A stretch of DNA of 64,000 bases from Selaginella moellendorffii (Eukaryota; Plantae; Lycopodiophyta), in NCBI RefSeq assembly GCF_000143415.4, contig NW_003314353.1:276140-340139 (forward strand), written 5' to 3'. The notes beneath the pieces were generated by a model. The model saw only the letters and a list, made by a program, of their open reading frames with translations. It did no database searches and was not told the origin of the DNA. Both the position numbers and the translations under genes were made by a program. Below are positions 1 to 64,000 of this stretch, piece by piece. The first letter of the stretch is position 1. Each line of letters opens with the position of its first letter.

Positions 1-1068
1 TTGACGTGATATACGTGCTTGAGCCGTGGTCTACTGCGGCCGTGGCCAAAGTGCGCGGCAAAGCCATATGCAGTACACATGGCCAGCCCACAAGCTGCAG
101 CCAAGAGCTCCCCCCCAAACACTGATCCCTGCGAGTTGAGCTGCTGAGGCTCCACCACAAAACACGTTTGGTGTCGAGTCCTCTGGATCAAGACAGCACT
201 AGCATCATCCTTGCTTCCCGCCGCCAGCAGTTGCCGCCCCTCGTCGAGCATGCATCCCACAAGTTGCTGCCAGGCTCCAGGCGCGGCGTGATGATCGTGG
301 TGATCATCCACATCCACGCGTCTGGCTTCAAGAGCATTCACCCGCGCTGGCTTGCCAGTTATCCTGTCGCGGGCCACGAAGACGAGGCCAGCCTCCAGGG
401 CAGTAGCTTGGTGCTGCACAGCTTGGATATGTACGTGGAGGGAGCTGCGGCCGGCTCGTTGCACTGTGCCAATGAGCTCCACGTCCACATCGAACAGCAG
501 CGGCTTGTGGATGACCAGGCCGTCCAAGAGTACCGTCAAGAACACAAGCGGCCTCGAGGCACCTTCGTCTCCGAGGCAATGCTGCAGCACAGCCAAGTTA
601 GCATCCTTGGAAGAGAGATAGATATGGTGATCTCACCTTGCGGCAGACGTGCCCTCCCAGGCAATCCATATCTTTGAGCAGCCTCGCCATGCTAATCTCC
701 TGCATGTGGTCCTGGTATTGGAGCTGGAGGAGCCTGTCCGTCGCCAAGGGGAAGTGGACGCTCACACGCCCGTCTTGCACTGATCGCTGCGGCAACGAGA
801 GCTGGGAGGCGGCCAGCGAGTCGAGGCGAGTGAAACAACGGTCGCCTCCTTCCCCGCCACCCTCAGCAGGCCAGTTGATGAGTCCCAGCGAGTCGCGAGC
901 TGCGGGCCTGGAAGCCAGCCACTTCCACTGCTCCACGGTCACAGGGGATACGTACAGACTGCCTGGGAACAGCGCCATCGGCATCTTCTGCTGGTAATGC
1001 TGCTGGCGCTGCCGTGGCGGCGGCGGCGGCGGCGCCGGATGACTTACTTCCTGTATGCTCCCCTCCAT
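1..1068 (-). CDS. Acyl-CoA thioesterase 9-like double hot-dog protein, 3' end runs off the window; exons ~1068-637 and 581-<1, intron 582-636
   Basis: Spliced translation ...QYQDHMQEISMARLLKDMDCLGGHVCRK|HCLGDEGASRPLVFLTVLLD...AGRSSL...FVARDRITGKPARVN...PQQLNSQGSVFGGELL matches plant ACOT9 motifs; 55-nt GT-AG intron. Start codon uncertain. Confidence 0.8.
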
Positions 1069-1619
1069 CGCCGCTTTAGGGCCGACCACAAAGCTGGATG
1101 GTATTCATTGAAGGGTTAGATTCGAACACTGCATGAGCACCAACACCAACAGCGATCTCTACACAATCGGCAAAGTATGTCTTTGTTCTCTTCCAAGGGG
1201 CATTTTGCTCACAAGCACTCTATCCAGGGCAACAAAGGATTTTGCTCAGCGAGTGAGCCGGAGCCACCACCACCAAGAAATATCAGGCAAGGATCAAGCT
1301 CGAGATTTTTCGTTTTCTTTCCGCTCACTGGTAACGAGCGACTCATGCTTATATCGAAGTTCAATCCGGCCAGGATCATGCCCGGCGCGCTAGCGTGAGA
1401 TCTGACTGCCCGAGAGGAAGCGGAGAAAGCGGTAATGGAGGGGCAGATACCAAGGATAAAAATAAAATAAAATAAGAGGCTGGCTGTCCGACTCTAGAGA
1501 CATCCAAGCCGCTCGAATGCAACTGCCTAGAATGGTTACATCCAAGCCGTCTAAATGCAGCTGTCAACGGAATATCCCTCAAAATAGGCTTATTTGAAAT
1601 TTGCGTGGGGGCGAGTTTC

Positions 1620-2711
1620 CATGATGCTCTCAGATCCATCCGAGCTGCTGTGGATTTCGCTCACCATGCCATGTAGGGCCGCGATCATCGATGCATCCTC
1701 AGGAGCGCTGCTCAGCCGGGATTTCGGCATTGTTCTTGTCATCACCAGGGGTTCCATCCTCTCCTGGTGGGAATCTGGAAACGCAAGGCGGCTGTGGCAC
1801 TCGTGGATCCGAGGGACAATCTCATGCTCCTCTCTGGTATAGCAGCGCCTCAGGTATCCAACCTCGACGCTAGAGTGAGATCTATCGCAGCAATGAGGGT
1901 GCAAGAGGGCGGGGGAGGCGTGCACATGAGCTCTATGGTCTGGCCGTGACAACCAGCAGACTCTTTCGGGGCCACACCTTTGTGTTTGATCCCCGAGACG
2001 ATGTCATCGCAAGAACGTGGGAAAGTGTTGCACGCTTTGGCATTAGTGACCTGTGCGCACTCCCCACAGTGCTGATCGCGGGCATGACGTACCCCATCCC
2101 CACGGGCTCTTTGGGAACACTCAAACGTATCTTCTACGGGGGCGATGCATTCCCTGAGTGACAGGAGATCGAGTCTCACCTGGCACCCGTGCGCCTGGTA
2201 CAGCAATACGGGATGACGGAGGGCGGCCAGATTTCCATGGGAACCACGGCAAACGCGGGCTACCTCCTTCCAGAACAGGGCCGTCGCTGGGTGAGGGGAG
2301 ACGGCGTGGTCACTACTGTGCGTGGCAAGGATGGGTTTGCGGACACGGGGGACATCGGATTTTTCGACTCGGACAACCGGCTCCACCTAGTTGGACGTGA
2401 AAAGGACATCATCAAGGTCAAAGGCAATCAGGTTCCGTGCCAGCTGCTCGAGGCCATCGCGCTCCAGTGTCCGGGAGTCCGAGAGGTTGCAGTTGTGGGC
2501 AAACCAGAGCGAACCTACGGTCACGTTCCCGTGGCATTTGTCGACATGGATCCACCCAGGGATGCCAACGCCATCTTTGCCTTCGTCGGGAAGCTTGCAC
2601 CAGAGTGGTACATGCGGATTCAAAGACGTCATCTTCGTCCCCGAGCTGCCAAGGACGCCCATCACTGCCAAAGTCAACAAAAAGGCGCTTGCAGCGATGT
2701 TCTCTACCTAG
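1620..2711 (+). pseudogene. Disrupted AMP-dependent synthetase / acyl-CoA ligase (4CL/luciferase-like)
   Basis: Motifs YGG, QYGMTE, DTGDIG, GREKDIIKVKG and LPRT..AKVNKKAL; in-frame TGA at 2159-2161, frameshift near 2612, broken 5' frames; no introns seen. Confidence 0.8.
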
Positions 2712-4783
2712 TGCGAGCCCTTTGCTCGTCTCGGTTCTAGGAAGCGCTGGAGTGGACGAACGTCGCGCTGTGGAGAGTAAGTACGTGCTCACTTGCACAT
2801 GAATCCTTTGTTCAATTTCTTTTTCCTTTGCATTTTGTATGGTTTTCATACTGGCAAACCGTGTACGCTATGCGCTCAGCTCAACGCCAGGACGCTTCCC
2901 ATTCAGCCTCCAAAACGCTGCGCACCTTGAGCGCCATCTCCTCGCCTCTCTCCGCAGCAGCGCCTAAGGGACAGTCTGCTGGATGGCTCATGCTCGATCT
3001 GAGAAAGATCGCGATGAATGAGAGAGCTGCGATCACAAGAAACTTGGTTGTTTTATGCCATGTTTTAATAATTCTCCTGGTGATGTTCAGGACATCGTTT
3101 AATCCAACAGGTTGTGGATGCTGCAGTGCTGCTCCGGGGAACGAACTGGTGCTGGAGCGGTAAAGATTGCTGTCGACATGGTGGACCAGCGCCTTTTTAC
3201 CATTAGTTATTTTATTTTGTTGACCGTTGACATAGGTTTTTGGAGACGGAATTAGAATGTAGATAATCTAATTTTATACCTACAACCTTGACAATTAATT
3301 TTAGGTCGGTAATGATAACCACTTTATTGCTTGTGCTTAACTAAGAATACACACAAACAAGTGGGCACTTGGACTAATCATCATATAGAATATTGCTTCT
3401 CCAAGTGGAGGTCCTCCTAACATCACTCATAAATATCATATAATCATTGACTACAGCTCCACTGGGAAAAGAATTATCACAAATAGTTGGAAATTTGTTT
3501 GACTAGAATCCAGAGCTAATCCCAGTCATCATCATCTCAAGAACATGGTGTTTAGTTTCAAAGATTCCAAAGATGTGTTAATTTTTTAACTATCAAAACA
3601 CAAATAATTTAGATAATAAGCACATAATAAAAAGTATAACAAAATTTTATTCTTCGCTCAAAATTTTAATTATGGAAAAATTAATTTCATACCTTTATCT
3701 TATCCTCTATAATACCTAATATTTTTTAATAGCACTATAGAATCTTTAATAATGTTTTTTCTGTTCTGTAAATACACAATGTTTTAACATGCTCTATTTG
3801 AGTGAAATATTATAATTCCAACTTCACAATGCTATAGATGGCATGGTTCTACCAACAAGGAAAATCTAATGTACTATCACCCACTTTTCTTGTAAAGGTC
3901 ACTAAAAGGGTGATTCTTATGTTTTTGAATTTTTCTCAGCTTCTTTACAGCTTAGATCAAGATGCTCCACCACCTCCTAGTAGTGATCGAGAATGGTTGA
4001 GACAATCCTGTGCCACTTCTCAAGCCTCGTCTGCTATCATAATTTTCTTGTGCATCGTGGTGAGGTAGATTTTATTCCAATTTGTCAAGCTTGGACATAT
4101 TTTGTCCTCACCTTATGGCAGTAACTCATCCCTATTGCCTTTTTTTCATCCTTTCTCCCTCATTGCGTTTCATATGTTTTCTTCTTCACCTGCTAAGTAC
4201 CACACGCATGTTACCTGACACCATCTAACAAAAAAGTTGCGTAAAGCAGTGTCCAAGCTGTCCGATCCCTTGTTACCGATGTTGACACAGTAGGATCGGA
4301 GCGGAGAGACAGTGGGAAATCATGTGGAAACACTTGTTTTCTCTTTTCATTGTGGAACATATGTTTTTTTAGGGAAGGCAATGTGGTGCAATTTGTTCCT
4401 GATACTCTATTTTCTTTTATCTATAACAAGTCTAACTCCTCTGTTTATGTAAATTGAAACCATTACCTTATTGTCAAATGCCCAACTTGCATTTGTATTT
4501 TCCACACTATTAGACTTTCATACGCAGATCATAACCACCATTCTGGGTGATTCAACAATAGCCACACTGACAAGTAGATCTAGAACAATAGCTTGATCTC
4601 ATTCAAGAGATACACAAGGCCGTCTGGAGCTAGTCCCCTTGCCACTGACTGTAAAAACATCTATCTTTATATATGATATACATTATGATTTTAATTACAG
4701 ATTATTCACTTTATTTATGTTGATTCTACATCTTGATGAAGCTACTAAATTTCAAGATTATTAAGAAAGAAATTAAAAATTAG

Positions 4784-5032
4784 TTAAAAGTGTAACACTA
4801 TCAAAAGGATCTCTAGTATAAAATATATATATGAACACTATATCAAACTATAAAACTGTAACAACGATGCATTTTATTCAATAATCTTAGCCATATAGGA
4901 TTTAATAATTAGCATCAAACTTAGTATGTCTATGGTTGTTAAAATGTGCGTAGGGAAACTACTTTTATAGCCGAAAACGATCATATATGTTTTTTTATAC
5001 TAGAGATCTTTTTGATAGTGTTACACTTTTAA
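4784..5032. mobile_element. MITE-like element with ~50-bp terminal inverted repeats
   Basis: 4784-4833 TTAAAAGTGTAACACTATCAAAAGGATCTCTAGTATAAAA... is the near-perfect reverse complement of 4981-5032; AT-rich non-coding interior. Confidence 0.65.
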
Positions 5033-5051
5033 AGCGCAATTGGCATGTCAA

Positions 5052-5070
5052 AAACCCTAAACCCTAAACC
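5052..5070 (+). repeat. Short interstitial plant telomere-like repeat / telo-box (AAACCCT)x2.7
   Basis: AAACCCTAAACCCTAAACC. Confidence 0.6.
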
Positions 5071-5614
5071 TGTTCTACGCGGGCAGTGAGACAAAATTTT
5101 GCTGATTTCTCTATAGTTTCTTCAAGGGCCTTGAAAGACCAGATTAACAAGAAAACCTCGCTTTTGACAAAGCTAGTCATTGTTTGCAGCTTCACCATGA
5201 TTCTCGAGATCAAAAAGTTATTATTTTAGATTTAAAATAATCGCCTTGTTCATGCATTTAGCTGTTATATGTTGGTTTTCTTTCCTTTGTTGCCGGTGGT
5301 GTTCTTCCTGCTTTTCCGTTGCTATTGATAATTCCCGGTGATCCTAATGAAATGGCTGGAGATTTTCTCGCTCTGCTTGGCAACGATGCTGGTTTTGAAG
5401 TCTTGATGGTGCTCGCCGACTGGAAGGGCCTGGCAGCAGCAGTGCCATGGAAAAACAGGAGGGGCACAGTCAAGACCACAACCACATAATCTATCCTTGA
5501 TATCTCCGTTTCCAGGGCAGGAGAAGCCTAGAAAAAAACTTTCGAGTGACTGCTAGAAAACTAGGAGCGTTGAGTTTATTGATCATATCAAAGCATGAGG
5601 TTTTTAGAGTGTTT

Positions 5615-6106
5615 CTAACAAGAAGAAGGAAGTTTCAGTTCACTTTCAATGCCTTCCTTCCACTGCTTAAGCGGCGGCCTCAAATCCTCCAGCGACGAAA
5701 TCCCTTCGAGCAGCGGCAGTAGCTTGATCAAATTCTTCTCGCGCTCTTCCTCCTCCATGCTCCACTCCGAAAAGGGCACAACCGCCAAGCCATTCTCCTC
5801 ATTGCCCGCAAACGCGAGTGGATTGTCGTCTATGGCCACCACTCTTCTCAAATCCTTTCCCAAAATCTCCAGCGGCTTGGTGCCCCGGACGCAAGAATCA
5901 TTGTAGAGGCGGCGCGCGACATTCACTTTGAGAATGTGGTCGATGATCCGATCCGCGCGCTCTCGGTTGCCGGATGTGAACACGACGATCTCGTAGAGTT
6001 TGCTTACTCTGGCCAGGAATTCATCCAGCCCCGGCCGCTTGGTCGCCCTTCCACATACCAGCGTGTTGTCGATGTCCAGCACAAGCGTCGGCTTGGAGCT
6101 CTCCAT
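5615..6106 (-). CDS. Minimal NIF/FCP1-SCP family HAD phosphatase (163 aa, intronless)
   Basis: TLVLDIDNTLV (DxDxT), KRPGLDEFL, YEIVVFTSG, RRLY..SC, K.L..LGKDL..VVAIDDNP and L..LLPLLE motifs. Confidence 0.9.
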   Translation of the reverse strand: MESSKPTLVLDIDNTLVCGRATKRPGLDEFLARVSKLYEIVVFTSGNRERADRIIDHILKVNVARRLYNDSCVRGTKPLEILGKDLRRVVAIDDNPLAFAGNEENGLAVVPFSEWSMEEEEREKNLIKLLPLLEGISSLEDLRPPLKQWKEGIESELKLPSSC

Positions 6107-6181
6107 ACCGCTACCCTAAAAATTTAAACCCTAGATTCTAGGGCATATCCGTTTTTCTTCTTCCTCTTGAGAACTTTGGCA

Positions 6182-7015
6182 ATGGCAATGGCAAAGGCGC
6201 AGGTTTTGGGAGCTGGAAAGTACGGAACCGTGTACGCCGCAGGAGAATCGATGGCGCTCAAGGTCGGAAAGGCGGGCGCGGGCTTGGATTACGAGTATTC
6301 CACTCTCGAAAAGATTTCGCTAGCTTGGAGCGCCAAACAAGATCGGGGAGTCTCGGTACCGCGGCCGCTGGGTTTTTTCGTGTCGGCAGAGAATTTCGCG
6401 ACGGCGGAGGGCGGGCAGGCTTTGATCCAGGGAGAAATCGTCGCCGACAAGGATGAGCCGTGTTTTCTCATGGACCGCGTATTTCCGTTGCCTGTGCTTC
6501 TTTGGGACGCTGGCGCTGAGGGTTTGACGACTGGGCCGCCCAAGATTTGCAAGCTCTACCTCTGCGGACGCGAATTTCCGATAATGGATCCAAGCCCGCG
6601 CTCTAAGTACGGGTTCGTGGACTGGGACACGGCGGAGAGAATGGGCATGGACACGGCCGAGCTTGCGCGCAGCATGGGCGAATTCCTGGGCTTTCTTCAC
6701 TTTGAAATGCTGGTGGATGGCAGGGATGTCGAATTCTACTTGGGCTCCGATGCCGCGACGACGAAATCCACGATCGCATCGCTCTTCTGCCTCGACTTCG
6801 GAGTGGTGAAATCCTTCGATGCCGGGAAGAGTGTGGATGTGGAGGTAGCCGCTACTGTCCTTGCCGGGGACGACCTTCCCCCAAACACCATCACGTATAC
6901 GCCCAAGCCTGGGAGCCGGGGTTGGGAGTCCTTCCGCGAGGGTTATCTCCGTGCTGCGACAGACCAGGAGCTAGCGCGCAAGGTTCTTGAACGGGTTCTC
7001 GAGCGTTCCAAATGA
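6182..7015 (+). CDS. DUF3669-type protein-kinase-like protein (intronless)
   Basis: Gly loop LGAGKYGTVY, MALK lysine, EY helix-C, LHFEMLVDGRDVEFYLG, LFCLDFG and YTPKP...WESFREGYL resemble fungal DUF3669 proteins. First ATG at 6182. Confidence 0.75.
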   Translation: MAMAKAQVLGAGKYGTVYAAGESMALKVGKAGAGLDYEYSTLEKISLAWSAKQDRGVSVPRPLGFFVSAENFATAEGGQALIQGEIVADKDEPCFLMDRVFPLPVLLWDAGAEGLTTGPPKICKLYLCGREFPIMDPSPRSKYGFVDWDTAERMGMDTAELARSMGEFLGFLHFEMLVDGRDVEFYLGSDAATTKSTIASLFCLDFGVVKSFDAGKSVDVEVAATVLAGDDLPPNTITYTPKPGSRGWESFREGYLRAATDQELARKVLERVLERSK

Positions 7016-7197
7016 TTTTTAGGGTTCTAACGGACACTTAGAGGTGAGATGAGCCACTTGACACAGAAAAATTCATAGTTTCGAAACTTCGACTGGCAAT
7101 GTAGAAATTGTGTATAGCTCGCTAGAAGAAATCTCCACTAATATCCGGAATGAAAAATTCATAGCTTTGGAACTTCGCGCTTTCCCGACGATTCCTG

Positions 7198-8866
7198 TTA
7201 ACTTGCCACTGCTGGCGACGGCCCGTTTGCGTGATTTGGAGCGTTATTGTTGTTGGAGCTGCTGTTGTTGCTGTAGTAGCCTCTACCGCGACGATTTCCT
7301 CCACTTCCATAGTAGCTATTGCGTTGGTAGTAGCCACTCTGATCGTAGTACTGGCCACCACCGTTCCCTGCGTTACCACCGCCTCGGTTACCATTTGCCG
7401 GTGCGTAGTTACCGCCGCCGCGATAGCCTCTACCGCCACCACGGCCACGTCCACGAGGATAGTTAGCACCACCGCCACCGCCAACGTTACCGCCGCCGCC
7501 GCCACGGTTTCCTCTAAACTTCTGCTGGAATCCTTGTTGCGGTTGATGTTGGCGAGGAGTGGTTTCATCGGGTTGTCGTTGGTCCTCGGCTGGCTGGGCT
7601 TCCTCGTGAGGCAAGCTCTTGATTGGATTCACGTCCAGCTAGAAAAACCATAAATCTCAGCCTCTAAAACATGAAAGATGAAGCTAAACCTGAAAGGCCT
7701 CGGAATTGGCCCCGGAGCTGTCGGAGACGTTTTCGGTGGGAGCGTCGCCATTTACGTAGTGTTCCTGAGGGACCTGAAAGTTATGCGAACTATAAGCTTC
7801 CAAGGTTGAAAACTTTACCCCAAGCTCGGGTCCAAACTGTCCCACTGCGATCTCTGATGTTACAGTCTGCAGCTCAGGCGTCATGGTGAAGTACTCGGTC
7901 GCCAATATCCTGTTTAGTCTGTCTCGCAGCTCAGTGTCTATGAGAAAAACAAGAACAAAGTTAAGGAAAAACACGAAGGAAAAAACACGAGAGCCAGTGG
8001 ATACATGTCACGTTGAGGATGTTGGCGTCGATGATCGCGTCCGAGTTGAGCAGCCAGTGTCTCGCATGAGCGATACAGGCCTGGAGAGCGTCCCGGTGCG
8101 ATAGCGTCGTGTTTGGCGGTCGAGAAGTCATGAGCGATCCAAACGCAGCCAGGGCGTCCAAGTCGGCGTCGGTGAGATGCGAAGTGGAATCGTCGGTGAC
8201 GAGATCGTAGGACAGGCACGAAACTCTCTCGTGGTACTTGACAGTCCGCATGAACGAGTGAGCCTCCCCCTGGGACTGGACGTCGAAGAGCAGCGCAAAG
8301 TAGAGGAGCTGGATGAGCTCCAGCATGAGATGCTCGTCCAGTCCAGCAACGCTGCCACTGTCAACCGGAACTTCGATCTTCTCGTTCTCCTCGGTAGCAG
8401 CAGCGGGAGTAGCAGCAGCAGCAGCGGCAAAGGCAGGATCACCACCACCACCACCAACATTGTCAGCCTCGCCACTACCAGCATTCTCCAGGGTCTCATT
8501 GCTGGCCTCCTCCGACTCGGTTCTGGCCTCCTCCAAGTTCTCGCTGGAAGCCACTCCAGAAACTTGCTCCTCCTTGGTAGCAATCCATTCCTTCTCCTTC
8601 TCGGCAATCTCCTCCCTCACCGCGACGAGCAAAGGTTGCCGGAGGCGATCATACTCCTCCATCAGCGTCAGCACCTGGACCTTGCTCTTGAGAACATCCT
8701 CCTGCTCCTTGTTGATAGCCTTGCCTTTCTCCTTGGCCTCCTCGAGCTGGACGATTCGATTGTACTTCTTCTTGAGCGCTCGCAGCCGCTTGTTCATCAT
8801 CGTCAACACCGGCCCATCCTTTCCACAGCTCGAATCCTCCACACCACTTACATCTAGAGCTGCCAT
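7198..8866 (-). CDS. Conserved plant coiled-coil + glycine/RGG-rich protein (caprin-like architecture); exons 8866-8005, 7937-7690, 7638-7198
   Basis: GPVLTMMNKRLRALKKKYNRI, HERVSCLSYDLVTDD and YTELRDRLNRILATEYFT; C-terminal RGG/NYY tail; GT-AG introns 7938-8004 and 7639-7689. Confidence 0.85.
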
Positions 8867-9500
8867 CTCTCTCTCTCCCTCCCCCTTTTACTTTTCCTTC
8901 TACAAACTAAGAAAAGACCTCGTTAGAATGGAAGAACACCTCACAGCTCACAGCTCCATCTCCTCTCTCGAGATTTCGCTCGCTCGCTCGCTCGCCCGCC
9001 CTAAATCGAAGACCAGACCTTCCAAACAGTAGCGAAAGCGAGGAGAATCCGCGCGCCCAGCTCGCGCCGAGAGCCGCGCCCTTGCAATGCCGCCGCTCTC
9101 GCACAGAGGATGAGGAACGCGACGGAACCCTAAAAATTTGTGACGCCCAATTTTTTGGAGGAAGGGATATACCCGAATCAGCCTAATTCGCTTAGCTCGT
9201 ATGGTTATCAAAGAATATTCATCGCATCGTATTTACACAGGCAAGCCACAGGGGAAAAAATTCAAGCAAGAAATAAAAATCACGAACCTCTGTGATGTAA
9301 AACTTGAGCTTGAGCTGGGCTTGCTTCTCCCGCCAGATTTTTTTTACTCAGTTTTTTTCTCTCGGTTTTTCTTTGTTTTTCTTCTTTTTTTTGCCAGTTT
9401 TTTTTCTCCAATACATATTTTTTTCATCTTTTTTCTTTCCTATCGATTATCCTTTTTTCCCTAGTACCTGCTTTCGAGCAGCAATGGAGAGATAAATAGA

Positions 9501-10560
9501 TCAATAGTAAGGCCTGTATCGCATGGGCCTCCGGAATCGAGGAACTTTTCTGGAGATCACAGAAGCAAGGGCGTGAGTGATAGATCGAGCAAAGGTTTGC
9601 AACTACGTACCCAAAGCCGTAAGGATATGGATAGGATGGGTAAGGCATGTAAGGCCTTCTCGGGAAGTAAGGCATATAAGGAGCTCCAAAGCCGCCACGG
9701 CCGCGGTGCTGCTTGAGTCCAGGAACATTAGTCCGCTTAGCAGCAACCTGTGAGCAATCCGAGTGAGTAAAAGGAGATACCAAAACACCGACGGAAATCC
9801 TTACCTTGATAGGCCGACCGTGAAGCTCTGATTCGTTTAGTATGAGAGCGTTCTGGACAGCTTCGACTTCCAGGAACTCGACATAGGCAAATCTGTAAGC
9901 AGAGAAACGATCATCAGCATTAGAACCGGCACAGGGAAACGTTTTTGCGAAGATTTACCCCTTGGGCTGTCCGAACTTGTCAGTTAAAATAGTAACCCGG
10001 TTAACAGTGCCACAGGATTGAAAGTGCTGTTGGACTTCCTCTGGTGTGCACGAATAATCCACCTAAGAACATACCACTCACTAAGTTCCAAGGCAACGAG
10101 AAGAGAAGAAAAGAAAACTTACGTTTCCAACATACACCGAGCGAGCATCGGCTTCTTCCTTGCTCGCTTGTTGGGCAGCAGCAGCCGGATCTACAAGCAC
10201 ACAAACACAAGAACACGAAATAAGCGACACAAAATCTACGAAGTTACACCAAGTGTGACCGAAAAATCTCACCTTGCCCAGCGCCCATTTCTTTCTCGAC
10301 CTTGGCTTGCATATCACGCAATGCAGCGGCCTCGTCCTCCATTTCCTTGAGGCGTTTCTTCATCTCTTCCAGCTCCTGGAACAATCGCAATGAGCAATCG
10401 ATTCATCCATACCCTAGGAAGGCGCTGAGCTTACCGTGGAGGTGGGATCGTCGCCGCCAGCATCGTCGCCTTGGTCGCCCTCGAGATCGCCCTCCACTTC
10501 CTCTGGAATCTCGCCGCCATAGACCTCGTGCTCGTCCTCCACTCCATGTGTCGCCTCCAT
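9501..10560 (-). CDS. PABN: Nuclear polyadenylate-binding protein 2 (PABN), multi-exon
   Basis: [43 protein letters not shown] (KFGQPKG, FAYVEF), KRTNVPG and RPMRYRPYY* end. Confidence 0.92.
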
Positions 10561-10697
10561 TGCCCTAGCCCTTTAGCTCACTGTCTGCTTCTAGGGTTAT
10601 ATAAGCTACTTTACTTTCATTTGCTCTTGCATCGCAGCCGTTCATTCCCCGACACATCTACAACCGTTGGATGCTTTTGGAAGAGCCCTAAATTGCT

Positions 10698-11918
10698 ATG
10701 GATATTGGCGCTCGTGGGAACGAGCTCATCGCTGGCGCTGCGAATCGAGGTAGGGATTACGGCCGGCGCGACCAGCGATCGCAAGCTGGAATTCGAGGCC
10801 GGAGGACGGGAATTGCTGCTAGAAAGATGAGATTGCGGCTTCTGATGGAACAGATGCACGATTCTCCTCCGAGGAAGGACGGATTTTCATCTTCCAGCAC
10901 CGGCATTGGATTGGGATCTCTCGATTTGCTGCGCGGTTGCTTTCTTCGCCAGTTGGCAGCTCTAGCCACATCTATATTTCTGGTTTTCACAACGATCCCG
11001 AGCTTTCGAAGAGGGCCAAGAAGATTTCCAGAGCTCGTTCATCCGCATTTGGCTTCCATTAGAACACAGGTGCCGCGAGAAAAAAATCTGGAAGATTCTC
11101 ATCGCTCACACAGGCATGCGGAGGATAGATTCTCGAGGAAGATCGAATTTCGAAACTCCAAGAACAAACTTTTCGGCGCAAGCCTGGTGGACATGACAAT
11201 CCAAAGAGCTCCCGAGGATGGATCCGTGCTACAAGTCCCAAATCCTCGAAGCTGGAATTGCTGGGTATCGGATCAAGCTCACGTCCTCAGTCGCTCCACC
11301 GTCGAGCATCTCAACTCGGTTATCGATGCGTTGAAGTTCGACACTGGTGCTGAAGTTACGGTAGTGACGATCAAGAGCACCAACTTACCAGCCGAAGAGT
11401 TTACTTCCTGTCTTTATAAAAGATGGAAGATCGAAGATGAGTCTCAGGGAAGGGGTCTATTGTTCTTGCTGGTTACTTCGGAGGGGAGGCTAGAAGTAGA
11501 ACTTGGCTGGAACATATCGAAACTTCTCAAAGGGGATGTTACAGTCGCGGGGAGTGTATGGGATCCAGAGAAAACTGGATGGCTGAGATCAGTTGTGAGG
11601 AACAAAGTTTTGTCGGAACTCAAGCGAGGGAAGTATGACAAGGGCGTAGTTTTTGCGGTGGAGGAAGTGGCAGAGAAAGTCTGGGAAAGTGCTGGATTTG
11701 GAGCTTCAAGCTTAGCAAGTGGAAAATGGTGGAAAGTTGTGGATCTAGCCTGCTTGAGTGTGATCCCTGTCCTCGCGTTGTTTGTGAGGCTCACAAGCAT
11801 TGCTGGTGCTCCAAAAAATCAACAGGATTGCCATCCGAGAACAACTAGCCGATTCTTCAGGTTCGTCAATCTTTCGCGGTACTGTTCTTCTTTTGCTCGA
11901 CACTTGATTTCCTCCTAA
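10698..11918 (+). CDS. TPM-domain (DUF477-like) membrane protein; 3' end uncertain
   Basis: VPNPR...WVSDQAHVLS...TGAEVTVVTI...W.I...RGLLFLL..EGRLEVELG...GKYDKGV followed by a hydrophobic helix. Confidence 0.75.
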   Translation: MDIGARGNELIAGAANRGRDYGRRDQRSQAGIRGRRTGIAARKMRLRLLMEQMHDSPPRKDGFSSSSTGIGLGSLDLLRGCFLRQLAALATSIFLVFTTIPSFRRGPRRFPELVHPHLASIRTQVPREKNLEDSHRSHRHAEDRFSRKIEFRNSKNKLFGASLVDMTIQRAPEDGSVLQVPNPRSWNCWVSDQAHVLSRSTVEHLNSVIDALKFDTGAEVTVVTIKSTNLPAEEFTSCLYKRWKIEDESQGRGLLFLLVTSEGRLEVELGWNISKLLKGDVTVAGSVWDPEKTGWLRSVVRNKVLSELKRGKYDKGVVFAVEEVAEKVWESAGFGASSLASGKWWKVVDLACLSVIPVLALFVRLTSIAGAPKNQQDCHPRTTSRFFRFVNLSRYCSSFARHLISS

Positions 11919-12230
11919 ATAGGAACTTGGAGATTTAAACTCGTCGGCAATGAGGTGATGAGTTATTCATTCGAAGTAAGCAAACTTTACGCATTGACAA
12001 CTTTGAGTCCAAGCTCACAGGCATTCCTGACAGTATGAACAACTAGCCGAATTTCCAGGTTCGTCAATCTTTCACGGTACTGTACTTCGTTTGCTCGACT
12101 GTCGATTTCCTCCTAAACAGGAACTTGGAGATCTAAAAGTGTCGACAATGAGGATCAGGTGGAATAAGCAAACTCTACTCGAAATTCTTTCGAGAAGCGC
12201 ACTGACAACTGAGTCTAAGCTCACAGGCAG
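11839..12230 (+). repeat. ~200-bp imperfect tandem duplication at the 3' end of the TPM gene
   Basis: GAACAACTAGCCGA...CAGGTTCGTCAATCTTTC...TTTCCTCCTAAA.AGGAACTTGGAGAT...AAGCTCACAGGCA occurs at ~11839 and ~12038. Confidence 0.8.
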
Positions 12231-13170
12231 CAAGCTTTATCGCAATTCTTTCGAAGGAACTTTCAGAAGTTATAGGAACAGAGCTGACAAATTCGCCGTC
12301 CCGGGTCAATCGTTCCATCGATTGAGTAAATTCGTCAACAAAGAAACGATAGATACTCATGCTTTGAGCTCGCCACATCTGACTTCTACATTGAAACGAT
12401 GGACTTTCGCTCGGAGACGTCGGATGAGATGCGCGGACGGTCCAGATTCGCACCATCTGGAGCACCAAAAAACAATGCGCGAAAGTCGTAAGCTCGCCAT
12501 CTAACTCCTTTATTGTTGACGCTGATGTTTGGTGGTGTAGCTTGCAGGCAAGGAACTGTATTAAATCCGCAAGGCGTCGAATCGAAAGCAATCCGATCTA
12601 CAGGACTCTCCTCCTCGTATTAAAATTTTGGGACGCCGAGACTTTTGGTGTTGCGTGTTGCGAGTTGCGGTATGTTTTTCCTATCTCGCGAATCGTTCTC
12701 ATGGACTTGCTTGCAGGCAGGCAACAAACATTCAAAGGTTCGCGCATTGACTATAGGCGGAAAGGAGAAAAAAACACACACACAGTCTTATTAGAAGATT
12801 TATTCAAGAAGCACTCGAGAACAGCGAGGAAGAGCTGTCCATTTCTCTTTCGGTGAGGCGCCAACGATTTGTGGAAGCTCTTACACACAGGCAAGTTGTT
12901 TGATAGATTTTTTTCTCTTCTTCTCTTTCTTTATCCATCTGTTTTGTTCTTCACACGTTGCTCGTGGTTTACCGGCTGTTCTTGAGTGATTTCCCTGCTT
13001 TCTATTCTCACAAGGTCTGTTTTGTTGCTCGATTCAGGCACCCAATGCGCCGCCGTGGGCGACTGTCGCATCAAAATCGCTTCTTGGCATCGTTTTCTCG
13101 GACCCTTTAAGCAGATCTCCTCAGTGCTGCGCTTTGCGAACGCTAGGAGATCTCTCCTCTCTCAATCAAG

Positions 13171-13719
13171 ATGATGCAAGCAGCGTCTCCTCCTCGCCCA
13201 TCTCCGGCTCCTCTCCCAGCAGCAGATTCAAAGTACTCTGGAATCGTCCCAAGGCTCTACAATTCCTTCGGAGGAAACGATCGATCCTACTACGTGAAGC
13301 TGCGAAACGACGATGAAGATGTGGGCTTCCTCGGCAAGAAGAAATCCAAGAAGAAGAGGCCAGCGATTCGAATGGGCAGCAGGAGGAAGACCAGGTTTGC
13401 CGCTATGCCCAGGAAGATGAGATTTCGAATTCGTCTGGCGAGGCCCAAGATTCGTCTGGGATTTCTATCCTCTTTGCTCTCGCCCATCAAGCTCTTGAGG
13501 CGGCTCCGCGATGCCTATGTCAACATGATGCTGTCGCTGGCTTCAAAGGGGGATTTTAGCGGCGCTGTCATGGGCAACACGATGTATATCCCGAGTGGGC
13601 AGCCATATAGGGTTCCAATTGGGGGAGTCGACTCCAGGAAGGAAGATGAGATCCTGGCATACATCGATTATCTCCGGCGGAGCGGGAAGCTATTGCCGGA
13701 TCCGGTGCTTGATAGATAG
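13171..13719 (+). CDS. Uncharacterised basic plant protein (SP.KLLRRLRDAYVNMML family)
   Basis: Intronless 182-aa ORF with a motif I recall from a conserved land-plant family of unknown function. Confidence 0.7.
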   Translation: MMQAASPPRPSPAPLPAADSKYSGIVPRLYNSFGGNDRSYYVKLRNDDEDVGFLGKKKSKKKRPAIRMGSRRKTRFAAMPRKMRFRIRLARPKIRLGFLSSLLSPIKLLRRLRDAYVNMMLSLASKGDFSGAVMGNTMYIPSGQPYRVPIGGVDSRKEDEILAYIDYLRRSGKLLPDPVLDR

Positions 13720-13819
13720 ACTCTGTTTCTAGGGTTCTTGAAGAAGTTGTTTTACCTGCAAATGTAAATAAGACATTTAGTATCTTTAGAATATTCAAGT
13801 AAATTCTGGAATAATGTTA

Positions 13820-14205
13820 ATCCAACGGTCAAGATTTCCCACTGCTATCGTTGGTTTAATGCTAAGTTCTTTATAAGTAATTTGCAAGATAAAACATACA
13901 GAAGCTTATCACCACAGCTCTTGAAAATATCAAAGAACATCCAATCTGCAGCCTCTTCCTCAATGTAGCTGACAAAGCAGTCTCTTCTTTTTTCCCAAAG
14001 TAAATCAGAAATCTGCTCGTTGCCCAACCCCGGGACAAAATCTGTGACAAAGTTTACTACATGACTGTAAAAACCAAGGAGATTGCACAGCTTATATGAA
14101 AGTACAAGACAGGGTTGCGATTGTAAGACTTGCACCATGCGCACCTTAAAGGGTCGATAAATGCCTTGGTCTAGAACAAATAGCAAATGGACTTATATGA
14201 AGATT
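13820..14205. repeat. Dispersed repeat copy A (paralogue at ~16980-17357)
   Basis: Shared blocks AAGCTTATCACCACAGCTCTT, ATCAAAGAACATCCAATC, AAAGTACAAGAC.GGGTTGCGATTGTAA and AAATGCCTTGGTCT. Confidence 0.75.
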
Positions 14206-16979
14206 GGGAGAAAGAAATCTTCATTACCTCCTAGCTCAGTACTTGAACAGAACAAGATGTTCGTTCAAAAATCTGGAGGCTGTCTTGAGAAGCTTGCTAA
14301 CCTCTGGATGATCATTGTTATTTATGGCATTCAGATTGGACCCATTTGAAAAGAAAACCAAGAGATCACTATTACCAGATCTGATACCAAACATTAAAAG
14401 GACCTGCATAGACACTCAAATGCTTGCATTGAGAGATACGAATGCTATCTCAGGCTGGTTGTTGAAGCGCAAACTCCTATCGGCGGCATGTATCCTCAAA
14501 ACCTGGAGTGTTGTCAAGTCTACACAAAGGTGGTGTGGACCAAAAGACCTCTCCTGATCTTCAGCTAGCAACCACACTTGAGGTGCACCTGGCTCACATC
14601 GTGGTTACTTGGATTGCTCCACATTTTGTAAGTTTGAGGCACTACCGATACCTGGGCGGTCATCACTATTCCCAAAGCTCTCACCTCTAGCATGAAGCAT
14701 CCTTGGAATCCCTTTGCCTCTTGGACGCTGCTAGAAACTATGCTCGTTTTTGAGTCTACAACTTGCTTTGGCAGCAGCACATTGGTCAGGTTCCTAAAGC
14801 TCACCCAAGCAATACCAGCATGTTTGAGCCTGTTGCACACTGAGTTAAGCCCGAATGCACCCTCTTGATAAACTGTCATAAACCATGAACAAGAAAAATT
14901 TGTCATGACACCAAATTCGGACAAACAAAAATAGTTTATTACCTGGTAGTGTCTTTGGACTAAAAGTTTATAATTCACATGCATCTTCTGGACACATTAC
15001 AATGCTTTTGAAGAAGTTTTGATTGAGTTCGTCCTCCCTCTGAGCATACACTTGAGTGAAAGAGAAGCACAAGTAAGAAAGTAATCTTTTCTTGTAGTTT
15101 AGTACTTACCTCCTCTAAGGATAGTTGGTAGTTATGAAGAAATGAGGCAATGATCTCTTAGTGCTGTTTCGTGTAGTCAAGATCCAATCTAAGTTTCTTA
15201 GCGGTGGCAACAATATCTCCTGCACCACTTCAAAACTACTTGGAGAGTTTGAAATTCTAGAAGCCAGATTTTCTCATTATAAATGGATTGCACACATAAG
15301 AAAAATATAGCTTACCTCTTGCATGATTCTGTAAGTTCTGCAATTTCAATAATTAGGCCTAGTGAGTATGTGAAGCATGGGTTGAGGCCTATGCACAAGA
15401 ACTAGAATTTAGTTCTAGTGCCTAGGCCTCAACTAGAATTGACACTGCAGTTAAGCAGCCTTGTGTGGAGAAGAGGGCAGCAATAAGCATGAGAATTGCA
15501 TGACAATCTAGCTAGTGAGGAGGTGATAGTGCTGCTACTACTGGTGGATGTGCTAGTGCAAGAAGGGGCTAGAGGCCTAGATTCCAAGTTGACAACAAGC
15601 CATGTGATAGATAAGCTTAGTTGTGGTATAAATGCTCTCAGGTTATGAGCTGAAGGGAGCTGGCAAAGAGTTTGGCTTCTGATTTTAATAAAAGGAATAT
15701 TACTATATTTAGCTAATCCTGTTTTTCTTTTCAGATAATCCTTCTTAGATTATAAACTGAGCTGGAAAAATAAGGATATACCCAAAAAATAAAAGAAACA
15801 ACAAGAAATAAAAAAAAATTAACATAAAAAATATAAATTGCTTTAAAATAGGTACAAGCACTAGTATATTGGATAGACCATAAAGTTGTTTTTATTAGCA
15901 TAGAAAACACATTTAAAACAAATAAAATCAAGTATTATTGCATAGTACAATATATTATTTTGAAATTTCACTTTAGTTTCTGCATTTTTACTTCTTTGCT
16001 GTTTTATTCATATACTATTTACATAGCCCTAAAAAGCATGATGAGGGATTTAAATAAGTTACTTATATGATTACTTTTTGTTATGTGGTGGATAACATTC
16101 TTTATACCCCACCAATTAATTTATTTAACATAGAAATTATATTCATCACTACAAAAAAAAGTTACTTATAATTTCAAGAAAAATACATATCATTCATTTG
16201 GGTTCTTATCAGCTTTTTATATATTATCATTCACTTTCAATTGCTTGTGCTCAATTTATGATTCACACTAAATTTTTATTCACTCTTTTTTGTCTATATA
16301 ATTTGTAAGGATCTTGATTTCCTTCAAAAGTTACTACACTTAATCAAATACTCATATTATTTATTGTTATTCACATTTTCCCTCATAAATTTTGATTTAT
16401 AGCTTTTACTACTTACTCAATTTTAATGTTAACACTAGAAGGAAATATATAATAAATACAAAATTTAATACATGATAAAAATAAATTGTTATGTATTGCA
16501 TTTTTGCAACACTTGGTTTTCATGTGTAATTTAGTATTACATACAGTTTATTATGATTGATGCAGCCAAACTCAAATAATTATGTATTAGCAAAATTTTA
16601 CTACAATTTAATTTGTTTTATTTGCTAGAGAAAATGTTTTATTTATATAATTTCTCATAATATACACTTGCAACTTAAGAACCATGAAATATTAAAAACC
16701 TTCTAGCATTCAAGTGGAGTATTATTCTTATTAATGTGGTTATTACTTTTTATGAATAAAATAGTACTTGATAAATTTTTTAAATGCTTTTTATGCTGGT
16801 CTTTACACTCTCATCACTAGCAATGTCAATTACTCTTGGATCAATGAATCCACAACTAAAAAATAAAAGGAAAGGAAAAAAAGTAATAAAAGGTTTTACA
16901 CTTGATATATAATGTCCTTAACAAAAGTTTTTATAATGCTTATTAAGTTAGAATTATCCTACTTATTCTACTTGCTCAA

Positions 16980-17357
16980 ACGGTCAATAATGCTAAGCTT
17001 TTTATAAACCACTGTTTAATTTCTAGTAAATTGCAAGAGAAAAACTCTCATGGGATAGCATATAAGCTTATCACCACAGCTCTTCAAACCATCAAAGAAC
17101 ATCCAATCGGCAGCCTCTTTCATGTCCCTCAAAGTAGCTGACAAAGCAGCCTCTTTCCCAAGGAAATCAGAAATCTGTTTGTTGCTCAACCCTGGGACAA
17201 AAATTGTGACAAGGCTTACCATACGACTGTAAAAGCCATGGAGATTGCACAACTTACACAAAAGTACAAGACTGGGTTGCGATTGTAATACCTTAAAGGG
17301 TCGACAAATGCCTTGGTCTGGAACCAATAGCAAATGGGACACCAACTCATATGAAGA
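16980..17357. repeat. Dispersed repeat copy B (paralogue of 13820-14205)
   Basis: Same blocks in the same orientation, with indels. Confidence 0.75.
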
Positions 17358-18252
17358 TTAGACAGAACTGGGCAGTGGGTCTGGGCATACCACCTGGACC
17401 TCCACATGATGAAGCACCTAAAGAGCACATTGTGTTTTGTATTTTCCACCTGAGGCAAGTGGCAACCAAGATAAGAAAAACTTACACATCTTATACAATA
17501 GATAACAGCCTAAACATATAATAGATGTATTATCCTATGTTACAAAATCTCTGAATAAAACATTTATCAATATTAATATTACAAGTAAATTACAAAGCTT
17601 AAATTTTTTAATTAAAATGATTTTTATTCTTAAATAATCAAGCTGTTTTTAAAATATTAATAATATAAATTAAACAAAGTAATAAATCTTCAAAGCCATT
17701 GTTGTCTACAATGGTGAACTATGAACTATCTATGCAAGAAACTTTTATCGATCAAGAAATAAATAGATAATTATTCTAGTTAATAAAATTTAGCTTAATA
17801 TTTTCTTTTTCTCTCTTTACACTTTATCAAAAAAAGAAACACACTTTCACTATAAATGCTATGAAGGTATAGTTTTACCTTCACATAATTCTAGTGTTCA
17901 AGCTTAAATATCATAATGATGAAAATTGTAATATATTAATGATATTATATATTAAAAACAATTTCTAGAGGCTTAGAGAAAACCCTTATGACTTACTAAT
18001 GATGGTGGATTGAACTTTAGAATGGTGCTTAAGTACATCATATGAGATAATGTATCACAAGTGTAAGTCTATAATTTTTAAACTTGCTGTTTAATCATTT
18101 TAAATTTGAATGGAGTTTATTTTAAAATATAATATTAATATTAATAAATTATAAGATATAATAATTTATTTAACATTAATAATAATATATAAAACTTATT
18201 TATAATTATTTTAACGTTTCTGATAATTGTTTTAGACAATATTTTTAATAAA

Positions 18253-19218
18253 TCATGTACATAAAAAATGATTTGCAGGATTTAAAGCCCACCAAACTTC
18301 ATTAGGTGCTTTTAATGTATATGAGACTAAATTACAATCATTTTGTAAAATTAAATATGTAAAGATAAAACATTTTTTGCAGAACTTCTTTATAGACCAT
18401 ATAACGTCTAATTGTTTTGAATAAATTACTAAATTACCATCTTTTTGAAGTATTAATCTACAAAACCCATCAATCTTAAATGTTAATGTTTCCCATATTT
18501 TATTTGGTCCAGAATAAAGGACCATATTACAATTATAGTGAAGATACAAGATATGCTTTTTATTTGGTGATATTAGATATTCTTCAACATGAAGTACTTG
18601 ATAAATTGGAAATCCACTATCAAGTATACTGAATGATATTTGACAATTTCCACTCAAAGGATTCGTTTTAATAGATTTCTTTCTGAATGATGATGTTGGT
18701 TTTCTATTCCAAACTATTACAGCATATTGTATTTCATATTGATATCTTGTAATTTGTACTGCATCTGCACCTTCTACAACCATCCTTCCATGGTATTCTT
18801 CAATCATACGATGTATTTGACGCTTTAAATTCATTCCTTTCACTTTATCATTTGAAGGTGAATTTGACTCACAGTTAGCTGTTGATTCACCGAATCGCCT
18901 TATTGCTACACAAACAACCCCTCTAGAAACAGTTACCAATTTAAAATCTGTATAATCTGATGGATATGATTCATTATTATATAATTTTCCTGCAAGCTCA
19001 TAAAAACCCTGATTCATTATGTTATTTATATCTTGTTCGTTTAAGCTATGATCTTCATCATTATTTCCCCATACAATTGTTTCTTGAAAACCGGATTTTA
19101 TTAGTATGAAAATACAAAAAATAAAGAACATTATTTTGAGAGAGTAAGAAAAGGTACTTACCCTTAATCTTTCATGTCTAGATTCATTTCCTTTATAATT
19201 ATTTTTATTTATATTCAT
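18253..19218 (-). CDS. Secreted protein: unknown N-terminal domain + C-terminal bulb-type (GNA/B) lectin domain
   Basis: Hydrophobic leader MFFIFCIFILIKSG; lectin repeats CNMVLY..IWET, LILQKDGNLVIY..VIWS and LILQNDCNLVSY..VWWA; intronless, very AT-rich. Confidence 0.75.
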   Translation of the reverse strand: MNINKNNYKGNESRHERLRVSTFSYSLKIMFFIFCIFILIKSGFQETIVWGNNDEDHSLNEQDINNIMNQGFYELAGKLYNNESYPSDYTDFKLVTVSRGVVCVAIRRFGESTANCESNSPSNDKVKGMNLKRQIHRMIEEYHGRMVVEGADAVQITRYQYEIQYAVIVWNRKPTSSFRKKSIKTNPLSGNCQISFSILDSGFPIYQVLHVEEYLISPNKKHILYLHYNCNMVLYSGPNKIWETLTFKIDGFCRLILQKDGNLVIYSKQLDVIWSIKKFCKKCFIFTYLILQNDCNLVSYTLKAPNEVWWALNPANHFLCT

Positions 19219-21119
19219 ATATAAATTGGTTTATAAGATTTTGGCATCAAGCATACATTTTTGTCCTCTTTGTGGCATGTATTTAAAACAATTAGTAATA
19301 CATTATCACGCAATACTTATATTATTTATTGTAACAAGAAAACTGTAACAAATGGCTGCTAGCAACAAAGCTTCTGAAATTTCTTGTGAATCGTGGATGG
19401 TGGCTTATCCAGCCAAGCTACTAAAAGCTTGTAGGTTTTGATTGAGTATATTATGTCTCAATGGGATTGGAGTATGATGCTATAGCCAGTATAGATTGCA
19501 AAGATCAAATTTAACTTCACTATGGGCTCATGCATAAAATGTGGGGAGAACACACACAAGGCCCACACCAAAAATCCCCTAGCAATAGGGGAGGAGGGAG
19601 TATATACCCCCTCTCCCAGAATATCCCCATGCCTTTAGAATATTATAGGGAATCTCACTTAAAATCTATGTTAATTGAGGATAGGAAAGATAAGAAGTTA
19701 TAAAGTTCTAAGATCAAGGGAAAAACATATAGGAAAAACTTGATCCAAAAATTAGGAGAAACAAAGAAAAGAAAAAAAGGCAAAGAAAGCAAAGATGCAA
19801 CCAAATGATAATAAAGACTAATTTGAGTTATTGCCTCAAAAGGTTTTGAGAAAAAGTAGTTTCAGCTTAGTGTTGATCATTCATAGCTAGCCTATATACT
19901 CTTCAATTGTGTTTAGAGCTATTGATTAAATGTGTTAAAGGCTTATTAATGTATGTTTAGATTTGAGTAGTTATTTTGTCCATACTTATCTATGATCCTT
20001 TATATTGTTATCTGGAGTGTTACCTTTTCCTTGGACAAATATATAATTTGATGATATGAGTGTAGTGTCTAGGTTTTATAAAGAAGAGTTAAAAAGTGAT
20101 TGTTGGTTGCTTTGCAACTAGTTATTATTTGTTGAATTCATTGAGGATTGTAATTATATTACTTAGCTCTATGGTGATTTAGCGGTGAAATGCCTTTACT
20201 AGATGGTATTGTAAAGTATCGTGTCATTGGTCTTGCATGGTTTCTCCAAGTGAATATTTTGATTCTATCTCTATTGATATTATTTATTTGCATTTAGTTT
20301 GTAGTGTTGGATAATATTAAGTTTTGTGTAAGCCATAAATTTTCCAATTTGAAGCTTACCTCATCTATCCAACCACCACCACTTTAGCCTTAGTTAAGAT
20401 CCCTTGCTAAAGTTCCCATTTATTGTACCAGCTCTGACTTAGTCCTATTTGGTTTTAGGTATTCATTGCTTGAGCTATAGAGTGTTATCCATCCATCCAC
20501 GAATTCCTAAATTTTCTCCTAATTCCTTTCCCTAAGTTAGACTGGACTTAAGTTTGGCTACACTCCCTGTAGGCACAAGCAACCAAGCACACCAAGCCTC
20601 CAAATTTTTAACATCCCTTAGTATAACAAAATTTGATTATGAAACCTTTTAAATCCCAAACCTTGGGTACATCACTTGCTTCAGGACTCTAGGGGGAAAA
20701 CACTATGGCCTAACGGCCCAGTATAGGTACCCTTACTTCCCCACTTTCATCCCAAAAGGAAGGCCCAAGCCCTTGGGAAAGCACAAGGATTAATGAACCA
20801 TATAATACTCAAGTGGGGCATCACTCCACATGAGTCAGGAACATTATATTTGGTTTCCCTATTGGGAGTGGGAGTTGCTCTTGAGCACTTTCTTGGGTGG
20901 CCTCTCTAGCACTACTTGACTTCATACTCACTCCCACCCAAGACTCTTAACCCTTAGTCTCAACCTTAAGTTAATTTGGAAGCATCATTGAAGAGTCCCT
21001 TCAAGATTGGTTCCTAAATCTCACTATCCTTAATATATTTTTGGAACCCCTTGCAGCCCTCCCCCCCCTTAGAGACACATGCTTTATGCTTTCACTTTAT
21101 GATTTATATTAGTATTCAA

Positions 21120-21355
21120 ACTTGGTCTCGATCTCGGACTTAACCTCAGACTTGGTCTTGAAGTTAATATTGGATTTGATCTCGAACCCGATCTCAGACT
21201 TAGACTCAGTCTCGGACTCAGTCTCAAACCCAATCTCAGATCTTAAACTCAGTCTCAAACTCGTTCTTGGAGTCGGTCTTGGACTCAATCTAGTACTCGG
21301 TCTCAAACTTGGTTTTGGACTTGGTCTCAAACTCAATCCCAAAATCGGTCTCATC
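21120..21355. repeat. Degenerate hexamer array (CTCGGA/CTCAGT/CTCAAA-like)
   Basis: 6-nt periodicity; reverse-complement, decayed version of the TCCGAG array at 23925-24108. Confidence 0.65.
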
Positions 21356-22291
21356 TGATGAAGTCTTTATCATTTTGGTTATGGTTTCAGGATCCTTTAG
21401 CCTATGACACCTTAGGGAGTTAGTTCCTTACAACTCCACCACCCATAGAAGAAATTTGATACCCACATCGAACATCTTTTTTTAATCCTAGACCATGTCT
21501 CTGAGGGCATCCCCCACTTAGCAATGTGCCTAAGTTAGCTTCCCCAATTAAGAGCCCATAACAATAGGATATAGATGTCCCTATACCCCTTACCTCACTA
21601 AGCCCTAATTTGGGGTTGAGACTTGATTGCTTTACTAGAGGGTTGGGACTTGAACCCAACCTTCATAGAATATGTCTGCGGAATCAACATCCCTCCGAGG
21701 AGTTGGGCATAGCCCATTAAGCTTGGTTGACTTGTTAATTAGTTTATTTTTGGCGTGCCTTTGAGTCTTAACATATGACATTACTCAATTTCATAAATGG
21801 ATACTTTAATTGAACTTTACATAAGTACATAGAGTTTTACCTTGCAAAAATTCCTACACTAGATCTCGCTAGGTTCTCCTTTAATTCCTATGTTGCTTTG
21901 CAAAGTGGAAATCCTTTCCATTTCACACAGAACTCCCTCACTTCTCATCTTTGTCATTTGCTCTTGCACATATTAAGGATAACTTTGACTTTGTATTCCT
22001 CTTCCTTTTAAATAACCTTAGGTAAAGGTCTTACTTGGTCCTTGCAAAACAGATCCTTAAAATACGGTTTGAATAAGTTCATATGGAACACAAGGTGCAT
22101 CTTCCCTATTTTCTAAGGAAGTGTAAGCTCTTGAGTTTGGACTTCCCGGGAGGTCACCTAGCCCAATACTATTCAAACCCAAGGACGCTTAACCCCAAAT
22201 ATCCCAAGACCCTTAACCGATTGGAAAAGGGGGTGCACTCTTGTTCATGGGCCCTTTGGTTGCTTACAGGAAGTTAAATGTGGTAAGCCAC

Positions 22292-23015
22292 TGTAGCGCA
22301 CATTATTTTTTTCCCCTTAAGCCAACTGGAAAAGGGGCAATTGCTTGATGAGAGAGCCCTTAGTGGCTATTTTATCCCTATTTATCCCCCAAGGTTCTAA
22401 GGATCCACGATGATAATATATCCAAATCTCATCCCATAATCACATACGCTACACTTACCCCCCCTTTAGAAATGTCAATGTCTTCATTGACTATTGACTA
22501 ACAACCCCTAATCCTTTAGAAATGTCAATGTCTTCATTGACTATTGACTAACAACCCCTAATGAGCCAAAAGGAACCAGCATCTCCATTTCCGCATTTAA
22601 TCTATTAATCTTTCCATTGTGTAGATCAATTATTCCATGTGAGGCAACTAGTCATCCACCCGTACCACAGTCCCATGGTGGATACCTTCGTTTGTGGATA
22701 CTCCACACAAGAGGAAAGACATACGCATGGATGCCTAATACGTATGATTTCAGATTTAGGGGCAGGAATATACCTTGCTCAAGGGTATATTATATTTTTA
22801 AGTAACCACTAATCAATGGGAATTGAACTTGTGCCATTTGCTCTGATACCAACTGTAGCACACCTTATCTCTCTCCCCTTAAGCTAACTGGAAAAGGGGC
22901 AATTGCTTGATGAGAGAGCTTTTAGTGGCTATTTTATTCCCATTTATCCCCCAAGGTTCAAAGGATCCACAGTGACAGTATATCCAAATCTCATCCCATG
23001 ATCACATGCGTTACA
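22292..23015 (-). mobile_element. TRIM (miniature LTR retroelement) nested in the chromovirus integrase
   Basis: Two 162-bp TG...CA LTRs (22292-22453, 22854-23015); PBS TGGTATCAGAGC (22851-22840); PPT next to 22454; 5-bp TSD GCCAC/GCCAT; 400-bp non-coding interior. Confidence 0.9.
22463..22562 (+). repeat. 50-bp direct tandem duplication inside the TRIM
   Basis: CCTTTAGAAATGTCAATGTCTTCATTGACTATTGACTAACAACCCCTAAT x2. Confidence 0.9.
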
Positions 23016-23296
23016 GCCATTTTGCCAATTTGAGCCTCAATTTTATAAGGCTTTGTGAATTTGCTTAAGGAACTTAAGATCAGTTCATTTTTAGGAATCC
23101 ATGCATTTTATCTTTGTGTCAACTTCTAATTGATCCCACTTGGCAACGTTAGGTTCTTGGTGTTCAGCCACACCTTCCCAGCTTGGAAGTTTATATCCCA
23201 ACGCTAGTCTATATATTTGGTTTGCCTTTGTTGAGCCTATTCCAAAGAATCCCTCACTAGATCCCAAATGTTGAGTCTTTCTGCCATGAATGCCTT

Positions 23297-25103
23297 TATT
23301 ACGGGTAACTCTCCATGATACTTGACCACTCTAAGTTCCATAGGACTGTGAGACACAAAATCCCTAGGCCCCAAAGTGGAGCCAGAAGGGTGCCACGTGG
23401 TAGTGGCCGAAGCGAAAGCCAAACAAGTGTAACACATTTGGGCCAAAAGCTTCGACTTGAAAGGTCGAGAGCGGGAGTGGAACTCCTAACGAAGTGCTCG
23501 AGGAATGAGCACAAAGCGAGCAATAAGCAAGGCTTCAAAAAGGGACCCAAAAGGACCAACACATGACACGTGGAAGTGTCCGAGATGGACCCGAGATGGA
23601 GTCCGAGATGGAGTCTGAGATGGACCCGAGGTGGAGTCCGAGATGGACCCGAGATGGAGTCTGAGATGGAGTCCGAGGTGGAGTCTGAGATGGAGTCCGA
23701 GGTGGAGTCCAAGATGGGCCCGAGGTGGAGTCCGAGATGGACTCGAGATGGAGTTCGAGATGGAGTCCAAGGTGGAGTCCGAGATGGACCCGAGATGGAG
23801 TCCGAGATGGAGTCCGAGATGGACCCGAGGTGGAGTCCGAGATGGACCCGAGATGGAGTCCGAGATGGACCCGAGATGGAGTCCGAGATGGAGTCCGAGA
23901 TGGACCCGAAATGGAGTCCGAAGTCGAGACCGAGACCGGGACCGAGACCGGGACCAAGACCGAGATCGAGATCGGGACCAAGACCGAGACCAAGGCCGAG
24001 GCCGAGAGCAAGCCCGAGCCCGAGTCCGAGTTTGAGTCCGAATCCGAGTCCGAGTCCGAGTCCGAGTCCGAGTCTGAGTCCGAGTCCGAGTTCGAGTCCG
24101 AGTCTGAGAGGGTGAAAGCCCAAAGCGTTCGTCTCCCAGACCCTGGGGGATTTGGTGAGCTCCAAAAGTATAGTAGGGGGAGGACTGCAGTGGAGCCAGT
24201 TTGGCCAGGAAAGGCCAGTTTGGCCCAGGAAGGCCAAACCCAGTGTTGGGTGATGAGCTGCCCACTGGGAAGTCCAAGACTAGAGTGAACACGGACCGAC
24301 AAGCGGGGTAGCTTGGTGAAGTGTTCAAGAGCCGGCTCTAGTTCCCTCGGGAGATCGACTGGCCGATGCTCCCAGTCCAAGTGTGGGTGGCACTACCTAC
24401 TTGGATACTTGTCGTGGCTCAACGGAACCTCGCTCTAAGCCCATGGCTAGAGCACCTAAAGGCGAAAGGCGGGGAGAGTACCTAGGTGGCTCGTGTAAGG
24501 CCATGGTGTTCCGAAATGTTGTCCCAAAGGCCCAGACTGTGGAAAGGAAGAGGGGTAGCCCTCTGGTGTGGTGACCAAGGACACAGTCACACAGTGAGGA
24601 AGTCCTAGAGGATAGTGGGACTTAGTGGTCAGGCTGGTGGGCCTTGATCCAGTGGCAGTGTTGGCGAACACAGCCAAGGACAGAAAGGGACTTGGTGGGG
24701 ACCGGAACAGAGATATTGGGGAAGGCTATTCCCCAGGTCTGTAGGCATCCTAAGGATGTTAAGGAGTGGATCTGGGATGATCACTCATGGATGGATGACC
24801 CAGTCTTTGAGAGATGGGATTGGAATGTAGGTGGTGTTGGACCACCAGTGTGACCAAGGTAGATGGGCATGGCCTTAGTGCAACGGGCCGATACGTCGGT
24901 GGTACCTTAGGCTGTCGATCACGGGATCGGACATGTGGAGCACTTGGACCAAGTGCTAAGGTTGAGTGGCATGGATGCCATTCTCGGAGCTAGGAAGCCC
25001 CAAGTCCTGAGTTGGACTTATGGAGGTTGTGAATGAGACTCCTCCAAGTGGTCGGAGGTGTGGTTAAGTGACTAAAGTAGAATGGAAAAATTAATCGCTT
25101 ACA
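23297..25103. mobile_element. GC-rich ~1.8-kb insertion (probable solo LTR) interrupting the integrase
   Basis: The integrase reading stops at ~25104 (…IEGP) and resumes at ~23296 (KAFMAERLNIW); one end is TACA; no clean TSD found. Confidence 0.55.
23578..24108 (+). repeat. Compound minisatellite: 11/12-mer GAGTCCGAGATG/GACCCGAGATG array, then hexamer CCGAGA/CCGAGT array
   Basis: Directly visible periodicity; switch to hexamers near 23925. Confidence 0.95.
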
Positions 25104-28100
25104 AGGACCTTCAATAGCTCACTCATTGATGACTTCCCATAAACTCACCCTAATACTCAAATGTGGTGAGTTGTTATAGCACATTTTTGTAAATCCCAAA
25201 TGACTTACCCAATTAGTTTGGTCTCCAGAAACATAGCATCGTAAATAATTCTCTGGCTGCCTATTCACCCTTTCTGTTTATCCATTTGTCAAGAAGTGTC
25301 ATTGCTTTCAAACTCAACTCAATACCCAATATATATTTATGGGTGATAGGTTATGCTAAATTTCAACTTGGTGCAATATTGTTTTAGGAGGGTTTTCCAG
25401 AACATACTGGTGAAGATCTTATCTCGATCTAAGATAATTTCTTCTAGCCTTCCCCACACTCGAACCACTTGTTTGAAGAACAACTTTGCCACACCTTCCC
25501 CATCCATTTTTATTGTGATAGGTGTTAAATGTGTCATCTTTGAAAACCGATCCACCACTACTAATATCACATCACACCCCTCACTTGGGGGGTGTTCTGT
25601 GATGAAGTCCATTGTAAGACATTTCCATGAATGATTTGGAATTGGGTGGCTTTGTAATAAACCCCTACTAACTTTAATCACAGTTTTGACCTGTTGACAT
25701 ATTGGACATGTTTTTACATAGTTTTGAATGTTTTTAGCCACGTTTGGCCAGTGATACTTTCTTTTGAGTAAGCCCATCATTTTGGGCACTTCACCATGTC
25801 CCACAAGAGGTCTATCATGACACTCTTTGAAAACTACCTTCCTTAGTTCCCCTTGTGGAATATACAGCTTTATCTATTTATAATAGATGAGTTCATTGCA
25901 TTTCACATAACCTATTTCCTTTTCCGTTGGTAGCTCACCTCTTTGGTGAGCATCCCACACTTCTTGGTTCTTTAGCAACACTTTTTGTGTTAGACCATCA
26001 TTCTCATACACTATTCACACATCATCCTAAAAGGTTGCTGTCATGTTGATATCTCGCAATTGAACTTGGCCAAAACATTGGCCCACTGACCCTATTTTCC
26101 TCATAGGTCGGGCTATAACAAAAAGTGTTTCATTGCCATGTTATCCATGTAAACTTTGAAATGCCTCCCAACGTAGTGTTGCCACTCCTTGAGCACCTTG
26201 ACCACCGCAAACAGTTTCTTCTCGTGAGCAGGCCACTTTCACTAAGCTTTGTCCAACTTCTTCGAGAAAAATGCCACTAGATAGTTGTTTTGCTTCAAAA
26301 CTGTGTCTAATACAAAGTCTAAAATGTCTATTTCTACCTCAAAATCTTTACCAAAGTCTGGTAACACCAATATGGGAGCCATCCTTAACTTCCCTTTAAG
26401 GTGAACAAATGTTGCCTCGCATTCCACTGTCCATACCATCTTCCTTTTTCTTATTTAGTCCATTAAAGGTAGGGCTACTCTTGAATAATGTTTGATAAAT
26501 TTTTAATAGTAATTGTATATCCCCAAAAACGCCCTTAACTCGTGTATATTCAATAGTCGTTTCCATTCCTGGATCGCTTAGACCTTTTGAGGGTCCAATT
26601 TGAGCCCATCCTTACCCACCACATGCCTGAGAAACTTTACCTTTTATTGAGCAAAGTCATATTTATTCACTTTAGTATATAGCTTGTGTTTCCTTAGTTT
26701 CTCAAACACATTTGTCAAATGTTCGACATGCTCCTATAGTGTCTTATTATAGATCAAGATGTGGTCAATGTAGATGACTACGAAATGATCTAGATAGGGT
26801 ACAAAGATGCACTAAGAATATTATTGGCATATTGCACAGCCTAAAGGGCATCATTAAAAACTTAAAACTTCTATACCTTGTCTGACAAGTTTTTTTTTAA
26901 CATCTTCCTATGTTACTCTAATTTGGTAGTATCCAAACTTTAGATCAATTCTCAAGAAGTATTTTGCCTTTCCTAACCTATTGAATAAGGCCTCAATCTT
27001 TGATAAAGGATATTTGTTCTTCTTTGTATATTTATTGAGCAACTGATAATCTATATATATGCATATAAAGCCATCTTTCTTTTCCACAAATAACATTAGT
27101 GCCTCATACAGCATTTTGCTTAACCTAACATGCACTTTATCCATCAACTCATCAAGTTGACACTTGAGCTCCTCGAGTTCTTTTTCAAAAAATTTAATTT
27201 TTTATTTCCAGTAATAATTTTGTGGTGTGAAACTTCATGAATTTTTATATTCAAATTTTAGCCATTAAATCCCCACATAATTTCGAATATGCAACCTCTA
27301 GATTAAGGAGCTTATTCATTAAATATCTGTGCTTCACTAGAAAAGGTAGAAAAAATATTTGGTAAGAAATAATTTATAAAAATTTTAATATACTTCAAGC
27401 ACATACACATTCTCAATTATTTGAAAAACAAATCTTAAAGTATTTAGTGGAGAATTTAACTACACAATCACCTACTGAATCACCAACTCCATTGCACCAA
27501 CAATAGAATGGGAGGAAGTTTTCTAGGAATTGGTGTGGTGATCAAGAGGAGCTAGACTTGGATTGGCAATTTGCAAGTAGCACCTCCCCTATGAGTTTCA
27601 GTGGCTTGTAGAACTTGTTGTGATTGCCAAAACAAAGAAATGAAGAAAGTTCTGAAATAGGATGTGCATCTAGTATGGTGAAGAAAAGTATAAGTAGGAT
27701 TTTGAATGTCATCTAGCTAATAAATTTTTTTATACAGGTCACTTATAATTATATACTTTCCACATGGCAATCAACTTGGTTGGTCCGAAATAAAAAACTA
27801 AAATATTAGTCTTTGACAAGTAGTATTTATATTTCCTATGCAAAAGTGTTGCATGAAAAATAGACAAATATAAAAATAGAAATACAAAATAGATAAGTGG
27901 TTTTAACTGCTGAAAATTTTACCCTTAATTAGAATTTGTACTAAAGCTAAAATATTAATATACTAAATGCCTATTTAGGTTAAAGGTTTTAGCATGACAA
28001 TTGTTAACTAACTTTAAACTTAAAGCTTAAATTTGTATCTTAGGAAATACTACTAGAGAAATCTCAATGGAGGCCTTTCTTTCTCAGAAGCTCATCTCGG

Positions 28101-28996
28101 AGATTTCTGGACGAGGCAGTCCCGTGCGTGGGCATCGCAAGAAAAAGAGGAGGCGATCCAAGAGGCCTTCATCAGATCATTGTATCTCAAGATGGTGCTG
28201 CTGCCGCTCCTACAGGAATTTGGGAGGGATGATCTGCCACGGCTACGTCCAGATGATGCAGGGCCTTCTCAATGTCAAGGGGAATTTGGGATTTCTCGTC
28301 ATGGGCCAGCATCACGCCGCGTCGCTCAGCAATGTTCTCGTTCTTCCGCTGCGATGCCCCGATGCAATTCCGCCCAGGGCGATATCGAAGAAATCCTAGA
28401 TCGATCGCGTTTAAATCTCCTTTCGCTCGCGTGAATCGATGGGAAAGATGCGTGTTCTTTGGATGTTTTGGTTTGGAAATTGAGAAACTATGTCTTCTCC
28501 GTCCATTCGCTGTTTTCATTGATCCCTCGATCGAGGAGGCAAATCTTTCGCTTCCAAATCCGATCATCAATCGATTAGCATGCGTTGTAGATCGATCACG
28601 CACTACAACGCTGACCCGATCTTTCCTTTCACTGTTCATATTATTAAGACATTCCTTCAGATCGATCCAATAGCCTGCCTGCATTGATGATCCAATCCAA
28701 AGATCCACACACTGTAGGGTCGGTGCTGTGACCTGGTAGCAAGATGATGACGAAATTGGAGTAGAATTGCCGTGATTTTGACGCGGTCTTGGGAAGAACA
28801 CATGATTTCTTCCACTCGCTGGAATCGAGCCCGTCATGCGTGAGATTGAAACTTTGCTGACTCGGATTCCCGCGTCCAGGTGTGTGCCACGTCTTACACG
28901 TATCTTAGTAATCTAATACGATTCGAGCCCTAGACTCGCGCGAGGTGAGAAAGCCCTAGTGCCCGGGAGGAGGAGCTGCGCGCCGGGTGTGCGATC

Positions 28997-29748
28997 ATGG
29001 TAAGCGCTAGCGTGGATTTGTTGAGCTGCATTTCTAGCATGTAGCAAGAGATTAGGACTGGTCTTGGCAGATTTCTTGCGGTTTCTTGCGTTTTGGCAGG
29101 ATTTCTTGTGATTTCTTGTGTGAATGGGGAGTTTCTTAGGATGCGTGGAAGATAGGTTTTCATGACAGATATTTGGTCGTTCCACGTTATTTTTTCTGCG
29201 AAGTCGTGCCACATTCTAGTGTGATCTCTAAGAATTCTTTTTCTTTATAGGACGGAGCGAAGAAAGAACCTTATGACACTGGGGATGCTGCGCAAAGCAC
29301 TGCAGATCTGACCGCCTTTGTAAGCTTGATTTTTTCCTTGTTCTTTTGTTTTTCCTTCTTTCACTCTTTCATTCTTTTTCTCTTTTACTCTTTCCTCTTT
29401 CACTTGTTTTTCAGGTGCAGAATCTTCTTCAGCAGATGGTAAGCCGATCTTCGCATTTTTTACTTGAAACCAACTACTAGTTTTCTGTGATATAGCAAGC
29501 AAGGTTCCAGACGATGTCCGATTCGATCATCACAAAAAATATCCTACTTTCGACGCTATTGTTTTCTTCATTGTTTCTCTCTCGCAGCATTGATCCTCCT
29601 TAACGACTGAATACTCGACGAGATGGGAAATCGCATTGACGACCTGGAGAAAAGTATAGGCGAGCTCGTCAAGGAGGTGGGAGCTGACACTCCCGCCTCA
29701 GGCAGCTCCAAGCCCAAGGCTCTACAGAGCGAGGCCTCGGAGCAATAG
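28997..29748 (+). CDS. HSBP: Heat shock factor-binding protein; exons 28997-28999, 29251-29319, 29415-29438, 29496-29538, 29615-29748
   Basis: Spliced [64 protein letters not shown]...; last intron is AT-AC. Not in the supplied ORF track. Confidence 0.92.
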
Positions 29749-30758
29749 AGTTTCTGGTATTCTTTTTGTAAATGGCTACACGGCTGGCCAGTACCTACTT
29801 TGTTCTTAAGGTAAACGCATTTCGTGTGAAGTTCCTATGCCTCGTTGCGTTTGCCTTCCTTCTAACGCACACAGGCCTGCGAGTTTTTTTTACCGTCGGC
29901 CGTGTGTTCTTTGTTCCGGGTTCTGGTGCACCAAGATGGCCGACCATGGACTCGAAAAAGAATAGCAAGAAAGAAGAAAAGTGGCTTAAGATACGATTCC
30001 CCGAGCTGGTTTCGTTCTGCATACGTGACCGACCGAAACGTTTACCAGATTGATGAGGAGAATCATATTCTTTCCTGGCAAGGATTTAGACGAAGTGCCG
30101 CTGGTTCCTGCCGCTTCCAACAGAAAGTTCGTGATTTAACGGGGGACAAGGATGAAAACTCAAGCTCTCCAGTTTCTCTAGGCCAGTCTGAGAACTAGAA
30201 GTTACGGCTCCTTAGAGCAAACTCGAGGCCACTTGGTGCGACGATTTACGCAGTAATTTACGCAGTCCGAGATGAGACAGTGACACAGGCTGAGATTCTA
30301 AGGGACAGTGACGCTGCAGGATTAGCAGTCCGGGTATCTCTGCTAAAAGCTTTCCTTTTACCGGTTGGCTTAAGTTTGGCAGCACGACAATACTGTTCTT
30401 GGTGGCTGAAAGGGTGGTGTGAACATAAATGGCTGGCACAAGGAAGCGGCTACTGGGCTTTGAATGCACCAGGAACGTTGAGGAAGAGAAAAGGGATACA
30501 AATAACAAATGTGAGGGAGAGATTTAGACTGCAAGCACAAGCAAAGTGTGAGGGGGAGATGTGGGATGCACACTAGTCCAAGGCTGCTGCAAAGCAAAAA
30601 CCAAAAGAGGGGAGCACTCTGAGCAGTGGCACGGAAAAATGGAAGTCGGGATTACTTGGTTGCTTAGCTCGAGAAAAGCAGGGCCGGGTTTCTTGTCATG
30701 AGCAGCTTTTTTTTTCCCCCCTCGGCCAACTTTTGAAGAGGCTCTTTTCGACTTGAAA

Positions 30759-32374
30759 ATGGCGGCTTTCTTCTACTTCGTCGTTGTCGTCGTCGGCGTT
30801 GCTTGCTTCTTCCAGGCATCGGTGGTGGTTTCCGACGATCGATTCTGTGGCCAAGGCGGCGATCAAGTCAGTTATGTGCGTGCTCGAGGCTCGGAGTTCG
30901 TGCTTGATGATCGTCCGTTGTTTATCAACGGCTTCAACGCCTACTGGGTAACGTATTACTCGTTCGAGCTCGTCACACGGCCCCACGTTAGTAGCTTGTT
31001 TCGCGACGCATCGGCGCTGGGTCTCAACGTTGCGCGAGTCTGGGCCTTCAATGACGGTGGCTATCACGCTCTCCAGGCCACTCCTGGCGCCTACAATGAG
31101 GAAGCTTTCCAGGTACTAAAACTTGAGAGAAGAACTTTTCTTGTTTCTTCTTGTGAGTTTCTGATTGTTCTACATTCGCAGGGACTTGACTTTGTCATTG
31201 CGGAGGCACAAAGCTATGGTCTGATGCTGATACTCAGCTTGAGCAACAACTACAACTCCTATGGAGGAAAGCCGCAGTATGCGCAATGGGCTCGGGAGGC
31301 CGGTCACAGCGTGGAATCGGAGGACGATTTCTTCAAACATTCTGTCATCAAAGGCTACTACAAGGATTATGTGAAGGTGAGAATTCGGTTTCGCTCTTTC
31401 CCTCTTTTTTTAAAACTTTAGCGTGCAACGGGAATCTCGTTTCTCCTCTTGTCGTGTTCTTTTCGTGAGCATTTTTCTGACCAAAGTTCTGTTTTTTTTT
31501 TGTTTTCGTTTTTCCAGGCCGTGCTTACAAGAGTGAATACCATCACTGGAGTCGCGTACCGAGATGATCCGACGATTTTTGCCTGGGAGCTGATTAATGA
31601 ACCGAGATGTAGCTCCGATCCCTCTGGTGACACCCTCCAGGTTAGCATTCATTCATTTTTCTATCAAGTTTTTCATTCGGTCGCTTCGTTTCTCCAATTC
31701 ATGAACTTGTTCCTATCCAGGCTTGGATCGAGGAGATGTCGGCATTTGTAAAATCTCTCGACAGCAACCATATGCTCGAGGTTGGTCTCGAAGGCTTCTA
31801 CTGCTCCTCGGATCTACAGAGAGCGGGTCTCGGCAGCTGGTCGAGTGATCTCGGCACCGATTTCATTCGCAACAATGCGATTCCAAGCATTGACTTTGCG
31901 ACCGTGCACAGCTATCCCGACTTGTGGTAAGCAAATTCTTTCTGCAAAATCCATTTTTTTCGTTAAAACTAAGCGTGTTCAAGCTTCTAAAGCTTCTTTC
32001 TTCTTCTCAGGCTCCCAGACGAGGACTTCGAGGTCCAGCTCTCGTTCCTCGTCCAGTGGATACAGAACCACATCGAGGACGCGGCCGTGAGGCTGAACAA
32101 GCCCGTGCTCTTCGCGGAATTCGGCAAATCAAACCGGACTCGCGGGTTCGTGGTAGAACAGAGGGACAGGTTCTTCGCGGCCACGTACGAGACGATCTTC
32201 TCGTCGTTTCCGGCCGCTGCCGCGGGTGGACTGCTGTGGCAGCTGGTCACGGAGGAGATTGGAGACGCCATCGACGACGGCTACCAAATCGTCCCCAGCA
32301 GGAATCCCAGCACAGTGACTGTCATCTCCACGCAGTCGCAGAGAGTTTCCATCATGAACTCGAGGCGCTCGTGA
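30759..32374 (+). CDS. Mannan endo-1,4-beta-mannosidase (GH5), multi-exon, secreted
   Basis: [52 protein letters not shown] and GGLLWQL. Confidence 0.93.
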
Positions 32375-32972
32375 GTTTTAGAAGTTCGTTCTTTTTTGGC
32401 ATTGCAGGGAAGCACTGAAGTACCGCAGCTTTATAAAAGAGGAAGATAGGAGAGATTTTTAGTCAAGAGTGTCGCGTTCGTGCCACATCAGCACCACGTC
32501 AGAGCCACGTTTAGGCTGACGGGGCCCAATCTAGATGACGTGTAAAGCATTCCTTGCTAATAAAAGTAAAGGGGGTAAAGAAAGAAGCTATAATGTTTTT
32601 AGTTAGGTGCTAGGGAAGAACAAGGCAGTGGGTGCGCCATTGCGATCCTTCGCGTAGAGCGCGCATGGCGCTAGCAGCTTTCTAGGGTTCATCCAGATCG
32701 ATTGCATTGCGGTCGGGAAAATGCTGGATCTGTGACCCCAGATCCGTCGTGTCGGGCGCTTGCCGGTGCGGGATCTCTTGGATTTCTGTGAGTGTTCCGC
32801 GGTTTTGCTTGCTTCTTTTGTGGGGAATTGATTGATTTCTGGCAGGCAGAGATCCGGTGGAGAAATGTCCGTTGCGGACGAGCATTGCTAGCTGTCGCCA
32901 CAAGCAAGGTATCGTTTTTTTTTATAGAGAAGAAAGATCTGGAGTGAGAGATTTTTATCCAGGATCGCGACC

Positions 32973-35000
32973 ATGCAGCGCCAATTGGTTTGCTTGTTGG
33001 TGGTGGGAATTGCCGGGTTTATCGTCGCTAGCGTGGAGAATTTACAGGATGTTGGATTTGATGATCAGCTTTCACGCCTCGGCGAGCTTGAGCAGGGCAA
33101 TGGATTGCGGAAATTGCTGCAAGAGAAGCCGAAAGCCAAGACAAAGTCCGGAGGCAAAGCTGGTGATGGGCTTCCAGCAAAAGCTAAAGGAAGCGGTGCT
33201 GGGGAGAAGAAATCCAAGGCAGGAAGCGGTGATGGAAATCACGTCGAGGAAAAGAAAGTCCCCGCGGTTAATGACGCGATTCAGGGTGGAAAGTTGGAGG
33301 GGTCTGAGCTAAAACCAGCTGCGAAGAAGCCAGGGAAAACGAAAAAGAAAATTCTGGAGGACGAGGACGATGAAGATATCCGGTTTATGGAAGAGGAGAA
33401 GCTCCAGAGCGTTGTGAAACAAGGTGGCAAGAAAGAACAAGGTGCTAAAGTGGATGGTGGCGAAGATGTGAAAGAAGATGGCCAAGGCGAAGTTTTCAAA
33501 GTGGAGGACGAAGAACGGACTGACGCCAAGCCGGACAGCACAGTGTCTTCGAAGACGAAGGTGAAAAAGGGGAAGTCCAAGAAAGCTGGAGCGAAGAAGG
33601 CAAACGTAGACGTTGTTTTGGGCGACTCCGAGAATGTTGCCGGGGACGAGAAAGTAAGTGTAGCAGTTGAAGACGACGACGTCGCTGAACAGAAGAGCGT
33701 CGAGGAAGAGAAGAAGGAAACAAAGCGGAAGAAAAGCAACAAGAAGGCACCTGAGGTCGATGACACGGAGGAAACTTCCGACAGTGCGGATGCGGATCAG
33801 AAGAAAGGAGTGGAAGTCGAAGTCATTCCTGACGAATTGGACGACGTCAAGGTACTGGAGGAGGAAATCCCGAAGAAGGAAGTAAAGAAGGAAATCCCGA
33901 AGAAAACCGAGAAGAAGGATCAAGTCCTTGCTGAGAAACAGGAGGAGGAGCAGAACAGCAAGCCTCCTACGAAGATCAGCAAGAAAGAAAAGGAGATGCC
34001 AAAGACCAAGCCAAAGACCACCAAGGAAAAGCCAAAGCTAGACAAGTCCAGTCCCACGAAGGCAAAGAAGAATAGCGGCGAGTCCACGAAGAAGAGCACA
34101 GAAGTGAAGAAGAAGGAGGAAGTGACGAAGGACGAGAAGCTGGAAGTGCCAAAGACAACGACGACGACGACGACGACGGTAGTAAACTTTCCAGAGGAAG
34201 ACTTGCACACCGACGCTTTCGACTTCCAGGACGAGTTGCCGGACGAGGAGGACATCGACTTGCTCTCGCAAATCTCCGACCTCCCGACGAAGATCCAGCA
34301 GACTGCAGGCAACGTCGCGGACACTCTCCGCCCCAGCTTGTCCAAGCTCTCCGAGACGTCCAAGACGTACTTCTCCCAGGCCAACCAGCAGATGACCGAG
34401 AGCTTCACTCCGATCATGGGCCACCAAGCGGCACCGGTGGTGGCCTCCCTCATCTCCTACGCGTTCTTACTCGCTCCTCTCATCGTGGTGATCTACATGC
34501 TCGAGCGCATCCGTGCCACTCTCTCGCTCGCCAAAGTTCTCTTCTTCGTCAACCTCTACCTGGGAGCCTACTTCCTCACGCTGGTGCTCGCGACTTTCGC
34601 CCTCCAGAGCGAGCCCATGGCCTTCTTCTTCCGGCACTCGCGCTCTAGCTGCGTCTTCCTCCAGCTCCTCCAGGCGCTCGGCTACATGCTCTACCTCTTG
34701 CTCTACACCGTGGCGATCATGAAGTCCTTCTCCTACGGCGGGGTCTTGGAGAGGATGACCACGGTGTTCCAGTGGGTGATCGTGGCGCTGTTCGGCCTCC
34801 ATTACTACGTGACCGTGTTCCATCGAGCCATGGCCATGAAGGTCCCTCGGACGACTTGGAAGGTCTATCTGGTATACACGGCAGCGTTTTCGGTGCTGGC
34901 TCTCTTTGCCAGAGCCAAGATCGAGCCGATCAAGAAGGAGTACTACTACACGCCGGTAGACGATTCCGAGGAGGCTAGTCCCATTGACAAGAGGAGCTAA
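32973..35000 (+). CDS. Uncharacterised membrane protein: signal peptide, long K/E-rich disordered region, ~5 C-terminal TM helices
   Basis: Single 675-aa ORF with coding-like composition; GLHYYVTVFHRAM segment. Confidence 0.8.
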   Translation: MQRQLVCLLVVGIAGFIVASVENLQDVGFDDQLSRLGELEQGNGLRKLLQEKPKAKTKSGGKAGDGLPAKAKGSGAGEKKSKAGSGDGNHVEEKKVPAVNDAIQGGKLEGSELKPAAKKPGKTKKKILEDEDDEDIRFMEEEKLQSVVKQGGKKEQGAKVDGGEDVKEDGQGEVFKVEDEERTDAKPDSTVSSKTKVKKGKSKKAGAKKANVDVVLGDSENVAGDEKVSVAVEDDDVAEQKSVEEEKKETKRKKSNKKAPEVDDTEETSDSADADQKKGVEVEVIPDELDDVKVLEEEIPKKEVKKEIPKKTEKKDQVLAEKQEEEQNSKPPTKISKKEKEMPKTKPKTTKEKPKLDKSSPTKAKKNSGESTKKSTEVKKKEEVTKDEKLEVPKTTTTTTTTVVNFPEEDLHTDAFDFQDELPDEEDIDLLSQISDLPTKIQQTAGNVADTLRPSLSKLSETSKTYFSQANQQMTESFTPIMGHQAAPVVASLISYAFLLAPLIVVIYMLERIRATLSLAKVLFFVNLYLGAYFLTLVLATFALQSEPMAFFFRHSRSSCVFLQLLQALGYMLYLLLYTVAIMKSFSYGGVLERMTTVFQWVIVALFGLHYYVTVFHRAMAMKVPRTTWKVYLVYTAAFSVLALFARAKIEPIKKEYYYTPVDDSEEASPIDKRS

Positions 35001-35669
35001 GCAAGCGAAAGAGGTAAAAAACCATCTTTTCTCAAGACAATGGGTGGACTAAACTTTGTTATCTCTTTGTCTTTGCAGTTTTAGATGAATAAGAAGAGAT
35101 AAGAGATGCGTAACGTAATGTTAATACACGAGAATTTGAAGTGAAGCTCCCCCACTCCATCAGTGATAAGTTTTGCGTGTTTGCATTTTCTAGCTGCCAG
35201 GTTATTTATCTATCAGATGGAACTTAACTTTGCTTTGACTCTAGCAGAGATCGTGCTTTGCGGATCAATCTAAATGGCTTTCCGGGATTTGCAGTGAGAG
35301 CTCTCTCGCAAGCGTGTCTGTCCAGCTCCTTGGGAAAGGCGAGAGAGACTTAACGAGAGAAGCAAAGCTGGCCAAACCGAAAGGGACTGCTTAAAGTCTC
35401 ACTGGCCGGTGGACGAGGAGCCACAAGTTGCTGCAAACTAGAGGACGGACACTAATAGCAAACTTCCAAACAAGCCATTCAATCGCAAAACAAAGACGTG
35501 AAAACGAAACGAAACAAAGAAGAAAACACTCTCAAAGTTTAGACAAAGAGAACAACGTTATCATACAAATCCTTGACTACTGTCAATCCATCCAAACTTC
35601 CAAAAGCCTGCTATGCATGCCTCGAGGAGTGATTGCTCTGAAAGACGAATCCCCGGATGGATGAATCGA

Positions 35670-36611
35670 TCACTCTCTCCTCCCGCCAAGGTGGTGATGG
35701 TGGTGGTGGAGGTGGTGATGGAAATGCTCGTGCCTGTGATGGTAGAGCTCATCTCCATCGCCCTCCTCGTCCCGGAACTTGAGAAGATGACCATCGGCAT
35801 CGTCCACTCGACCCTCCACCACCGGAGACGGATTAAACGTGAGGAGCTGCGAGAACTTGGAGCTAATCGCGTTGTTGTTGTCGCTCTTGTCACTGCTGAT
35901 GCTGCTGTTGCTGACGAGATTGCTGCTAGTGCTGCTCAGGCTGCTGCTGGCCGACTTGGATTTCTTGAAAGTCCGCTTGGTGGCGACGTCGTCCTCGGAG
36001 AGGCAGAGCACCGGAGCCGGGATGAATCGGCTCAGCCTCGCCGCCAGAGCTTCCCTGTACTTCCTTCCTCCGCCACCGCCGCCACCGCCGCTCTTGCAAT
36101 TCTGCGAGGAGCAGCTGAGCGAGACGAGGTTCCTGTTGGTGGTGATGGACGCGGCGGAGGCCTCCTTGAGCGCCTTGTCCAGCTCCTTGGCCACCGAGAG
36201 GAGCTCGAACGAGTCGAAGAGCGACTGGTTTGGATCCCACTTCTGGTGCGCCTTGACGATGGTGTCCCCCGCCGTGTAGCTGCCATTCACTCGCAGAGCC
36301 TCGGCTTTGAAGCGGGACGTTCGCTGCACCACCACCATGGCTCTGTTCCTCACGTCCTCTGGACTGCCATTGCTGTAGTTGCCTCCGCCGCGCTGGTACC
36401 ATGCCCAGGCAGCTGCCTTGCTTCGCGGACTGATCTTCTCGTCGTCGATGTTGGTGTTATTGCCGCTGCTGCTGTTGCTGCTGTTTGAATTCTCGTCCTG
36501 TGATGCCTGCTTGAAAATGTGATCCGTTTCTTGCCTGGCTTTCGCTAGCGCGGCTCCAAAGTCCGTCACGGGCTTCTTCTTCGCGGAGGACTTCTTCTTC
36601 CTCAATCCCAT
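35670..36611 (-). CDS. Uncharacterised plant protein (AAAWAWYQ / SRFK.EA / SLFDSFEL family) with His-rich tail
   Basis: Intronless 313-aa ORF with motifs typical of a land-plant family. Confidence 0.75.
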   Translation of the reverse strand: MGLRKKKSSAKKKPVTDFGAALAKARQETDHIFKQASQDENSNSSNSSSGNNTNIDDEKISPRSKAAAWAWYQRGGGNYSNGSPEDVRNRAMVVVQRTSRFKAEALRVNGSYTAGDTIVKAHQKWDPNQSLFDSFELLSVAKELDKALKEASAASITTNRNLVSLSCSSQNCKSGGGGGGGGRKYREALAARLSRFIPAPVLCLSEDDVATKRTFKKSKSASSSLSSTSSNLVSNSSISSDKSDNNNAISSKFSQLLTFNPSPVVEGRVDDADGHLLKFRDEEGDGDELYHHRHEHFHHHLHHHHHHLGGRRE

Positions 36612-37644
36612 CGCGAGATGGATTCAATTCCCACCTGTCAAGGCTTGCAATGAGATCTCTCAGTACACAGCGAAACTTCTTACCGTGGAGAGAGGAGAGA
36701 GGCGGAGATTTTCTAGCGTATAATATGTGGAGCAACTATCTCCGTAGCGGATGTGGCTGCTGATTAATCCAGAAAAGGAAAAACGGAAGAGTCACGGAAA
36801 TTGGAAATGAAAGACCCACCAAACCATGGACGCAGTCGGGTACCAGACATGGTCGCTTTGATTTTACGAGCGCGGCCCACTTTATTTGCATGGCTCCGTC
36901 CGAATCCGACAAAATTCTCGCGTTCCTTTGATAGGCTAAGTTGCTCCAAACAACAAGTTCCGCGGCTCGCAACAAGATGACAAGCAGTTGCGTCCACGGA
37001 AGCCTGCGAGAGAGAGAGAGAGAGAGAGCATGCGTGAAATCAGAGAAAAGCTGGCTTTTGCAGCGCTCGTAAATAGAGAAAAATCTTTGAATCCTTCAGC
37101 CTCACATTTTTACCTGTCTGAATCGCCTCGCATCGCCTGGTCCGCGTGCCAGAGTGTTGTAAACATCATCACCAGACAAATTTAAAAAACTCTGCAAATT
37201 TAATGCTCGGGCCGCTGCGTAGCAAGAAAAAGTTAAGGCACTGATGAATGAGGATGATAACCAAATTAAGTATGGTATGACAGTACTCGAACTTACAGCA
37301 GTAGTACCATGCGGAGCGCGCAAGATATTTTTCGTACGTCGTTCGTTGGTTTCGATCGAGCGATCTCCAGCATTTGGAATCTGCAGCAGCATCACTGCTC
37401 TCCATTTAGTAAAAAGAAAAGAACAAAAGTAAAATTCTAAGGCTTCTATGAGAACACATCACCTGTGTTTCACTTCACGAGCTTCCGTCGAAGTCCAGGA
37501 AGATTCGAGTTTGGTGAAGCGATACTGAAGAAGGGCCAAAGTCTAGTCTCCTCTCCTGCAGCCACAACAACTTATGATTGGTTATAAAATACAAAGTCAG
37601 TATCTCACCACGTCTGCTCACCACGAGAAGACGATGATCATCAG

Positions 37645-40257
37645 CTAAGGACAGCGTGCCTCGTTAGCTTGAGCGCTCCAGCAAAGATTGGCCATCAGAT
37701 TGTAAGCCGCGTCGATTTTCTCGTTGTTTCCAAGCTGAAGCACAGCATCAAACGCGACCCTCCCTATGGCCAAGTTCCTCCACTTCCAGCACGAAGTGAG
37801 AAGGGTCATCCAGATCACGGCGTCCACTCTGGTCGGAATGGACTTCACCACCTCCAGTGCAGCGGTTAGCTTGTTGGCCCGTCCGAGCATGTCAACCACG
37901 CAAGTGTAATGCTCTACGTCTGGAGGAATACCGAATGTGTGTTCCATCGACTGGAAAAACTCTCGGCCCCTTTCAACCAGACCAGCGTGACTACAGCCCG
38001 TGAGCACGCAGTTCAAGGTGATGCCATCGGCTTTGAAGCTTTCGTCCTGCATTATCTGAAAGACCTTGAAGACCTGTTTAGCATCGCCTTGCCGACCAAA
38101 ACCAACCAAAAGCGCGTTCCAAGCTCCCACCTGTAAGTCCTCAGTCGGTATAAGATCGAAGGCCTGCTGAGCTTCAATCATGCTCCCACATTTTCCGTAG
38201 ACGTCCACCAGAGAGTTTAGGAGAATTCCCCCGTTCCTGTCCAGTCCGTGTAGCCTGACGATATCGCCGTGAACTGCTTTAGCTGCTTTCGCGTCTGCGA
38301 GAGCGGCACATGCTTTGAGTGCCGTGACGAATGTTGACGCATCTGGTTGGCAGCCCGTATGCCCCATCACCGACGAATAAAAATGCAGAGCTAGCTCAGC
38401 TTCACCGTTGTCAACATACCCCAGCATCAAAACGTTCCATAAAACTGTGTCGGGCTTGCGAATCTTGTCGAAAACGCTGCGAGCATCGGCCAGACTGCCA
38501 CAAGTCGCGTACATGTTCACAAGGCTGCTGGCTACGAAACTGTCGACGTCACAAAGGCTTGCCGATGCTTCGGCGTGTATCTGAAAGCCCCTGTTTAGAG
38601 CCTCGGACTTGACAAGCTTTCTGCGACCCTCAACTTTCTGGCCCGTTTCTTTTGTTGCCAGTCCTGTACAGGCCTTAACAGCAGCAACAATAGTGCGAGC
38701 ATTCGGCTGGCCACCATGATCTTTCATCTGCTCAAATAACTCCAGGCCCAGCTGTTCTTCCCCAGCCTCTACGTATCCGAGTATCAACGCAGTCCATGAA
38801 ACAACACCACGATATAGCATTCTGTCGAACACACCACGAGCATCCCACATGCTTCCACATTTTGCGTAAGCATCTACCAGAGTATTCTGGACGTAGATAT
38901 CTGTGTCATACCCCCTGTTCCTCGCGCGAGAGTGTATAGCCATCACTTTTTCTAAACTTGAATTCTTCACAACCTGTCCCCCAACCGAGCTTCCTGTTTC
39001 CTTTCCTGTTAGACCAGCACACGCCTTGAGAGCAGCTACGTAAGTTCTCGAGTCCGGAGTAAAGCCTTCGGTTTCCATCCGTGAGAAGAGCTCTAAAGCC
39101 AGATGGCCTTCACCGTTTTCCGCATAGCCAAGTAGCAGCGCGTTCCATGACACTGCTGTTTTACTCTGCATCCTGTCAAAGACCCTGCTTGCATCCACAA
39201 GGCTGCCACACTTCGCGTACATGTCAATCAAAGTGCTTCCCAGCAAAAGATCCGAGTCCATACCTGCTTTTGTAGCTTGCCAGTGAAGAGCTCTTCCTTT
39301 CTCCAAGTTCTTGAGCTTGAGAAACTTCCCTTCGTCGTTGGCTGCCACACTGCTACAGGCCTTCAACGCAGCAGTGTAAGTGAGAGCATTTGGAGCACAG
39401 CCTCTCTGCTGCATTTCGGAGAACACCAGCAAAGCCAGGCTCCCTTCACCGCTTTGTACGTAGCCGAGGATCAACGAGTTCCACGAAACAACGCTGTGGC
39501 AAGGCATCAAGTCGAACACCCTGTGAGCATCCTCCAGGCTCCCACACTTCGCATACATGTCAACCAAAGAAGTCGAGATAAACACGTCTCCACAGCGCAA
39601 AACTCTAGAATGCACAGACATACCTCTCTTGAGCGATGTGGTCTTCTTCACCACCGAAGAAAAACTCTCGCCATCTTCCTTCTCGGCCAAGCAAGAACAC
39701 GCCTTGATCGCGGCAACTAGAGTCCAGGCATCCGGCTCACAGTCCATGCACGACGAGAAGATCTCCAAGCCCAGCTCTGGATCACCATTCTCGACGTAGC
39801 CCATCAAGAGGACGTTCCAAGAGACCACCGTGCGAGCTCCCATGGCGTCGAAAACACTCCTGGCATCCACCATGCTCCAGCACTTCGCGTACATATCCAC
39901 CAGTGTGTTCTCCACGTAGATACCAGCCAAGAATCCTCTTCTCAGTGCCTCGGCGTGGAGAGCCTTCCCCTTTCTAAGATCCCTGGCGCTACTGCAAGCC
40001 CGGAGCTCGCAAATAAATCTCGACCTGGATCTATTGCCACTGGAAATCCTCGCAATCGATGCTTCTTCTTCACTGTTGCTCCAAATCTTTGCGATTTCTT
40101 TATTCACAGATGCTTCTTCTTCCCGATTCTTCAATGGAGCCGCGATCGCGATCGATTCTTGGCTAGTTCCCGATCCTTTTGCCGCGATGGAGGAGCTGAG
40201 CGATCGAAATCCAGCGCTGGAGTGTCGCTTGGACCTACATTTGCTCCAGGGAACCAT
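37645..40257 (-). CDS. PLS-class pentatricopeptide repeat protein with partial E domain
   Basis: Repeated LVDMYAKCGS..DA..VFD.M...VVSWN motifs; PDVEHYTCVVDMLGRA; no DYW domain. Confidence 0.95.
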   Translation of the reverse strand: MVPWSKCRSKRHSSAGFRSLSSSIAAKGSGTSQESIAIAAPLKNREEEASVNKEIAKIWSNSEEEASIARISSGNRSRSRFICELRACSSARDLRKGKALHAEALRRGFLAGIYVENTLVDMYAKCWSMVDARSVFDAMGARTVVSWNVLLMGYVENGDPELGLEIFSSCMDCEPDAWTLVAAIKACSCLAEKEDGESFSSVVKKTTSLKRGMSVHSRVLRCGDVFISTSLVDMYAKCGSLEDAHRVFDLMPCHSVVSWNSLILGYVQSGEGSLALLVFSEMQQRGCAPNALTYTAALKACSSVAANDEGKFLKLKNLEKGRALHWQATKAGMDSDLLLGSTLIDMYAKCGSLVDASRVFDRMQSKTAVSWNALLLGYAENGEGHLALELFSRMETEGFTPDSRTYVAALKACAGLTGKETGSSVGGQVVKNSSLEKVMAIHSRARNRGYDTDIYVQNTLVDAYAKCGSMWDARGVFDRMLYRGVVSWTALILGYVEAGEEQLGLELFEQMKDHGGQPNARTIVAAVKACTGLATKETGQKVEGRRKLVKSEALNRGFQIHAEASASLCDVDSFVASSLVNMYATCGSLADARSVFDKIRKPDTVLWNVLMLGYVDNGEAELALHFYSSVMGHTGCQPDASTFVTALKACAALADAKAAKAVHGDIVRLHGLDRNGGILLNSLVDVYGKCGSMIEAQQAFDLIPTEDLQVGAWNALLVGFGRQGDAKQVFKVFQIMQDESFKADGITLNCVLTGCSHAGLVERGREFFQSMEHTFGIPPDVEHYTCVVDMLGRANKLTAALEVVKSIPTRVDAVIWMTLLTSCWKWRNLAIGRVAFDAVLQLGNNEKIDAAYNLMANLCWSAQANEARCP

Positions 40258-40381
40258 AAACCCTGGAGAATCCTTCTTGATTCCTGGATCCTTTCCTTCA
40301 CTGCTTACCGATCTTTCTGCCTCGATCTATGCGCGACAGCGGCCCAAGAGTGAGGAAATATTTTAGGGTTTATGCGAAGAG

Positions 40382-42282
40382 ATGGCCGCATTGTCTAGCC
40401 CAGCGGCTTTTCGCGGGAGGCGGCTGGAATCCTCGTCCACAGCGCAGGCGCACAGCTCCAAGAAGGATCAGGTACGCGTTCCTCGCAAGCGCGGCTGCTC
40501 GAATGGAATCGCCGCAAAGAAAGACGCCAGCGAGAGATTTCCATCGCGATCGGGCAAGCGCCCCAAGTGGGAGCTGTTTGGAGGCGCTGCAGCTGTTCTT
40601 GGCGGTAGCAGCATTGCGGCTTTCGGATTATCCAAGCTGGGATTCGGCTCTGGTTCCTCGGATTTTGGAAATCCCGAGATAGGAAGTGGAGGAAGTGGAG
40701 GAGCAAGGAATAGCGGTCGTGGCGGTGGTCGTGGCGGTGGCGGCGGTGGCAGTAGAGGGAACGAAGCCACTCTTCACAGGCCTGTGCTTGGCGAAAACAA
40801 AGAAGAAGATAGCAAAGAAGAACGAGGAAAGGGTCTCGTGGAAGAGGTTGCGTCTTCGGTAATCGAGCAATTGTCTCGCAGCGACAATCTTGCGAAAGCT
40901 TCCGAGGTATGATCTTTCTTCTTTTTGTTCCTGGAACTCATCTTTTTTCTTTCTTTCCAGACTGGAGCACTCAAGAGACTCCAAAAGGAAGCATTCACGG
41001 ATATTATGAAGCTGCGTGAAAAGTTTGAGAAGCTCGAGCTCGGCCTGTCTACGAAGGATTTTTCGAGTGGTCTTGAAAGAACAACGATCAAAGGCAGGGT
41101 GGCTGCAGGAGGAGCTTTCGTGCTCATGCAGGATTCAAGTAGCTACAACTCACGCTCGGCATTGGAGCAGTCTGGGCTCCCAGCCGGGCTCGAGGCAGAG
41201 TTTACTTTCCAGACGGCTTTTCGGGACGACAATGATCTACTGACGACGAAATGTGTGTCCGGGGATGGTGGCTTCGGTACTAGTGGCCTTGGAGGACCAA
41301 TTCGACTTGCGAAGATTTCTTACGCAACAAAAGTTACGGACGAGACGAAGTTTTCTTTGGTTCCTCTGGGTGCTCAAGCTACGGACATGACAGAAGTTGT
41401 GAATCCTCTCCAGGTAAAGCACAGATTTTCTTTGAGGCTAACATTTTATGGTTTTTGGTGTTCAAGGGCGAGGCACTGACAAAGTTTACGAGCTCTGGTC
41501 CTTCTCTCTTCAGCCACTGCAAAGGCTCCGCAATCGGTGCAACTTACAGGAGCTCAAACACGCTCGCCTCTCTGTCAGAGTACATCTCCGGCTGGGGCGA
41601 TTCGAACGGACTTCTCTGCCTGAGTACGCTCGCGCAGTTTATCCATCAGCCGACCGAGCAGCTAGCGCTCTCTCTCTCCGCGCTCAACCGCTTCTGGCCG
41701 AGTCCACCACTGCCGTCGGCAACTGGTTTACACTGGAGCGAGATGAAGCCTTTCGTCCTCTCAAAGTCCCTGCGCTCATCGGGTGTAGATACAATGAGAA
41801 CGTCAGGCTCAAGCTCCGTTTCTCAAGCGCTCAGCAACGGAGATAGGTGGAGTTTAGAGGCTCCGGCATACGAACCGAAAGGCACTGCGATGCAAGCGTT
41901 TGCCATGTCGGGAGAGATGGACCTTGGCGGAGGTGCTTGTCTCGGAGGCTGGCTACAGATGGAAAGAGGCGACTGGTTACAGGATGACGATCAGAAAAAG
42001 CTGGTGTGGTCTCTAAGTCTGGCACAGGAGGCGTCAGTGGACAGTGTGGGCTGGGGAGTCAGTCTCGGACGATCGAGACGAGATTTCTGGAGCTCCCTCA
42101 AGGACGAGGAGTCGGATGTCATAGGAAGGCAGGCCGAGGTGTCGTCTACGCAGTTCCAAGTGGAAGCGTTTCTGAAGTATGACTTTGGACAACGATTTAC
42201 GCTCCAGCCCGGGTTGTTGTATGTCCTCAACAAACAATGCCAGACACCGGCTTTGATGGTCAAGGGTGAGTGGAAGCTGTGA
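40382..42282 (+). CDS. Putative plastid envelope beta-barrel protein resembling cyanobacterial SomA/OprB-type porins; exons 40382-40906, 40961-41413, 41467-42282
   Basis: Transit-like N-terminus and Gly-rich linker; LKRLQKEAFTDIMKLREKFEKLE...TTIKGRV; C-terminal QVEAFLKYDFGQRFTLQPGLLYV...LMVKGEWKL; two in-phase GT-AG introns. Confidence 0.7.
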
Positions 42283-42818
42283 CGAAGAACAAGGTTATTT
42301 TCTTTATTTCTTTCTTTCTTTCTTTCGTTTTTTTCCTTTTGAACGTCCCGATCAACGCCACCGTCGGAAAGACGAACAAGAGTTTACTTTTGCAAGCTCC
42401 ACGAGGTACGTAGGAGCTTGAAGTTTTGTTTCTTTGGCATTTGACCTTTATATCTCTGGTGTCTCTGCAGTAAGTAAACAAGAGATCTCTTCCTATAGCT
42501 TGTGCGTACTGAACTCTAGCGCCGCCTGAGGAGAAGTTTTTGAGACATGAATCGCAAGGTTTTGTCACTTTTTTTTTTTTTTTTGCTTCTAAATTCTGAG
42601 ATTTCTAGATTCAGTCTTGGAATGACGCTGTGTGGCCAAGCTCAGGTGCGAAGAAAGAAAAGAATTACTTATTTCGAGTTTGTCAATCGCCAACTTCTTT
42701 CTTTTTTTTTTTTTCTTTCAGGCGCGTTTTTTGCTTCAAATTTTTGGAAAGACTCTCTTTTATAGAATAAAAAGAGCCAACTTTTGGAGATGGACTCTGG
42801 TTTTTAGGGCTCCTCGCG

Positions 42819-45800
42819 ATGGCTGCTCCTGGGTCGTTGCTGCTTTCCCGTCTCATGGGAAGGGAAAGCAACGACCAAACTGATGAAACAGATGCCCGCA
42901 TTTTCATCTCTGGAACTTCTCTCAAGGTGTCTAATCCTCCTCTCAGCTCCGATGGTAAGATTTTCTACTCTTTTTGTTTCCTTTCCCGATTAACCCTGCA
43001 TTGTTTTTATTTTGTTTGCAGGTTGTAGCGAGCTGTTGCAAGCAGTGGAAAAGAGCCAAACTGTGATCACGGAGATCGATCTTTCCGGTATTTGTTCGTG
43101 TGATAGAAACTCTATCTTCTACTCTTATTTTCCTCTTCTTTTACAAGGATGCAATATCAGCAAAGCAGATGAGCTAGCAGAACTTATCAGAAGCTGTGAA
43201 CACCTCCAAAGGTTTGCATCTATGATTTAGATTCTATCTTTCTTTCAAATTTAATGTACGTATGTAGACTCCTGCTGGAAGGTAACAGCATCGGATTAGC
43301 TCGCACCGGGATATTATCTCTAACATCGGCTATTGCTCTCAGCTCCACTCTCACGGAGGTAATTCTTCTGCTTGTCGTTCCCCCTTATTATTTCTGCTTC
43401 TGTTTTCTTCATAAGCTGGATCTGCGAAACAACAGAATAGGGCCGTCTTTCGCTGCTGCTTTGGCAAATGCTCTTCGTGGGACTCGTTCCCTCTGCTTCA
43501 TAGGTACCTAAGGTTTTTCTCCTTTGTGGATTTTTCCGCGCCGAGACTATATTACTTGCAGACCTTAGATGGAATTCTTTAGGTCCCAGTGGTGCTGCAG
43601 CTTTTATCAACTTGCTTCAAAAGAATCCGATTCTAGCTGGGATCCAACTTGCTGGCAACGGAATCCCTCAGAAACTTTTGTCAGAGATTGGTAAGTTCCT
43701 CAAAGAGACTGTTCGAGATTTGTTTTATTTGGTTGTTTTAGATAAACTTGTTGAGGATAATCGTGCCAACTGTGTGACACCTCAAGTTCGAGCTCACGTA
43801 CCACACCCGCTTGAGGTTAGCAATACCATTCATTTCACATTAAGCTTAAGCTATAATTGTTTAGGAGGAATTCAAGTGGGAGAACCGAGAAGGCATGAAA
43901 GCAATTTATTCGGGACGAATTGCTGCAATGGTGGAAGAGATAAACAACCTGAAATCTCATGTGGTGCGTGTTTTTATGTTCTCTAATTTTATGGAAATCG
44001 GCGGTCAAACTACACAGGACTTGTTGAAAAAAGAAAAGGAAGATACAAAGCTGGAAGTGTTGGAAGCTGAAAACCACGTCAAGGTTCTTCACAGACTTTC
44101 TAGCTCAACTTGATATGCTAACAGATTCATTCCAGGCTCTTAAGCTTGAGCTTACAGAGGAAGCACTCTTGAGAAAGTACGCCGACAAGGAAGCGAATCA
44201 AGTGAAGGAAGAGTTATACGCTACACAACAAGTACGGGATCATAACCTCTTCTCCTTTGTTTGTTACTTATTTGTAGTAATTCAGAAACTCGCTCGTGCT
44301 GAGGAAAAGCTAGCTGAAGATGCTCGAGTTGCCAGTAGCACTGCAGAAGCGCACAATGTGAGTAGGATGATTTCTTCCTCGTTTTTTTATTTATTTCTTT
44401 TGCTTCTTTTTCTTGTTATTGGTTAATCTGTTTACAGGCTGCTCTTGCAGAAGCTGGAAAAAGGGTGAAGGCTGCAGAAGAAAGATATGACGCAGTAGTA
44501 TCAGAAAATATTTCTTTGAAAGATCAGGTTCATTTGTCCTATTCTGAAGTGAGTTTTGAAGCATTTTGAACTTTTCGCAGATTGCATGCAACAAAAACGA
44601 GCACTTGATGCAGCTCCGGTCAGTTCAGGGTAAGCAATTGGTGGTGGGCAACTCTAACACTCTTGGACTTCTACAGAAAATGCTGCTACCGAACAGCACA
44701 ACGCCATGTCTAATGTCAAGAGGCTCGACTTTGAGCACAGAGCGAGCATCGAAGCACACGCAAAAGAGGTGTTTCTTTAAGCTATAAATTTATGGGAACC
44801 AAAACATTTCTATGGAAGGTTATGAGGATGCAAGCGGAATTTGAGGCAGAGATTAAACGCGTCAATGGAGAGAAGGAAGCTGCGCTACGAGTGGGTGTTC
44901 GAAATTTTTATAAAGTTCCAACTTTTGCTGCTGTTCTTATTAACAGGAAGTTGAGGCGTTGAAATCGATGACCTCGGCCCTTGAAATGCAATTTGCAGCA
45001 AAGGAGAAGGCCCTCCAACTGGAAAAGGTACCAAATTTTCCTCGCTTTCTTTTCTTGACATAATACCTCTCGCTTCAGGAGCAAACAGAGCAAGTTTTGC
45101 AGGCCCGGGTGGCAAACGTAAAATCTGAAATGGAATCGCTGCAGGTAGCGTAAAATTTTTATCCAAGATGGCTTGTTTAGTTCTAGCGCTGCAGGCTGAA
45201 CTTGACAATATGCGAAGAGAAGTTTCAAAGGCCAGAAAGGTGGCTTTAGTTTCCTACGTGGTTATTATTTTTCATATGTATGGGTTTTTGTCCAGAAACA
45301 TACCTCTGAAATCGAAGAGTACGAGACAAAGATCGCTCAAAGCAGAACTTTGCAGCATCGCATGGAGCTGGCCAAGTCCGACTTGGAAGAGAGAATTTTC
45401 GCACTCACCAGTGACAAGGCATGGACGAAGTATTTTCTCATGGTCACAAAATTTTATTTTTTCTCTTTCTCTTTCCAGGTCCAGCTAGAGGAAAAAAGTA
45501 AGCTAGCAGAGGACAGAGAAAGGCTTTTGGAGAAGAAAATGGAGCTTGAAAAGCTCAAGTATGCAGAGCAGACTTCCGGAGAGATTTCTAGAGTAAGTCA
45601 GGGAAACATCTTGTGAAAGTTTGATGATCAAATCCACTTTTCAGCATATAGAAGAGAAACGACGCATCGACGGAGAGCTACAGAGTGCAAGGATCCAACT
45701 CCACAACATGCGGAATTCTCTTGAAGAGGTTTAAAGCTCTTGTTTCCAAAATGATCTAACATCGTTTCACGTTTTTTTCTGTTCAGCTGCAAGCCGAGCA

Positions 45801-45939
45801 GGAACGAAGGAAAGTAGAGGTGGAAAAACGCGTCCTGGGTGTGGAAACGCAATTTATCGATTGCATCCGTCAACAGTTTGCTGGCCTGAGAAACTCCCAG
45901 TCACATAGGTATGTGTTAAGCAGCAATGGTTTCAGTTAG
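42819..45939 (+). CDS. LRRC45-like protein (RI-type LRRs + long coiled coil), many short exons; 3' end approximate
   Basis: LLLEGNSIG, LDLRNNRIG, DLRWNSLG and LAGNGIP, then E/K/Q-rich heptad exons. Confidence 0.7.
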
Positions 45940-46830
45940 TTTCTATTGTCCCAGGATCGAAGCTTATGGTAACTTATGATCTTGGCAAACCTCCACGGCT
46001 CTGCCCAACGCTTGCAGCGATCATAACTCTCCTCGAGCATGGGATTGACGGCGTAGCACTCCTCGGTGGTCGTCCCAGCTTATGTACTCTTGTGGCTCTA
46101 TATGGCACGCTAATGCTATCCGGGTGTAGTCCGCGGAAGGGACTGATGATTCCATTTTAGTTTAGAGGACATTTATAGAAAATTCCATACAGTTCTAAGG
46201 TTTTCAACTTAGCATACCATTGGTATCAAACAATGTAAAATATTATATTTGAACCTTTAAGTGATTTTAATGCTTTTTTCTTCCAATATCCATTACTAGG
46301 TTTCCTAGATTAAAATCCATTTCTTCTCTAAACAATTCTTCTCCAGATAAATTTGCTTGTCTGTATGGTGTATGGGATGTTCTTCATAGCTTACTTAATC
46401 TGCTCAAATTTTGATGAAGCCAAGGTGCCTGAGAAACTTACATGGTAAGAGGGTTGACAATGTTGCGGCTCGATTTCTCATGGTGATACTCTCTCCTGTC
46501 TTTCATTTGTCTGCTGCTAAGAGCTAATTCAATCATATCTGCAAACAGTGCTATTTGGAGTTGATCCACCTATCCGAGTCAATATCTCCCACCCCAGTTA
46601 TACTTCCTTCCCATATATCTAGAGCAAACTATTGTTGATCAATGTGTCATATGGAAAAGTGACAGCTTACCATCTCTCTGATAACTCCTCTGTTTCGAAC
46701 CTCATCTTAAATTGCATCCGGACAGACAAGTTGTGAGTAAAAGCCTTGACATACTTGTGGTAGGCAACGAACTTTACTCTGCATAGAGAAAACAAGTGAG
46801 TTGTCTGTTCAGTCGAGTTTAATCATGCTG

Positions 46831-46902
46831 CTAGCAAATAAAGGATTTAATCACTCAATCTCCTGAACAGGAAATTGAGTGATTAAATCCTTTATTTACT
46901 AG
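46831..46902. repeat. 72-bp near-perfect palindrome (35-bp arms, 2-nt loop)
   Basis: CTAGCAAATAAAGGATTTAATCACTCAATCTCCTG-AA-CAGGAAATTGAGTGATTAAATCCTTTATTTACTAG. Confidence 0.9.
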
Positions 46903-47474
46903 TTGTAGGAAAGTTAGGTTCTGTTTTTTGAGGCTCGATTCTCTAGAGTGAGCAATTACCACACCTTTTGCAAAGTCATTACCAGATCTATGAGTTGGTA
47001 GAAGTTGAGAGGGATGAATTATGCGACTTCCATGGATCCAAATGTTGTGAATGCATAAAAGCAATGTCTTCTTCCTTATTTGCCTTCTCAGAGCTATAGG
47101 AGGGTGGAAATTGTTGTGTGTGAATGAGGGTGCTAGCACACACTCCAATGTAAGAAAGAAGAGAAAAGTAGCTTATCCATGTTGAAAGCCTATATTGATC
47201 TCCAATGTATAGAGTTATATATCTTAACATTACACCCACACACAAACTCACTTTCAAACCACTACTTTATCCATGTAACATCTTGCTCCTCATAAAATCA
47301 CAACTTGTTCTATCATAAATATCATTCTTCTTTATATCATTTTGAAAATTAACTAATCTATAATGAATGCGCATTACACTTTTGAAATATGTTTAGGACC
47401 AGTATTGTTGCTTTCATAAGAAAGAACTTTTGGCATTTCTTGTTACACACAGTCTTAAATAGTAACAATTATTA

Positions 47475-47477
<3 letters not shown>

Positions 47478-47541
<64 letters not shown>
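47478..47541. repeat. (AT)n microsatellite
   Basis: About 32 uninterrupted AT units. Confidence 0.98.
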
Positions 47542-47543
<2 letters not shown>

Positions 47544-48017
47544 TTAGATTAATTATTGCAAGAACTTATTTTAAATCTTATTAAGTAAAATTAAGCACTT
47601 GAATTTAAAAATCCCATGAAATCATCCAACTCAATATTATTTAAACTCAAAAACACTTAAAACCAAATATCACATGACCCTTAATCAATTGTATTGGCCC
47701 TTTCTCTCTATAACTCTAATAAATTGTCTCTCAATAATGCTTCTTTACAAGTTCATGCCCCTATAAACATAAATTAAAAGCCATACATGTTCATGCCCTT
47801 ATGAACATAAGCTAAGAGCCATAACTTTCTTAAATGCCTCACTTTGAATAATTTAAATATATGATATGATTCCCTTAACCAACAAATAGAATTAAACCCA
47901 AAACACTTTTAATACCAAATATAAATATTTTAAGGAAAACTTTATATAGTTCCCAATATCCTAAAGTTATTCTTTTATCAACCCCTTTTTTATTACAATT
48001 CTTACAAACTCATGTAT

Positions 48018-48100
48018 TGTAGCGTAAGTGATCATGGGATGAGATTTAAATATATTCTTACAGTAGATGCTTAAAATCTTAAGTAATAAATAGGGATATT
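48018..48100 (+). mobile_element. Partial, decayed LTR of the same TRIM family as 22292-23015
   Basis: TGTAGCGTAAGTGATCATGGGATGAGATTT matches the TRIM LTR 5' end read on the minus strand. Confidence 0.65.
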
Positions 48101-48399
48101 TCATTCTATATGATGCTTTCAAATATTCAAAGTGCCATTTGAATCAAGTTTTTGAATTTAAAATATATATAAAATAGAAAACAAGCCTTATTGGGAGTAT
48201 TGTGATAGATATGCTATAGTGGGTCCTTAGCAAAATTATAATGGATTCTATAGGGAAATAGCTAAATCAATTTGACCATTGTACACATGGTAATAGAATT
48301 GTGATCTTTTTTATCAATCTTAGAATGTTGTAAGAATAGAAAAAACAAGTTAAACACTTAAAAATGAAAAATATATAAGTAAAACAATTGATTTTGAGA

Positions 48400-51300
48400 A
48401 CTTTGTGTAAGAGTAGAAGAAAATATCAAACTTATATATGTATTGATCTCCTTAAAAAAATTTGAAATTTTTGTTGTAGGTCTTTTTCACTTTAAATTCT
48501 ATTGTTCCAACACTCCCCCTTGATCTGACAATCTTTTGAGATTGTAAAAAAAAATTAAATATCAAGTTTTCTAGAAAGGGAACCAAAGTCAGCTATATAA
48601 TGAATTGCTAAATTGCTACTTTTCTCTTTGTAGGAAATCAACTATGATATGGGCTGTTAAAAGGTACTTGAGTTTAATCTCTTTTGCTTTACACATTCCC
48701 AAATTAAATAGAATATTTTATAAAAATAAACTATCATATGGGCTATTGAGAGGTACTTGAATTTAATCTCTTTTGCTTTATACATTCCTAAATGAAGTAA
48801 TAGAATATTTCATAAGAAATCAACTTATATAGGCTGTTGAGAGGTACTTGAGTTTAATCTCTTTTGCTTCACACATTCCCAATAGGATATTTTATAATGC
48901 TTGTTTCTCCCATAGTATACCAGATTTATGATGGACTAGAGATATGCAGTGTTATTATTGTATATGTTCATCAATATTTACATTTTAAATCTAGTATTAG
49001 TCAATAAATATATAGTGCATCCATTATTACTTTTATTACTATATTGTACTTGGCCTTACTTGTACTTGATATATATTGATAATGCTAGAATTAGAGAATT
49101 TAAACACATATCAGTTGTTGATCTAAGGTTATCAAGGTCTCCAACTAGATCAACGTCAACCATTCTATATGAAAGTAGTGTTTTTACTCCAATTTCTCCA
49201 CCTATCATACCTTTAAATTCAAGGTAGAGACTTATCATTGCAAGGTACATCAAAGCATCAACCATGTTCTAATATAGTAACTTCATCACCTCTTTCTCAT
49301 CTGATTTAGGCTTGAAAGTTCTTTCCTTTCATGTCCAATGCTGATCCATAGAGTTTTGGTGCTTTTGTGAAGCTAAGATCTAAAAAAAAGAGAAATGGGA
49401 ACTTTTGCAAATGATTCTTTGGATTTCCATGTTAACAATCCTTTGCAAAGTTGTTGCCACTGCTGCTGCAAGGCCCACACTATCAGAGGCTTGGAGTGGC
49501 TGCCGAAACAAAGAAAAAGTACTTCCATGATCCTCTACTTGAGTGTTCATCTGCCATATTCTTTCACAAGATTGGAGATATATTTTTATTGATGAATCCT
49601 CAAGATCTGGTGTTCCATGTCACAAGAAACTTCTAAACCAATACAAAATGAAATTTTACCCAAATCTGTTATTTTGAGTTGTCTAGTGAGTTACTCCTTT
49701 AGCTATCATAAATTCCATACCTTTTTAACCATGATGAGATCATCAATATAGACATATACAAGTAAAGTTTCTTATCTGCTTCTACACAAGTGAAACCAAT
49801 TGTTAGAAAGAATTTATTTAATACTATATTATTTAATTCTATAAATAAACCATTAAAGTTTGTAAGCATTCTGTGCACTTCGAGCTAAGAAGGTTGATTC
49901 ATATACATTGATTGTTCCAATTTAACGTTTATTCTTAACATCCATCTGTTTAACCTTAAGATCAAAATAATTAACCATTGAAAGCATTAATTATATTAAA
50001 ACCATTTTAACCATTGGTGAAAAGATCTCACTATAATTGATCATGGCTTGCTATATAACCTTTTGCTACTAACCTTGCCTTATATATAGCAGCAAAATTG
50101 ATATTAGTGATGCTCAAGTACATAACTTTATAGGTCTTTTGGACATCATGTAACCTTGCCTTATACCTATTAATCTCATTTGACTCTTGATACTTGAGTT
50201 TTTGTCCTCAAGAATTGTTTTTGACTTGTGCATTATACTTTGCTTCCATTGCTACTTTCTAGTGAAAACATTATGGGCCCAAAAGTGCTTCCTCTAGCAT
50301 TGTTAGTTTATGGATTATTTATGCAACTAATTCCTTAAAATGTTTTTCATTGGTTTTCATAAGTGAGAAGATCATTTAGGAAAGTTCTTATTACTGATAT
50401 ACTTCCAAATATGCCTTATTCCAAGTCATCCTCTACTATTTTTGCACCATCAACATTCTCCACCTTATAATCATTAAAGGAATTACCTTTTAGGGAGTTC
50501 TTATATTGATTCAAATCTAAAATGAGCTTTTTTAGGATTTTGTTGCAATGGTGATGGAACCTCGAGTGATGGTTTGATGGGAAGTGTAGGTGTTGGTTCC
50601 AAGATCAATGTCCTTTGAAGGAGTCTCCTCAATTCTGTCATTATCACATAGAATTGGATTTAAAAAATGCCTTATATATTTCTCATGACTAATTGAGGAT
50701 ATAGAATATGTTACATTTTGCATTCTCATTGGAGCCATCATACCCCTTATTGAATTTATTGTGTCTCTCTTCAACTGAAATATATGTAAAACTTACACAG
50801 CCAAACATGTGTAATACACAAGAGAAGGTTTGGTACTTGTTTAGATTTTTTATGCTGTTTTTTCCAGTATAGCCTTGTTGGAAAAACATTTTAAATGTGA
50901 ATGCTAAATTTATAACAAAAGCCCATAACTAAAGCTCTCTACATAGCTATGTTGACAGCCTTTGCTCAAAAGAACATTGGAATGTTCATGGCTTTGACCA
51001 TTACTCTAGTTGTATTGAGAATGATAAACATTCATCTCTCTTTCATGCCATGATTATATGGTATAAAGATTTAGAGTGATATATCAAATAGTGCAAAATT
51101 TTGCAAATAGAAGTTCCTAGCCTCCATAAATTTTTAAGTTTTCTTATTTCAAGTGAGTTCTCTGACACCTAAATCCACTCAAAATACTTTTGAGGAGTAT
51201 TAGATTTCCGCTTTAAAAAAATAATAATAATGACATAATTAAAATTATCCATGATTAGTAAAAAGTATTGAGCATTGTTTAGCAATTTTACCTGTAACAA

Positions 51301-51700
51301 TTCCCAGATATTGACATGAATCAAATCTAAATCAGGTTTACCTCAACTGGAAGCTTTCTTGGGCAGCAGTTTCTTCTTGCCTATTAACAACTTTTGCATG
51401 CTTTAGAGTTTGTCCCACTTGCCAACTTAGGAGTCTCCTTATAATTGTAGAATTGAGTTATAAGTACTTTGAGAATTGAAATGCCATTTTTAACTCACTT
51501 GAGCAATCTATGCATGATGAAGGATGAAGTCTATAACTGTATAATGAGAAAACATATAGATTCCTTTCTCTACCAGTTTAGAAATTGATAGAAGATGCTT
51601 AGGTAACTTTGGAACATATAAAACATTAGAAACTTCAAGTTGAAAGCAAGGATAAAAAATTGTTCTAAATCAAAGCTTTACTATTTATTGTACAGAAAGC
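48400..51700 (-). mobile_element. Heavily decayed Ty1/Copia retrotransposon
   Basis: On the minus strand: NVLYVPKL..LLSISKL (~51600), LDLIH (~51320), KARLVAKGY (~50070), VYIDDL (~49745), MVDALMYL (49265), and PPT AGGGGGAG+TGTTGG at 48520-48507. IN precedes RT, the Copia order. Confidence 0.8.
48631..48895. repeat. Three imperfect ~90-bp tandem units in the Copia 3' region
   Basis: AGGTACTTGA.TTTAATCTCTTTTGCTT..ACATTCC recurs three times. Confidence 0.85.
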
Positions 51701-52759
51701 ATTTTAAAACTTATCTTTTAGAAGAGTGTTTTATTTTACGTCATGTGCAGCAGAAGCCAGTTCGATTTTGAGATTTGCCCATCTCAACTTGCAGAAACAT
51801 AGAATAAGTTTTGAGAAAAAAAAATACCATTGAAATTGATATCTTCCTTAGTTGTTGAAAGATTCACTAATGATCCATTCACTTACAATCCTTTTGCTTT
51901 GAACAGTCAGCAGTAAAGTGTCAAATCCACAACATTAGTTGCAATGAACACTCTTGTACTTCAAATGTGCCTGATCCCCTGAATTCCATTTGCTCCCGGT
52001 TCTATCTATTGTTCACTCCCTTCCAATCATATGACTGATGAATGTTGGTGATGACTTGATCCAGCTCTGGATGAAGACAATTTGTTTGAAGCTCAATCTT
52101 GGCCTTCTAGTACTTCTTGTTCAAATGAAGGATTGTGAGAGCTCCAGTTGCATCCAAGAACGTAAATTGCATATTCTGCAACTTATTATTATTATTTTAT
52201 CAATGTAGTTTTGCACCTTTTCCTATCAACCTTGTCTATAATTCACCATCTGTCTAAACATACTCTTCTTAGTGGCCCACAATTATTAGTGCTCGGCAAG
52301 CCTTGGTGGCAGTTTGAGAATTCTTGATCTTAAGGGTGTCTTTTGATCAAACTCGCTCTATCAACATCACTCTTGTGCTTCCTTTGGTAAGCTTGATGCT
52401 GCTCAGCCACTTATTCTGGAGGAAGAAAAACTACTTTTCATAATTTAGAACATCTCCTACTGCTTATAAACAACAGAGAAACAATTACTGACCGCCCAAA
52501 CTCATGATCACTTCATGCCAGAAAAAACCTAAAAAGTTTTTCCAAGCCCCATTTCACAAAATAAATTTCGACAAAAGATGCCCCTGTTTCCTTGTCACCT
52601 TGATTCCTGCTGCTCCAACAAGCCAGCCTTCTCGTTCTCCAAGCAGTGCACGAGCAACAATCTGATCTACAGCAATACCAATTGATGATACTACTGTCCT
52701 GTCGGTCAACCCCTCTTCATGCACGTAGTAACATAGAACCCTAGAATCCACGCTAGTGT

Positions 52760-54489
52760 ATGGATCCCAATGTCGTCTATTGTACTTTCGGCGGAGCTCT
52801 AATGCCTAGTCCCCAGGCTGTGGAAGCGCAGGAGCATGTGAGCGCGGTATGGGTAAGACCAGGTTCCACGCTGGGTGAGATGGTAGAGAAAATCAAGCAG
52901 CACTCGCCTTTTCCGGAAGGCACCAGATTCTCGTATGTGGATGAGGGTTACTGGTGTCAAATCCACGGCGAGACGGTGGAGTTGATAGTGCAAGAGGGCG
53001 TCAAGTACTATGTGAGAGTTGTGGTGCCCAGTCGCCAGAGAAACACTGCTCCCGTTTCATCATCAGCAAAGATCTTGTCCTTGGATTGCCTGCACGACAG
53101 CTTCCATTGGCTGAAACATGAGCTGCAGCTGAGCCACATATCGGATGGTGCCTTTGAGAAGTTCATGCACAAGTCTTGCACTAGAGACTTATGCAAGCAG
53201 ATGATGTCAGCTCTGATCCAGATGCAGGCGGCGTCAAGCCATGCCGACAACCAGCTCGGGTCACAGCTATCGTTCCTGTGTCGCTTTGGCATTGCTTTGT
53301 CTTACGAGGGTGCACAGAAACGAGACGAGGGCGTTTGTCCCGGCGTGATCTTGAGGAAGGGCACGTTTGTCTCGGTTTTGACCAGGGATTTGCGGTCGAC
53401 ACCTCTTCGACTGGATGAACAAGAGCATCACTCTTTGAAGGTTGGTGTATACATTTGTCTCATCGATTGGTTCTAACTGGCTCGATGAAGCAGGAGCTAG
53501 GCTTCTTGTTTTGGGTGGCCAAGGTTCTGAACATCAAGGCTGATGTCGACTTGCCGCAGCTGATATCTTTGTCCACAGACAAAGAACAAGCAGCGTACAA
53601 CGTGTGGCTGGTTTCTCGAGTCGCTCAAAGTGCCTCGAATGCAGTGTTGAAGGTAGTCGACGACTATCGGGAGATGGTGATGAAAGTTGGACACAGTGAC
53701 GAGACCAAGAATCAAATCAGGCAGCTCTGTGTTGACGCCGACTTCTGGCATCAAGTCGAAAACGAGGCACAGTTCCTTAAACAGCTAGATGGCTGCCCTC
53801 TGTTCCCGTCGCTCGTTTTCACCGGTTACTGGGAAGACAGGCCCGTGCTTCTTTCAAGTTTAGAAGGTAGACCGCTACTAACAATCCATAATTACCGTCC
53901 GCTACGAGGCTCGACAGTGGATCGGCTGTGCAAAGACCTCACGGAAGCTGTTCTCGTCCTACATGTAAGTACAAGAAGTTGTTTTGTGTCTTCTTTTTCA
54001 TACTTACTTTCTTAGCAGAGCCGTGGTATTCTTCATTGTGACATAAGTACCAGGAATGTGGGGGTGTACAATGAGCCTCGGCAAGATGGCCGCTGCTTCT
54101 ACCTCTACGATTTCGGGGCTGCGGTTCACGTCGGCCCCGATGTTCGAAAGGCAGGAGCAGCGAGGGACTTGGTGTTCAGCGCCTTGAACAGTATGGTAGG
54201 AGAGGCCCAAGGACTGATGACTGAGCTCACTTCAGTTGCTTACGTTTGCCTGTACATGGCAAGCACGGAAGCTTTGCCTTGGGAAGCAGCTGCAGCACAA
54301 GGAGAGTACGCAACTTGCTGTCTGATGCGCACTCCCGACCGGGTCACCATTCCTGAATCCCTTGGCGAGTGCACAAGGGAGTGGCTGTCCTTCGTGATTA
54401 ATTATCCGGATGATGCTGCTGTGCGCCATGACTTTGAGTGGGTCCGTGGAATCGCTGCAAACTTGCTCAATAATGTTGATATAAACTAA
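52760..54489 (+). CDS. Crinkler-like protein: putative ubiquitin-like header + divergent protein kinase; exons 52760-53440, 53494-53964, 54019-54489
   Basis: Phase-0 GT-AG introns (acceptors could shift by 3 nt) join VMKV, ENEAQFLKQL, LH|SRGILHCDISTRNV, LYDFGAA and ELTSVAYV...LPW; the header ends in YVRVVVP. Confidence 0.75.
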
Positions 54490-54836
54490 AATATCTGTGC
54501 TAGGTAAAGTTTGATTAAACAATATAATGAGTCACTTTTCTATAAAAGTGCAATGGCCACTTTTCTACTCTTAACTCTAGACTCACGCTTGTGAGGGTTT
54601 AGAATAGTTTTACCATCGTTTTACCATGTGATTTAACATGGACTGAGGAAGCCCAAGATGTCACAAGCTTGGGGCAGAGTTTCTTTTCTTCTTTACACGC
54701 CATTCTAAACAATGTTTCAGATTGGGAAAGCTCTCCATGATTTTTCTAAACTTGCCAGATTAAGTTTACACAGAAAAAAAGAAAAAAAGCATGTCGCAGA
54801 AGAGTTCAGTTGTCACACGGTTGATCCATCAACTTG

Positions 54837-61477
<6,641 letters not shown>

Positions 61478-61844
61478 TCTCAAATCATGTCGATCGATCG
61501 CGCAAGGCGCTTCTTCATCCCCCTCCCCCTGAAAATCAAAAACCCTATCCCTAGAAAAAAATTGTGCCGACGTGGCGTGATTTGTGGAGCATGTCATAGT
61601 AGCCTTGCACTTTATTTCAGATCCTGGCCGGGCACGTGGCAGAAATCTTGGCCGTTGAGATGGCTTTCCCGCCATACCCTTCAACTTGAAATTTCTGGCC
61701 AGTAAAAGCTTTGAAAGTCAAGCTGATTAGCGATGTGGACGCGAGCATTAATTAAACTTAAACTGATACGCAACTTCACTCTTGACAAAGCCATTAGAAT
61801 ATTTGCATTAGAACATCAACACAATTTTTTTCAAGATGGTACCT

Positions 61845-62930
61845 TTACTTGAGGAAAGTGCATGACATCCAGAGAACTATGTATGATATCAGCGAAGTTG
61901 CCAGTTCTATGTTCCAAGAGCCGGGAAATGGAATCAAAGGAACAAGGAAAGAGCCAAACACCCAGGCGAATAGAAATGCTGCAACTCTGGAAGAAAAAAC
62001 AAAGAGTAAGCTTCCAAGCTTCGGATCCAAAAGATTTAGAAAGCAAAGTTCTTACCCGATTAACGAAGCTTTCCACAAAACTTTGAATCTCTTCTTCAAG
62101 AAATAGATACAAGCACCGAGACTAAGTATCACCTGTCAAAAACAATAGCGTAAACTTAGTCTGCGATGCTCGAAACGAAGAAAGAAACAAAAGCGTGAAA
62201 ATCTCTTTACCTGGAAGCTTGGACCTGTGGCTGCCGCCTCCAAAACGCTCCAGACTCCCAAAACGAAGAAAGCAAACGCTCTTGCGGCTATGACGACCGT
62301 GGGTGGCGTATCAAACCGGTCCGTCAGCTTCTGGAGCCACACTGGAGGAGGTTTGAGGACTTTGGGCTTTCTCCGGTACCTCTTCAAGCTCTCCGAGATG
62401 ACTTTGTCGTAGGCCGACTCGATCGAGGCCTTGCTCTTGGGATGAGCGCCGTAAAGCTTGAGCAAGTAGTTTCGAGCTGCTCGGACCTCCTCCTCGGATG
62501 CCTCGTTGCTGATTCCCAGCCGCTTGTACGGGTCTCTCACGTCAACTCTGGGGAAAATCGGTGTAGAGCCTGGAGTAAATCAGTTCCGTAGCGAAGAACA
62601 CGGGAAAAATTCTCAAAAAGTCACGCGAACTCAAGCAGCATAACGAAAAAGAAAAATATTTATAACTTAAAAGTGCAAGGAAAAGAAATCGAGCAAGAAG
62701 ACATGACCAGGATTTGCAGGATTACCTGAGGTTTCTCCAGCACCGAACATTGCACAGCAAATTGTTCTTCGAAAGTTTTCACTCCGCTTATAGAACACAT
62801 CCCTGCAAGACTCCAATCAGCATGTTTTCTGAATCAAAGCGGCCCACCTTTTCGTAGAAGACCCATGTAGCAAAAAAACTCTGTGCTGCTGAGACGCGAC
62901 CGGCGGCGGCACCCACACAGCAGCCGCCAT
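61845..62930 (-). CDS. Chaperone-like protein of POR1 (CPP1/DUF3353 J-like) family member, multi-exon
   Basis: RDPYKRLGISNEASEEEVRAARNYL...IESAYDKVI; TM C-terminus ending WMSCTFLK. Confidence 0.85.
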
Positions 62931-63029
62931 GGGTAGAAAAAACTCAAGAGCACGAATCGGTCAGGCGCATATTCCGACAATTTTAACCTGGAAGCTTAGG
63001 ATATTCCGCTAGGAAAAACCTCTTCTCCT

Positions 63030-63935
63030 CTACTTGATCTTGAAAGTGGTGACCCGGATTATATCGTCGTCGGTCTCGAGCTTCCTTTGGAGTTCTTTCA
63101 CGCTGCCTGGTTTCGTTGCGAAGGTAAACATGTAGAAGATGCCATCGACGTACGTGTTCTTCTCGCCCCGGGTGTTCTTCTTGAGGATCCCGTAAGCTAG
63201 CGGCATGATTCCCCTGTTGAAGATCTCCACGTCCATTCCACCACCAGCGATGATCATCTGTGTGACAATGCGTAATGAGAAGAAACGAGTAGAAAAATTC
63301 GCAAGAGAACAAGCATCAAGAGAAGCTAGAACGTTGAGAGAAAGGTAAGAAAATCTCACAGAACAAGTAACAAACGTGAGTGAAAGCCATTCGTGATCAT
63401 TCAAGCAAGCAAGAGAGGCAAAAGCTCGAAAGGAATTCAAGAAAAAAGTATCGATACTGGAAGAACTAGAACCCAAAGAAAATAATTTTTTTTGGCTTAC
63501 CTCTTCGTATCGTTGCGAGAGTGCCAATCTTTGCTCCTCGGTGATGTCCGGCCGAAGAACAGCCATGGTCTCGTAGCGAGTGAAGCCTTTGGGATACACA
63601 ACTCGGGGTTTCACCGCCTCTGCCTCGTCGCCTTTGTCACCGGATTCGCCATCGTTCTTCCCGGAATCCGGCGATTCGCTTGGCGCTTCCGTTACCTCAG
63701 CCGCGGATTCACCCGCCGTGGCCACGGACGATTCATCCTCCGCCATGGCCAAAAGCCTAGAGCTCAATCGCGGCTGGATTCCTCGCCCAGAAGACCTGCA
63801 TTTCTGGATTTCCAGGCTCAAACCTTTGCATCGGATCGAGCAGCCGCGCTGCGCCGATGCCGGAGCTGGAGCTGGGGCGGCACTGCCGATGGAGATCGTG
63901 GAGCGCCCGAGCGAAGTCGCGAAGGCCATAGCCAT
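63030..63935 (-). CDS. RPS6: Plastid 30S ribosomal protein S6; exons 63935-63501 and 63257-63030
   Basis: Transit peptide; YETMAVLRPD..EEQRLAL..RYEE|MIIAGGG.DVEIFNRG..PLAY; DDDIIR. Confidence 0.93.
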   Translation of the reverse strand: MAMAFATSLGRSTISIGSAAPAPAPASAQRGCSIRCKGLSLEIQKCRSSGRGIQPRLSSRLLAMAEDESSVATAGESAAEVTEAPSESPDSGKNDGESGDKGDEAEAVKPRVVYPKGFTRYETMAVLRPDITEEQRLALSQRYEEVSQKKLFSLGSSSSSIDTFFLNSFRAFASLACLNDHEWLSLTFVTCSVRFSYLSLNVLASLDACSLANFSTRFFSLRIVTQMIIAGGGMDVEIFNRGIMPLAYGILKKNTRGEKNTYVDGIFYMFTFATKPGSVKELQRKLETDDDIIRVTTFKIK

Positions 63936-64000
63936 CGATAGAACCCTAAAATCCCTCCTCTTTAAGCGCGGGAAATTACAGATAGCGCTTAGGGTATAGT

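Follow-up and report, generated by a model that had tools for sequence, protein, structure and literature searches.

We analyzed two adjoining open reading frames in a window of 64,000 nucleotides of Selaginella moellendorffii DNA: a gene for a minimal phosphatase of the NIF/FCP-SCP-type HAD class on the reverse strand (positions 5615–6106, 163 amino acids, ATG at 6106; NIF from here on), and a gene for an atypical protein-kinase-like protein of the DUF3669 type, with a Bud32/RIO-like fold, on the forward strand (positions 6182–7015, 277 amino acids from the ATG at 6182; ORF2). The initial annotation, made from the sequence alone, had described both frames as intact and intronless, with start codons 75 bp apart and neighbors that mostly contain introns. 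The sequence agrees: both frames are open and uninterrupted, the gap between the two ATGs is exactly 75 bp (positions 6107–6181, 40% GC), and RNA contigs show three small introns in the neighboring gene on the reverse strand (positions 7058–9161). The two transcripts diverge from within the spacer: their contigs end at 6141 and 6183, which puts the 5′ ends no more than 41 bp from each other, and no transcript contig from 4 transcriptome-like runs covered positions 6142–6182. Short head-to-head spacers are usual in this region, where the TPM and RRM gene models, for example, are separated by 147 bp, so that the annotation's own caution that closeness is weak evidence was well placed.

NIF matches the Pfam family PF03031 over profile positions 1–160 with 115.7 bits (cut-off 21.8, E = 2e-33), and is an allele of SELMODRAFT_415093 (99% identity to this S. 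moellendorffii protein). Its DxDxT signature reads DIDNT (residues 11–15, D11-I-D13-N-T15), and HAD motifs II to IV (T44 in FTSG, K77 in GTKP, and D93-D94 in IDDN) align with those of SCP1. The best matches among solved structures were human SCP1, SCP2, and CTDSPL (E = 2e-17). The FCP insertion domain, located between motif I and motif II, is absent, which leaves the protein 18 residues short of a second Selaginella NIF protein (that of locus L004, discussed below) and approximately 24 residues short of human SCP1; in the alignments to both proteins the gap lies directly after DxDxTLV. The earlier description of a stripped-down FCP1/SCP phosphatase that keeps its DxDxT motif was therefore accurate. 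A structure model of NIF built from a 4-sequence alignment was unusable (AF2, pLDDT 45).

ORF2 is absent from the protein collections searched, and a word-indexed protein search with it returned nothing. Searched against Pfam, including the DUF3669 model (PF12417), it had no match at E ≤ 1, and the same was true of its paralogue at L004. Homology searches recovered 56 homologues at E < 1e-3 (best E = 1.3e-13), the top ones aligning over the full length (residues 5–270) with E values of 1e-13 to 1e-8. PF12417 is present in 9 of the 10 best homologues, where it lies in the region aligned to ORF2 residues 215–261 (approximately). The assignment to DUF3669 made in the initial annotation thus holds as homology to carriers of PF12417 (E = 1e-13), but not as a match of ORF2 itself to that profile. 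The kinase landmarks of the protein are GAGKYG (residues 10–15), ALKV (25–28), DGRDVEF (179–185), and LDFG (204–207), followed by the C-terminal motif TPKPGSRGWESFREGYL (240–256). Residues G10, G12, K27, D179, E184, and D205, all present in ORF2, show no variation or at least 90% conservation across the family alignment. ORF2 keeps the glycine loop, the β3 lysine, the αC glutamate, the acidic residues of the catalytic loop (D179, D182, and E184), and the aspartate of DFG (D205), with DGRDVEF replacing the canonical HRDxxxxN. Because these active-site residues are retained, the product of the intact allele is predicted to be an ATP-binding enzyme with phosphotransfer activity.

The N-lobe of ORF2 aligned to Raf and CK1 with E values of 2e-3 to 8e-2, and a sequence search of solved structures gave chance matches only. 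The AF2 model of the protein (pLDDT 89, pTM 0.89) adopts a bilobal kinase fold, which together with the located motifs confirms the earlier reading of kinase landmarks around an unusual DGRDVEF loop. With this model Foldseek found 138 kinase chains at E ≤ 1e-3, PRPK being the best, and VIA-align gave Z scores of 13.3–13.4 for Bud32, 11.7 for Rio1, 10.9 for Rio2, and about 10 for APH. By this analysis, the “DUF3669” proteins of fungi, green algae, and giant viruses are putative kinase-fold enzymes of a minimal, Bud32/RIO-like form, set apart by their DGRDxEF catalytic loop; we did not find this description in the literature searched. A complex prediction for ORF2 and NIF returned no answer (score 0.00) and is evidence neither way.

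The intact form of ORF2 is not the only one. A 353-bp segment (positions 6617–6969 on the forward strand) that codes for DGRDVEF, LDFG, and the C-terminal DUF3669-type motif occurs in this haplotype only; in the reference haplotype (GL377591.1, by blastn and alignment) it is deleted, which shifts the frame and places a stop 6 codons past residue 145. The truncation falls upstream of the catalytic loop in the reference haplotype and in all transcripts seen. There is also a 7-bp deletion on the forward strand (positions 6495–6502), with a frameshift near residue 103, which alignment, contigs, and translation show for the reference allele and run X1 but not for run X3. The joint of the larger deletion (6616 to 6970) was found in RNA contigs of both X1 and X3.

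We treated the 4 runs as RNA because GT-AG introns of the neighboring gene are spliced and the stretch 3500–5270 is silent. NIF was expressed in all of them at a depth of 11–150. Its contigs (5558–6125, 5565–6141, 5567–6124, and, in X1, 5640–6092) have no mismatches to the window and together span positions 5558–6141 on the reverse strand, from at least 35 nt above the ATG to approximately 50–57 nt beyond the stop codon. ORF2 expression was weak (2 of the 4 runs, depth 4–6), and the contigs of both runs carry the deletion joint. No contig from the 4 runs covered positions 6652–6848 of ORF2; contigs drop rare variants, and the sampled plants may lack the intact allele. Instead of a weak promoter, the degradation of messages that stop prematurely could explain why ORF2 transcript is scarce. 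Co-expression of the pair, to which the initial annotation had looked for support, was consequently not observed. These data identify the locus as a segregating loss-of-function polymorphism of the kinase gene, of which this haplotype carries the intact form. Since the reference haplotype and the observed transcripts miss the catalytic half, the kinase gene appears to be dispensable or decaying; NIF is a maintained, well-expressed gene. The intact/deleted polymorphism provides a natural knockout for function tests.

Altogether, we favor the reading that the two are ordinary neighboring genes, that the spacer reflects tight spacing with divergent promoters, that the kinase gene is decaying, and that its family is not a fungal import; on balance this is probably correct. 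The locus would then consist of two adjoining single-exon genes in a compact genome, one encoding an expressed minimal Asp-based NIF/FCP-SCP phosphatase and the other a putative atypical kinase-fold protein whose family has multiple copies in Selaginella. The 75-bp head-to-head spacer would most simply be the usual tight spacing between separate divergent promoters. An ordinary neighbor pair is more likely than a toxin-antidote cassette because the kinase gene is intact here and broken in the reference haplotype. Against this, presence/absence of the “toxin” is also expected of a selfish toxin-antidote element.

The initial annotation had proposed a functional module of the writer/eraser or toxin/antidote type. 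In such a module the kinase would phosphorylate a target or itself, NIF would reverse this, and selection would keep the two genes linked. The head-to-head arrangement with its short spacer and closely placed transcript starts, and the intact active-site residues of the kinase in this allele, are consistent with such a module. So is a second case of adjacency, since a NIF gene lies directly upstream of the DUF3669 paralogue at L004 (SELMODRAFT_410892), approximately 1.4 kb away after discounting an intervening 4.6-kb copia-like element. The NIF proteins of the two loci are only 31–37% identical, no closer than the window NIF is to human SCP1, and the adjacency is thus not simply a recent segmental copy. 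Chance would be an unlikely cause of this adjacency provided that NIF genes were rare; however, NIF domains are presumably common in the S. moellendorffii genome through a transposon family, which would raise the rate of chance adjacency.

Other observations argue against the module. NIF continues to be expressed although both the reference haplotype and the transcripts have a truncated kinase, and the L004 kinase is damaged too: its 5′ end borders directly on the copia-like element, and upstream of its glycine loop there is no in-frame ATG. (Around this element we found no target-site duplication, and its direct repeats are only 102 bp.) The orientation also differs, being divergent in the window and tandem at L004. 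Of the two further Selaginella loci examined, one (L004) has a NIF neighbor, contrary to the initial annotation's refuting case of copies that are never linked to NIF genes. A third Selaginella paralogue, at L003, has no NIF gene within 10 kb, and a duplicate of NIF 53 kb away (89% amino acid identity, sharing with the window only positions 5652–6119) has no kinase gene beside it. Outside Selaginella, a NIF neighbor was found at 0 of 55 loci of DUF3669-type homologues (Klebsormidium, Haematococcus, a giant-virus-like contig, 50 metagenomic homologues, and the loci L058 and L059), and no fusions of family members with phosphatase domains were found. With the unequal expression of the two genes, these results give no positive evidence for a toxin/antidote or selfish cassette, and we regard a functional module as unlikely.

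We also considered a common viral source, according to which both genes are DNA of a giant-virus (Nucleocytoviricota) relative, acquired together or repeatedly, and their linkage is the gene order of the donor. Such an origin would account for genes that are intronless, unannotated, multi-copy, and decaying. The top matches of ORF2 come from Chlorokybus, Haematococcus, Klebsormidium, the Selaginella paralogues, and virus-like metagenomic proteins, and in the tree a group with support 95/87 unites ORF2, the L004 paralogue, and two giant-virus-like metagenomic proteins, although this placement is uncertain because the branches are long. The contigs of these two proteins are short, gene-dense, and intronless, and carry FNIP/LRR repeats and DUF7197. 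Among viral proteins, the best structural matches to ORF2 were proteins from giant-virus MAGs; that of Pithovirus LCPAC001 (TM 0.70/0.77, E = 2e-13) ranked well above solved kinases. When matches of ORF2 were ranked by language-model features, 64 among the top 100 fell in unnamed clusters, the best of which is mostly Nucleocytoviricota, and the cluster nearest to NIF is a 155-amino acid giant-virus NIF (0.93), an embedding score being the only viral link of this gene.

A possible further link is the functionally uncharacterized EFJ10148 family of Maumus et al. (2014), which has 23 copies in Selaginella and whose homologues are restricted to a few fungi and a single chlorovirus; many of the copies are unannotated, and the origin was judged horizontal but unresolved (PMC4083422). 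Compared by description only, the EFJ10148 and ORF2 families are alike in being multi-copy in Selaginella, in having fungal and viral homologues, and in including unannotated copies, and they may be the same family. On the other side, no relative of the kinase (two alignments) or of NIF was confirmed among IMG/VR viral contigs, where only pattern matches were obtained, and NIF lay beside the kinase in none of the viral or virus-like contigs examined. Composition gave no signal of foreign origin, the GC3 values of the two ORFs (0.70 and 0.68) lying inside the range of the neighboring genes. The pair is flanked by syntenic plant genes, and no further viral hallmark gene was found among the flanking genes examined. 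A shared giant-virus origin of both genes is, accordingly, quite doubtful.

Horizontal transfer of the kinase-like gene from a filamentous fungus to Selaginella, suggested by the initial annotation and by a family that is far largest in Ascomycota (the profile-search matches listed are all ascomycete, mostly from Fusarium, Penicillium, and similar genera) with Selaginella as the only land plant among the named matches, is highly improbable and was rejected, because Ascomycota form a separate clade that excludes ORF2 (100/99), ORF2 is less than 30% identical to every fungal protein compared, and its top matches are algal, Selaginella, and virus-like. A canonical Selaginella paralogue, LOC112342192, is 44–46% identical to green-algal proteins.

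A broader conjecture, which we hold to be distinctly improbable, is that Selaginella DUF3669-type kinases are repeatedly linked to a phosphatase (NIF, at two loci) in small, dispensable toxin-antidote or signaling cassettes that are polymorphic for presence/absence and possibly derive from giant-virus relatives. Should the recurrent phosphatase linkage hold in a genome-wide test, it would suggest that these uncharacterized kinases and the phosphatases are related through a substrate, and perhaps that a land plant carries a cassette of viral derivation. The S. moellendorffii gene set gains one unannotated gene, ORF2.

Both genes can be compared with known systems. NIF shares with SCP1/CTDSP1-type phosphatases (PF03031) the DxDxT motif, the motif II threonine, the motif III lysine, and the two aspartates of motif IV; unlike them, it is only 163 amino acids long, intronless, and devoid of an N-terminal extension. 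It also differs from FCP/SCP enzymes in missing the insertion domain that forms their CTD-binding pocket and, because this pocket-shaping domain is lost, NIF probably does not act on the CTD of RNA polymerase II in the manner of SCP1. ORF2 resembles Bud32/PRPK (KEOPS) and RIO kinases in its minimal C-lobe and in the absence of an activation segment, and the “IDFNQ” metal-binding loop of its family relatives recalls the IDxxQ loop of RIO. However, it has no significant sequence similarity to either, and where Bud32 and RIO have an HGDLxxxN loop it has D-G-R-D-V-E-F, with an invariant glutamate at the position of the kinase asparagine. Its C-terminal P.P...W..F...Y helix region is also distinctive, and its locus has no KEOPS or ribosome context. 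With the DUF3669 proteins of fungi, algae, and giant viruses ORF2 has in common the glycine loop, AxK, RLYLG, DGRDxEF, (I/L)DF, and the C-terminal W..F...Y. It differs from other DUF3669-type proteins in lacking the NFPL motif, in having DFG where they have DFNQ, and in carrying five extra residues within the NDPYYPRP motif, departures in which it resembles the L004 paralogue and the two virus-like proteins. The DUF3669 of the literature is an oligomerization domain of vertebrate KRAB zinc-finger proteins, a different protein context (PMC6923878). The pair is made up of known kinds of gene, of which ORF2 and NIF are new members.

The 2 intronless ORFs whose start codons were described in the initial annotation as lying 75 bp apart were both found: a NIF/FCP-type phosphatase ORF of 163 aa (5615-6106, reverse strand; NIF) and a DUF3669-type kinase-like ORF of 277 aa counted from the ATG at 6182 (6182-7015, forward strand; ORF2), with a TTG-initiated frame of ORF2 beginning at 6167. 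The spacer between the 2 ATGs (6107-6181, 75 bp) has a GC content of 40%. As also described, the neighbours mostly have introns: the adjoining gene (7058-9161, reverse strand), which has a Gly/Arg-rich C-terminal part, shows 3 tiny GT-AG introns of 51, 54, and 67 nt (7639-7689, approximately 7764-7817, and 7938-8004) in RNA contigs from 4 of 4 runs. All 4 runs carry a 3-nt deletion at 8341 of this gene relative to the window, and approximately 40 nt separate its 3' end (approximately 7058) from the stop codon of ORF2. The caveat that other head-to-head pairs are also close holds, the TPM-phosphatase and RRM models of the reference annotation being 147 bp apart; short divergent spacers are normal in this genome region. 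The window and reference-assembly scaffold GL377591.1 align with approximately 98% identity, and the window is therefore another haplotype or assembly of S. moellendorffii. At 3366-5032, identity to the reference haplotype is approximately 89%, with several rearranged pieces; this segment is not transcribed in the 4 RNA runs, although a 197-aa gene model lacking Pfam domains is annotated there in the reference.

To follow expression, we used contigs from 4 runs of 4 studies, which behave as transcriptomes: they show the GT-AG introns of the neighbouring gene and are silent over 3500-5270. NIF contigs (approximately 5558-6141), identical to the window, were present in all 4 runs at a depth of 11-150, whereas ORF2 contigs were present in 2 of the 4 at a depth of 4-6, both with a joint 6616->6970, and no contig covered 6652-6848. 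This joint is not an intron, since its ends are GT..GA and the same junction occurs in the reference DNA. Thus, NIF is robustly expressed and the ORF2 messages seen are weak and truncated only, so that co-expression of the 2 genes was not borne out; contigs miss rare variants, and premature-stop ORF2 messages may be degraded. As the contigs end at 6141 and 6183, both 5' ends lie within the 75-bp spacer. Compared with the window, the reference ORF2 allele has an in-frame indel of 6 bp at its start and lacks 7 bp near residue 103 as well as 353 bp corresponding to window 6617-6969; its translation stops after approximately 110 residues. The 353-bp deletion alone produces a stop 6 codons past residue 145, so that neither the catalytic loop nor DFG is reached. 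Since the segment lost from the reference carries, in frame, the motifs most conserved in the family, the deletion is derived and the ancestral state is that of the window. At least 3 ORF2 alleles exist: the intact window allele, one with both the 353-bp and 7-bp deletions and reference-type SNPs (one ORF2-covering run), and one with the 353-bp deletion and window-type SNPs (the other run).

We consider that the 2 genes are probably an ordinary divergent neighbour pair of a compact genome, in which a maintained and expressed mini-NIF lies beside a dispensable, decaying member of an atypical-kinase family with multiple copies. That they form a true kinase-phosphatase module appears doubtful. 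A recent NIF duplicate, SELMODRAFT_415083 (L002:10001-10534 on GL377591.1, 177 aa, 89% identity), is found 53 kb away from the NIF locus of the reference; its homology to the window is limited to the CDS (5652-6119), no kinase-like sequence lies beside it, and no gene is called in its 10 kb upstream. NIF is also missing within 10 kb of the Selaginella paralogue LOC112342192, at the Klebsormidium, Haematococcus, and virus-like contig loci, from 50 metagenomic loci encoding ORF2-family members (NIF HMM), and from 2 further loci outside Selaginella (L058 and L059, Pfam), and none of the family members examined is fused to a phosphatase. The module reading is kept alive by a second adjacency at the SELMODRAFT_410892 locus (L004, GL377578.1), where a 273-aa intronless NIF ORF (PF03031 E 2e-36) lies upstream of the DUF3669-type paralogue on the same strand. 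Of the loci examined for the repeated pairing that the initial annotation proposed to test, only this one shows a linked NIF gene. The 2 genes of L004 are now 6 kb apart, or approximately 1.4 kb without the intervening 4.6-kb copia-like element (5211-9851), which has an intact 1358-aa gag-pol ORF (5535-9611, reverse strand) and 102-bp direct repeats that are 98% identical; a target-site duplication was not found around it. The element abuts the 5' end of the kinase ORF, and the ORF has no in-frame ATG ahead of its Gly-loop; this copy is probably disabled too. The annotated SELMODRAFT_410892 model (206 aa) does not contain the Gly-loop and lysine. Moreover, the L004 NIF is 31-37% identical to the window NIF, no closer than the latter is to human SCP1.

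ORF2 has no gene model in the reference annotation and no match in a word-indexed search of protein collections, and an exhaustive search of 1.84 billion representatives returned no protein more than 43% identical over matched stretches. Using phmmer, 56 relatives were detected at E<1e-3 (top E 1.3e-13, aligned residues 5-261). Its assignment to DUF3669 stood in part: PF12417 is present in 9 of the 10 best relatives, within the part aligning to the ORF2 C-terminal motif, and language-model features indicate that family as well (0.96-0.98), but Pfam gave no match to ORF2 itself even at E<=1. The kinase landmarks initially listed are present, namely GAGKYG (residues 10-15), ALKV (25-28), DGRDVEF (179-185), and LDFG (204-207), followed by the C-terminal motif TPKPGSRGWESFREGYL (240-256). 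A 39-sequence alignment gave a family signature consisting of a Gly-loop, the AxK lysine, a glutamate approximately 13 residues later, RLYLG, D-G/A-R-D-I/V-E-F, (I/L)-D-F, and, at the C-terminus, P.P...W..F...Y; E184 and D205 are invariant, and conservation reaches 90% or more at G10, G12, K27, and D179. Foldseek of the AlphaFold model (pLDDT 89, pTM 0.89) against the PDB returned only kinases, with PRPK/Bud32 on top, and an exhaustive structural search ranked Bud32 (Z 13.3-13.4), Rio1 (11.7), and Rio2 (10.9) before aminoglycoside and methylthioribose kinases (Z approximately 10). In a profile search of PDB sequences, the N-lobe aligned to Raf, Wee1, and CK1 with marginal E-values. ORF2 therefore has a minimal, atypical kinase fold and all residues for nucleotide binding and catalysis, with D179 or D182 as the candidate catalytic base, and is predicted to be an active kinase.

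Relatives of ORF2 occur in Selaginella (SELMODRAFT_410892 and LOC112342192), in the streptophyte and chlorophyte algae Chlorokybus (2 adjacent genes), Klebsormidium (2), and Haematococcus, and in chytrids, basidiomycetes, and numerous ascomycetes. The neighbouring Chlorokybus atmophyticus genes P002257 and P002258 encode proteins (P0003 and P0020) whose N-terminal extensions, of approximately 250 and 170 residues, match no Pfam domain. The Haematococcus lacustris gene (L006:10001-10925) lies within the span of an opposite-strand 1000-aa rhodanese-domain model, which suggests that it is nested or inserted. Co-acquisition of NIF and ORF2 from a giant-virus relative, which is compatible with a neighbour pair or a module, is in our view unlikely, although the tree, the structural matches, and the paper of Maumus et al. 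suggest it. The maximum-likelihood tree (38 sequences) joins ORF2 to the SELMODRAFT_410892 locus (84/51) and to 2 metagenomic proteins (95/87), a placement that is tentative because branches are long; the contigs of these 2 proteins are short and dense, with FNIP/LRR repeats and DUF7197, and look giant-virus-like. LOC112342192, 44-46% identical to Haematococcus and Klebsormidium proteins, groups with green-algal, chytrid, basidiomycete, and virus-like sequences. A gene-dense, intronless 23-kb metagenomic contig (L007, ENA ERZ25067493) encodes a DUF3669-type protein (P0006) together with an RNA polymerase Rpb1 split into 2 ORFs, an SNF2 helicase, and a hybrid histidine kinase, and probably comes from a giant-virus genome. 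The predicted viral structures most similar to ORF2 were giant-virus MAG proteins, with Pithovirus LCPAC001 (TM 0.70/0.77, E 2e-13) clearly above any solved kinase. The Selaginella family EFJ10148, of 23 copies and unknown function, has homologues only in a few fungi and one chlorovirus, its horizontal origin being left unresolved (Maumus et al. 2014, PMC4083422); compared by description only, it fits the ORF2 family. Against a viral source, no relatives of the ORF2 family or NIF were found in IMG/VR viral contigs, no viral hallmark genes were found near the pair, and GC3 gave no compositional sign of foreign origin (0.68-0.70 in NIF and ORF2 against 0.50-0.69 in neighbouring genes). The fungal transfer of ORF2 proposed initially is very improbable, as ORF2 is not placed inside fungi and Ascomycota form a clade of their own (100/99).

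As by-products, the neighbour-pair analysis yields an unannotated gene, ORF2, with a natural intact/deleted polymorphism, and recognises non-vertebrate "DUF3669" proteins as Bud32/RIO-like kinase-fold enzymes; the literature searched on DUF3669 treats only a vertebrate zinc-finger domain. NIF is 99% identical to S. moellendorffii SELMODRAFT_415093, and its description as a stripped-down FCP1/SCP HAD phosphatase with intact DxDxT was confirmed: PF03031 matches over the whole profile (115.7 bits, cut-off 21.8; E 2e-33), and DIDNT occupies residues 11-15. By language-model features, its closest cluster is a 155-aa giant-virus NIF (0.93), a likeness that is only a lead. Among solved structures, NIF is closest to human SCP1, SCP2, and CTDSPL (E 2e-17), followed by Tim50, CTDNEP1, and Fcp1. 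NIF shares the catalytic motifs of SCP1-type phosphatases, but lacks 10 residues after motif II and the insertion domain that FCP/SCP enzymes carry as 18-24 residues directly after DxDxTLV; the absence of this defining structural feature of the family suggests that NIF has another substrate. In ORF2, the catalytic loop is non-canonical, with an invariant Glu at the position where kinases usually have an Asn. Both NIF and ORF2 belong to already known kinds of gene.
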